64,000 bases of DNA from the human T2T-CHM13v2.0 reference genome, Homo sapiens. The notes under the pieces were generated by a model. It ran no database searches. It saw nothing but the letters and a program-made list of their open reading frames with translations, and was not told the origin of the DNA. The translations under genes were made by a program, and so were the position numbers. How positions within the stretch are numbered: position 1 is the first letter of the stretch; the number at the start of each line of letters is the position of its first letter. Location: the NCBI RefSeq assembly GCF_009914755.1, contig NC_060926.1. One strand, 5' to 3'. Below, piece after piece: positions 1 through 64,000 of the stretch.

Positions 1-1276
1 TAAAGAACATTAAGCTCACTTTTTATCCTTTCATTTTCAAGTTCTTGGGCAAGAAGCCAAAGCGCTAATATGAGTGTTCAAAAGAGAGGTTCAGGGTGGG
101 GGGTGGGAGATGGGATTGAGGGGGCATGGATTTTTCACAGTAAGAACTTGGCCTTGCAGAAGTCAACTCTTCTCATAATTTAGCCATTCTCTTTCTGTGA
201 GCTAAATTACCTTTATCTACCTCAATACCAATATTTTCTGTGCTGTCTTTGGACTCATGCATATGAACTGGCCCGTGGTATGCTCTCCTTTCTGATTGAG
301 AAATAAACCTAACGCCATGCCATGTGCAGATTTTACATAGAATCCTTTATATTAATTTACTTGCACTCTCTCAATGCAGAACCACAAGCCACTCACTCTT
401 TTCTGCCGACTATGATGTGAACTGGCTAACGTCTTTGGATGGCTGTGTCTCTGAAGATGACAGTGCTATGAACAGGGCTAGGTGCTGCTACCTCCTTGAC
501 TTTCAGGTTTGGGGATGGAGGGGCATCCTCAATATCCCGGTTTTATTCTACAGCAGCTGTGCAGAAAAGCACAAGCCTTCTATCCTGGAAGAGGTTCACA
601 ATAGAGTTCTGCCCTAGACAAGTAAAAGAAGCATCATTTTCTGCGCTACTCTACAGTGACAAAACTCTTATTTTCAACATATTTTATTTACTCTTATTTT
701 AGGGACCTTCTCAAATTTTATGGGTGATATTTTATTCCTCCAATATGTTCTTGACATGTATCTGACAATTTCAGGCAGTTAAGTACCATATTTCTATTTA
801 GTCAGCTAGTAACTACATTGCTTTACCAAAAGAACCTCACCAAAATATATCTTCCTTTTCCATCCTATCAGTCTCCTCTTTTCTTCTCTTGAATTTTCTT
901 TTCTCTTGTTTTATCTCTCACTCATGTGTGTGTGTGTGTGTCTAGAAAAACAATCTGCCAGAAGCTTTAAGCAATCGGGTTTATTGAGGCATGATTTACA
1001 AACAATAAAATCATCCTTTCTGAATTATGCAGATGGTTGTGTTTTGAGAAACACGTACAGTCATATAATAATCAAGATATAGAATATTTAGAAGATGGCC
1101 GAATAGGAACAGCTGCGGTCTACATCTCCCAGCGTGAGCAACACAGAAGACGGGTGATTTCTGCATTTCCATCTGAGGTACCGGGTTCGTCTCACTAGGG
1201 AGTGCCAGACAGTGGGTGCAGGTCAGTGGGTGCGCGCACGGTGTGCGAGCTGAAGCAGGGCCAGGCATTGCCTCAC

Positions 1277-1531
1277 TCAGGAAGCGCAAGGGGTCAGGGA
1301 GTTCCCTTTCCTAGTCAAAGAAAGGGGTGACAGACGGCACCTGGAAAATTGGGTCACTCCCACCCGAATACTGCACTTTTCCGACAGGCTTAAAAAACGG
1401 CGCACCAGGAGATTATATCCCGCACCTGGCTCGGAGGGTCCTACGCCCACGGAGTCTCGCTGATTGCTAGCACAGCAGTCTGAGATCAAACTGCAAGGCG
1501 GCAGCCAGGCTGGGGGAGGGGCGCCCGCCAT
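1277..1531 (-). CDS. ORF0: LINE-1 antisense ORF0, open, 84 aa
   Basis: Translation MAGAPPPAWLPPCSLISDCCASNQRDSVGVGPSEPG... matches primate L1 ORF0p as recalled; ATG start and no internal stop. Expression unknown. Confidence 0.8.
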   Translation of the reverse strand: MAGAPPPAWLPPCSLISDCCASNQRDSVGVGPSEPGAGYNLLVRRFLSLSEKCSIRVGVTQFSRCRLSPLSLTRKGNSLTPCAS

Positions 1532-1988
1532 TGCCCAGGCTAGCTTAGGTAAACAAAGCAGCTGGGAAGCTCAAATTGGGTGGAGCCCACCACAGCTCAA
1601 GGAGGCCTGCCTGCCTCTGTAGGCTCCACCTCTGGGGACAGGGCACAGACAAACACAAAGACAGCAGTAGTAACCTCTGCAGACTTAAATGTGCCTGTCT
1701 GACAGCTTTGAAGAGAGCAGTGGTTCTCCCAGCACGCAGCTGGAGATCTGAGAATGGGCAGACTGCCTCCTCAAGTGGGTCCCTGACCCCTGACCCCGAG
1801 CAGCCTAACTGGGAGGCACCCCCCAGCAGGGGCAGACTGACACCTCACACGGCCGGGTACTCCAACAGACCTGCAGCTGAGGGTCCTGTCTGTTAGAAGG
1901 AAAACTAACAAACAGAAAGGACATCCACACCAAAAACCCATCTGTACATCACCATCATCAAAGACCAAAAGTAGATAAAACCACAAAG

Positions 1989-3004
1989 ATGGGGAAAAAA
2001 CAGAACAGAAAAACTGGAAACTCTAAAAAGCACAGCGCCTCTCCTCCTCCAAAGGAACACAGTTCCTCACCAGCAATGGAACAAAGCTGGACAGAGAATG
2101 ACTTTGACGAGCTGAGAGAAGAAGGCTTCAGATGATCAAATTACTCCGAGCTATGGGAGGACATTCAAACCAAAGGCAAAGAAGTTGAAAACTTTGAAAA
2201 AAATTTAGAAGAATGTATAACTAGAATAACCAATACAGAGAAGTGCTTAAAGGAGCTGATGGAGCTGAAAACCAAGGCTCGAGAACTACGTGAAGAATCC
2301 AGAAGCCTCAGGAGCCGATGCGATCAACTGGAAGAAAGGGTATCAGCGATGGAAGATGAAATGAATGAAATGAAGCGAGAAGGGATGTTTAGAGAAAAAA
2401 GAATAAAAAGAAATGAGCAAAGCCTCCAAGAAATATGGGACTATGTGAAAAGACCAAATCTACGTCTCACTGGTGTACATGAAAGTGATGGGGAGAATGG
2501 AACCAAGTTGGAAAACACTCTGCAGGATATTATCCAGGAGAACGTCCCCAATCTAGCAAGGCAGGCCAACATTCAGATTCAGGAAATACAGAGAATGCCA
2601 CAAAGATACTCCTTGAGAAGAGCAACTCCAAGACACATAATTGTCAGATTCACCAAAGTTGAAATGAAGGAAAAAATGTTAAGGGCAGCGAGAGGGAAAG
2701 GTAGGGTTACCCTCAAAGGGAAGCCCATCAGACTAACAGCGGATCTCTCGGCAGAAACTCTACAAGCCAGAAGAGAGTGGGGCCAATATTCAACATTCTT
2801 AAAGAAAAGAATTTTCAACCCAGAATTTCATATCCAGCCAAACTAAGCTTCATAAGTGAAGGAGAAATAAAATCCTTTACAGACAAGCAAATGCTGAGAG
2901 ATTTTGTCACCACCAGGCCTGCCCTAAAAGAGCTCCTGAAGGAAGCGCTAAACATGGAAAGGAACAACCGGTACCAGCCGCTGCAAAATCATGCCAAAAT
3001 GTAA
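1989..3004 (+). pseudogene. L1 ORF1 (ORF1p), disrupted
   Basis: ATG at 1989 (MGKKQNRK); CpG-decay stop TGA at 2133-2135; 1-nt frameshift near 2780 (ORF track 2259..2846 then 2777..3004). Confidence 0.93.
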
Positions 3005-3067
3005 AGACCATCGAGACTAGGAAGAAACTGCATCAACTAACGAGCAAAATCACCAGCTAACATCATC

Positions 3068-6923
<3,856 letters not shown>

Positions 6924-7833
6924 ACATTGAGAACACATGGACACAGGAAGGGGAACATCACACTCTGGGGACTGTTGTGGGGTGGGGGGGAGGGGGGAGG
7001 GATAGCATTGGGAGATATACCTAATGCTAGATGATGAGTTAGTGGGTGCAGTGCACCAGCATGGCACATGTATACATATGTAACTAACCTGCACCTTGTG
7101 CACATGTACCTTAAAACTTAAAGTATAATAAAAAATATATTTAAATCACCCCAGAAAGCTTCCTCCTGTCCCTTTGTAGTCAATCTCTTTTCCCCAACCC
7201 CAGCCCCGAGCACCACTGATCCGGTTTGCTTTTTCCATATTGCCATGTAAACGAAACCATACAGTATACAACCTTTTGAATCTGACTTCTTTTACTCAGC
7301 GCAATGCATTTGAAACTTATCCGTGTTCTTCCACACATCAGTTCCTTTATATTGATAGGAAAAATTCCATTGTGTGGCTATACCACCATTTGTTTATCCA
7401 TTGAAGGACACTTGGATTGTTTCCAGTTTTTTGGAATTTAGGAATGAAGCTGTTATAAGCATTTGCATTCAAGTCTTTGTATGCATAGCTTTTTAAAAAC
7501 AGTTGATGCATTAGCTTATGTGCCTGTAGGAAAGCAAAGAAATACTGAAGGAGAAAAATCTAACGTGTATTTTTTGGAGACAGGCTGACACTGGGAGAGA
7601 AAGAAAGAAGAGAGTGAGTTTGTGCATGAGCTTGTGAAAGAAAATGAATGTTGGAATGTTTGTCTATGTTTAGAGACTTTATTGCTAGGAGGAAGGTGGA
7701 AATGTAAACAGATTGGCAGTAGTTGGTGGAACCAGTGTCATGCTGTCTCAGAGAGATACAATCATACAGTGAGGTGTTGTGACACATAAATATTTGTTGA
7801 GTAAACAAAAAGATAGAAATTGAAATCCATATC

Positions 7834-8134
7834 AGCTGAGCACTGTAGCTCACCCCTGTAATCCCAGCGCTTTGGGAAGCCGAGGCAGGAGGGCTGCTTG
7901 ATTCCAGGAGTTTGTGATCAGCCTGGAAAAGAAAGTGAGACCTCATCTCTACAAAAAATAAGCCAAATTATCCAGGTGTGGTAGCACATGCCTGTAGTCT
8001 CAGCTACTTGGGAGACTGAGGTGAGAGAATCCTTGAGCCCAGAACACGAAGGCTGCAGTGAGCCATGATTGCACCACTGCACTCCAGCCTGGGCAATAGA
8101 GCGAGATCCTCTCTAGGGAAAAAAAAAAAAAAAA
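7834..8134 (+). mobile_element. Alu (AluJ-type)
   Basis: Dimeric Alu with A tail; TSD gaaatccat at 7822 and 8135. Confidence 0.93.
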
Positions 8135-8974
8135 GAAATCCATGATCATTGACACAAGGGGTTGGTTTTATTTGAAGGACTGAATAGAGGGTCCTGATTT
8201 TGTGAAAAGAATTTCAGATACATGGCTTTCTAGTTTTCAAAGGACAAAATAAAATAAACATACCACAAACATTACACTACAGATAATTAAATCGATCTTT
8301 GTTGAATCTAAATTATGAACATAGAAACTCAAAGACTCCTGGATTTTAAGTGCCATAGATGAAATGCTGTCCAGCCGTGGAGATCCCCCGAGCATCTTTT
8401 AGTTTATCTGTTGGCTTCCCAGGAGTTTCACTGTGTTGGTGGTACCAGCCCTCTCCTACCCTCCACAAGACCCAAACCAACCACCACCCTGGCCGCCTGG
8501 AAAACCCAGCCTCCTACCTCACTGTGGTGACTGAGGCAACCTCTTGTGAGTTCTCTTACTATTCTACTCCACATCTCTCTACTTCTTTAACAGAGCTTCC
8601 TTTCTTCCTTCATTTCTGTTAGGGATGAGGAAGCACTATGGAGGGACCATGTAATTTCTCATTCAAACCAGGATACTTCCGAGAGTGAAAGGACACACAA
8701 GTCACACTTACACAAGCACACGATACACTAGGACTGTGTGGGCACAGTGTACAACAACTGTCCTGGGCGAGCCGGCACCTGTGGTCACCCTGGAAAGTAG
8801 AAACTTTCTTTGCCCAGAATACTTTTCTGCCTCTGCTTTGGTTATACTTTATGTCTTCTCCAGGACTTGGTTCCACCAATTTATTTCCTCTTATTATTTC
8901 TCAGTTTGTCCATTAGTTTATTCACTGAATATTCAAAAAAGTGCCTATTATGTCAAGATTGTCTCTAACAATCC

Positions 8975-9267
8975 TTTTTTTTTTTTTTTTTTGGAGATGG
9001 GGTTTCATTCATTCTTTTGCCCAAGCTGGATTCAGTGGCATAATCATGCCTCACTGCAGCCTCGAACTCCCAGACTCAAGTGATCCTTCCATCTCAGCCT
9101 CCTGAGTAGCTAGGAGTACAGGCACATGCCATCATGCCCAGCTAATTTTTTTTTTTTTTTTTTAGAGACAGGGTCTCACTATACTGCTCAGGCTGGTCTC
9201 AAACTCTTGGGCTCCAGTGATCCTCCCTCCTTGGTCTCCGGGAGTGCTGGAATCACCACATTTGGCT
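8975..9267 (-). mobile_element. Alu (AluJ-type)
   Basis: Poly-T, then antisense Alu right and left arms. Confidence 0.9.
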
Positions 9268-9399
9268 GACAATTCATTTTTAATGGTAGCTTAGGAGCTC
9301 ATAATTTTATTCTGCATTCCCTCTCTCACAGAATGTGGAGGGTTGCAAAATTTTTACCATTTTAAATAATCTCTGTCATATCCTCATTATCTCCACCAT

Positions 9400-10115
9400 C
9401 AGATGCATCCAATGTACCATCACCTCTCTCTCTGATTTTGTGATAGCTTCCAAACCAATTTTCCTGCTTTCTCAACTGCTGCCCCCAACCCCCACCAAAT
9501 CCACCCTCCATATAGCAACCAAAGTAATGTTCTAAAGTACAAATTAGATCACATATCTCCCCTTTCAAAATCCTTCAATGACTTCCCATTGTAGTTCCAA
9601 CCTCCTCACCATGCCTGACAAAGTCCTACTTGGATGGCCAATGCCGACCTCACCTCCATCAACACACCACTGCCACCTTCTTCCCCCACCTTCCCATACC
9701 ACCCTGCCCCCTTGGGTTACTCTTCTGTAGTTTCCTGGACTTCTGTCAGTTCTTCAAATGTGCTAAGCTCTTTCTTCCCCAAAGACTTTTACATTTGCTG
9801 TCTCCTACACCTGTTTTTTTGTTTGTTTGGAAAATTATCTCCTTTATAGACTTCAGGTCCTAGTTTAAATGTCATCTCTTAAGAAAAGCCTTCCCTGACT
9901 ATCATCTGACTGTCATAGCTTTCCTGTTTATTTTCTTCATACACATTTAACAGTCTCTAATTATCATCTTTATTGATTTGGTTACTTATTTACCACCTGT
10001 CTTTCCTATGAGAGTGCAAGCTCCATGAAGGCAGAGGTTATATCTGGCTTGTGCATTCCTGTATCAACCCATCCTTACTGTAACTAGAACCTGCTGGGTG
10101 CTTGATAAATATTGA
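9400..10115 (+). mobile_element. L2 fragment
   Basis: L2 3'-end-like motifs (tgcaagctccatgaaggcagagg...tgcttgataaatattg); boundaries approximate. Confidence 0.65.
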
Positions 10116-10149
10116 GCAAGTAATTGCAAATTATAAATGACTTAATACA

Positions 10150-11710
10150 TAGAGTCTTTAGGTATAGCTTTAATTTGTAGGGAAAAATTTTCTAGAAATG
10201 GGATTTTTGATTCAAAAGGATTATACTTTTTTGTTGCCTTTGACATGTGTCAAAGAAATTTTGGCAATTTATATCACCTCCAGCAGTATGGGTGTTAATT
10301 TACTACTTAATGTTTATTTTGTCAGATAGGTAGGTGAAAATCGTATCTTGCTACTGATATCATTTGCATTTCTTTGATGACTAGTGAAATTAAACATCTT
10401 CTTATAATGTGAGACATCTGTATTTCTTTTCATATTCTGTGTGTTGTGTTAATTGCCTATTCTTATCCATTTTTCAGAAAGTCTGCCAATTAAAAAATTT
10501 TGATTTTTAAGAGCTGTATTAGGGACACTAAAACTTGTCTATTAAAATGTTGCAAATACTTTTCTAGATTACCATTTAACTTTTAACCTTGTTACAGTTG
10601 TCTAACAAAGAAATTTTAAATGTTTATGTAGTTGAAGAAATCAGTTTTCCTTTGGGATTTCTACTTTTAGTCTCATGGAAAGCACTTTCCCATCCAAAGA
10701 TCATATGAGGATTTCCTCTTAATATTTTAATGTTTTTATTTATACATATTATATACTTATATAACATTTTATATTTAAATACAAAATGGTGTTTTATGAG
10801 GTAGATTTAATTTCAGTTTTTTCAACTATCAAAATTGTTTATTGAATAATTCATCCTTGCCTCAGTAATTTAAAATAGCTTGTTTACCATATTAAAATCT
10901 TTTCTAAATGGCTCTAATTCTGAATGTTTCATTTGGCTCAATGAGTTTCTTTGGCTTCTCTGGCACTGTTTACCATACTGCCGTACTTAATATAGCTTAA
11001 AATTGTTAATATATGGGATGACACCTTTCTCCTCATTGCTTCACTTTTTTGCCATTTTCTTTTCTTTTTTCTTTTTTGTTTTTTTAAGAGACACGGTGTC
11101 ATTCTGTCACCCAGGCTGGAGTGCAGTGGTGCAATGGTAGCTCCCTATAACCTCAGAGTCCTGGGCTCACACAATCCTCCCACCTCAGCCTCCTGAATAC
11201 ATCATACTACAGGCACACATTACCATGACTGGTTAATTTTTGTTTAAAGCATTTTTGGTAGATTTGGGGTCTCACTGTGTTGCCCAGGCTTGTCTCAAAC
11301 TGAAACATTTATTTATTCAGGTGATCTTAAATATCATGTTTGTCAAATTTCACAAAAATCCATACAGCAGTTTAAAAAGAATTGCATTCCATTTACGGAT
11401 TAATATAGGTATAACTCACCTTTAATAAGATGAGGTTTCTCATTTAAAAATATGGTAATTTTAAGATTTGTGGAAGTCTTTTTTATAATCTTGCTGATGC
11501 TTAAGGTCTTTCATATAATTCTTATTAGTTTATGATTTTAAAAATTTTGTTTGCTACTTTGAATGGATTGCTTTTTTTCTTGCATTTTTTAAACTAGCTG
11601 TTGTTAGTGTGTTGGAACGCTATGATTTTAGTACACATATTTCTGAAAATGGCCAACTTGTTAAACTTCTTACTCATCCTTGGAGGTTTGTTTCTTGTGC
11701 TGTTTTCCTG
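10150..11710 (-). mobile_element. Highly decayed L1M(E) fragments, interrupted by an Alu
   Basis: Antisense L1 3' motifs (catttgcatttctttgatgactagtg, ttgcaaatacttttct). Confidence 0.55.
11055..11301 (-). mobile_element. Truncated Alu (AluJ-type)
   Basis: T-rich tail, right arm and partial left arm ending ...tgtctcaaact. Confidence 0.85.
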
Positions 11711-11914
11711 GTCAAAAAAATATAATTAGAAAAGAGTGATAAAGTTGCCTCTTCCTTCCATCCTCCCTTCATCACAGTTATTCTGTAACACTTTTGCCTC
11801 ACATAGAAGCAAGAGCTTCCTGAAGTTCCTCTTCATTCCTGTTACTCTTCACTCTACCCTACACAGCGCTGACCAATCTAACCACTCTCTATTCAAAAAT
11901 ATCCAGAATGTTCT

Positions 11915-13435
11915 CTTTTTCATTTATTCTTTTATTTCTCAAATCCTTATTGAGCACCCAGAATGTGCCAGGCAATACCAGCAATCAATAAAACCAACAT
12001 GATCTTTGCCCTATGAGTTTTCCATCTAGATGGAAGAATGACAGTGTTAAACATACCAACCAGCAAGTAAGCATACGGCTTCAAATGGGAATGAGTGCTT
12101 TTGCAGAAAAGAATCGGCACTCCCGCAGAGCATTCTAGGTCGGAGAAGTCCCTAGGAGGAAATAATCTTTCAACTGTGACAGGCGAGTTGAATAGAATTT
12201 GGCCAGGGGAAGAGCAGGAGCTTATTTCCAAAAGATGGAAAGTAGGTGCAAAGACCCGAAGGCACAAAAGAATGTGGTGATTTTGAGAAACAGGAGAAAG
12301 GTCAGTGTGTCTGCAGCACAGTGAATCGTGGCTATGTAGTAAAAGACTGGCCTGTTTGATCAAGTTTGAGGCTGGTCACCTCAAAGATTTTGAATTTTAT
12401 CCTAAGTGCAATAGGAAGCCATGGAGGGGTTTAAGGGTGGGAATAACATGATGATGTGATTTGCATTTCAGAAGGCTGTCTCTGCTCCTGAATTATCTCA
12501 TCATTTAATCAATTATAGATTTGTATTTACTCCTTATGCCCAAGGTATCAGTTAGGGATTAGTCCTTGTTCGTTAAAAACTTACTGACTTATAATCAACT
12601 TCAGGAATTCACTGAACATTTATTGAGCACCTAATCTTTGGCCAAGCATTATGATAAGTACTAGGGACACAAATATATGTAAGAAAAGATCCCTCAGGGA
12701 GTTCACACCTAATGAGGAGAGACAGAGGTCTAAATATAATTAAGATTCAATGCAATTTGACACATACTGCAACAGTTATACATAATACACTATAGAATCA
12801 GAATAAAGGGGCCATAATTCTGGTGGGAGCCAGAGTGCAGGACAGAGGCAGGAGAGATCAGAGGTGAGACAGCATCACAAAGGAAGTGATGCTGAAAAGG
12901 AATCTTGACAATTAACTTCCTTAAAATGAAGAGATAAAAGAACAGTCTGCACATCTCTCTCAGGTGTGAAGGAGAGAATGAGACATTCGAGGCAATGATA
13001 AATGTCAGTAGACAGACTTTAGAGAGCAAGTGAGTGCAGGGAAGATGAGGCTGAACCTGTGAATAGGGATATAGAGGAGGGAGGGGATTGTATCCTCAGA
13101 AAGACATTTATTTTATCTAGGAGGAAATGGACATCATTGAAGGATGCTAAATAAGGAAGTGAGAGGATCAGATTTATTTTTACAAAAATGTAAATCTGGT
13201 GGTCTGTAGGGATAGCAGAAACTATTAAGAGGGGTGAGAAATAGAGAGCCAGTGTTGTGGTAGGAGAAATGGAGAGGAGGGAAGAAGTATGAGCAATGCC
13301 AGGTCTCAGGACAGGTCCTAGACTAGGGGGGTGAGGTGGAGGAAGGAACCTGAGGGAATCCATAGTAAATGAGGAAGATATTGACTAAGATGCATTGGAT
13401 GGTTGGTTTGGGGGGAAAAGGATGAGTGCATCTGA
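11915..13435 (-). mobile_element. Two or more antisense L2 fragments
   Basis: L2 tail-like starts at ~11920 and ~12610 (atttattgagcacc) and typical L2 body sequence. Confidence 0.6.
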
Positions 13436-13454
13436 GAACATGTTGCTTTAAAGG

Positions 13455-13640
13455 AGGGTTTGCCACACATTTTTGCTAAGGGGCCTGATAGTAAATATTT
13501 CAGTCTTTGTTGGACATGTGGTCTCTGTTACAGCTACTCAACTCTCTTTGTAGGATGAAGGTAGCCATAGATAATATGTGAATGATAGGTGTGGCTATAT
13601 TCCACTATAATGGGACGGGGAGTGGGTGAGATTTAGCCCC
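13455..13640 (+). mobile_element. MER58-like hAT-Charlie MITE
   Basis: gggcctgatagtaaatatttcagtctttg...ctactcaactct...gccatagataatatgt motif. Confidence 0.65.
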
Positions 13641-15156
13641 CTTGATTAAGACCTCTGGGGGACTTTCAGATGCAGATGACTACTAGGTATTTGGATAAAT
13701 CAATCTGAAACTCAGGAGAGGAACTCAGGTTTAGAGAACAAAGTTCAGAAGAAGTCAGTATATAGATCATAGGTCACTCACTGAGAGCCCAATTCCCAGC
13801 TAGTAAAGGTGATTTTTTGGCTCAGAAAAACATATACATTACTTAAACTTAAATTTGAATGCCGTTAGGCAGGTAAGAGCTGTTTATTTTACCATGAACC
13901 CTGCCATTCCTTATTATACCTACCCACTCATATTTTTATGTTTTTATGTTTCCTTTCCATTCCCTGTTGTCATTTAGTTTTCAACACATCATATTACTAA
14001 CATTTGGTATTGGGAGTAGAAAAGGATGGTCAAGTACAAAACTTGAAGAATACCAACATTTAAAAAGGAAGAAGTAGAAGAATTTGCAAGAAAAGAGCAA
14101 GAAATGGCCCTTGATTATATTGCTTGAATGTATTGTTCTCTTAGAGCCTTTTATTGTACTAACCATTGGCTTCCCAATGAATTTATAAATCCCTGAGGCC
14201 TGAGACTCCTTGTTTCTTACACTATAGCATTTCTCACAAATTCTAACACGGTAATAAATGCATCGCCAACATTCAACAAAGAATCATTGATTGGACATGA
14301 CTTGCTCTCAAGATAGAAAGATTACTAGCTGGTGCTTTAAGGAAATACCATGTTTTGGTTTCATATTTTGTTTTTTGGAGCTTCAGTTGTGTGACCAGGT
14401 TCTCCACAGTAGCCTTCCCACCCTCCCCGAGCCCACTCCCCTCCCGACAAATCTATTATCCATTGGCAATCCCCTGTAACGCTAGAACCAATCCATCCTA
14501 CCACACTTGGAGTTTCTCTCAAGTGTTCTACTTTCTCTTTGATAACTTCTCTTATTTCCTACTTATTTCTTCCTATGTATTGCCAGTTTGACCAAAAAAA
14601 AAAAAGAATTATTTAATGGTTTTTACAAAAAGTGTGCATAAAAACAACTTCCCTCAATTTAACCAAAATAGTGCTTAGTATATCTTCAAACTGCTTTTCT
14701 GGTAAGAACTAATTTCATTGCTTTTCAAAGAATCCACACTAAACAGTTAAGCAACCGAATCTCCACTGGGCAGCTGGGCAGATTGAATCTGTAGGTTAAG
14801 GGCTGGCCAAACATCCCTGAAGAAGTCACTGCCTCAGGCTCTGTGAAGCTCTTTCCACAGGGCTCCCATCATCCCTCAACACCTGGACTCATTTTGACTG
14901 ACTCCACATTAGACACAAGACTCAATGTAGAAAGAGTTGGTGCCAAAAGTCTTCTGTTAGGAAACTTTCAATGGAGCAATTCCCTCCATTTTCAATGGTG
15001 AATTTACCCTTTCCAGAGTATAAGGTGGCCCTTGCCTAATGAACCTTCTTAGAAGTAGACTTTCATGTCCAGTGACATGAAAATTAGTGCACATGTTAGG
15101 GAGTTTACTTACCTTCATGTAACTCTTTAATGACAGACATTCAAATATGAGAATAG

Positions 15157-15556
<400 letters not shown>

Positions 15557-17934
15557 TTAAGCTAATAAAATGCTATTCAAATTCTATACCATTCAAGAGT
15601 ATCAGCATCTTCTTGCATAATAAGGTATATCTCACATGAAACACAAAGACATCTTTTTGGAGCATAGCAATTCACTTAGGGTTTCAGAAAAAAAACAGCT
15701 CTCCCTCTGAATAATTTGTAAATCTAAACTATAATAGAAGAAGAGACGTGTATTAATAAACATGAGCCTAACCTTTCAAATACATTTCATTTTACTGTAT
15801 GCCCACAGCAGCTGGTAACCTTCTGACATTCTTATCTTCTAACTTTTTGTTTTCTATCCATCTGTTAAGTATTAAACAATGTCAATTCTGCCCTCACAAC
15901 TCTAGCTCTACCCCCATCAAACTAGACTAAATAGAACTAAATTCAATTACTACATTAAGATATATTCTGCCTTACTGAAAAACAAAATATCTCCTTTTTA
16001 CTTTAAATCAAAAGGCATGCTAGAGCTGTGTCCCTTCTGATAACTGCAGCTTCTGAGAGAGAAGAGGTAAAACCGGAGGTACATGCATTTCTTCTTGTGT
16101 ACTTTCTATGAAACTTGCTCTTAGGAACATAACTCCCTCCATCTGAGATGTTATCAAAGGTAGCTTAGGAACTTGCCTATTTTGACCACGATTGTATCAT
16201 GCAGAATCAAAGACAGCAAACTGGGGATGTGTTGGGAAACAGTTTGAAGGTCCCCAGGAGCAGGGAAAGTACTCTGGCCATAAAGCTCCCATTTTATTCC
16301 TGTTCCACATAGCCTGCTGTGGAACTGGCAAAAGGATTCCTGAAAGAAGAGGCATTACTATACAAATTTGTGTAATACAAATACTTAACAAGAATAAGTT
16401 ACAATGATTTTGCATTAGCAAATGTAATCCACCAAATCCAATGACCACTATTCAGTGGCCATCCAGCTGTCCCACCCCAAGTCATGAAAGGAGCTACAAC
16501 TGGACTAGCAGGAAAATGAGAGGTATTCATTTATGGGCTAACTAATCAATGGGGCTGAGTACTAGTTAGGGTGGGAATAAATGACATTTTAGGTGGGAAT
16601 AACTGACATTCTAAGACTCTCATTGCTGTAAGGAAGACAAGAAACACTTGCTTTCCATTCAAGATATGAGATAAAGTTTCCATTTTTAAATAGTTCTTTT
16701 AAAATATAAAAGAGGATTGGGCATAGCAAAAATCATGACAGTCAACAGAAATGCCTGAAGTTTGGGAGACACTGACATGAAAGAAAATGAAGCCCTGGAA
16801 GACGGCTTAGATTGACCTTTAATTTCCTACTAACTGACCCTCTCACACCTTTCTCTATGGCCAGCCCCAGGCATGTGAGCTGGAAGCTAGAGCATCTATT
16901 TGGTTATGTGGAAATCCAAGAGATATCTGCCTCTCCCGACCCTACCCCCCAGTTCCTGCACCTTCTTGGGTGTAGACCAGAAGAAAATAGATTTCTGTTG
17001 AGCCACAGGATTGTGCTACTGTCATGGTTCAATCCCAATGTTAAGATCCCAGAACTCCCAACAGAGAAAGCCAAGGTAAGACAGGCATCATCTTATATGT
17101 AAGTTCCCCTGGGTGAGAAAACCCAGCCAGGACTCCCATTTAGGAGGAGGCTATGCCTCTAGGTCATGGCCTGTGTGCTTTTCAGGCCCATGGAGGTGAC
17201 CTTCAACTTAGAGCCACTGGCATGGTGTGCCTGAATCCGAGCAGGCTGGGGGGAGGTGCCCCCCTCCTTACCCTCGTGCAGCAGGCACCCCCTGGGTTTC
17301 TGAATCATCAGCCTCCTGATGGTGATCAGAGCGCCAAGAAGGGACTAATTTAAAAACCAAACAATGTGGTAATTGCCCCTGGTCACCAGGTTGCCTTGCT
17401 TTTGGAGGGCCGCTGTTTCCTATTAGTGGAGCCTGGATCCGATGAGGACTAACAAAGTGTAACGAATGATCAAAGCGACAGTTACAACAGCACGAGTGCC
17501 CAGTGATTGATCTGGATGACATAATAATGATAACCAATGAGGTGAGGCAGGCGGTGGTCCCCTCCAGGTAAGGATGGCAGTGGGCCTGGACTGGTCAGGA
17601 CTTTACTCTGTTTAGGGAAAAGAAGGTCACAGGGTGGAAGCAAGCCACGTGGAAAGGAAAGAAGGAAGCACTCACACCCAAAGCCTTTGGATGGGAGGAG
17701 AACGGGGTAGCCATGGCTGAAAATGAGATTCCTATTCAATGACAGAGATAAAGATTACTGGTCCTGGAATATCGCTAACACAACTCTTAGGGTACTGCAT
17801 AAAAGCATTTATTATGAAGACAACTCAGCTGTCTGTAAATAATTGAGATGAAAAGAGGGCTCATTTTAAAGTGACTTTTGATAGTCATGTTTTCTGAATA
17901 GCACAGGAATGACCTCTTTAAAAACCAACAGAAA

Positions 17935-18472
17935 GAAGCTCTTGAGGAGATGTTTGCATATCCATGTTCATAGCAGCACCATTCACAATAGCAATGAGGT
18001 GAAAGCAACCCAAATTTCCTTCCACCAATGAATGAATAAACAAAATTTTGTATATGCATACAATAGAATATTATTCAGCCCTAAAAATGGAAGAAATCCC
18101 ATCATATGCTACAAAGTGGATAAACCTTAAGGACACGATGCTAAGTGAAATGAGCCAATCACAAGAAGACAATTACTACATGGCTACATTTAAATGAGAT
18201 ATCTAAAGTAGTCAAATTCATAGAGACAGAAAGTAGACAGCCTTCTTGCAAAACAAGCAAACCAATGAGACTGGTTACCAGGGTCTGGGAGGGAGGAGGA
18301 AAAAAGGCAGTTGTTTAATGGGAACAGAATTTCGTTTTTGCAAAGTGAAAAAGTTCTGGAGATTGTTTGCACAACTATATGAATACGTTTAATACTATTG
18401 AATTGTACTCTTAAAGATGGCTAAGGTGGTAAATTTTATGTTATGTGTTCTTTATCACAATCAAGAAAAAAA
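17935..18472 (+). mobile_element. L1MB-type 3'-end fragment
   Basis: catgttcatagcagcaccattcacaatagc...atggctaaggtggtaaattttatgttatgtg; typical L1MB 3'UTR. Confidence 0.8.
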
Positions 18473-19424
18473 TACAGCCTAATAGATTTATTTTAATCAT
18501 TTGAATAAGAATCATTTTTCAATAATAACTGTACATTTCCTGTGTTCTCAAACAGTACGTACCAAATCTAATTTGACTCCTCCTTTAAGAGTTCAGATAG
18601 TGTATACAGTAGTAGGAGAGTGTTGACTTCAAAGCCTATTGAGCTGGGTGATAATATTTGCCTTTAGACAAAGTGGCCGAAAAATATCTTGTAGTTACTA
18701 AGTCTGTGTCTTGAGGGCTTTAATGCTGCTTTTGTTGTCAGACTCTGAACTTTTACTGCTTTTCTGTGGGCCAGGTCTCTTGCCTCCTCCACATTTGCTA
18801 AGGAACTGTAAGACACATTCATTCAAGTTTTGCATAAAATGAGGACAAAAAGATGCAGAATCAGGGGCAAAAAGTTTCTGCAAATCTCCTGAATTTTAGC
18901 ACCTGGTCTTGGGCACTCCTGCTTTTTTCTTCTTGGAAGCCTGCTATGGGGACCCTTGCCCACCTTTCCACAGGGGTCTACGTGGGCAATATCGCCAGCT
19001 CCAGGATCATGGATGGAGAAGGCAGAGGTTTAATAACAACTTGGCTCAAGAATCAATTGGCACACATATTACAAAGGTACATCTATGATCAAAATTAAGG
19101 GGCTCTCTGAGCAAACATAAATTCATCTCCTAAGAAAACACTGACTAGTTTTCTTCAGCATAGAATCAATATTATGAATATTTCTTTAATGCTACTTTGT
19201 TTCTTATTAAATAATGAAAAAATTATTCTATCCATGAAAAAAAGGCTAGCATTTTAAAAGAAGAGGGCATATTTTCAAGAACCAGTCTTAAGTGATGCTC
19301 ATTGGAGAGAAATGAGATGTCTTCTCATTCCTAACCAATCTACTGATGGATCTGAAGGCAGAGATTTTCTATTGAATTCTATATTTTAGAAAGTTTGTTT
19401 TGAAGCCCAGTTGTATCAGCTACA

Positions 19425-19660
19425 TGTGGCGAGGCAGCATGGGATGGGGATAGACACCTGACTGTAGTGCCAGGGCCAGGAATAAATCCTCACTCCACCG
19501 CTCACAAGCTCTGTGATCATATAGGATCCTCGATCACCCTGAGCCTCCTCTCCTCCATCTCTGAAATAGCAACACCTTTCTGCTTCCCCCAAAAGTTTGC
19601 CATAAGGATCCACTAAACCATAACTGTGAAAACACACTGCAAAGTGTTAGGTACCCACCC
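19425..19660 (+). mobile_element. MIR
   Basis: Degenerate MIR core (ctgagcctc...ctccatctctgaaatag). Confidence 0.55.
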
Positions 19661-21159
19661 AAACGTGAGGTGTTTTTGCTGATGGCCATTTGGCAAATGC
19701 AAAGCCTTCTGCTGTTGACACAATTGCACTTGGCAATTTGGATGTTGCTGACAAAGAGGGTAAAGGTGGGAACATTTGCCTTGAACTTCAGTTTTAAAAT
19801 AAAGTTGAAAAGGTTTTTCACAAATCTTGTCAAACGAGGTGGGCCCAGGGTTTGCGTACGTCCATGTCCACATTGGTCCTTTTTCCCTGAGCGCCTGCTC
19901 CGGCTCCCTGGGCCATTTGCCGACCTCTCTTTCCACTCCAGCCTTCTTTCAAAACAAAACAAACCAATGAGTAAACTCATGTCATTTTCTCTTTTTAATA
20001 ATCCAAATGCAGTTTCCAGGAGACTAGCATACCTTGACAAAATGAGCTTTGTACAGGTACAGTCTGCCACTCTGGAATCTCTGTCTCACCTGGTCAGGGA
20101 CCACAGCCCTGATGCCACATTTGAAGCCAGGTGATGCCAGGTTCACCTGCAGTCACCCGGGTTCCCAGGCCACCACTGATGTTGGTTCAGGCATTCCCTG
20201 AACAGCTTTTCATTGTCACACTACTTTACTAACGTGTCCTAGAAAATCATTAGCAATGATAAAATATTTTCCAGAGCTCCAAGATTTTTCTTCCTGGTGA
20301 CTTTTAACCTCTCTGAGGCTCCTTGTTCTGTCAGTGCCCACCCTTTGGGGCTCCAAACATATGCAACTTAATTAGTTTTAATACTTTAACCGTTTAAATA
20401 GCTAACAGTAGAACTTAGACTGCCCCCTGCCCCGACCCAACTCCCACTGTCTATGTGTCTGAGGTTGTCAGACCAAGATGGAAAAATACCTCTAATTGTT
20501 TCCAGACAATACACGAAGCTCTCACCCTGGATGAGAGTCAGTATAACTTACATTTTCACAAAGGACCTCGGGCAGCCGGTGGGAGATTCCTGCAAGCTGT
20601 GCTTCTTTGCAGATTCCAATTCAATGGAAAATAAAATCCACTTTCAAACCTGAACTAGGAGCTTTCACTCCCCTAGGTTATTCCTGGATGAGTAGATACA
20701 GCCGGGTTTTTTTTTCAATAACCTACATTTCTTTTTGGATCTTAATAGATTTTTTATCTTGACCTTGTATGTCAGAAAGCAAATAACTTGGCCCAGAGGA
20801 AATGACAACTCCAAATTGGAATATGGCAAACACGGATTCTTCTGCACCCCATTTGGACCTAACAATTAATCTATGTGGTATTCTTTTTCTATCTCTAGGA
20901 ATGCCTCCCTACTCAAGAATGTCCTCTCTGGGCCCGAAATTCTGTCACTAAGAGATTCATTTATTTGCACATAGATTAGTTGGCTTTCAGAACTTGCACG
21001 ATATCAATTCAAATACATCATTGGCAGTTAACATCATAGCAAGACTTTGATCAACAAAGTTTTTAAACTGTGTCTGAATGGGACTCTAGATTCCAACTGT
21101 GGGATGGAAAATCCTGAGGGAGGAAGAGAAAACAGTAGAAAAAGATGAGTAAACCCTAC

Positions 21160-21330
21160 ATTTATTCACATCTCGTTATGTGCCAGACACATTCTACTCT
21201 TCATCTCATATCTACTCCATGAGATTCCAGTGAGGTAGATATTACTGACCCCACCTTAGAGATGGAGACTGGAGTTCAAATAGACTAAAGAAATTGCTCA
21301 GGGTCACAGAGAGAGCACTAACTTGAACCT
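21160..21330 (-). mobile_element. MIR
   Basis: atgtgccagacac...gaggtagatattactgaccccaccttagagatg. Confidence 0.6.
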
Positions 21331-21869
21331 TGCTGATTTTTTTTTTAAATGTCAGTACATGCAGATCTGATTCTAAATATTTTTTATTTCAATCAACCCA
21401 GGTTTTTGCAGTAGATATTAAGTATCCTTTTTTCTGTAATAAATAGTAAACTAATATCTAATTATTAAATTACAGAATGTTTACTTGTGTGCCACCTCGT
21501 CAATTCACCTGGCATTTCCCCTGGGAACACCAACCACAATTTAGGAAATGGTCCCATGCTAAAGGCTGTTTTTGGTAGCAAGAAGACTTGATGGAAGAAA
21601 TGCTCATTTGTTTCTGAGGGGAGACTCAAGCGATGTTTCTCCAAAGCAGCTTCTTGCACCAGAGCTCATCTCTGATGAAATTTTCAGTGATCTGCAGTAG
21701 GGCTTCCATTCATCCTTTCTTGGGAGAAGGCTGTCTCTTTTGTTTGCTTTTTTTTTTCCTGTAATTTTGTTCCTGATAAGTATGTACTTGTTATTTTATT
21801 TTTTATTTTACAGAATAGTGGGGAGAGTATTTGGAAAGTTGTTCTTTACTAAAATCTTTAGTTGGATAA

Positions 21870-22370
21870 AACAGCAAACTGTATACATATCCCTGTGCAT
21901 ATTGGGTGTATTTCTGTAGGCTACTATACATGTGCAAAAAGAAGCACATGCAAAAGGAAATAAGGAATGTTAAATAAATCTTGGTAGAATCATACTAAGG
22001 AGTTATGTGGAGCAGTTTAAGAAGAATGAGATAGCGCTGCATTGACACAGGAAAATCACCGAGATTAAGAGGGGGAAAAAAAAGAAAGTGACGTTGAATA
22101 AAGGTACTGAATGATGCTGTCTATATAAAGAAACCATCCAAAGTATGTGCTTCTATGTAGACTTATGTATGTATGTAAGTGTATAGAGAAAGATCTGGAA
22201 GATGAAACAAAGATGAAACCAGTGTGATCAGTTTGCTGTGCCTCCTTCAGAAAACACTGAGATTAGATGGATGTCATCGGAGACTTTTGCCTTATCTATA
22301 CAGTTTAACATTTTTTAATAAGGAGCACATGTATAGTTGCCACTTATACAATTAGAAAATAAATGAAAAC
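21870..22370 (+). mobile_element. Old L1M 3' fragment
   Basis: Decayed L1 3'UTR-like sequence. Confidence 0.45.
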
Positions 22371-23654
22371 TTTTAAAGTGCCAAACCTTATGTCAGTTTT
22401 CTTGTATTATTATTATATTTGTCTACTTGTTGTTGTTATTGTTATTCATATTTAATTTTACCTAGTTTTTCCCACAATCCGTGTGTCTGTGGGCTAGAGT
22501 AGAGCCAAGGTAAGGATTCACAAGGTAAAGTGCACAAAAAAGGTCGTCTTTAATAATTATCATCATAATAATCATTCATTTTTAAAGAGCAGTGTATAAA
22601 CTAGTCCAATACCATGACTTTCATTCATATCATATACATGAATTAAAGTTTAATTCTTTGAAACTTAGCATTGCAGTATTTCATGCATAATAACAGTTTG
22701 TAATACTTGTTTGTCTGTTACCACCATTCCTCTAAGGTCCTCCAAAGGACCTAAGATTATTATCCTACACTTTGTATTTGAGGAGACTGAGGCACTGATT
22801 TTGAAAAGGATTGCCTGTGCTGCTCTATTACAGCAGCTCAAGCATGCAAGTTTTCAGGAACAAATCACAGAGAACACTTGGTATGACTTTTCCCCACACC
22901 ATCCACTCAGCCTCTCAGACCTCTAAAGCAAAGTCTGCCCATCAGCTCTGCCCCAGCCTGAAAAGGGCCCATGTCCAACTTTCAAGCATTTGTCTCTTAC
23001 GTCATCGTCAGCCTTGTGCACTAGACTTGGAATCAACATCAAGGTAAGCCTTGGGGAGAGATCAGATTTGTAGATCTGGAAACTTCAAGCCAATACGACA
23101 GCAGTTCCTTGGACATTCAATCCAAAAGCCCCACTTGGTGGTGGGGAGTTGGGGGGGTGAGCCCATGGATCCGTACCAGAGACCAGCCTGCCTCTGGAGG
23201 TGTTCCAGGCTCTGATGCAACCAACAGCCACAGACTTGGTAAAGGACAAACATCTCCACTGCTCAGTATGCATCAATCACTGCCCTTAGTCAGTGCTGAA
23301 CCAGGGGCCTGAGTTCTTAACACAGAGTGGCAATCATTTCCTTTCCTGCAGCCTTTGGATTATGGAAGATTTGGGGGGATTGTTTGGTTCCTTTGGACCT
23401 CAACTTCAGAGCCTCCCCCACCAGAACTCTGGATATATTGCCTCCTAGAAATCAATCCAAATTTTACCCTTTTATTTCTGCTTATTAACAAGGATAAAAA
23501 AGGCATTAGCTGGGTCTCCTGGTCCCATATATCTAGGGAAGATCAGCTCAGGTCTACATACCAAACCCTGTAGAAGTCCAAAATCCTCAGTTCTGTAAAT
23601 GAGGTATTAACAGAGATCAAAATGATAGATTCCTGTCTGAACTCACTGTCCACA

Positions 23655-23850
23655 TTTGAAGCTCAGTCCCACTATCTCACAGTGCTGTGATCTCGGGCAA
23701 AGTTATTTAACATCTTGTGCCTTTTCTCTTCTGTGTACTAGATAAAATAATACTATTTCATAGGATATTATAAGGGCTAAAATATGCCTGTGGAGGACTT
23801 AGCATAGAATCAAGCAAAATAATTACCCTATTTAAAATTAGCTGTTTTAT
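23655..23850 (+). mobile_element. MIR
   Basis: ctgtgatctcgggcaaagttatttaacatc core. Confidence 0.6.
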
Positions 23851-26800
23851 TGGTGTCATGCAAGATCCTCGGTGACAAAACAGCTGTGACAAAGCAGTGG
23901 CATTCATGTGTCCGTCCTGGTTCTCAAACTTCTGACCAGAAAAGATAAGTACAATTAATAGATAGCAAAGCCTTAAATTTAAATGGTTTAAGCTCTTTTG
24001 GTGAAATTTCTAATACCAGTGAGCTGATGTGGAGCCTGCTGGATAACTCTGAAACCCATTTCTGGTTTCACCCTAGCCTTTTCTGACTTCTATAGGCTAG
24101 CCTACAATATTTGGTGAGCAATACCTCAAGCCCTTCCTTTAAAAAGCATCCAGCTGGTTAGCCAGTGGCTACCACATAGGATTCCCCCTAGTCATAGCCA
24201 AGTGTGTCTCCTTAATTCTCACCCTTAGACCCAATGATGCTTCATCCTCACCTACTCAGAATCATGATTATGAACTTGCCACAGAGCTCCCATAGGAGAC
24301 CCCAAGACTCATGTCTTAGTTTGTGCTATTTCATATTAGGACTTATTGTTAGAGTAAGCATCCAAATACCATGTAAGTGGGCAAGGGACTGATATTATCA
24401 AGGTAAAACAGCTTAAAAGAGGAATTCAAAATGATCTTTCATTTTCTAAACTGTAACCACCAGTTAAAAACCAACATTCCGATTCTTACTAACAGTGATG
24501 ATATTTCCCCCTGTAGTAGTCAAAGGTTCAATTGAGTCAGATTAATACTTTTATCCATAGCTGTCTATCTGTACCTTTTGGATCTTAAACCATCCCACCA
24601 TGCAGTGGAAGCCACTTAAATATTTGATAAGGGAATGAACAGTCTCCGGGGAAATTTAACATTGTACCAAAAACTTTGTATGTATTTTCAGAGCTATTTA
24701 TTAACTAAATATAATAACCGATAGCAAAAGCACACATCAGTGGATAGTATTTTGCATTGAGACTATAACAAATCTCAATTCTATTTCTTGACTGTAGCTT
24801 GTTTAAAATAAAAACCAAAACTGTGAAAAGAAAGAAAAGGTCAGAGAAAGTAAACTTGATTTCAGAACTGCAGAAGTATAAAAAAATAAAATTACAAAGA
24901 CAAAATTTATTCTTAGGCTATTAAATCTCTTTGGTAAATGGTCATTTAGGCTAGGAAAATGCTATAGGATAATGGTCTCAAGATACTCACTTCTTATAAC
25001 TCAAAACGATGGCCCTGAAATCTTGACAATTACAAATTTTAGCTCCATGTCAAAGAAAAGAAAAAGCCCAATGGTTCATCATGTGCATCATAAACACGCC
25101 CACTCCAAGCTCCCTGTTGTGGGTCCTGGAACACTTCTAGGCCATGGGGGTGAGGAGGTAGCCAAGAAGTAGCTGCTTGGAGGGGGAGGAGGCAGAACTT
25201 GAACCATGGACTGTGATGCCTGCACCTGTGAACCCAGGGCCTTTGTGGCAGGAGAGAAAAAGTAGGGAAGAGGTGTGGGGAGGCAAGTCACACTGCAGCA
25301 TAGGGCTACAAGAAGTCAAAAAATTCTACATTTAAATTCAGCCTTTCAGTTCTTTATAAGGTGTCTTGTCAAGGCAGAAAGATTGAAGTGTTTACTTGGC
25401 AGTTTTTATAACTTTTTGAAATTCAGATGTGTATGTGAGCCTTTGTTTCTGCTCTTCCCTCAGACTTCACACAGTTAGGAGCCGGTCTGCCCCCAACCTC
25501 TCGATAGAGCATTTATAATTTATAAAGCCCTTTTATACGTGGTCACCAAATCCTCCCAACCACCCCATTTCACAGAAAGAAACAACTAAAAACCATCTGA
25601 GTCTCAAGGAGGTTCCTTGACATATCCAAATCACATGGGCAATAAGAAGTATTGTTTTACCTCTCCCAGGCAGGAGGCATCTTGGATACAGGTTAAGAAG
25701 CAAATCAAGGTCACAACCATCATCTTAGGGGATGGAGTTTTGGCCTCTCATGCAACCGTCGATGTACAAAAGTCTGGGAGGAATTCCCTGTTTCCAAGAT
25801 GCCCTGTTTGTGGGTCAAGAGGAAGGAGAAGCATTGGGAGGAACTGTGGAGGGTATGCAGGCAAAGGCCCAGGAACCCTGAAGGAATCAAACTCTCAACA
25901 TCCAAACCACTGCTTAACATCATTGTCCTTCAGTTACTAATCTTCTGTCATTTAAGCAAGTGGCCTAATAATGACTTTGTTATTTGTATTCCATATTTAT
26001 ACATTAGATTTAAAATCATCCCAAGGAAATGCCAGACACTAGGCTGAGTCTTACAGTAGCTTCTTATCTTCTCTCTTGTCTGGAAAAGAAAAATGGTACA
26101 AGTTACTCTACAGGGCTCCAAGCAAGTGCCCAATCAAACCTGGGGCAATGTGACATTACTCATTATCAGGACCATTGGAGCACGTGGTAGATTTAAGGCC
26201 ATCCAAAGGAATTATAGACGAAAGATTGATGCTCTTTCTTATGGGTCCCATCAGTTTGAAGACCTTAGAAAACTAAATTTAAAACAAAGATGGTTTATAG
26301 GTACAAGAAGGAATAATGTTGCTATTTGAAATAAATCAATCAACCCTTTAGAGATAGAGCTTTTCTTTAGAAACTGGAACAAAAATTGACCTTGCTGAGC
26401 CAAGAAATGTCATAGACTTTAAAAGATTTCCAAGATCAATGATATATTTTTAAATCACTTTCCATAAGCAAATCAGTCTTATCTTGTAATATGGCAGAAG
26501 GAAAGCTATGGTAGTCATTCCCGAAAGTGCCATTGTAGGTCAAAGATGAGATCATAGTGGAGAATCAAGCAAACTCTCATTTTCATCACATTGAAATCTG
26601 AGTGTCTTGGGAGCAAGGCTCTAAACTGGAAGCCTGTGATGTCATTTCTAGGATGGTTATGCTCTGCATATATGCTCACCTATATGCTTTAGTTCAGTGT
26701 TAAAAACTACTGCTAAGTGTCAAAAACCAAAAACAAAACCACTTGAGACAAGATGCTTTTAAGATGCTCATTGTGCTTTGCAACTGATTGAAGTTGCTTA

Positions 26801-27719
26801 ATCTAAGAGATCTGAACAAGCTTTCTTCTGCAATCTTGGATTCACCTTTCTTCATTATGTTAAATAGCCGCTTTGGTTTTTTCATGTTTCTTTCCTCTCT
26901 GTCCTCTTACTCCTCTGCTCTCCATTTCATTCTTCTCCACTTTTGTTCTCTTTGTTTTTCTAGGAACGCTTTTCCCTTTTTCTGACTGACATTTCTAATT
27001 CTCTGTGGAACTGCGAAATTCTTCCTATCCGTGCCCTCTGTTCTTCCCCATCTGGGATTCAGTGCAAAGAATTGCCTTGTAGCCCATGTTTGAAGATTTC
27101 TCTAGTCAGAATCATCATTCCCAGGTGTGCCCATTTTATAATTAGAAAATAGCAACCAAGAGTCATTCCTCTGAGGCCACAGCTGATGTAGCTCAAGCTC
27201 TTGATGGTTATAAATTGGTATCCACCTTACAGAGTCAAAAGCTTTCTCTGAGCTAAAAACTCCAAGAGCATTTATCATTTGCATCATTCTTGTGACCAAA
27301 TGGCTCCCCTTGTTGGCTTCAGTAAAGGTCTCCAGGGAGCCTGATCTTTGCATCTATTTTGAACCTCTGAAGTGTCAAGCAGCCTCCACTAGCTCCTTAG
27401 CTGTGTGAAAGACCCCAAGCTATTTAGAAGAAACAATGTTGAATATTTTAAGCCTGATAGTAGGATTCCTAGAAGCTAGGATTAAGAGTCTCCAACTAAC
27501 ATAGGAATTTGAGAGCTATGGCAAAGCCTTGGTAAGAAAGGAAGGGATTCCAGAAGGAGAAAAGTAGCAAATGCAGAGCCGAGTTGAAAATCCTATGTCC
27601 CATCTTGGGACACAGAGAGAGGTGGAGAGGAAGGTCAGGTGAAAAAGGACCACTGACCTTGACTCTGGCAATAAATCAAGCACACACTCAACACCCCAAA
27701 ACTGCAACTGTTGTGTAAT

Positions 27720-27935
27720 AACAGAAAACATTTCCTAATAGCCTATGTGCTACACTAAGTGTAGATCATCTCACTTGGTCCTCAAAATGAGGAGGGTACA
27801 AACTTATTAGCTCCAATTTTCCAGACATGGCAACTGAGGCTTCACTATTAATTTAACAAAAGTCATAAGAGGTGAAAAAGTAGGATTTGAACTCACCCAT
27901 TCTGGCTCCAAAGTCTGAGCTGGTAATCACTAACA
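27720..27935 (-). mobile_element. MIR
   Basis: caactgaggc...aggatttgaactcacccattctggctccaaagtc. Confidence 0.6.
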
Positions 27936-28734
27936 TCACTGTTTAAGGATAGTTGAAACAGATGCTGCCTGTAGCATCTTCTTCTTGGGGGAAAGGGAAA
28001 ATGACAGTGCTCAGTGGAGCAGCCAGAGCCCTGGAGCCCTTGCAGGGTGGAATCCTTAGTCCCAGGCTCTTCAGGGATTGGCTATAGCAAAACCAGGAGC
28101 AATTGGGGAGTCAGAAGTGAGCCTGTAGTGGGACTGGTGTGGGGTGTCTGAGGGAAGAGCTATAATGGTGATGTTACTACCAGCTGCCAAGTCACGTGGA
28201 GAGAGAGAGGGGCTACGCATGGACCCACTCAAGAGGAGAGCAGGAACTAGATGCCTTTGAGTGGTTGATGGCATATTTGGGAGGCTTAATAATTAAACCA
28301 GACAGTGACAAGACTCGAATGTCTTTATACCTCATCTCTGAATGTGACACTGCATGCATCTTGTCTTCCCAGCTTCACTCTACACTCAGTGAGGGCAGGA
28401 ATAAGCTTTTCCCTTCCTTAGCTCCCCCAAAATGAAAGCAACTAACACTCATTTATTTATTTAGAGATTAAACATTCATCCATATTTTGGAAAGAGCTCA
28501 GCTCTGTAGACTCATCTCTGCTGGCTAGGAACTGGTGACTCGAACAAAAGTAATGGATTCTTTGAAAAAACTCCCTTGAAGTATTATTCCAGGTGTGTGC
28601 CTATGTGTATTTGAGGAAGGAGGAAATGTGGAGTTTATTGTGCATCTACTATGAGCCAGGCACCATGCCAGACATACTAGGAATGTTTTCTCATTTACTC
28701 CTCCAATGATTAAATAAGGTAGGAAAAATCAGTA

Positions 28735-29250
28735 ATATGCATCTGGATGGCAGATGCACCTGACAGCAAAGACTTCGGCATTACCTGAGAATTATTAACC
28801 TGTATGCCAGACACACCTGACAGCAATAACTTCCCTTAAGCACACCCTGAAAATGACCCTATGGTCTGAGAAGAATGTGTGTTCAGAGTCTTGAGCTAAG
28901 GAATCCAGGAGTGGCCAACCCAGAGATTCATTTTCTATCTATGAGGAACATCTGAACTGCTGGCCTATCCCTTGGAATGCAGGTTGTACAGGAGATCAAG
29001 GCCCTTTGTTTTGGGTTAAATGAAGGTTGCCAGGTGGAGGTTGCTATGGGGAGAGTGCTAAGTGAAAATGCTACATAAACTGCATGCTTTTTACAAATAG
29101 GAGTGATTGTTTCGTCCAGTCTGCTGCCACTGAACCACCCTGTATGTAAGTCCCCTCAATAAACCCTATGTCTCTTTTGCTGGCTCTAGGTCTTTGGCCT
29201 CTTGAACATGGTGTCATTCCTGTTGAACTCAACAGGGATCCAGCACAACA
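28735..29250 (+). mobile_element. Solo LTR, ERVL class (LTR32/LTR47-like), inserted within a MIR
   Basis: gcacctgacagcaataactt...gagctaaggaatccaggagtggccaacccagagattca; AATAAA at 29158; ends ...acaaCA. MIR sequence on both sides (28630-28730 and 29255-29345). Confidence 0.75.
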
Positions 29251-29491
29251 GCATCTTATACCGATGCAAAAACTTAGAGGCCCAAATGTACATGTTTAAT
29301 GAATCACATGAGCCCAGATCATTCTGGCTCTGAAACCTATCTTTTCCCCCATTTCACTGAGAGATTTGCCTAATAGAGAACAGGTCTTTCTGGGATAACA
29401 ATTTCCTGGTCCCTTCAGTCCCTGTGGCCACTGGCTTTGGGCCTCCATAAATAATTTTCCAAATCCTGGGATTCCTCCCCCAATGCTGAGG

Positions 29492-30026
29492 CTGCTATGG
29501 TGGTTAAATGCACTAGATAGCATAACTTAAGCATACCCTTAAAATGAGCCTGCATAGCAGATGTACCTGAATGTGTGCCCTGAGCTCAGGGATCTGGGAG
29601 TGGCCAACCCAGAGATTCATTCCTTGTCTATAAGGAACATCTGAGTCTCCCACCTGTCCTATGGAAGATAGGCCACACAGGGAACTGAGGCCCTGAGTTT
29701 TGGGTTGGATGAAGGTTGCTAGGTGTAGGTGGTTAAGGGGAGGGTGTCAAGTGAAAATGCTATATAAACTGCATGCTGTTTGCCAGTGGCTGCAGTTTTC
29801 TTGTCCAGCCCACTGCCGTTGGGCCATGCAGATATCTTGTCCAGCCTGCTGCCACTGGATCATAGGTAAGGTGGATACATTATCCAGCCAGCTGCCACTG
29901 GACTCTTTCCTCTGTATGTGAGCCCCTAGTAAAACCTCATGTCTTGTTTGCTGGCTCTAGGTCTCCTCTTCGGCCTCTTGAACCTAGTACCTTCCCTATT
30001 GAGGTGAATAGGGGTTCAGCCCAACA
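29492..30026 (+). mobile_element. Second solo LTR of the same ERVL group (LTR32/LTR47-like)
   Basis: Shares blocks with the 28735 LTR (gagtggccaacccagagattcatt; aagtgaaaatgcta-ataaactgcatgc); ends ...cccaaCA; 5' boundary approximate. Confidence 0.72.
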
Positions 30027-30070
30027 TACTGTCAGTAGGACAGGGAGAAGAGCAAATCCCTGGCAATGTG

Positions 30071-30072
<2 letters not shown>

Positions 30073-30103
<31 letters not shown>
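30073..30103. repeat. (CA)n microsatellite
   Basis: Directly visible. Confidence 0.95.
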
Positions 30104-30107
<4 letters not shown>

Positions 30108-31482
30108 GTGAATAAAATAGGCACCAATGGCTCAGTGTCCATATCTGAATAATTAGTATTCTTAGGATCTGCTTTAGTACATACTCTCCTGCTCAGCAAT
30201 TCAGTAGGTTTTCAAGACGCTTCAACAGCTCCTTCTCCTTTACATAAAGTGTGTCTGCTGATGATCCATACAGCCCGTGTCACTCCAAAGAGGGCTCGCA
30301 GCATTCTTCCTAGCCTGGCCCCATGTCAGGCTACAACACTTGCAGAGGAGGAGAATGGAACTTTCTGTCCATAAAATGACGTCATGGCAATGGAGCTTTC
30401 TCTGGGGCTCCTCAGCCTTGATCCCAAGTGCCAAAGAACAAGAAAATTTGTGCAATAAATAAACGAGGAAAAAAGAGAACTCTCTTCCTGCTTTCAGGAA
30501 ACATTAAACCAAGTTCACCCGGCCTCTGTTTCTAAAGTCGTCACCAAAAAAACTGTAGTCAGTGAGCCTAATGGAACTTGGATTTTATAGCCAGCTGTGT
30601 TTGAAGACAGTGATATTCTACTTTGAGAGCCCAAGGTGAGATGCTTCCAAATAAACTTTCCATACGTGAAAAGTGAGGGGAAGAGGAGTCCCCAGTAGGA
30701 CAGAATCTCAAGATGTCACCAGGGCAGCTCTCTGCTTCCAAACAGCCAACACCCATACACACTCTCCGCATCTTGGTCTCTCTGCAGCACCCCAAAGCTC
30801 CCAATCATGACCTGTCTAGAGCTCAAACTGCCTCACAAGGGTTTCTGTATAAAGGGATAACAATAACTAGCACATGTGTGCCCTCACCTTTTCCTCCCCT
30901 TGGCATCTACAAGGTAATTCCGCACACTCAGCCTTGAGGGTGTTTGCCTCCTTCAGCCCTGTGTAGTCGGTCCTGCCTTCTGAGAGGAGATTCTTGACTA
31001 CTGTACTCTGGAGGAGGGTTTTTGGAAAGCAGTCCCAGAATGCAGGAGCAATGGACTGAGGGGGGGGGGGTAAAAGGGAACATGTGAGAAGTGTGGGGGC
31101 CCAAGTTTTCCATCCACACACGGCATTTGAGAAGTTCAAGTCGAGGGCTTGATTTATTTTGAAATTACTTCTGATTGCATGGACTGTGTTCTTTCAGCCG
31201 TAACACTTCAAGACCAAATCTCATGGGGTGTGACTTCATAAGCATTACGCTGGTGTTTCCAAAACCAGGTCTTGTGAGGCTGTGGGCAGCGTGACGGGGC
31301 TTGTTGAGAACCCTGAGAGCAAGGAGTGCTCTATCCCAAGTGAGTAAGGGCCCCACGCCACAGTCAACCCAAAATGCCAGACAGCTGTTTAGCTTTACAG
31401 TGATTTCAAGGCAATCCAATACACTTTCATTTCTTTGAGGAGTTATGAAGAGGTTCTGGGAATCTTTGAGGCAGAAAAGTCA

Positions 31483-31840
<358 letters not shown>

Positions 31841-32084
31841 GGCGCTATTCTAGTACAATGTTTATTTCTTTTTACTTGGACTTTCAGGTTCTAGAATTGA
31901 GAGGTACTTCAGAGAGCAGTAGGTCCTGCCCACTGACTTTGAAAAGATAAACTGTAATCACTGTTTAACAGACAGGCTAGTGGTACGGGTCACAAAGCCG
32001 CCAAATCTATATACAAACCAGGCCCCAGGACCCCGCCGCTGAGCACACTGACGTGCCACTGACGTGCCTCTGACGTGTCCTGGA

Positions 32085-32240
32085 CCCTGGCTGCCACTGG
32101 AATCCCCTGGGGAGCTTGACACTATGCTGAAGGCAGGATTCCATTCTCAGAGATTCACATCTCAGTGGTCCTGGGTACGGCTTGGGCATCATGACTGCGG
32201 GAAGCTCCCTGGGGGATCCTAAACCCAGGCAGGACAGCAC
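32085..32240. mobile_element. MER5A-like hAT MITE
   Basis: actggaatcccctggggagctt...cagagattc...gggcatc...aagctccctgggggatcctaa. Confidence 0.55.
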
Positions 32241-33499
32241 TCACCTAACACAGAAGCCCCTTCCTGAGAGGTTTCCCTGGGGAGCAACCAGTAAGCACTG
32301 ACCCCTCATTAAAGGCACCCAGAGGAAGAGAGGCAGCGTGAGGTAGTGGAAGGAGCCCTGCCTGATGTGCTTCTCGGCTGTATCAGACTGACTCACACAT
32401 GACCTGGAGGAAGCGACAACTCCTCCAGGCCACAGCTGCCTCCTGTGCAAAACTAGGATTTTAGTGGAAGACCTTTATTGTTCCTTTTTGCCTGCACATT
32501 CTATAACTCTAAATAACCCCCCTTGGCTCCAGGCTCTGGTTTCTTTAGATTTGCATGGCTTCTTTTTTTCCCCTTTAATCACATTTTCCCCTTTTTCTCA
32601 GCTCCTGCTCCATTTTTTATACCTCATTGAATAGGGCCCTGCATATGTAAAAGCCAACAACCCCCAGCTCAGCTAGGCTGTGGGCACAAAGTCACACTAG
32701 CGGTTAAACCCACCTCTCACTAGTGAAAGTCACCACAGGCTTGAACAGGAAGTCCAGTTTCTGCAACAACCCTAATAAGTTTTGATTTGGGGCCAGGGTT
32801 ATCTCATAAGCACTAGTATGCCAACCTGCTGGGAGCTTTCACCCCTGGCATCTGCTCTATGCGTTTCTTACTGCACCAGCTTCCTTCTTTTCTGGAACTC
32901 CATTCTCAAGCCGCCAAAGAAGTTTCGCAGTTTTCACTAGTGCCAGCCGCTAACCATGAAAACAGTCATGTCTAGGCAAGATGCTGTTTGCTGGAGCAGC
33001 CTAAGCTGTCAGTCCTCAAGGGGCAAGCGTGGAGTGAGGCTCCAGGCAAAAGTGGCAGAACAGCTGTCTCCTCCACCCAGCTCCTCCTCTAGTCTGGTCT
33101 CCCAGGCAGTATTCCTTATGCCCACTGAATCACTAAGTCAGCCCTAAAGTCACCTCCTTCAACTTCTAGCCTTACTCCTTCCCACTGGAGATCAAAACCA
33201 ATCCAAGGTGAGTGGGGTAGGAGTGGGAAAGAAGCAGAATTTTCCTCCCCTCTTTCCTTATTCAATATACATGTACACACACACACTATATCTACACACT
33301 AAATGTATGTATCTATACACACACTAGGGTACAGATATATATAGGGTAGAGATACACAGATGTAGTATAGATATAGTAAATATAGCCACTTTGACTCCCA
33401 GTCGGCTTTGGCCAGTGTTCCCTGATTCTTGCTCCACCCTTTCTAAGGAAAGTAAATCTCTCTAACCATCACTTATTAAGAGCTCTAAAAAATACTTCT

Positions 33500-33900
33500 T
33501 TTTAATCCAATAATTCTGTCCTAAGGAAATACACATGCAGACAAAGATGTTGACCATGACGTTTTTAAAAAGAGGAAAAACTTTCATCTCAATAAGACTA
33601 TCCATAAAATAGAATCTTATAAGCCGTTTAAAATAACATTTTTAGGCACTTAAAAGATAATACTTAATGAAGTGGGAAAATGTTTATAAAATAACATATG
33701 GTAAAATGCGTAGGGTATATGATAGTGTTTCAATTTCATAATTCAAAACAAAATCATAGAAAAAAGACTGGAGGGAACTATGTTGACCTATGGGTAGTAG
33801 TTATTTCTAGGTAGTAAATAAAAGGTTATTCTTATGTGTCATTTCTCCCTCAAATTCTCTAAAATAAATATTCAATTATTTTATAATCAGCAAATAAACA
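33500..33900 (+). mobile_element. Old L1M 3' fragment
   Basis: AT-rich decayed L1 3'UTR-like sequence. Confidence 0.4.
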
Positions 33901-36900
33901 TAATATATTTTTGTGTTTTTTAAATATGATAATCTCAGAACATTTATCCCTAAAAAGAACAAATTTATGCTGGAAAAAAAGCAAGAGCATTCCTCCCTGG
34001 CTGCTGGGGGGAAATCACACTGTGGCTCTCCCCATCCCCATAACAGCCAGCATTTGTTGATCACATATGGAGCAGCTCAGTCCAAGATTGTAGCCCAGGC
34101 CTTACTTACATCCACTCATCTATGCTTCTCAACATGTCTTTGAGGAAATTACTGTTATTAGGACTTACTGACAGAGTCCGCAACCTCACTCCATCACTGC
34201 ACTAGGCTGCTGGCCACCTCCCTGTTTTTCCCCCCAAAAGAAAATAGTTGGAAATTATAATCAAGAGGTGCCTCAAAGGTTAAACCAAGCATCTAAGAGT
34301 AGGCAGAGAGAAAACAGTGACCAGAGAAGAAAGCCCATCTCTTAAGAAATAAGCAAGGGGCCGATTGCTTCTGCATTTGCTCCTGGCTCTGGGTGCAGGT
34401 GCCAATGCATCCCTGACTTCTAGATGCTCTGCATCCTTCTCCCACTACTCAGAGGAGAAACCGACAGAGATGGACCATTGCTTCCAGTTCCAAATAAGAA
34501 CTAAAATTGGGATTTCCTCTCCGGAATCCCAAGTTCAAAACTGCAAGCCAAATCACCCGGTGCAGAACAAGAACAAAAGGAGTCCCATTGACCTTGCCAG
34601 CTGGAAGAGGCCCTGCGAGTCTGAGAAGCTCCCCTTCTCCAGCACATTCTCCTCCAATCAAGACATCCCAGTGTTCCCTGCAGTTCGAACTGACAGAAGC
34701 ACAATACCCATCTTCTCAGGCGTCCTGGGTTAATTTCTTTATATATATTTTTTTGGCTCACATTTTGAAGTCTTTCCAGACTGATGGACCAAAGTGGAAA
34801 TTACAGTCCAATCGGCTATGTCCAAAACAGATGCCACATAATCACAGTCATATTAATAAAGCTGGCAACAATGAGGATAAAGAATTTCAAGGGAAGGGGG
34901 AGGGGAAACTAACACCTTCCAGAATGTGTCTGACTGATTGAATGCTCCTGCCCAGAAACAGGTTTCCCTGAGAAATCTGAAGTTGGCTTTTTCCCTATCT
35001 AAACTCCAAATCCATCCTTGTATTTAATATTTTTTACAGGTTCGATGAAGGGGAGAAAAGGGAAACATTTGCTCAAATTTTTCGGTCTTCACAGCACTTG
35101 GGGTCTCATTTATGCGTGGGTTTCCAGCTGTGCATGACATACGTCACTGTAAACTGGCACATCTTTCCATCAGCAAGCACAGCACAACCACAAGTTTGGC
35201 AAGCATTTCATGTTGCCAGATGCCTTCACCGTTTCTTAAACTATGTATTCCAGGCACTCCACTTTTTTCTTGCTGGAAATACTTTCAAAGAAGAACACAA
35301 TGTTTTGGGTTGCCTGGCCAAAGTTTAGCTGTACTTTTGCATCTTTGCCAAACTTCCTGTTTTTAGCAAAACAATTTATTATCTTGCTGATTCTTTAGAC
35401 CCAAAAGGATTTGCAGGCACAAATAACTACTTGGTTTCCATGTCTTTTCACAGAAGAAACTCATTCCCTTTCCCATAATTATCCTGTAGATGTTAGAACA
35501 GAAACATATTTAACCTTTGGGAGTGCTACCAAGGTGTAGAAAAGGTTTTAATTATTCAAGACTTCTACCGTCTGCACTTTAAAGAACCGACGATTATTTT
35601 TGGTGTGCAAGAAAAATAATTCTTTTCAGGTGGTTTGGCAAGATCACAGATCTGCCGCATGTGGTATTGTAGAAGCAATTTTGGAGTGAGTTTGGGTTTA
35701 AAGTCCAGGGTTAGACTAAAGAGATTTGATTGATCAGCAGCAATCAAAGAAAGCATTCAACTGGACACTTTTATGAATAGTTATCTCTGATTACTAAGCC
35801 ACACAGTCACTTATTTACCATTATCACCAGAAAGCAAAACAAAAGCAAAACACTACCAGCCTTCCCCATCCCCACCTATCAGCAACTAGCCTGACTACCA
35901 ACCAATAAATAGATTAAGAAGAAATTTTTTATTCTCAACTACATTAGATTAAGTTAGCCACACACAGTTACACAGTCTCAGTTTTCTAGAACATATGTTA
36001 TCTATAGCAACACAGGTGCACAGACACATATAGTCATTTAGATAGGCTTTTCTCATAATCACCAGTACAGTATCAGAGCAACATTGGCAACCATATACCC
36101 AACTCTTCAGCGAAATACATTTCTAGGGTAGAATTTACCTCCACTTAGATAGATGGACCCGATCGTAATATTTCCAAGTTTCAAAAATTACTTCACAATA
36201 CCAGCAGAGGCCAGGGAACTGATAATGTTGATTTCCTGTATGTTCGTGCTTCAAAGATCTTAGAATTCTTTGATGGTGACTTAGAAACAACTATAAAAAT
36301 AATGGCTCCTTAAAACAGAGAGAGTCAAAGGGCAAGACTTTTTAGAGGAAATGGTTAATATTAATGAGAGAGTGCACTGTAGTCTGACAATAGACCAACA
36401 TCAGCACTTTAAGAAGAATGCATCTAACTTAAGCAAGAGAGGGCCAGTTTCTGAATTTCCATTTGTGAATTATTCCTCCAGATTAAAGCAGAGAAAAAGA
36501 CAGCATGTATCAGATACATGGAGAGGTAAATTGATTGATTGGTAGCTAGATGATTGCTAGATAGGGATATGAGTGCACGTATGCTGGTGGTGTGTCTTTT
36601 TTTTTTTTTTTTTTTTCATTTCTCCGTTTTCTTCTTCTTTTTTAAGATCCATGTTCTGATAATTCCCTTGAGTAAATACTGGCCAAGAAAAGAAAAAAGA
36701 AGTCAAAGTAGCAATTCAACAGTCTAGAGCACATGAATAGAGGAGAGCATTGAAAGGGAAGGTTTTTATAAGGAATTGCCACTCACATCAAGCCTCTCAG
36801 GCATTGCAGCTAAGTGTACGCCAAGCAAAGGTGGCCCAAGATTTCTTTTAAACTCTTCTAAAAGGTGAGAATGTGCCTTTCTAATTAACTTTAGGATATG

Positions 36901-37890
36901 TTGCTTTAAAGAGTTATTTTTAACATTTAAACATAAACAATATCAGTACTAAATATAAGATCAAAGAAATACTGTTTCCATATGGAGTTGCCAAAGCACA
37001 GAAGCATGGCTGGAAAGTACAAGTTTCCTTTGAAGGTGGTGTTGCTATCAGTATTGCTTACTCAGCAGTCTATTAATATCAAAATAAAGTGCACATATAC
37101 ACATATATTCATTATATCCTGCCTGGTGTAAAAAAATTTCACTCTTCCCACCCTTAAAAACAAAATCCAACATCCCAAACCTAGGCCTTCAGGGCCCTTT
37201 CACTAGTTTTTTTTTCCAAATGAACACATTTAAAGTAATGTTTGAAGCCTGTGGTATCAGAATTTATTTCTACAAAGTTAACTCTATTTAATATCCTTGG
37301 CTCTAAGCTTAATTTGCTAAATCATGCTGTTTTTGAAATTTATTGCAAAATTATTGTTCTCTAGGGAAATAATTACCATTCCTCTTCTATGGCATTGCTT
37401 TCCTCTGCATGTGAATTTAAGTAAAGAGATTTAAAATCAGCTCTGTGTTTGAGTAGGTATCAATCAAGACAGGGCGATCTAATATTATATTTGAGTTTAA
37501 AAGAATATATTCTGTTCACTCAAATATCTGATTTTTCTGAATGAGAACAATAGGACATTAAAATTAGAAAAGAATCCTAAGAAATGATTGTATGCATCTA
37601 TTTATTTATAGACTGCCTTGTTGGAAGGATCCTAGGCAGCTTAGAAGGATATATAAAATTTAGCAACATTACATAAATTAGAAGTGGACATAAAGCAAAG
37701 GAGAAAACACCAGCATAAAAATATAAAATGGAACCAGCAATGGAGCTAATATAAGCTCACAGACTTCCATACATGAAGCATAAATTTGACTCAGACTTTT
37801 TAGTTTCAAGGTAAAAACAAAAACTTGCTCAAGACTACATGACTCATCAGTAATTGAGGTGTTCAGAACTTCACAACAGAAGTTCAAAAC

Positions 37891-38647
37891 GCTTTACCAA
37901 TTATTTGTTTGGAAGCAGACTATGATTTCTCATCCTCTGCAGTGAATGCTGTTGTGGTAATAAGGAGGAGGAGGTTGACCATACTGTGTCTGTTTTTCAA
38001 TATTTTGGTAATGCTTCCTGATTCTCTTTTGGGGAATTGCCTTTCCCTTGTTTTAAGTGAAGATGCTGTGTCCCTGTCCCTCCCAAGCTCCCACCTGGCC
38101 CAATCTGACTTTGTCCCACCCAGGACATTGAATCTTAAACAGGCTGTGCAATAGCAAGAGGAGACAAATGACTGTGGCTGCTTCCTTCCCAGTGGTTGTG
38201 CACAACCAAGAAAGTGACTGGTTTGTGCTAATGCCCAGGTTCCAGTCCCTCTCAGAGCCTGGTTCTCCAACCTTCCTATCAGTTCTTTGAACCATCCAAT
38301 ATCAACCAGTAAATGTCTTTTCTGCTTAAGTTCTGTTGCCTAAAACCACAGAACCCTAAGTGAAACACAATGTGAGCCAGGCTACCTAAGTGCAAATGGG
38401 TTAAATGATGTGTCTGGAGCCTATAGGGAATTTTAGTTAATTGTGGAACCCTGAAACTCTAATGCCCAATTTACTGCAAAATGGATATGATGTAGAAATA
38501 ATTATTGGTGAAGAACATTTCCGTCCACAGCAATAATCATTGCCAAATGACATGCATCTTTTTTCTTCATTAAAATGTTTTGAATGTGCTTCTCTGTCCT
38601 GTGTAGGACATGGATGTATTTAGGAAAACATTTTGGGAAACTATCAC
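37891..38647 (+). repeat. Direct repeat copy 1 (757 bp), abutting the HERV-H 5' LTR
   Basis: gctttaccaattatttg...gggaaactatcac; near-identical to 44261-45023. Confidence 0.99.
38050..38368 (+). mobile_element. Old ERVL LTR fragment (LTR33/LTR16-like) inside the duplicated block (second copy ~44420-44744)
   Basis: ccaaccttcc...cagtaaatgtcttttctgcttaag...agaaccctaagtgaaaca resembles the LTR33-type 3' end. Confidence 0.5.
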
Positions 38648-39099
38648 TGTCAGGCCTCTGAGCCCAAGCGAAGCCATCGCATGCCCTGTGACTTGCACGT
38701 ATATGCCCAGATGGCCTGAAGTAACTGAAGAATCACAAAAGAAGTGAATATGCCCTGCCCCACCTTAACTGATGACATTCCACCACAAAAGAAGTGTAAA
38801 TGGCCGGTCCTTGCCTTAAGTGATGACATTACCTTGTGAAAGTCCTTTTCCTGGCTCATCCTGGTTCAGAAGCTCCCCCACTGTGCACCTTGCGACCCCC
38901 ACTCCTGCCTGCCAGAGAACAAACCCCCTTTGACTGTAATTTTCCTTTACCTCCCCAAATCCTATAAAACGGCCCCACCCTTATCTCCCTTCACTGACTC
39001 TCTTTTCGGACTCAGCCCGCCTGCACCCAGGTGAAATAAACAGCCATGTTGCTCACACAAAGCCTGTTTGGTGGTCTCTTCACACGGACGTGCATGAAA
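38648..39099 (+). promoter_or_regulatory. 5' LTR7 (U3-R-U5) promoter/enhancer
   Basis: TGTCAGGCCTCTGAGCCC...GCATGAAA; TATAAA 38963; AATAAA 39035; ACAAAAGA motifs at 38735 and 38785. Confidence 0.95.
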
Positions 39100-39101
39100 T
39101 T

Positions 39102-39119
39102 TGGTGCCGTGACTGGGAT
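39102..39119 (+). other. Primer-binding site complementary to tRNA-His 3' end
   Basis: TGGTGCCGTGACTGGGAT vs canonical TGGTGCCGTGACTCGGAT (1 mismatch). Confidence 0.92.
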
Positions 39120-39242
39120 TGGGGGACCTCCCTTGGGAGATCAATCCCCTGTCCTCCTGCTCTTTGCTCTGTGAGAAAGATCCACCTACGACCTCAGGTC
39201 CTCAGACCGACCAGCCCAAGAAACATCTCACCAATTTCAATT

Positions 39243-39251
39243 CCGGTAAGT
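39243..39251 (+). promoter_or_regulatory. HERV-H major splice donor (CCG|GTAAGT)
   Basis: Strong GTAAGT donor ~145 nt after the 5' LTR, the usual HERV-H position. Confidence 0.75.
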
Positions 39252-39532
39252 GGCCTCTTTTTACTCTCTTCTCCAGCTTCCCTCACTATCCCACAACCTC
39301 TTTCTCCTTTCAATCTTGATGCCACACTTCAATCTCTTCCTTCTCTTAATTTCAATTCCTTTCATTTTCTGGTAGAGACAAAGGAGACACGTTTTATCCG
39401 TGGACCCAAAACTCCCACGCCAGTCACGGACTGGGAAGGCAGCCTTCCCTTGGTGTTTAATCATTACAGGGACGCCTCTGATTGTTCACCCACTTTTCAA
39501 AGGTGTCAGACCATGCAGGGACGCCTGCCTTG

Positions 39533-39755
39533 GTCCTTCACCCTTAGCGGCAAGTTCCGCTTTTCTGGGGAAGGGGCAAATACCCCAACCCCTTCTCTCC
39601 TTGTCTCTACTCCTTCTCTGCTTTTCTGGGAGAGGGGTAAGTACCCCTCAACCCCTTCTCCTTCACCCTTAGCGGCAAGTCCCGCTTTTCTGGGGCAGGG
39701 GCAAATACCCCTCAACCCCTTCTCCTTCACCCTTAGCGGCAAGTCCCGCTTTCCT
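39533..39755 (+). repeat. HERV-H leader internal repeats (tccttcacccttagcggcaagt... x3)
   Basis: Three copies visible near 39534, 39659 and 39723. Confidence 0.85.
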
Positions 39756-40818
39756 AGGGGGCAAGAACCCCCCAGTCGCTTATTTCCGCACCCCAACCTC
39801 TTATCTCTGTGCCCCAATCCCTTATTTCTGCACCCTGACCTCTTATCTGTGCCCCAATCCCTTATTTCCGTGCTCCAACCCCTTCTCTGCTTTTCTGGAG
39901 GGCAAGAACCCCCCACCCCTTCTCCATGTCTCTACTCTTTTCTCTGGGCTTGCCTCCTTCACTATGGGTAAGCTTCCACCTTCCGTTCCTCCTTCTTCTC
40001 CCTTAGCCTGTGTTCTCAAAAACTTAAAACCTCTTCAACACACACCTGACCTATAAATGCCTTATTTTCTTCTGCAATGCCGCTTGACCACAATACAAAC
40101 TCGACAGTAGTTCCAAATGGCCGGAAAACGGCACTTTCAATTTTTCCATCCTACAAGATCTAAATAATTCTTGTCGTAAAATAGGCAAATGGTCTGAGAT
40201 GCCTGACGTCCAGGCATTCTTTTACACATCAGTCCCTTCCTAGTCTCTGTGCCCAGTGCAACTCGTCCCAAATCTTCCTTCTTTCCCTCCCGGCTGTCCC
40301 CTCAGTCCCAACCCCAAGTATCGCTGAGTCTTTTTAATCTTCCTTTTCTACAGACCCATCTGACCTCTCCCCTCCTCACCAGCCCAAGCTAGGTCCCAAT
40401 TCTTCCTCAGCCTCCGCTCCTCCACCCTATAATCCTTTTATCACCTCCCCTCCTCACACCTGGTTGGGCTTACAGTTTCGTTCTGTGACTAGCCCTCCCC
40501 CACCTGCCCAGCAATTTACTCTTAAAAAGGTGGCTGGAGCCAAAGGCATAGTCAAGGTTAATGCTCCTTTTTCTTTATCCCAAATCTGATAGCTTTTAGG
40601 CTCTTTTTCATCAAATATAAAAACCCAGCCCAGTTCATGGCTCATTCGGCGGCAACCCTGAGACGCTTTACAGCCCTAGACCCTAAAAGGTCAAAAGGCC
40701 ATCTTATTCTCAGTATACATTTTATTACTCAATCTGCTCCCGACATTAAATAAAACTCCAAAAATTAGAATCTGGCCCTCAAACCCCACAACAGGACTTA
40801 ATTAACCTCACCTTCAAG

Positions 40819-41172
40819 GTGTACAATAATAAAAAAAAAAAGTTGCAATTCCTTGCCTCCACTGCGAGACAAACCCCAGCCACATCTCCAGCACACAAGA
40901 ACTTCCAAACGCCTGAACTACAGTGGCCAGGCGTTCCTCCAGAACCTCCTCCCCAAGGAGCTTGCTACAAGTGCCAGAAATCTGGCCACCAGGCCAAGGA
41001 ATGCCTGCAGCCCAGGATTCCTCCTAAGCCGCGTCCCATCTGTGCAGGACCCCACTGGAGATCAGACTATTCAACTTACCTGGCAGCCACTCCCAGAGCC
41101 CCTGGAACTCTGGCCCAAGGCTCTCTGACTGACTCCTTCTTGGCTTACCGGCTGAAGACTGACGCTGCCTGA
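40819..41172 (+). pseudogene. gag: HERV-H gag remnant (nucleocapsid)
   Basis: CYKCQKSGHQAKEC CCHC knuckle; second knuckle degenerate (RPICAGPHWRSDY). Confidence 0.88.
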
Positions 41173-41228
41173 TCGCCTGGGAAGCCCTGTAGACCATCAC
41201 GGATGCCGAGCTTTAGGTAACTCTCACA

Positions 41229-43400
41229 GTGGAAGGTAAGTCCGTCCTCTTCTTAATCAATATGGAGGCTACCCACTCCACATTACCTTCTTTTCAAGGG
41301 CCTGTTTCCCTTGCCTCCATAACTGTTGTGGGTATCGACAGCCAGGCTTCTAAGCCTCTTAAAACTCCCCAACTCTGGTGCCAACTTAAACAACACTCTT
41401 TTATGCACTCTTTTTTAATTATCTCCACCTGCCCAGTTCCCTTATTAGGCCGAGATATTTTAACCAAATTATCTGCTTCCCTGACTATTCCTGGACTATA
41501 GCTGCATCTCATTGATGCCCTTCTTCCCAATCCAAAGCCTCCTTTGCTTCCTCCTCTTGTATTCCCCCACCTTAACCCACAAGTATAAGATACCTCTACT
41601 CCCTCCTTGGCGACCGATCATGCACCCCTTACCATCTCATTAAAACCTAATCACCCTTACCCCACTCAACGCCAATATCCCATCCCACAGCACACTTTAA
41701 AAAGATTAAAGCCTGTTATCACTCGCCTGCTACAACATGGCCTTTTAAAGCCTATAAACTCTCCTTAGGATTCCTCCATTTTACCTGTCCTAAAACCAGA
41801 CAAGTCTTACAGATTAGTTCAGGATCTGCGTCTTATCAACCAAATTGTTTTGCCTATCCACCCTGTGGTGCCCAACCTGTACACTCTTTTGTCCTCAATA
41901 CCTTCCTCCACAACTCACGATTCCGTGCTTGATCTTAAAGATGCTTTTTTCACTATTCCCCTTCACCCCTCGTCCCAGCCTCTTCGCTTTCACTTAGACT
42001 GACCCTGACACCCATTAGGCCCAGCAAATTACCAAGGCTGTACTGCCGCAAGGCTTTATAGACAGCCCCCATTACTTCAGTCAAGCCCAAATTTCTTCCT
42101 CATCTGTTACCTATCTCGGCATAATTCTCATAAAAACACACGTGCTCTCCCTGCCAATCGTGTCCGACTGATCTCTCAAACCCAAGCACCTTCTACAAAA
42201 CAACAACTCCTTTCCTTCCTAGGTATGGTTAGTGCGGTCAGAATTCTTACACAAGAGCCAGGACCGCACCCTGTAGCCTTTCTGTCCAAACAACTTGACC
42301 TTACTGTTTTAGCCTAGCCCTCATGTCTGCGTGCAGTGGCTGCCGCTGCTTTAATACTTTTAGAGGCCCTCAAAATCACAAACTATGCTCAACTCACTCT
42401 CTACAGTTCCATAACTTCCAAAATCTATTTTCTTCCTCATACCTGATGCATATACTTTCTGCTTCCTGGCTCCTTCAGCTGTACTCACTCTTTGTTAAGT
42501 CCCACAATTACCATTGTTCCTGGCCCAGACTTCAATCTGGCCTCCCACATTATTCCTGATACCACACCTGACCCCCATGACTGTATGTCTCTGATCCACC
42601 TGATATTCACCCCATTTCCCTATATTTCCTTCTTTCCTGTTCCTCACCCTGATCATGCTTGATTTATTGATGGCAGTTCCACCAGGCCTAATCGCCTCAC
42701 ACCACCAAAGGCAGGCTATGCTATAGTACAAGCCACTAGCCCACCTCTCAGAACCTCTCATTTCCTTTCCATCGTGGAAATCTATCCTCAAGGAAATAAC
42801 TCCTCAGTGTTCCATCTGCTATTCTACTACTACTCCTGGATTATTCAAGCCCCCTCCCTTCCCTACACATCAAGCTTGAGGATTTGCCCCCACCCAGGAC
42901 TGGCAAATCAGCTTTACTCAACATGTCCGGAGTCAGGAAACTAAAATACCTCTTAGTCTAAATAGACACTTTCACTGAATAAGTAAAGGCCTTTCCTACA
43001 GGGTCTGAGAAGGCCACCACAGTCATTTCTTCCCTTCTGTCAGACATAATTCCTCAGTTTAGCCTTCCCACCTCTATACAGTCTGATAACAGACCGGCCT
43101 TTATTAGTCAAATCAGCCAAGCAGTTTTTCAGGCTCTTAGTATTCAGTGAAACCTTTATATCCCTTACAGTCCTCAGTCTTCAAGAAAAGTAGAACGGAC
43201 TAAAGGTCTTTTAAAAACACACCTCGCCAAGCTCAGCCACCAACTTAAAAAGGACTGGACAATACTTTTACCACTTTCGCTTCTCAGAATTCAGGCCTGT
43301 CCTCAGAATGCTACAAGGCACAGCCCATTTAAGCTCCTGTATAGACGCTCCTTTTTATTAGGCCCCAGTCTCATTCGACACCAGACCAACTTAGACTGTG
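41229..43400 (+). pseudogene. pol: HERV-H pro-pol remnant, deleted and disrupted
   Basis: Protease-like FLINMEATHS (catalytic DTG lost) and LLGRD; RT QDLRLIN and LDLKDAFF; RNase H IDGSS; integrase-like DWQ segment; many stops. Confidence 0.85.
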
Positions 43401-43844
43401 CCCCAAAAAAACTTGTCATCCCTACTATCTTTTTTCTAGTCATACTCCTATTCACTGTTCTCAACTACTCATACATGCCCTGCTCTTGTTTACACTGCTG
43501 GTTTACACTGTTTCTCCAAGCCATCACAGCTGATATCTACCTTTTATACCTGTTTTTCTCCTTCTCTTATTCCATTTAGTTTTTCAATTCATACAAAACC
43601 GTATCCAGGCCATCACCAATCATTCTATATGACAAATGTTTCTTCTAACAACCCCACAATATCACCCCTTACCACAAGACCTCCCTTCAGCTTAATCTCT
43701 CCCGCTCTAGGTTCCCACGCCGCCCCTAATCCCGCTTGAAGCAGCCCTGAGAAACATCACCCATTCTCTCTCCATACCACCCCCCAAAAATTTTCACTGC
43801 CCCAACACTTCAACACTATTTTGTTTTATTTTTCTTATTAATAT

Positions 43845-43857
43845 AAGAAGGCAGGAA
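43845..43857 (+). other. Polypurine tract
   Basis: aagaaggcaggaa immediately before the TG of the 3' LTR. Confidence 0.8.
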
Positions 43858-44263
43858 TGTCAGGCCTCTGAGCCCAAGCCAAGCCATCGCATCCCCTGTG
43901 ACTTGCACGTATACACCCAGATGGCCTGAAGTAACTGAAGAATCACAAAAGAAGTGAATATGCCCTGCCCCACCTTGACTGATGACATTCCACCACAAAA
44001 GAAGTGTAAACGGCCAGTCCTTGCCTTAAGTGATGACATTACCTTATGAAAGTCCTTTTCCTGGCTCATTCTCACTCAAAAACACCCCCACTGAGCACCT
44101 TGCGACCCCCACTCCTGCCCGCCAGAGAACAAACCCCCTTTGACTGTAATTTTCCTTTACCTACCCAAATCCTATAAAACGGCCCCACCTTTATCTCCCT
44201 TTGCTGACTCTCTTTTTGGACTCAGCCCGCCTGCACCCAGGTGAAATAAACAGCCATGTTGCT
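43858..44263 (+). mobile_element. 3' LTR7, truncated (last ~46 bp, approximately U5, missing)
   Basis: Colinear with 38648-39053; stops at ...aataaacagccatgttGCT. Confidence 0.96.
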
Positions 44264-45023
44264 TTACCAATTATTTGTTTGGAAGCAGACTATGATTTCT
44301 CATCCTCTGCAGTGAATGCTGTTGTGGTAATAAGGAGGAGGAGGTTGACCATACTGTGTCTGTTTTTCAATATTTTGGTAATGCTTCCTGATTCTCTTTT
44401 GGGGAATTGCCTTTCCCTTGTTTTAAGTGAAGATGCTGTGTCCCTGTCCCTCCCAAGCTCCCACCTGGCCCAATCTGACTCTGTCCCACCCAGGACATTG
44501 AATCTTAAACAGGCTGTGCAATAGCAAGAGGAGACAAATGACTGTGGCTGCTTCCTTCCCAGTGGTTGTGCACAACCAAGAAAGTGACTGGTTTGTGCTA
44601 ATGCCCAGGTTCCAGTCCCTCTCAGAGCCTGGTTCTCCAACCTTCCTATCAGTTCTTTGAACCATCCAATAATCAACCAGTAAATGTCTTTTCTGCTTAA
44701 GTTAAGTTCTGTTGCCTACAACCACAGAACCCTAAGTGAAACACAATGTGAGCCAGGCTACCTAAGTGCAAATGGGTTAAATGATGTGTCTGGAGCCTAT
44801 AGGGAACTTTAGTTAATTGTGGAACCCTGAGACTCTAATGCCCAATTTACTGCAAAATGGATATGATGTAGAAATAATTATTGGTGAAGAACATTTCCGT
44901 CCACAGCAATAATCATTGCCAAATGACATGCATCTTTTTTCTTCATTAAAATGTTTTGAATGTGCTTCTCTGTCCTGTGTAGGACATGGATGTATTTAGG
45001 AAAACATTTTGGGAAACTATCAC
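44261..45023 (+). repeat. Direct repeat copy 2 (763 bp)
   Basis: Matches 37891-38647 apart from 4 substitutions and two indels of 1 bp and 5 bp (manual comparison). Confidence 0.99.
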
Positions 45024-45275
45024 CATACAGCCAACCTCTGTGTTAGACTTAAACATTAATATTGCAAAATCTTTTATTTCTCCTAATAAATACTGCCTAA
45101 TCTTAACATTGCTGAAACCCAACCACATGAATCATACTTTATATGTGATAGTTTATGTCGATGATGGGATTTTTTTTTCTCCCCTTTAAAGTTCTGGACT
45201 GAAAAGAGAGTGGAACAAGAACTACCAAGTACCCAGAACAGTCCTGAAGGCCCATTAGGCCACGGGGGATGAGCC

Positions 45276-45480
45276 TGATGATGTTCTGGTAAATGTTTCA
45301 CAGCAGATTCTCCAAAAAACAAAGCTCTGATTTCTAGTGCTTGCAAATTTCTGTGGTAAACATACTCCTACCATGGCCAATGTCAAGCTACTAATATGAT
45401 GTCACCAAACACAGAATTGGAAAGAGGTGTACACAAAGGGCTCTCACAAGCTGGTGCTAACTGGCTCCAGTGCCCCACTG
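45276..45480 (-). mobile_element. MER63-like hAT MITE
   Basis: ccatggccaatgtcaagcta...ggctctcacaagctggtgctaactggctccagtgccccactg. Confidence 0.7.
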
Positions 45481-45894
45481 GAAAGGTCCCTCCTGATCCC
45501 TCTCCTCTAACTGAGTCCAAGGAAGGACCTCCAAGGAACCAGCAATCCATTACTCTGGTGGCTCGTGTTCTTCTTCTAGAAGAAACATTTGAAACCTCTG
45601 TGGTGAAGTTGATCTCTGTAAACCAGTCAGCTAACTAATGGGTAATAGAAGTGTCTCTCTCTTCCTACCTGAGAATCGTCCTCTGCAATGTCAGAGTGAA
45701 CAGAAATGATTCATCATGAATAGGCTTGCTAAGTGAAAAGCATCCTTTAGTTTCCATTCAAGAGAATGTTCATTTAAAGACAAAGCGACCTGCTTTAGCT
45801 ATGAAAAACAAATGAGTTGAAAATATATGCTTTTTTGCAAGAAAAAAAAATCACAACTCAAAGGCAAAGTATACTAAAGTACAGTTTAAGACAG

Positions 45895-46125
45895 AGTAAT
45901 GTCATGGTGAAGAACATGTGCCCTAAATCCAGCAATCTGGACTTGAACACTGGCTCAGCTTCTGGGGGGCTGCAACTGCCCTTGGGCAAGTAACTTAAGT
46001 TACAGAACCTCAGTTTGCTCCTCTGCAAAATGAAAATGTCAATAGGGTTTCCATGAGAACTTAGATAATAAGATGCAAGTAAAGGACTTGGAACAGAGTC
46101 TGGCACCTGGTAAGTTGTTAACGTC
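45895..46125 (+). mobile_element. MIR
   Basis: ccttgggcaagtaacttaa...cctcagtttgctcctctgcaaaatg core. Confidence 0.7.
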
Positions 46126-48739
46126 ATTGCCCTTTGATTGTCCAGTCTGCCCTTTCACAGAACTCAGCGTGTTTGGGTTTCCTTTCCTAAGATGCAGCAG
46201 CTGCCAGTAAAGTCCATTCACCCCAGAATAAGGGTCTGGTAAATGAACTATTTGCAGAAAGCCAGGCCTTGCAGGGTGCTTTCAATGGGCAAGAGGACAC
46301 GATGACAGGTGCCGACGAGGTATTCCTCTCCACTTCCTGGGAAAGAGGGCAAGCCTGTAACAGGTGCAGTCATGGGGGCCCCAGTAGGGGATGGCTGAGA
46401 GGATGAAGCTTCCATTTTCAGAGTTTGGATGAAAACAATCAGAGCCCCTTTTCCAGTGGAACTTGTAACTGCTTACTCATCACAAATAACTTAAAGCATG
46501 TCATCACCATTCCTGGCTGCAGGAATGAATCCTGCCCAGAGAGGAGATCTGTTTTCTTCCTTAAAGCCCTAAGAGTGTTCTGCTTCAATTCCCTGTGTGG
46601 GACATAGATATATTAAATACAAAAAAAAATGACCATAAAGTGAACATTAAGGTTGAGAAATGAGGTCTGAGGATGCCAGGAAATTCAAAAGTAAGTGTTC
46701 CCCCAGCACCTCTAATTCAGCCATCTTTGCAGTAATGCATCCTTTCCGATTTCTGAATCCTCAGCGGAATTCCCATTTCACATAGACTCTGGATCCTTCA
46801 ACTAAGCCAGGGGAGGGATGTTTGGGGGTTCCTCTCCCTCCTTCTCATTTCCCCAGGTCGTGGGAAAATCCTGTCTAGGACCCTTCCACCAAGACCTTGA
46901 ATGAGGCCAGGCATGGCAAAGTACTCTTGAGAGCCCCAGGGAGGAGCTCAGCCCCAGGAGGCTGGACTAGTTCCTTTCCCAGCCCCTCCCGGAGAGCCAG
47001 GAGGCTACTCCTGGCTCCACATAGCAAATGTATACATGCAGATATCCAGGATGCATTAGTGGTTCGACACAACTGATGTGCTCAGGCACCTCCGGGGTAC
47101 ATTAGTTGAAGTGGCTACGGCAGCTGGTGGCTCCTCTTCAGCCATAATTTATCTATTGCACTTTACTTAATGTGCAAAATTAAATTTATGCTGAATCTGT
47201 GTGTATTACCTACTGTGCATGAACGGCATGAAATATACCACAAAGCAAATCAGCACAGAGCCATGCTCTTAATTGCTAATGGCTTTCAACACACTTCATT
47301 GTGATCTAAACCAACTTGGAATCCATTCTCCATTGAGAATCCCACTCATATCGAGGTTGAAAGTGCTTCTTCCGAGAACCTTCTGGAGAACTGAAGGAGA
47401 CAATGAGCAATGCTTTTAACTCAATCTTTCTAGAACACATGTTCTCTAGATCACAGATTCTGCACTTTTCACTAATATCGTGATCAATACAGTTGCTACA
47501 AAGGGCATGGATTTGCTGAAAACTAAGCAAATCAATGTGAAATATATTTTCGAAGTAAAATAAAGGAAATAACCCAAGATTCAGTCCTAGTTCTGAAACT
47601 GCCAGTCTATGGGACTGGCTCTGAGTGTCTGGTTCCATGCATTAAAACTTAATAATTGGAATAATTGATTTCTGCATCTAATTAGAAAAAAAATCTATAC
47701 AACCAAGTAAAGTAAATTTTATAAAAAACAAATATCTCAAAAGAAGCTTTAAAAAAATCTGATGTCACATGCATCCACACACATTCTCACACACCCAAAT
47801 TTACACAAAGCAGAAATTAATTCACGTTTGAAATCTGATTCCACAAAGGAATTTAATTGAGGAATCAGAAAGGAAGAAAATAAGAAGTACACGGGCAATG
47901 GAGAAAATTAAATGTGACTATGTGTCTGCCAACAGTAATTATTCAAAATGTTTTCTGTGTTTCTTATCATTTTAAACTCTGCTTTAAAACTACAGAGATC
48001 ATTTCTCATGAAAAGAAAAAGTTATTTGCTCTGCTGTTTACATTTGTACTGGAAAGGAGCCATCTGTGGAAATCTCATATTCCTCCCTTGAAAATAATTT
48101 GTAATTCTCCTCGCCTAAAGGACAGAGGAAAAATAAGAAAACCAGTGACTATATTACTTTTTAGATGTTATCTTTACATATTTTTCAGTAGGTAACTATG
48201 AGTATAAAAATTTCAAAAATATACCAGCCTTGTGAAGCTCAGAACTTTTACAAAAATAAGGAAATTATGTTAGGAAGAGTCAGAGTGATCGTTTTATTTA
48301 TTCTATTCCTCCTTGTTATATCTCCCATGTTAAAATCGGGACATTATTCACTAAGGATTTTAATCTAACATTTCAAAGGTTTTGTTCAGTTATAGTGGTT
48401 CTTGATCTTCTGTGGTTTGTGATTGAAAAACTAAAATGTAGATATGAAATGGCATTCATACATAAATAAGTGTACATACATGTACATGCATTCTTTCAGT
48501 CACTGTCCTGTTGGATTATAATTGTTTGAATAAGTATGTATGTAGAAATGGGTTTCCCCATCACTTCTATTTTTGAATGCATAAATTACATTGTTTTCTG
48601 ATTATTTAATGGTAGTAAACATACTTCTAGAGGTGAGATGCACTAGTGGCATCTGAGTCATTTTCTTTTTCTGAAAAAGCTATGTTAAAATCAAAGGCAA
48701 CTCTCAGTAGAAAACATTAATTGAGCAACTACTAGATAT

Positions 48740-49120
48740 AAGGCTTAGATCTGAAAAAAAAAAAAAGTAACTTTGCCCTTGCCCTATGGGAGCATGTAAT
48801 TAAGTGACAAGGATAGACATGTACACAACTAATTCTAGTACTTGGTAAAGAGTAGTAGTTAGGATAGAGTGATGCAGGAAATAGTGTGCTGGGGCTCTGG
48901 GAGATCTGGAGGCTACAGTGATGTGTCAGCTGTCTTAGAAAATGAGTAAAACTTTGGTTGGAACACAACTGGGGGAGATGGGAGTGAAGAACAAAGGCAG
49001 AGGTAACTGCTTGAAGAACCATCTGGGTAAATGAAGAGGAGGCAAAGTGCCAAATTGTCAAGTTCCTTAAGATAGATGCATAGCTTCTAGCAGAGGCTGC
49101 CCTTGACTGGCTTAGAATGG
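48740..49120 (-). mobile_element. L2 fragment
   Basis: Decayed L2-like sequence. Confidence 0.4.
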
Positions 49121-50729
49121 GGCTAAAACAAAACAAAACAACAACAACAAAAACCCAAACAACAAAACAACAAGCAAACCAGCTGCGTCTCCCTTTTCTA
49201 GTCACAAAGACAAATTCATATCTTCATGATCACAAGTTTGCTCTACTCAAGAAGAAAATGATTTTATTCCTAATTCACAAAAGTTATAAGCTTGTTTTTT
49301 ACCTTCACTATTTTAGATAGTTTAGCTACAAGCATGGCTAGAAGAAATGAGGACATTGTCCAACTCATTTTAAAATTCTATCTGTGATATTTTACTAGGT
49401 ATGTTTTGGAAAACATGCTTTGCTAGGTTAACTCTTTGTTTTTCAAAAAAGGAATTCCTCTTCCTCTCTCTCTCTCATTGTCTTTCTTCAACATCAAGGG
49501 GCTTGAATTTGAGCCACAAAATAAAGTTGAAAGATATTTTCTTTTAATTGAACATTTGCATGATATGGATGTTAAAAATCAAAGAGGCTTTAGGTTTAAA
49601 CCTTCCATTAAATTCCCCCACTTTCCTCTTCTCTGGGAGAGAATGCTTATTTACCCTGCTGCCCCAGGCTTGGTCTTCCCATCTCATTCAACACCAAGAC
49701 TTTGTCAAAAGAGAGGTCAGTAGCCTCTTGGAATCTTTTGGAGATAGATAGAGCCTAGTAACCATTTCCCACAGTGGGGTTATCTGCTATCTGCCAGGGT
49801 TGTTTTCCTGAATGATATCTGATCAAACTACCCTGCAGTCTCTAAAAGCACCCAAGGGGGACTTCACTAACTTCTTTCTCTGCTTTCTATCAATCAGCCC
49901 AAGCCAAGATAATATGTGATCCAAATATTTTTTAAGTGTCAACAGAGACCTTGGTGATTGGGTATACACTTAGATAAAATCTGATTTATATTCTCTAATC
50001 TAGCTCATTATCCTAGATGGTTCCACTGATTTCCACTATGTTGTCCCTAATGTCAGGATCCAAAAGAAACCCTAGCAAATTTGCATTCTTTCCTTCTTGT
50101 TTTGGCCCAGGGACATTACTCATTGAAATTTAAGTGATAAGCAAAGGAAACAAACTACCTTGGAATTTGGCTGATTCTCTGGATCTCTGACCCAGTGTAG
50201 GGAAACTTCAAACCTCTAATCTCCAACATGCAAAATGGCTCTAAAGACTGGAAGCAATGAAATTTCACTAACTTTGCAAGAGAAAATAAAGCACCCACAC
50301 AAAGTAAAATGGAAAGAGTATGTTCATGGCCAGCATTTTTCTCATACTTTCCATTCAGATTTTCTGATTTTTTAAATGAAATTGAAGATTGCATTTTATT
50401 TTCTTTTTCCTTTAAAACTATCAGCTTAAATGTCCAAGGTGCATTTAATGTCCAAGGTGCATTTGACTAAAGTCAATTTACTAAATTATTTTTCTTAGTG
50501 TTCCTCGACAGTGAGGAAGATTCAGCAGGAGTAGAGGGCCCAATCTCTTTAAATCTGACCTGAAATTGATTGCTCCAGGTATCAGTTATTTTCCTGGATG
50601 ACGTGGGAATTGTCACTAGCCATGAAGCAAAACCTCTGGTTTTCCCACACAAGACCTATCCCAAGATTGGCAAGCACATTCCTATCTAAACCCTTCACGA
50701 CAAATTACCACAGCCCCTTTTACCAAGTT

Positions 50730-51110
50730 AATTATAGAACCAAGGGGCTGGAAGGAGTGCCCAAGACATCATCTGGCCCAGCCCTCCATTTAAATCATCT
50801 CAGACAGATGGAAATCTATCCCGTTTTAAAAGACCTCCAGAGGGGGAGATTCCACAAGCCCAGTCAGTTACCCACTCGGCTGTTTAACAACCCCTGTCAG
50901 AGAGTCTCCCTTTATCTGTAGCTTAAATCTCACACACTGCACTTTAGGCCAATTTCTTCTTGTTCTGAAAGCCAACCTTCACATACCTGAAGACATTATT
51001 AAGGCATCTCTCCAACTTCTCTTCTCTGGGATGATCAATCCCAATTCCTTCCACTTGTCCTGGTAAATCTTACTTTCTAGCTTTTAATCATCTCTATGAC
51101 TTTCTCCTGA
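50730..51110 (-). mobile_element. L3/CR1 fragment
   Basis: aaagacctccagagggggagattccacaa...tttaacaaccc...aatcccaattccttc. Confidence 0.5.
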
Positions 51111-51167
51111 ACTTTGGTATACTTAAAGATTAATTGGAGATACAGGTGGTCATTCATGTCTTTGAGG

Positions 51168-51567
51168 CAGCAGTTCTCAAAACATTTTGCTCTCAGTACC
51201 CTTTTGACACTCCTAAAACTGAAAACCCCAAATAAATTTTATTTACATGGGTTATATTAGATTGGTGCAAAAGTAATTGTGGTTTTTGCCATTGAAAATA
51301 GTATCTATTAATATTTTCTAGATTAGAAATTAAGACTGAGACCTCTCTAAGACCCAAAATACACATGTAAGCAGTCCATTATCTGTCAGTGTGATGAAGT
51401 CATCACGTCACATAGCCTTTAGAAGACTCTATTGTATACTCATGAGAGAATGAAACTGAGAAGACAAATAACATATTTGTTTTATTATAAAGTAGTATGA
51501 CTCTGAAGACCTCCTGAAGAGTCTGGGAGATCCTTGTAGTCCCAGGACCACATATTGAGTTCTGCTG
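51168..51567. mobile_element. hAT-Charlie-type DNA transposon fossil
   Basis: cagcagttctcaa 5' end and ttgagttctgctg 3' end (imperfect TIRs); exact family not determined. Confidence 0.55.
51257..51297 (+). mobile_element. Half MADE1 (single Hsmar1 TIR)
   Basis: TA + ttagattggtgcaaaagtaattgtggtttttgccattgaaa. Confidence 0.85.
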
Positions 51568-53640
51568 TTTTATGGAAAGTGTGGCACTATCCTCAGAGTA
51601 GACCTGGATATACTGGCAGTCAGCAAGTAGTGTAGTCTAATCTCAAATCAAATTACACTACATTATACAACAAATTAAAGCCTTTAACTATCAAACATCC
51701 ATGCTATCAACCTTAGAAAAGTTAAGAGAAACTTATTAAGTTTAATAAGAGAAGAATAAACTAATTTTTATTAACAAAAGAAGAATAAACTGATTTTTGT
51801 TGATATTTTTTATGGGAAGACATAGTAGTGTCAGCGTAAGTGGAAAGGCAGAGGGAGATTGTGCCTTAAGAGCAAAAGCAGATTCCCTAACATGCAATCC
51901 TCTTATATCACACCTAAAACCATTCTACTTATTCATTGTTGACTTGGGCATAGTAAGTTGCTTGCTTTTAAGCAATAGAGCTACTCAAATCCCTTGCTTT
52001 ACTACTGTTTTCACAGCCAAAACCAGCCCTGGCTAGCAGATCCTCCCCAGGTCTGCCTGTCCATTCCTAAGGACTCTTCGGTGATAATGGGACATGGGGA
52101 AGGGGAAATGTCTTTGAAAACTCCTTTTTCTGGTTCAATCCTAAGTCAGATGCTCACATACCTTCCTTTGTCTTTATATGTCCTTCCCAAATTTTGTATT
52201 GTTTTCTTTTATACCTGAGAAACTGCTTCTTTTTCTCCACAACTTCATGTTTTCAAATTGTTAGCCTAAGTGTTGTTTAACATATTTATAAGGCATTATA
52301 GGTTTATCAATCAAGTACCAAGTATTTATTACCTACTCTGTATTCAAAATTCTGCTAGTCATGGTAGGTACATACCACAGAGGCATAAGTCTTATTTACT
52401 ATCTCTAGGGACTTACAGTCTATAATAGAGACAAAATAAAATAAAATGCACATATAACAAAAATACAATTAAATTATAAACTGCAGAGTACAGACTAAGT
52501 ATTATAGGAGTTGTCAGAAAGAGTATCTCTGTTAACACGTGAAATGCACCACACGCATTAAAAAAGGAAACTATTTCAGCTATGGCATAGGTGAATTTTG
52601 AGTAGTTTAAAATATATTTCTTCTGAAAACTTTCAGGGTTGTTCTTACAAGCAGGCCTCAGCCTGGGCTAGACCACAAATGCTCCCCAACTCCCCACCTC
52701 CCACCCCAAACTGAGGCCTGCCTCCCTCTCCTCCCATCCCTGGCTCTCTTCCTGAAAGGAGAAGCATCACATGCATGAATGAGAACCCCAGCACATAATG
52801 CAATCTAAGTCCACAGCCACACCCCACAAAACAGCCACCCTTGCTACCCCTTGGGCCTAGCATGAGCCCACCAGAAGCGTGGTCAGTCTTGAGGAAGATG
52901 AAAGAGGTGCTAGGGAAGAGGCCCATGCAGGTGTGGGAGCAGGCTCAGTCCCTCTGGGCAACAAATTCTAGGTTCCTGGTACCTGAGATGTACCTGAAGG
53001 GAGATGGTAGAGTACAAGCTCCAGGTGGGCTGCCTCTTGACCCCTTAGAATCCTCCCCTTGAAGTGGGGGAAGCACCTGGACTTGAGCCAAAGGAGGGTT
53101 TCTAAAGTTTGGGATCCAAAGCAGGGACCCCAGATGCCCAGGTCTAATGGAGGTAGCTTTAAAATGAAGAAATTCCAATATAAAAGTCTTTCAAAATAAA
53201 TATTCCTCGTATCAAAGTTCTTTCAATACCCTTTCAACTTCTTAATTTACATATTTTCTTCTCTATTAAAGGAGATGTGTGCTTTGATTAGATTTTCAAA
53301 TTTCATAATGTTTGTTTTACATAGATCACCTTAATTTGCTTCTTAGTATTTACACACATAAAAGTTTTAAATGCACTTTCCTAGAAATTTTCAAATGTAT
53401 CTGGACTTAAGAAAAAAAATGCAGCCCCAGAAAAGTAAAGCTTTGCAAGTCAAGTAACATTTTGAACACACACTAAAGCCTAATGAAATATTCCTCTTTT
53501 TTGTCTGGTAAATTCTCAATTCTCATTCTATTTTTTAATGATAATCATCCTCTAAATCAACCATCACATTGTATTTAATATACATACAATTTTTTTGATT
53601 TCTTGGTAACAGTCAGACTTCTAATTTAGCTACATTTCTT

Positions 53641-53942
53641 TTCTTTTTTTCTTTTTTTGAGACAGGGTCTCACCCTGTCACCCGGGTTGGAGCACAATGG
53701 CGCCATCACAGCTCACTGAAGCCTTGACCTCCTGGTCTCAAGCAACCTTCCCACCTCAGCCTTTCAAGTAGCTGGGACTACAGGTATGTACCACCACCGC
53801 TGACTAATTTTTTTAAATTTTGTGTGGAGGTGGGGTCTCACTGTGTTGCCCAGGCTGGTCTCAAACTCCTGGACTCTGGCGATCCTCCAACCTCAGGCTT
53901 CCGAAGTGCTGGGATTACAGGTGTGAGCCACCATGCCCAGCC
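53641..53942 (-). mobile_element. Alu (AluJ-type)
   Basis: Antisense dimer; TSD tacatttctt at 53631 and 53943. Confidence 0.93.
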
Positions 53943-54299
53943 TACATTTCTTCAGGAATATCTTTTTGTGTGTATTTTCCCTTGAGGGATTCTGACTCTA
54001 CTCTCTCTATTCCCTTCATCTTTCTAAATTAGTGATATTTTCCTGTCCCTGGTTAAAAAAAAAAAAAGAAAAATATATTTCTAGAATATAGAAATGAAAT
54101 ATGGAACCAAGAAAAGATATATTAGAGAAAATGACATGATATTTTTTCTCATGAGTCCTGATTTGTGGGCCATCCCAGCATGGTCAACATTCACAATAGT
54201 TGGAAAGCAATTTACTTTATTACTACAGCTTCTCATGAACATACTATAGGCAGAATATAGTCACAATATAAAGAAAAACTTCTTTAAAAGCCTATTTTC

Positions 54300-55030
54300 T
54301 ACTAGAAAATGGGCAAATGACTTGAACAGACATTTCACCAAAGAGGACATATGGATGGTAAATAATACATTAAAAAATGTTCAACATTATTAGCCAGTAG
54401 AAAAATGCAGATTAAAACTACAAGGACATATTAGCACTATAAACCTATTAAAATGGCTAAAGTAAAAATACTGATAATATCAAATGCTGATGTGGAAGCA
54501 GAACAACTAGATTTTTCAGACATTGCTGGTAGGAATGTAAGATGGCACAGTTACTCTGGAAGTTTGTCAGTTTTGTATACAGTTAAACATATACTTACCA
54601 TATGAACCAGCAATCACACTTTTGCATATTTTGCCTAAGGAAATCAAAATTTTTGTTTCTACAAAAACCTGTACACAAATGCTCACAGAAACTTCATTTG
54701 CAATAGCCAAAATGATCCAAAGGTCCTTTGATGAGTGAATGGATAAACAAACAGCATTGCATTTGTTCAGTGAAATGTTCCTTAGCACTAAAAAGGAATA
54801 AAGTATTGATACATGCAATGACTTGGATGAATCTCAAGGGCATTATGCTGAGAGGAAAACCGATCTCCAGGGGTTATGGGCTGTGTGATTCTATTTATGT
54901 TCTCAAAGTGACAAACTTATAATGATGGATCAGGATGGAGTTAGATGAAGAGTGTGATTTTTAAGGAGTAACTTGTGGGAGTTTTTTCTGTGCTACAACT
55001 GTTCTATATCCTGATTGTAGTGACTGACAA
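54300..55030 (+). mobile_element. L1M 3' fragment(s)
   Basis: gggcaaatgacttgaacagacatttcaccaaagagg...ggatgaatctcaagggcattatgctgag. Confidence 0.8.
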
Positions 55031-55513
55031 AGCTGTAAAATCTAATGCCAAAAAGAATAGGCAGCAAACACTGACCTGCACAAGCTCTTCCCAAAGGGTA
55101 GTCAGTACTTGAGTATTTGCATTTTTGTCATGGATCTGCTTTTCACAGTGCATTCACTGCACTCTGATTCTCAGTGTGGCCCTCTGGAGTTGGAAGGGCA
55201 GTGTCAGTAGCCCTCACTGATTCAGCAAGTCTAACCATCACCCAGGTGGTTATGGAAATGGGCAGATGAAAAATACCCAGGCTCCTAGAATTTTATTCTG
55301 TTAACTTTCTCACCACATCTCCTCTCAACCAGACCCCAGGTAGGGAAGTGGAAAGAGAGGGTAAACTCTGCTCAGAACTATTTTTGGGTATTGAAGATAA
55401 TGATTCTGAGACCCCTAGAATTTTCTCTTCCAACTGGGCCCTCATATTGTGATCAGAGGCTGTCATACACTACGAAGGAACTCATGGGTTGTATTTTTCA
55501 TCTTCTCAACTAA

Positions 55514-55826
<313 letters not shown>

Positions 55827-57669
55827 GAAAGATATTCTTATTGCTTTTGCATTTACAAAACTTGTGACTGCTTTCTCAAGAATACAGACATAAACTCTTG
55901 CCAGACTATAAATCACAAGTAATAACAAATATAATTTTATCCTGATAGCTTCAATTGAGGCTACATTTTCCCTCCACCCTTGCCTCATCTACCTTAAAGT
56001 CCAAACAAAAAAAAGCTAACAACAAATCTGGGTGGCCTCCAATAATAAAAGATTCTTTCTCTTTGTCTATTTAAAGTGCCCTTGTTATTTAAAAAAATTA
56101 TATTCTATTAATAACAGATGCCTGGAATCTTACTTCTGTAATATACTGTAATTAACAATGCAAATGTGAAATAAAAAGTCTCAGTATTTATCAGATAGAC
56201 ATGAGCAGGTGATTATGTACTTAGAGGTATAAAATGCATAATGAAAATGCACAGTTGTGATTGTTCCAAAGGGCTTCTACTACTGAGCCAAAGATAGAGT
56301 TTTTAAAGTTAAATAGAAAGACTGCCTGCTTCTCTATTTTTTTCAGTCTATCCCTGTGCATAATATCATTTCTACTCAATTCATCCAAGCTCAGCTTAAA
56401 TAATTTCAATTTTTTATAGCATCTTGTTTAAACTCAAGGCCAACTGAGAAAAAGTGTTAAAAATTCTTTACAAATGATACATTTCTGTTTTTCCAAAATA
56501 TTCATATAACTCAGGAAAATTAGACAGACCAGTTTTATTAACCATTTTTTAAAATTCTATTTGAAAGGAACGCATTCCTGGATGAAGGGCTTGTATATCA
56601 TATTTCAGACCTAAGTAAACTTTTATAGCTGAGCTGTAAAAATAGTCATTTATTATACAAACACTGCCAAGTTTTTAACTATAGCCCTGCCAATGGGCAA
56701 CTGTAATAATCCAACAATAATCATCGTCATTTTAATAAATCATTCAAAAGAGAGGCTGCTACCCTCTCTAGCCAGGCAAAAGCACTCTCTTGTGTTCCAA
56801 CAGAGAGAACTTAAGCCGATAGACAGCCCAGTTATCAGGTGCTCTTCTTTCCCAGCACGACAGTGGCAAACTTTGAGAATAAATTCATCAGGAAGACCAC
56901 CCTGCCCTCATCCAATATCCTTTTTCTGCATCCAAGAGTACCTAAAAATGCCATTTATTAAAGGCGATTGTGTTACTCCCTAACTGGATTATCTTCTTCC
57001 TTGTCCCATAACACCATAAAGCTTTAACCCTGAAATAAGAGGTCCAGTTTAGTTTTTAATGTTGCAAAGGTACTGTGGAGAGGAAGGGAATCTCAGACCC
57101 AGCTTAACTCAAACTGGAACTGAATTCTACTCCTGGGCACTGCTGGGTTTCATATTATCCTAATGGGTTCCTGCACAAGCCAGTCTTAAAGGGGCAGAAT
57201 CTCAGGCCCATCCTGGCAGGACTTCCTTCTCCCAAGTCTCTTTGTGCTTCCACCAAATGAATGATTTTGTGAAGGAAGGGATGGAGAATGAAGACAGGCC
57301 CCACTGAAGGCCAGGAAGCCCAGTGACAACAGCCCTAAGAGGTCCTAGTGTAGCCATGTTTCTCTCCCTGCACTTCTGGCCTAGAATTGCTGAAGTGGTG
57401 AAGCAACTTGAATTCAGCCAGATGGGGAGGCATAGGGGAATCCTCTTTGGATTCATTGCCATTATGTTCATGAGTTAGAGACTCTTAAAGAAATGCCAGT
57501 CTCTACTTCCAAGAATGTACAGAATCTTGAACAAGTCTACTAGTCTAGCCATGTAGACGTTCTAATGGAAATTTTCACACACAAAAAATGTTATCAACAT
57601 ACCCATTGTTTTACATGCTATTAAAGTAACTTTAAAAGTTCTTGAAAGTAAACTTTTTTCCCTCCTTAA

Positions 57670-57985
<316 letters not shown>

Positions 57986-59530
57986 TGAAAAAATTTTTTG
58001 AGCTAGTAAATGTTCTTCAAGAAATTTATTTTAGGCATTTAAAGAAAGTTTCTCAATTATTAGAATATTAATTTATAATATTTTATTTTCTGAAATCATC
58101 ATATGTTAAACTCAAAAGAAATAACTATTTTCTTTTATTTATTGTTTGGGGGACGCTTATTCCTTACTCCTCATGTGTTCACGTAGAGGAATTTGCACAG
58201 TTAGAATTACTTTCTCAGTGTCTCTCCATCGCTTTCTCAGAGTGGTGAGTTGGAGACCAGGAATGACCCAGCACTTCCTGGTTCTCTCCTGAGAAGCTAA
58301 CTACCTGCCAAGGTGCCCACCATCCTTTTCTTCATGCCCTGGGGGGTGGCCCCAACACAGGTAGAGTCATACTCTACCTGTGAGTATGACTCTAATGCAG
58401 ACGTAAAATGTTAGCAAGCACAATCGTCCATGGACCTAAGCCTCATTCTCAAAGCTGATGCTTTGATTTCCATCCACTGACTTCTTTACAGTACCTCTTT
58501 CAACTGGTACCAAACTGGAGCAGGAACAAAAATAGGACATCATGTTTTACCTCTTCCAACTGTAACACATATCAAGTACTGTACAAGTTGTGAACTGAGA
58601 GAACCCCCACTCTGTGTCTATTTTCCAGGTAGAAACCATTTAAAAGGGATTTTTATGATATTGGAGGTTTTGCTTCCTATGCAACAAGAAATAAGTAAAA
58701 ACCCCTCTGGCAATTTACAAACACAGGCATTTTGTAGACTGAGGAAAAGTAGAGAAGAGCTATCAGACTCAAAGACTTAATAGATTTGATGACATCCTTG
58801 TAGAATTTATAAAAATGTAGAATTCATAGGAGACCTCGGCTTTGGCCCGGCTCACCCACTCACATCTTCCATTGCAGACCATGTGCACCTCCGGCCAGGT
58901 CAGGCTAACCCAGGCTCCTCGCCAGCTGTTTCCTGAGGCTGAAATCCATTTTTCTCAGATGTACAGGTTTTATTTTTTTAAAGTCTTAAATATAGGTGGT
59001 ATTCCATCTCTGGACACTTTCAGAAGCAACCAAAATCACAGAGATTCTTGAACTTCCATGTTATTTAAACATTTAATTACCACCCCAAGGCCTATGAACT
59101 CTTAGCAGGCAAATATTAACAAATGCACGCTGCTGTTCATTGGAAAGTAAAATGAGTGGAAACCCAAATTTTAGAAGAAATCATAAAATAAGAAATGCTT
59201 TCTCTTATTAGATGCAATCAAACTCTAGCCAACAAAACACAATAACATTACAAAATGGAATACTTTCAAAGACTGTAAAAGCGTTGTTGAACTTGAATCA
59301 TACTTGACACAGAGAAATGATGCAACAGAAAGAAAAAGATGAACCCTGGAAATGTCAGCATGGCAGAAAGAAATGACCATCTATAGGAGATCTGCCTTTT
59401 ATATTTCTAGTAGATATTTCTCGAAGAGCTTCTCAGAGGTCCACTTGACCTCAAGCCTTATTCTCAGAGTTTTTAGATCTTAACTTTCCTCATGTATGAT
59501 GTGGGACTTCCAAAATCTCCTAAAAACTAG

Positions 59531-59862
59531 TGCTATGATCTAAGTGTTTGTGCCCTGGTGTTAAAACTTAGACTCCAAGGTGATGGCATTAAGCAGTGCA
59601 GCCTTTGGGAGGTAAATGGGATTAGTGCCTTTATAAAATAGGCCTGGGGGAACTTGTTAGCACTATGGCCTTTTTGCTATGTGAGGACACAGCTAGAAGG
59701 TGCCATCTTTGATGCAGAGAATGAGCCCTCACTAGACACTGAATCTACTGAGGCCTTGATTTCGGACCTTCTGGCCTCTAGAACTATGAGCAATAAATGT
59801 CTGTTGTTTATAAATGACTCAGTCTAAGATATATTATTATAGCAGTACAAACGGATGAAGAC
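59531..59862 (+). mobile_element. MaLR solo LTR (MST/MLT1A-like)
   Basis: tgctatgatct...cctctagaactatgagcaataaatgtctgttgtttataa...gaagaca. Confidence 0.75.
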
Positions 59863-59992
59863 AACAGGTACTCATTCTTTTCCTCAGTCTTTAAGGGGAG
59901 CCCCAGACATGAAGAAGGCAATACAGAAACTCTCTTGGTAAGATGGTCATGCCATCACATGAATAGTGGCTTGTCCCCAAAGAGCCTCTGGA

Positions 59993-60150
59993 CAGGAATG
60001 GCTACTGGACTTGTGAGACCCAGTGCAAAATAAAAAAGCAGAACCTATTGTTCAAAAATTAAGAATTTCAAGATGGTGACAGCAGTGTATTAGCAAGCAT
60101 GGGACGCTATGAAATTTCACAGGTCAGATGCCCGTGGAGGCTAGCCCAGC
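59993..60150. mobile_element. MER45A-like MITE
   Basis: cccagtgcaaaat...ttgttcaaaaattaagaatttcaagatggtgacagcag. Confidence 0.65.
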
Positions 60151-60290
60151 CTCTGGAGACTCCAGTGGGATGAACCACCAAATGAACATTTTTTTTCTCA
60201 AGGACCCCAAAACACTTTACAAAATGTTGAGGTTGGAAAATAAGAATTCACAATCACCCATCACTCTTTCCTTTCAACACTCTTGGTACC

Positions 60291-60700
60291 TGTATTAGTC
60301 CATTTTTGCATTTCTATAAAGAAATGCCTGAGGCTGAGAAATTTATAAAGAAAATAGGTTGAATTGGCTCCTTGTTCTTCAGGCTGCATACTAAGCACAG
60401 TGCTGCCATCTGCTTCTGGTGAGGGCCTCAAGAAGCTTATGATCATGGCGAAGGTTAAGGGAAAAGAGGGAGTAAGAGAGAGGGAGGAGGAGAGAGAAGG
60501 GGAGTTCCCAGACTCTTAAACAACCAGATCTCCTGTGTACCACCAGAGCGAACACTCACTCATCACCAAGGGGATGGCGCTAAGTCGCTCATGAGCAATC
60601 TGCCACCGTAAGCTAATACCTTCCACCAGGCCCCACCTCCAACACTGAGGATCACATTTCAACATGAGATTTGGAGGGGACAAACATACAAACCATATCA
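60291..60700 (-). mobile_element. MaLR solo LTR (MSTA/MSTB-like)
   Basis: TGtattagtcc...aaaccatatCA; 5-bp TSD gtacc/gcacc. Confidence 0.88.
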
Positions 60701-61219
60701 GCACCTATAGTTCTAGAAATCAAGCATTGTCTTTAGGCTTTCACAGGTGGGCAAGCTGAAACATGTAGAGAGTGGGTAATGTCACCAAAGCCAGAGCCTT
60801 CAGCTACAGGTGGTGAAGCCCAAAAGTAGATATCACCATTCCCAGTCACCACCAAAGCTGCCTGTAACCTTGTCATTCTATTTAGTAAACACTGGCACTT
60901 ACAGAACATAAATAAATGTTCTCAGTACCAAGTCAGGCCTGCTTCATTTTTGGCACAAGTTTTTAACTAGAAACCATATCACATGGTAATAATATCAAAG
61001 GAAAACCTGGATACAGAGCTGAATGACTTCTCTCTACAAAATGGGATACATCAATGACCCTGTTAAATGCCCTGTTGTGCCCTAGACTTGACATTATCAT
61101 TGATAATAGTAAGAAAAGCCTCGTTTCTGAATGTGCCCTGTCTTATCTAGGATTTCTCTTGCAATTTCACTTTTCTTGAGGTATTTCTGTTTCTCCAACT
61201 TAGTTTTTCTTCCCATTTC

Positions 61220-61246
61220 TACACAGACAGATACAGACACACACAG

Positions 61247-61278
<32 letters not shown>
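61220..61278. repeat. (CA)n compound microsatellite
   Basis: Directly visible. Confidence 0.9.
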
Positions 61279-61280
<2 letters not shown>

Positions 61281-61576
61281 CTCTTAAAGCAGGTAGCTAA
61301 AAGCAGCATACATTATTCTGTATTTAGCCAACAGTGTTTTCCTCTTTGCAACTAGTTGTCAACCAACATGTTTATGCTACCTATAAGCCTTAAATTAAGA
61401 ATAAGAAAAACAGCAATTTAGGGGTAAGTCATTCTAACTTTGTTCATTTTGAATCTTCCTTTCCATGGCAATAAATACAGTTTTCTTGATTCAAAAGCAC
61501 TTATGAAGTCTTCTGGGTGCAGATGTATGAGGTTTAGTTGCATGAATGCACAGGTGTAAACCAAATGCTGTCTTAG

Positions 61577-61976
61577 TTTTTTTATAATTTATATAAATGT
61601 AAGGGGTACAAGTGCAGTTTAGTTACCTGGATATACTGTGTAATGGTTAAGTTTGAGCTATCAGTCAAATAATGTACATTGTACCCATTAGGTAACTTCT
61701 CATCCCTCACCCCTGTCCCCCTCTCCCACCCTTTCAAGCCTCCAATGTCTGTTATTCCACACTCAATATCCACATGTATACATTATATAACTCCCACTTA
61801 AAGAAGTGAGAATGTGTGGTATTTGACTCTCTTTTAGTTCACTTTAGATACCAGCCTCCATTTCAATCCATGTTGCTGCAAAGACGTGACTTGTTTCTTT
61901 TTATGGCCGTGTGTGTGTGTGTGTGTGTGTGTATCATATATATATATATATATACACATACCATATATACATATAC

Positions 61977-62012
<36 letters not shown>

Positions 62013-63365
62013 TTTCTTCATCCAATCATCTGTTGATGGACAGTTAGGTTGATTCCCTGTCTTTGCAATTGTGAATAGTACTGTGATAAACATACAAGGG
62101 CAGCATTTTTCTTGATACGGTGATTTCTTTTCCTTTGGGTAGATAACCAGTAGTGGGATTGCTGGATAGAATGGTAGTTCTATTTTTAGTTCTTTGAGAA
62201 ATCTCTAGATTTTTTTCATAGCAGTTGTACTAATTTACACTCCCCCCAACAGTGTATAAGTGTTCCCTTTTCTCCACATCTTCACTGACATCTGTTATTT
62301 TTTGACTTTTTAATAATAGCCATTCTGATTGGTGTGAGCTATCTCATTGTGATTTTAATTTGCATTTCTCTGATGATTAGTGATTTTGAACATTTTTTTC
62401 CATAGGCTTTTTGACCATCTGTATGTCTCCATTTAAAAAATGGTGTATTCATGTCCTTTGCACACTGTTTAATGGGGTTATTTGTGCTTTTGTTGTTGTA
62501 ATTGAGTTATTTGAGCTCCTTGTAAATTCTGGGTATTAGTGGCCTGTTGTATGCATAGTTTTAAAATATTTTCTCTCATTTTGTGGGTTATCTGTTCACT
62601 CTGTTGATTATTTCTTTTGCTATGCAGAAGCTTTTTAGTTTAATAAGTCCTATTTGTCTATTTTTGTTTTTGTTGCTTGTGCTTTTGAGGGCTTAGTTAC
62701 GAATTCTTTGATGAGACCAATGTTCAGAAGAGTTTTCCCTAAGTTTTCTTCTAGTATTTTTATAGTTTCAGGTCTCACGTTTAAGTCTTTAATCCACCTT
62801 GAGTTGACTTTTGCATATGGTGAAAGTTAAGGGTCTAGTTTTATTCTGCATATGGCAATCCAATTTCCCAGTACCGTTTATTGAAAAGGGTGTCCTTTCC
62901 TCAGTGTACATTTTTGTCAACTTTATCAGAGATCAGTTGGCAGTAGATATGTGGTTTATTTCTGAGTTATTATGTTCTATTGATCTATGTGTCTATTTTT
63001 ATACCAGCATCATGCTGTTTTGGTTACTATAGCCTTGTAGTATAATTTTAGGTAACGTAATATGATGCTGTCAGCTTTGTTCTTTTTGCTGAGTATTGCT
63101 TGGGCTACTTAGGCTCTTTTTTGGTTCCATATGAATTTTAGTAATTTTTTCTATTTCTGCAAAAAATAACATCCATATTTTGATAGGGATTACGTTGAAT
63201 ATATAAGTTGTTTGTGCAGTATGATCATTTTAATATTATTAATTCTTCTAACTCATGAGCATGGGATGTTTTTCTTCGTGTGTGCGTCATTTCTTTCTTC
63301 AGTATTTTGTAGTTTTCCTTGTAGATATCTTTTACCTCTTTGGTTAAATGCAGTCTTAGGTATTT
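61577..63365 (-). mobile_element. 5'-truncated L1 (L1MA/L1PB-age), 3' ~1.8 kb
   Basis: Antisense 3'UTR and ORF2 C-terminal sequence (ORF track MFITVLFTIAK...); decayed. Confidence 0.9.
61909..62010. repeat. (TG)n-(TA)n-(CA)n compound microsatellite within the L1
   Basis: Directly visible. Confidence 0.92.
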
Positions 63366-64000
63366 TATTTTATTTATATATTTTGCATTTCCACAGAATT
63401 TTCATTATTATATTATTTTCTCTGAGAATAATTAATCTATTAATTATATTAATCTCTCTGTTATTATATATATTTGAAGTTTTTCATAATAAAAATTAGA
63501 TTTACAAAAGGAATAAAGCTGACAAAATGAAGTTCATCAATGCTGCTATTCCCAGTTGGCAATATCTGGTCAAGGAAACAGGATGGCTGAATAAAGCCTG
63601 TGGCCCACCAGGTAGCTCAGAGCTCCTGCATGTCTTCTTGTTTTCTGTGACAGTGTAACAGCAGCACACTGTCACAGATGCAGGTGATCCACCCTTTCCT
63701 GCCAGACCACATTTTCTCTTCTCACAGACCATCATTCACAAGGCAAGAAGAATTTTACTTCACTTTACTCATCATTGACAAAGGCTGCCCTAAGACCATC
63801 TTCCAGGTTCAGGTCTAAATTAAATGAAAAAATGACAGAAGGAAGAAGGAAACTACCATTTCTTGAAGCTTCATGACTACCCATGCACAAAGTGAGGTAC
63901 CTGGGCCATCATATTGATTATGTTCGCATTTTACCCTGAAATGGATGTTTAAGATATACATCACATACTTGGGGGCAGGCATATATCTGGGGCTTGGAGC

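What the first reader, a model, noticed from the sequence alone, without database searches (positions are those of the whole stretch)
37891..44260. Predicted scarless excision: recombination between the repeats would regenerate an empty pre-integration allele
Two ~99% identical 760-bp direct repeats 6370 bp apart are a longer and more similar NAHR/SSA substrate than the LTRs (406 bp, ~95%). A crossover would delete the whole provirus and leave no solo LTR, a product indistinguishable from a never-inserted allele; the reciprocal product is a tandem provirus. The locus could thus mimic a recent HERV-H insertion polymorphism.
Basis: inference. Interest (0 to 1): 0.7.

Follow-up and report, generated by a model that had tools for sequence, protein, structure and literature searches.

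The report
Botched retroviral integration, long host duplication
An old HERV-H provirus sits between two 760-base copies of host DNA, likely left by an integration that went wrong at one end, so recombination between the copies would remove the virus without trace; this kind of arrangement is already known for HERV-K, and no such loss turned up in the limited tables searched.

Summary
The repeats are real: 37891-38647 and 44261-45023 differ by 4 substitutions and 2 indels and flank an LTR7up1 HERV-H provirus. Its 5' LTR is whole and abuts the first repeat. Its 3' LTR lacks the last 46 bp and joins the second repeat through 3 bp of microhomology. This is the anatomy of one-ended (aberrant) retroviral integration shown for HIV and ASLV vectors and proposed for HML-2 21q21.1 (450-bp duplication). 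The repeats are the better recombination substrate (perfect runs up to 220 bp against 61 bp in the LTRs), and a crossover would leave one host copy and no viral DNA. That idea is already in print for HML-2 6p25.2 (Kahyo 2017). The product would not be strictly indistinguishable, because six sites mark the copies. I found no short allele, but I could search only partial variant tables and no ape genomes. The repeats look younger than this LTR pair; most of the gap comes from CpG decay and one 25-bp cluster, so a later duplication is a rival, not the favourite. Verdict: a new, long, HERV-H member of a known kind, with excision unproven.

The parts
37891..38647 (+). Host repeat A (left copy, 757 bp), ends at the first base of the provirus
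   Evidence: only two matches in the assembly
38643..38647 (+). Last 5 bp of A (ATCAC), the likely integrase target 5-mer; the same 5-mer ends A' at 45019-45023
   Evidence: 8 of 9 control proviruses have exact 5-bp TSDs
38648..39099 (+). 5' LTR, complete, 452 bp, LTR7up1; TATA-like at 38963, AATAAA at 39035
   Evidence: subfamily label from Carter 2022 supplements
39100..39118 (+). Primer-binding site directly after the 5' LTR
   Evidence: sequence; same motif follows 17 of 48 other LTR copies; match to tRNA-His is recalled
39100..43857 (+). Decayed HERV-H internal region (4758 bp, many stops); gag zinc knuckle in the frame 40750-41172
   Evidence: ORF list; Pfam zf-CCHC E 1.5e-05 in 1 of 4 pieces scanned
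43845..43857 (+). Polypurine tract before the 3' LTR
   Evidence: sequence; same ending precedes 25 of 48 other LTR copies
43858..44263 (+). 3' LTR, 406 bp, stops 13 bp after AATAAA (44245) and lacks the terminal 46 bp
   Evidence: the missing tail occurs nowhere else in the window except the 5' LTR
44261..44263 (+). 3-bp microhomology (GCT) shared by the LTR end and the start of the host repeat
   Evidence: chance about 0.02-0.05
44261..45023 (+). Host repeat A' (right copy, 763 bp), runs into unique host DNA at 45024

Best explanation
A HERV-H provirus with one normal end and one cut-short end lies between two near-identical 760-bp copies of host DNA, likely the fossil of an integration in which integrase joined only the left end and host repair joined the right. 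Inferred steps: integrase joined the U3 end at ATCAC|TG; the free U5 end lost 46 bp, paired through GCT with host DNA 757 bp upstream, and was extended by a host polymerase, so the target was duplicated over 757 bp instead of 5. Predicted consequence: the host copies, not the LTRs, are the preferred homology, so rare crossover or annealing would delete 6370-6376 bp and leave no viral DNA. Shown: the anatomy and the sequence differences. Not shown: the order of events, and that a deleted allele exists.
For: The repeat ends exactly at the first LTR base and starts exactly at the broken LTR end. Varadarajan 2016 (passages) describes one normal end, a truncated other end, a short homology at the junction and host duplications of hundreds to thousands of bp. 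Macfarlane and Badge 2015 (passages) give the same reading for a 3'-truncated HML-2 provirus with a 450-bp duplication. Truncation is not a family trait: 38 of 39 other 3' LTRs, picked by their internal region, keep their native end (36 by BLAST to position 445 or more, 2 more by the terminal motif), and 8 of 9 control proviruses have exact 5-bp TSDs. A provirus of the same span (5613 bp) and with the same distinctive LTR start is in GRCh38. With CpG-type changes removed, A/A' (4 of 757) differ only weakly from control LTR pairs (46 of 3626; Fisher p 0.09, Poisson 0.04).
Against: The repeats are much closer to each other than this element's own LTRs: 4 of 757 against 22 of 406 (p 2e-7), still 14 of 406 without CpG-type changes (p 2e-4), and p 0.03 to 0.09 once the 25-bp cluster of 8 changes is counted as two events or left out. 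One event should give both pairs one age. The two LTRs share no rare state and are as far apart as unrelated copies. The controls were chosen partly for likeness to these LTRs, which biases their divergence low, so the true gap to A/A' may be larger. Three bases of microhomology fit any end-joining or template switch. No ape sequence could be examined.
Confidence: 0.64

Rival explanations
1. The provirus integrated normally with a 5-bp TSD; later a break or stalled fork in the 3' LTR end was repaired by copying A from upstream and rejoining at the old TSD (two template switches).
For: A/A' look younger than the LTR pair. GCT and the old ATCAC TSD would both serve as microhomologies.
Against: Needs two switches, the second exactly at the LTR edge, and must pass over 400 bp of LTR homology in favour of 3 bp. 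Five of six A/A' differences lie within 155 bp (p 0.03), which also fits old copies partly homogenised by gene conversion.
Confidence: 0.22
2. While the insertion was still segregating, a non-homologous join between a provirus-bearing chromosome (broken in the 3' LTR) and an empty homologue (entered 757 bp upstream) made the structure in one step.
For: One event; explains why A' runs into unique flank with no viral base.
Against: Needs the empty allele to be present; 178 of 208 LTR7up1 copies are shared with gorilla (Carter 2022, passages), so the event would be nearly as old as the insertion and would not explain the young-looking repeats better than the favoured model.
Confidence: 0.08
3. 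A tandem duplication existed first and the provirus entered it, with later deletion (Kahyo's pseudo-TSD models).
For: Offered by Kahyo 2017 as a general alternative.
Against: The right end of the repeat would have to coincide by chance with the integration base.
Confidence: 0.04
4. Assembly artefact.
For: Near-identical repeats can be falsely duplicated.
Against: The copies differ at six sites, both junctions are precise, and GRCh38 carries a provirus of the same span.
Confidence: 0.02

Closest known systems
Aberrant (one-ended) retroviral integration in HIV-1 and ASLV vectors (Varadarajan 2016, PMC5041404; passages read)
   Same: One normal end, one truncated end, short junction homology, host duplication of hundreds of bp.
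   Different: Here a germline fossil of a gamma-like ERV; the empty target and the event itself are not observed.
HML-2 loci with long target-site duplications: 21q21.1 (450 bp, 3'-truncated provirus), 7p21.2 (250 bp), 4q32.1 (206 bp), 6p25.2 (111 bp, truncated provirus) (Kahyo 2017, PMC5488345, parts 1-3 of 4 read; Macfarlane and Badge 2015, PMC4422153, passages)
   Same: Long direct host repeats abutting an ERV, some with a truncated 3' end; recombination between them already proposed to recreate a 'preintegration' allele at 6p25.2, where empty alleles segregate although chimpanzee and orangutan carry the provirus.
   Different: This is HERV-H, the repeat (757 bp) is longer than any in Kahyo's table (whose scan stopped at 500 bp and covered HML-2 only), and no empty allele is known here.
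HERV-H provirus/solo-LTR dimorphism (Thomas 2018, PMC6298018, section 8 and passages; Schloissnig 2025, PMC12350158, passages)
   Same: Homology-driven loss of a HERV-H provirus that segregates in people (67 of 720 candidates; 111 HERVH LTR-flanked deletions in 1,019 genomes).
   Different: Those leave a solo LTR; recombination between A and A' would leave none.

Membership tests
HERV-H provirus, LTR7up1 | LTR7-type LTRs closely related to other copies | tested here: met
   Both LTRs match 39-40 other copies at 96-97%; listed as LTR7up1 in Carter 2022 supplements, locus matched by span and LTR start sequence
HERV-H provirus, LTR7up1 | PBS after the 5' LTR, polypurine tract before the 3' LTR, retroviral internal region | tested here: met
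   the tRNA-His assignment is recalled
Normal retroviral integration | Two complete LTRs and a 5-bp TSD | tested here: not met
   3' LTR lacks 46 bp; duplication is 757 bp; controls 8 of 9 with 5-bp TSD
One-ended aberrant integration | One end with a normal virus-host junction | tested here: met
   LTR starts TG directly after the repeat end
One-ended aberrant integration | Other end truncated, with short homology to the appended host DNA | tested here: met
   46 bp missing, 3-bp microhomology; longer imperfect homology not significant
One-ended aberrant integration | Host duplication bounded by the integration site | tested here: met
   A ends at 38647, A' starts at the broken end
One-ended aberrant integration | Duplication as old as the insertion | tested here: inconclusive
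   Younger-looking than this LTR pair (p 2e-4 without CpG), only weakly so against control pairs (p 0.04-0.09)
One-ended aberrant integration | Single copy of A at the empty site in an outgroup; same junction in all carriers | not testable with these tools
   no ape genome is held
ERV locus with a recombination-derived empty allele (6p25.2 type) | Long, near-identical flanking repeats above usual homology needs | tested here: met
   220-bp perfect run, 6.4 kb apart; Gu 2008 (passages) gives a 20-fold drop from 232 to 134 bp in mitosis, 300-500 bp for meiosis, but under 50 bp at alpha-globin repeats 5 kb apart
ERV locus with a recombination-derived empty allele (6p25.2 type) | An empty allele segregates in people | tested here: inconclusive
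   no row in the partial tables searched; full call sets not available
L1-mediated processed HERV copy | Starts at R, ends in poly(A) | tested here: not met
   full U3 at the 5' end and no A-tail at the junction

The most novel reading that the evidence does not exclude
A 6.37-kb deletion between the host repeats segregates or recurs in people: a HERV-H provirus active in stem cells reverts to an empty-looking site, giving what would be scored as the first HERV-H insertion polymorphism although the family stopped moving millions of years ago, and a natural knockout of an LTR7up1 enhancer.
Probability: 0.18. Interest if true: 0.6.

Novelty: new member of a known kind. Interest (0 to 1): 0.32.

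Why it matters
It extends long target-site duplications and one-ended integration from HML-2 to HERV-H, with a repeat longer than those tabulated for HML-2. It is a clean test locus for the question Kahyo 2017 left open (retained ancestral empty site or recombination product), because six marker sites can be typed and, according to Carter 2022, no polymorphic HERV-H insertion was known. It is also a caution for ERV presence/absence markers and for LTR-pair dating. The element carries NANOG, KLF4, H3K4me3 and H3K27ac marks and is in the top seventh for nascent transcription in Carter's table, so a deleted allele would test a stem-cell enhancer.

Tried and rejected
Extended imperfect homology at the junction (a shared 7-mer about 11 bp past GCT): at the best-scoring lengths (20-25 bp) 12-15% of GCT-starting host sites score as well, and more at other lengths, so it adds nothing to the 3 bp. 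A conversion donor for the 25-bp LTR cluster: each LTR's 24-mer is unique in the assembly. A near-identical source element for a DNA-level copy: best other matches 97% (LTRs) and 98% (301 bp of internal region). An inherited truncation shared by the subfamily: 38 of 39 ends intact; the one truncated copy (L080) has no direct repeat of its 278-bp flank. L1-type processed copy: no poly(A), full U3. Polarising the six sites with an older repeat family: no useful homologue in held DNA. A recalled PRDM9-like 13-mer: no match in 36001-47000. Ape status from paper supplements: Gemmell 2019 is keyed by identifiers I could not map (part 1 of 19 read), Gemmell 2016 uses alignment-block coordinates, Glinsky 2022 has no row, Zhuo 2021 showed no chr2 row among those displayed (one file not searched, one cut). 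Audano 2019 was not held under the id I tried. Print searches for this locus or for long repeats at HERV-H gave 0 papers; broader ones led only to HML-2 cases. Mamedov 2004 and Oh 2006 are known to me only through the papers that cite them.
Full report
Observation. Self-comparison of the window finds the pair 37891-38647 / 44261-45023 at 98.7% and the pair 38648-39053 / 43858-44263 at 94.6%. Global alignment gives 4 substitutions and 2 indels for the host repeats, with perfect runs of 220, 188, 24, 17, 87, 23 and 192 bp, and 22 substitutions in 406 bp for the LTRs, longest perfect run 61 bp. The host repeat matches only these two places in the assembly.

Anatomy. The order is A, 5' LTR, internal region, 3' LTR, A'. 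A ends in ATCAC and the LTR starts at the next base. The 5' LTR is 452 bp and is followed by the primer-binding site, as in 17 of 48 other close LTR copies. The 3' LTR follows the polypurine tract but stops at LTR position 406, 13 bp after AATAAA; its last three bases (GCT) are also the first three of A. A' ends in ATCAC and runs into unique host DNA. The internal region is decayed; a gag zinc knuckle was found in 1 of 4 ORF pieces scanned. Carter 2022 (PMC8912925; supplements searched, main-text passages read) lists a provirus at GRCh38 chr2:66243890-66249502, 5613 bp, LTR7up1, whose LTR start matches the window's but for one base; I take it as this locus. It scores positive for top-seventh GRO signal, NANOG, KLF4, ZNF534, H3K4me3 and H3K27ac, and negative for RNA and OCT4. 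That paper places most LTR7up1 insertions before the human-gorilla split (178 of 208 in gorilla, 14 in orangutan) and states that no polymorphic HERV-H insertion had been found.

How unusual. Of 39 other proviruses picked by their internal 3' region, 36 align to LTR position 445 or beyond, two more end in the terminal motif after a small indel, and one (L080) stops at 243; its flank has no direct repeat. Of 9 control proviruses with both LTRs in hand, 8 have an exact 5-bp TSD (for L021, which has two tandem LTRs, I used the closer one). So the broken end and long repeat are private to this locus.

Origin. Varadarajan 2016 (PMC5041404, passages) reports that when integrase joins only one end, the other is often truncated, usually shows a short homology with the appended DNA, and is most often joined to a host duplication hundreds to thousands of bp long. 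Each of these features is present here, with the duplication bounded by the integration base. Macfarlane and Badge 2015 (PMC4422153, passages) read the 3'-truncated HML-2 at 21q21.1 with its 450-bp duplication the same way. I put this at 0.64. The steps are inferred; only the end structure is seen.

The age problem. One event should give repeats and LTRs the same age, yet they differ: 0.53% against 5.4% (p 2e-7). The LTR pair is the outlier. Control pairs differ at 74 of 3626 sites (2.0%), 46 of them not CpG-type (1.3%). In the window pair 8 of 22 changes are CpG-type and 8 more fall in one 25-bp stretch (p 0.0009 for such a cluster); the other 6 in 381 bp are near the control rate. Against controls the host repeats are low but not clearly so (Fisher 0.09, Poisson 0.04); against this pair the gap stays at p 2e-4 with the cluster counted in full, 0.03 as two events and 0.09 without it. 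The controls are biased towards low divergence by how they were picked. The two LTRs share no rare state, do not group in the tree (weak support throughout) and are as far apart as unrelated copies (mean 4.4%, 5-95% range 2.8-6.2%, 23 of the 39 copies used); neither cluster variant has a match elsewhere. Five of the six A/A' differences lie within 155 bp (p 0.03), which would fit partial gene conversion, but the test is post hoc. A later duplication therefore keeps about 0.2-0.3.

The host repeats offer 220 bp of perfect match against 61 bp, while control LTR pairs offer 74-275 bp. Gu 2008 (PMC2583991, passages) puts the mitotic drop between 232 and 134 bp and the meiotic need at 300-500 bp, with exchanges under 50 bp at repeats 5 kb apart. 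So the repeats are a usable, modest substrate and the better one here. The product would be 6370-6376 bp shorter and hold no viral base. As a base rate, 67 of 720 HERV-H proviruses were candidates for a deleted allele in one panel (Thomas 2018, PMC6298018, section 8) and 111 HERVH LTR-flanked deletions were seen in 1,019 genomes (Schloissnig 2025, PMC12350158); from these I judge the chance of a segregating short allele here at about 0.15-0.2. The only 2p14 row in Thomas's supplements is another locus; I do not know if this one was among the 720. Schloissnig's supplementary workbook (cut when stored, not the full call set) has no such deletion. Zhuo 2021 (PMC7849402, supplements) showed no human-chimpanzee indel here among the rows displayed. 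These blanks are weak; unseen call sets and closed supplements could change them.

Comparison and novelty. Kahyo 2017 (PMC5488345, parts 1-3 of 4) lists eight HML-2 loci with repeats of 13-450 bp and says that at 6p25.2 recombination between 111-bp TSDs may have produced the preintegration state. What I did not find in print is a HERV-H case or this locus (open-access library only). The locus works like the 21q21.1 and 6p25.2 cases and meets the three structural tests for one-ended integration; the age test is inconclusive and the outgroup test could not be run. It is a new member of a known kind, interest 0.32, rising to about 0.6 if a short allele is found.

Noticed in passing
window about 44505 (CHM13 chr2:66260505), inside A': Schloissnig 2025 supplementary table 18 lists a 323-bp polymorphic Alu insertion here. 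The same site sequence is in A at about 38135, so the copy it was mapped to may be ambiguous; on carrier haplotypes it would break the homology between the repeats.
   Followed up: partly
window 38860-38884 and 44070-44094: Eight non-CpG differences between the two LTRs fall in 25 bp (p 0.0009); both LTRs carry private states there and no donor copy was found. Unexplained.
   Followed up: partly
window 38648-39053 and 43858-44263: The two LTRs are as unlike as unrelated LTR7up copies and share no rare state; they may not be sister LTRs (conversion from a lost copy, or mixed templates at reverse transcription; both untested).
   Followed up: partly
window 44245-44285: The broken 3' LTR keeps AATAAA but loses what follows; host DNA supplies TGTTTGG one base further from the signal than in the 5' LTR (alignment). 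It could keep 3' end formation near normal; not significant as homology and untested.
   Followed up: partly
L080 (G000:C15:34090896-34091426): Another HERV-H whose 3' LTR stops at position 243; 30 bp of its flank recur inverted about 3 kb away.
   Followed up: partly
L021 (G000:C23:93149325-93150239): HERV-H with two tandem LTRs at its 5' end separated by a PBS stub.
   Followed up: no
window 1124-7150 and 62011-63375: A long decayed repeat with five frames of 223-395 aa on the plus strand, likely an old L1 (not tested), and an inverted 74% match to its part 5393-6766 near the window end.
   Followed up: no

What the first reader, a model, noticed from the sequence alone, without database searches (positions are those of the whole stretch)
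37891..45023. HERV-H provirus bracketed by a ~760-bp host duplication instead of a 5-bp TSD
Seen: 37891-38647 ends exactly at the TG of the 5' LTR. It reappears at 44261-45023 directly after a broken 3' LTR, and then unique sequence resumes (ctatcac|catacag). One proviral end is canonical and the other is not. Known: gammaretrovirus-like integration gives 4-6 bp TSDs; large duplications occur when only one end is joined by integrase. Inference, three models: (a) one-ended aberrant integration; (b) later template switching that left the 3' LTR at GCT, copied the upstream flank, and returned via the original 5-bp TSD (ATCAC) as microhomology; (c) copying from an empty homologue while the provirus was polymorphic.
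Basis: partly seen in the sequence, partly recalled or inferred. Interest (0 to 1): 0.85.

Follow-up and report, generated by a model that had tools for sequence, protein, structure and literature searches.

The report
Old provirus, young flanking duplication
An ancient HERV-H provirus on human chromosome 2 has lost the tip of its 3' LTR to a 760-bp copy of its own upstream flank, and sequence dating suggests this was a much later DNA-repair accident that only mimics a faulty viral integration.

Summary
Block 37891-38647 (757 bp) recurs at 44261-45023 (763 bp): 4 mismatches and 2 indels. The genome holds only these two copies. The first copy abuts the TG of a complete 452-bp 5' LTR. The second follows a 3' LTR cut after 406 bp, at a 3-nt GCT microhomology, and ends ATCAC|unique sequence.

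The structure matches published one-ended integrations, for which HERV-K precedents exist. The clocks disagree with that reading. The LTRs differ at 22 of 406 sites (5.4%), the flank copies at 4 of 757 (0.53%), Fisher p=2e-7. The LTR differences are mostly private point changes, and I found no conversion donor. The outer 220 and 192 bp of the flank copies are identical.

Best reading (about 0.6): a normally integrated provirus with a 5-bp ATCAC target-site duplication (TSD) was later repaired with a templated copy of its 5' flank. That repair used GCT and the TSD as microhomologies and removed 46 bp of U5.

Main rival (about 0.2): one-ended integration, with the flank copies later homogenised.

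Ape orthologues would decide, and no tool here holds them. Interest is moderate. It is a new member of known kinds.

The parts
37891..38647 (+). Copy A: the original 5' host flank (757 bp). It starts with GCT and ends with ATCAC directly before the 5' LTR.
   Evidence: Only two copies exist in the whole genome. It holds one CpG and is 41.6% G+C.
38643..38647 (+). ATCAC: the 5' copy of the inferred 5-bp target-site duplication. It is the only ATCAC in the 757 bp of A.
   Evidence: One search shows a single occurrence in A. A 5-bp TSD is the family rule: 4 of 4 solo LTRs (my reading of the flanks printed) and 14 of 20 sampled proviruses with identical 5-mers.
38648..39099 (+). Complete 5' LTR (452 bp, TGTCAGG...CATGAAA), with AATAAA at 39035-39040.
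   Evidence: It is 96-97% identical to the best other genomic LTR copies (40 of 2848 candidates scored).
39102..39119 (+). Primer-binding-site-like sequence TGGTGCCGTGACTGGGAT, 2 nt after the LTR.
   Evidence: Sequence. The same TTGGTGCC follows 13 of 29 other LTR copies. The assignment to tRNA-His is recalled, not tested.
39100..43857 (+). Internal proviral region with broken gag-pro-pol remnants: zinc knuckle in ORF 40750-41172, protease in 41217-41501, and a reverse transcriptase fragment in 41769-42002. No env domain was detected.
   Evidence: Pfam hits in 3 of 14 plus-strand ORF fragments scanned. It is 89-94% identical to 30 other scored proviruses.
43858..44263 (+). 3' LTR, first 406 of 452 bp only (U3 and nearly all of R). 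AATAAA lies at 44245-44250. The break is 13 nt after AATAAA and 2-4 nt before the poly(A) addition site.
   Evidence: There are 22 mismatches and 0 gaps against the 5' LTR. The poly(A) site is placed by 12 poly(A)-tailed genomic copies.
44261..44263 (+). GCT: 3-nt junction microhomology shared by the LTR (39051-39053) and the start of A (37891-37893).
44261..45023 (+). Copy A' (763 bp): the duplicate of the 5' flank. It differs from A by 4 substitutions, +1 bp and +5 bp, and ends ATCAC at 45019-45023 before unique sequence.
45024..45060 (+). Start of the unique 3' flank (CATACAGCC...). Together with the end of A' it reads like the unoccupied site.

Best explanation
An HERV-H (LTR7-type) provirus integrated normally between ...GGGAAACTATCAC and CATACAG..., making a 5-bp ATCAC target-site duplication. 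It then sat there long enough for its two LTRs to diverge by 5.4%.

Much later a break or a stalled replication fork occurred in the last 46 bp (U5) of the 3' LTR. A rate of 1e-9 per site per year puts this at roughly 3 My ago, with a range of about 0.7-7 My. The LTR-side 3' end, trimmed to ...CATGTTGCT, annealed to a GCT 6.37 kb upstream, on the same or the sister chromatid, and primed copying of the 5' flank. The new strand rejoined the downstream side at the 5-nt ATCAC that the TSD provides at both proviral borders.

The net result is that 46 bp of U5 were replaced by a 752-757-bp copy of the upstream flank. This is a microhomology-mediated templated insertion of the FoSTeS/MMBIR or synthesis-dependent end-joining kind.

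Shown here: the anatomy, both microhomologies, the uniqueness of A, and the age gap. Inferred: the former complete 3' LTR with its TSD, the order of the steps, and which polymerase or pathway acted.
For: (1) Clock. The LTRs differ at 22 of 406 sites and the flank copies at 4 of 757. Fisher p=1.9e-7, and p=1.7e-5 when the 5 CpG-context LTR differences are left out (17 of 405). Transversions alone give 7 against 1, p=0.003. If A/A' had the LTRs' age, 24-41 differences would be expected. P(4 or fewer) is 5e-7 or less.

(2) The LTR clock looks sound. Each LTR is 96-97% identical to the best other genomic copies but only 94.6% to its partner. No near-identical donor was found. Of the 22 differences, 15 are private to one LTR (6 in the 5' LTR, 9 in the 3' LTR) against 29 other copies. 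No other provirus is more than 94% identical over any stretch, and the best full-length match is 92%. That excludes a recent DNA copy from elsewhere.

(3) Calibration within the family. In 17 sibling proviruses, LTR-LTR divergence over the same 406 bp has a median of 3.4%. Fifteen of the 17 are below this locus. A/A' (0.53%) equals the non-CpG value of the youngest siblings (0.49%).

(4) Homogenisation is not favoured. The six A/A' differences all lie at 38111-38455. The outer 220 and 192 bp, where conversion tracts should reach least, are identical. P of clean 50-bp edges at LTR-like divergence is 0.005-0.04. Published human LTR conversion tracts average 99 bp with a maximum of 450 bp (PMC4921805 passages). 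Only about 6% of human/macaque orthologous LTR pairs show any conversion (PMC4335370 Methods passage).

(5) Both junctions carry microhomology. ATCAC occurs once in A, at its end, so an end exposing the 3' TSD has one 5-nt partner in the copied block.

(6) A 5-bp TSD is the family norm.
Against: The structure alone is exactly what one-ended integration gives, with no coincidence needed. The late model requires the return junction to fall on the 5-bp TSD. I estimate that as an event of a few per cent at best, and this is reasoning, not a measurement.

Only 4 substitutions carry the young age. The Poisson 95% range is 0.14-1.35%.

Five of the six A/A' differences cluster in 155 bp (p=0.033). That could be an unconverted island in an old, otherwise homogenised repeat, rather than error-prone copying.

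A second provirus, on chromosome 6, is cut at the very same GCT. This hints at something specific to the viral end.

No outgroup sequence could be examined, so the ancestral complete 3' LTR is not shown.
Confidence: 0.6

Rival explanations
1. One-ended (aberrant) integration, the reader's model (a). Integrase joined only the U3 end of the 5' LTR. The other viral end, lacking U5, was trimmed and primed on host DNA 757 bp upstream through GCT. Host recombination then fixed it, duplicating the flank at the time of integration. The flank copies were later kept alike by gene conversion.
For: All four structural hallmarks described for experimental aberrant integrations are present: one normal junction, a truncated other end, short homology at the aberrant junction, and a direct host duplication of hundreds of bp (PMC5041404 results passage and Discussion). 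Germline precedents are in print: HERV-K(HML-2) 21q21.1, a 3'-truncated provirus with a 450-bp duplication, and solo LTRs with 250- and 61-bp duplications (PMC4422153 Discussion). The exact end of A' at the proviral border needs no coincidence. A second HERV-H provirus is cut at the same GCT.
Against: The flank copies are about 10 times less diverged than the LTRs, and the LTR differences behave as ordinary private mutations. Rescue by gene conversion must cover all 757 bp, including both edges, while leaving the nested 406-bp LTR pair at 5.4%. Published tracts are short and conversion is infrequent.
Confidence: 0.2
2. Exchange with, or copying from, an unoccupied allele while the provirus was still polymorphic, the reader's model (c). 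A filled chromatid broken at GCT in the 3' LTR was joined to an empty homologue at the GCT upstream of A.
For: It needs a single junction (GCT) and explains without coincidence why A' runs straight into the 3' flank.
Against: It dates the event to the short polymorphic phase after integration, so the clock argument against model (a) applies equally. No polymorphic HERVH insertion is known in humans, according to the Introduction of PMC8912925 (passage). A recent empty allele is therefore unlikely.
Confidence: 0.06
3. RNA-mediated origin: a read-through or LINE-1-mobilised HERV-H transcript ending at the 3' LTR poly(A) site was copied into the locus.
For: The 3' LTR break lies 2-4 nt before the poly(A) site defined by 12 poly(A)-tailed genomic copies.
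Against: There is no poly(A) tract at the junction. The 5' LTR has a full U3. No source provirus above 94% identity exists. The break is at GCT, not at any of the observed tail positions. Every RNA model I could draw leaves either two proviruses or a solo LTR after A'.
Confidence: 0.03
4. Assembly artefact, or integration into a pre-existing tandem duplication followed by a deletion.
For: None specific to this locus.
Against: The two copies differ at six places, including a 5-bp indel. RefSeq functional elements in the supplied annotation span the LTR/A' junction (44087-45009). A pre-existing duplication would be older than the provirus, the opposite of what is seen, and it would need a deletion ending exactly at the start of A'.
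Confidence: 0.03

Closest known systems
Aberrant one-ended retroviral integration (ASLV vectors with a bad U5 end; HIV-1 with suboptimal integrase inhibitors or integrase mutants). Source: PMC5041404, read.
   Same: One canonical virus-host junction, the other viral end truncated, short homology at the aberrant junction, and a direct duplication of hundreds of bp of flanking host DNA.
   Different: There the duplication arises at integration. Here the duplicated flank is about 10 times younger than the LTR pair.
HERV-K(HML-2) loci with long flanking repeats: the 21q21.1 3'-truncated provirus (450-bp duplication), and solo LTRs at 7p21.2 (250 bp) and 6q21.1 (61 bp). Source: PMC4422153 Discussion.
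   Same: A germline provirus with a truncated 3' end and a duplication of several hundred bp in place of a short TSD.
   Different: Those belong to a different family and are human-specific and young, so the ages of integration and duplication cannot be separated. The paper attributes them to inefficient integration. I did not examine those loci myself.
Microhomology-mediated templated insertions and duplications (FoSTeS/MMBIR, synthesis-dependent MMEJ). Named from my own knowledge; no paper on them was read here.
   Same: Two junctions with 3- and 5-nt microhomology, a template a few kb away in cis, and a small deletion (46 bp) at the acceptor site.
   Different: One microhomology is the provirus's own target-site duplication. 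The product therefore imitates an unoccupied site next to the provirus.
Poly(A)-tailed (LINE-1-type) retrocopies of HERV transcripts. Seen here for the HERV-H LTR at 12 loci. For HERV-W I saw only the title and abstract listing of PMC5016936.
   Same: A 3' LTR that ends near the R/U5 border.
   Different: Those end 2-4 nt further on and carry a poly(A) tail. This locus has neither a tail nor a U3-less 5' end.

Membership tests
HERV-H / LTR7 provirus | LTRs of the LTR7 type | tested here: met
   Both LTRs are 96-97% identical to many genomic copies. The 22-nt LTR start and the AATAAACAGCCATGTTGCT variant occur in the 'LTR7upcons' reporter sequence printed in the Methods of PMC8912925. I compared these by eye and made no alignment. 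The subfamily is not assigned.
HERV-H / LTR7 provirus | Gammaretrovirus-like gag-pro-pol interior shared with other family members | tested here: met
   Pfam finds zf-CCHC, RVP and RVT_1 on the plus strand. The interior is 89-94% identical to 30 other scored proviruses (31 of 1514 candidates scored, one being the locus itself).
HERV-H / LTR7 provirus | Primer-binding site for tRNA-His | not tested
   The sequence TGGTGCCGTGACTGGGAT is present at 39102-39119. The match to tRNA-His is recalled.
HERV-H / LTR7 provirus | 5-bp target-site duplication | tested here: inconclusive
   It is the family rule (4 of 4 solo LTRs; 14 of 20 proviruses). At this locus only ATCAC at the end of A and of A' is visible. 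Whether the second one is the original 3' TSD cannot be told.
Aberrant one-ended integration product | One canonical junction and one truncated viral end with short junction homology | tested here: met
Aberrant one-ended integration product | Direct duplication of hundreds to thousands of bp of the host flank | tested here: met
   757 and 763 bp.
Aberrant one-ended integration product | Duplication formed at integration, so flank copies should be as diverged as the LTRs | tested here: not met
   0.53% against 5.4%, Fisher p=1.9e-7. P(4 or fewer differences) is 5e-7 or less at LTR-like divergence.
Microhomology-mediated templated insertion (FoSTeS/MMBIR-like) | Microhomology at the junctions and a nearby template in cis | tested here: met
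   GCT (3 nt) and ATCAC (5 nt). The template lies 6370 bp upstream.
Microhomology-mediated templated insertion (FoSTeS/MMBIR-like) | The event post-dates the provirus | tested here: met
   By the molecular clock only.
Microhomology-mediated templated insertion (FoSTeS/MMBIR-like) | Ancestral allele with a complete 3' LTR and TSD | not testable with these tools
   No primate genome other than the window's own is held.

The most novel reading that the evidence does not exclude
The locus is a germline fossil of a defective HERV-H reverse transcript that lacked U5 at its right end. It was inserted by integrase at one end only and by host repair at the other. The same GCT break recurs in a second provirus on chromosome 6, 2-4 nt before the poly(A) site, and would mark a preferred end of incomplete HERV-H DNA. 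The low divergence of the 757-bp flank repeats would then show unusually efficient concerted evolution of short repeats 6 kb apart in the hominoid germline.
Probability: 0.15. Interest if true: 0.6.

Novelty: new member of a known kind. Interest (0 to 1): 0.35.

Why it matters
The locus is a worked example of a general point. A large 'TSD-like' duplication around an endogenous retrovirus is not by itself proof of aberrant integration. Comparing flank-repeat divergence with LTR divergence can separate events at integration from later rearrangements.

If the late model holds, the provirus's own 5-bp TSD served as repair microhomology. The result is a junction (A'|3' flank) that reads exactly like an unoccupied site.

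The 757-bp direct repeats could also recombine and delete the provirus without leaving a solo LTR. That would produce an allele indistinguishable from a pre-integration allele, a possible trap for calls of insertional polymorphism.

The event removed U5 and the sequence downstream of the 3' LTR poly(A) signal. It lies in a provirus whose two LTR regions are annotated as enhancers in the supplied RefSeq table.

Tried and rejected
- Recent DNA copy from another provirus: rejected. No other copy exceeds 94% identity over any stretch, and the best full-length match is 92%.
- LTR divergence inflated by ectopic conversion: no donor was found, and both LTRs are equally distant from their relatives.
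- L1-type retrocopy: rejected. There is no poly(A) tract and U3 is complete.
- Is a break at GCT enriched genome-wide? Two of 658 copies of the 19-mer are followed by four non-LTR bases. At two control sites in the same LTR the figure is 0 of 1217 and 0 of 990. At the neighbouring site GCTCA it is 0, with the denominator not measured. One-sided p=0.053, or 0.23 once the index locus is left out. This is not significant.
- The chromosome 6 provirus was checked for a flank duplication. None was found in 18 kb.
- Clustering of the A/A' differences: all six lie within 345 bp (p=0.07), and five lie within 155 bp (p=0.033). Too weak to build on.
- Literature on this locus: HERVH+MEIS1+LTR7 gave one preprint that does not treat the locus. 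Searches on HERV-H with TSD, rearrangement or template switching and on long direct repeats around ERVs gave no description of this locus or of a post-integration flank duplication. Supplementary tables of the HERV-H papers were not opened and could list the locus.


Full report
**Observation**

The window holds a 5.6-kb provirus on the plus strand. Its 5' LTR is complete: 38648-39099, 452 bp, from TGTCAGG to CATGAAA. Two bases later comes a primer-binding-site-like TGGTGCCGTGACTGGGAT. The interior carries broken gag, protease and polymerase remnants. Pfam finds zf-CCHC, RVP and RVT_1 in 3 of 14 plus-strand ORF fragments scanned.

The 3' LTR begins at 43858 and matches the 5' LTR without gaps for 406 bp. 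At 44261-44263 (GCT) it passes into a copy of the host sequence that lies upstream of the 5' LTR. Copy A is 37891-38647 (757 bp). Copy A' is 44261-45023 (763 bp). They differ by 4 substitutions, a 1-bp indel and a 5-bp tandem duplication.

A ends ATCAC|TGTCAGG. A' ends ATCAC|CATACAG, and unique sequence follows. The 46 bp of LTR that are missing (39054-39099) are not found in A' or in the 19 kb downstream.

**Identity of the element**

No tool names the family. The name HERV-H/LTR7 rests on three things:
- Both LTRs are 96-97% identical to many genomic LTR copies.
- The interior is 89-94% identical to 30 other scored proviruses, out of 1514 first-look candidates of which 31 were scored, one being the locus itself.
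- The 22-nt LTR start and the variant AATAAACAGCCATGTTGCT both appear in the 'LTR7upcons' reporter sequence printed in the Methods of PMC8912925. I compared these by eye only.

The family's 5-bp target-site duplication (TSD) was checked directly. Four of four solo LTRs among 29 LTR copies have identical 5-mers at their borders. This is my reading of the flanks printed, once the LTR end is set at 452 bp; the script had set it one base too far. Fourteen of 20 sampled proviruses have identical flanking 5-mers. Two more differ at one base, and three of the remaining four are not true LTR pairs.

**What the structure alone says**

The anatomy is a point-for-point match to experimental one-ended integrations. 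The Hughes laboratory describes four features (PMC5041404, passages and the whole Discussion):
- one normal viral end;
- an aberrant end that is often truncated;
- a short segment of homology where host polymerases primed from the viral 3' end;
- duplications of flanking host DNA of hundreds or thousands of bp.

Germline precedents are also in print. [quoted passage not shown] They include a 3'-truncated provirus at 21q21.1 with a 450-bp duplication, and solo LTRs with 250- and 61-bp duplications. The authors ascribe these to inefficient integration. So this kind of structure is known, and a HERV-H case is not surprising by itself.

**What the clocks say**

[quoted passage not shown] If the flank duplication arose at the same moment, A/A' should be about as diverged as the LTRs. 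It is not.

| Comparison | LTR pair | A/A' | Test |
|---|---|---|---|
| All sites | 22 of 406 (5.4%) | 4 of 757 (0.53%) | Fisher p=1.9e-7 |
| Without the 5 CpG-context LTR differences | 17 of 405 | 4 of 757 | p=1.7e-5 |
| Also dropping TG/CA pairs that look like decayed CpGs | 13 of 405 | 4 of 757 | p=5e-4 |
| Transversions only | 7 | 1 | p=0.003 |

At LTR-like divergence, 24-41 differences would be expected in A/A'. P(4 or fewer) lies between 5e-7 and 2e-13.

At 1.0e-9 substitutions per site per year, the rate used for ERVs in PMC4335370 (Methods passage), the Jukes-Cantor ages are about 28 My for the LTRs and about 2.7 My for the duplication. The Poisson range for the duplication is 0.7-6.8 My.

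**Is the LTR clock trustworthy here?**

Three checks say yes.

1. Each LTR is closer to unrelated copies (96-97%) than to its partner (94.6%). The best outside hit is the same copy for both, and no near-identical donor exists. This star-like pattern is what independent decay predicts.
2. Of the 22 differing sites, 6 carry a state private to the 5' LTR and 9 a state private to the 3' LTR. Seven are ambiguous. The comparison set was 29 other copies. Those copies were the best matches to the 5' LTR, which biases against calling 5'-private states.
3. I sampled sibling proviruses that carry the same 19-mer in both LTRs. Twenty-six same-strand pairs 4-6 kb apart were picked from the first 100 of 658 listed matches. 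Three of the 20 share only 59 nt upstream of the motif and were dropped. In the other 17, divergence over the same 406 bp runs from 0.49 to 8.55%. The median is 3.44%, or 1.98% without CpG-context sites. I worked out these medians by hand from the rows, because the medians the script printed include the three dropped loci. Fifteen of the 17 are below this locus.

So this provirus is among the older members of its group. A/A' is as similar as the LTRs of the very youngest members. Even at the siblings' median non-CpG divergence, 15 differences would be expected in A/A' (P of 4 or fewer = 0.001).

PMC8912925 (passages) dates LTR7 waves by orthology at 25-40, 9-20 and 4-10 My ago. I did not assign this copy to a subfamily, so absolute ages remain rough. 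The ratio of 6-10 is the robust result.

**Could gene conversion have kept A and A' alike?**

This is the only way to save an integration-time origin. Several points weigh against it:
- The nested LTR pair is 5.2 kb apart, against 6.4 kb for A/A'. It was not homogenised.
- Published conversion tracts among human LTRs average 99 bp, with a maximum of 450 bp (PMC4921805).
- About 6% of human/macaque orthologous LTR pairs show any conversion (PMC4335370, citing Kijima and Innan 2010).
- Conversion should reach the edges of a repeat least. Here the outer 220 and 192 bp are identical and all six differences lie in the middle. The chance of clean 50-bp edges at LTR-like divergence is 0.005-0.04.

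One point weighs the other way. Five of the six differences fall within 155 bp (p=0.033). That could be an unconverted island, or it could be errors of the copying polymerase.

**Mechanism**

Every late model I could draw that starts from a normally integrated provirus gives the wrong product. This includes simple tandem duplication, LTR-homology-guided repair and RNA-templated copying. Each leaves a second provirus or a solo LTR after A'.

The exception is a return junction that uses the TSD. ATCAC occurs once in the 757 bp of A, at its very end. An end exposing the 3' TSD therefore has exactly one 5-nt partner in the copied block.

The proposed sequence of events is:
1. A break or fork stall occurs in U5 of the 3' LTR.
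2. The left 3' end is trimmed to ...GCT.
3. That end primes at the GCT 6370 bp upstream.
4. The flank is copied.
5. The new strand rejoins downstream at ATCAC.
6. Forty-six bp of U5 are lost.

Its weakness is that use of the TSD is a coincidence of perhaps a few per cent. One-ended integration needs no coincidence in structure but needs an unlikely homogenisation. Weighing the two, I put the late event at about 0.6 and one-ended integration at about 0.2. I put exchange with an empty allele at about 0.06. That model carries the same clock problem, and no polymorphic HERVH insertion is known in humans according to the Introduction of PMC8912925.

**The break point**

The 3' LTR ends 13 nt after AATAAA. 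Twelve genomic loci carry the same LTR sequence followed by CA, CAC, CC or CAT and then ten or more A. These are poly(A)-tailed retrocopies. They place the poly(A) site 2-4 nt beyond GCT. The break is thus almost at the R/U5 border, but there is no A tract.

Genome-wide, only one other copy of the 19-mer is followed by four non-LTR bases (2 of 658). It is a chromosome 6 provirus with 97% identical LTRs. It has no U5 remnant in the 6.1 kb downstream and no flank duplication in 18 kb.

Two control sites in the LTR gave 0 of 1217 and 0 of 990. The adjacent site gave 0. The excess is not significant: p=0.053, or 0.23 without the index locus. I leave it as unexplained. It is the main reason to keep the bolder reading alive, in which a U5-less viral DNA was inserted one-endedly.

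**Artefact**

The two copies differ at six positions. The supplied RefSeq table has a functional element (44087-45009) running across the LTR/A' junction. From my own knowledge, CHM13 is essentially one haplotype, so a merge of filled and empty haplotypes is not a plausible source.

**Verdict**

This is a real and tidy structural oddity whose kind is already known. The new point is the age gap. It argues that the duplication is a late microhomology-mediated repair product imitating an aberrant integration. The decisive test is the state of the orthologous locus in other primates, and that could not be run with the tools at hand.

Noticed in passing
G000:C6:95,042,116-95,042,138 (minus strand); loci L044-L046: A second HERV-H provirus has its 3' LTR cut at exactly the same GCT, followed by unrelated sequence. 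Its LTRs are 97% identical. There is no U5 remnant in the 6.1 kb downstream and no flank duplication within 18 kb.
   Followed up: partly
12 genomic loci listed (for example G000:C2:153,987,114; C8:116,946,627; C16:68,767,053): LTR7 sequence ending ...CATGTTGCT plus CA, CAC, CC or CAT, followed by ten or more A. These are poly(A)-tailed retrocopies of LTR-terminated transcripts, and they map the LTR poly(A) site 2-4 nt after GCT.
   Followed up: partly
Loci L051, L053, L055 (G000:C1:81.90 Mb, 108.51 Mb, 187.11 Mb): In 3 of 20 sampled pairs of the 19-mer about 5.2-5.3 kb apart (motif spacing 5207-5330 bp), the upstream copy shares only 59 nt with the 3' LTR. The 5' 'LTR' seems to start near R, as in processed (LINE-1-type) HERV copies.
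   Followed up: no
window 39534-39898: Several families of imperfect 21-125-bp direct repeats lie in the proviral leader just after the 5' LTR (families D4-D7).
   Followed up: no
window 38301-38455 and 44671-44831: Five of the six A/A' differences, including both indels, fall within 155 bp (p=0.033). This could be an old unconverted island or errors of the copying polymerase.
   Followed up: partly
window 37891-38647 and 44261-45023: The two 757-bp direct repeats could recombine and remove the provirus without leaving a solo LTR. The resulting allele would look like an unoccupied site.
   Followed up: no
window 38542-40435 and 43163-45009: The supplied RefSeq table marks enhancers over both LTR regions. 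The second one runs across the LTR/A' junction and most of A'.
   Followed up: no
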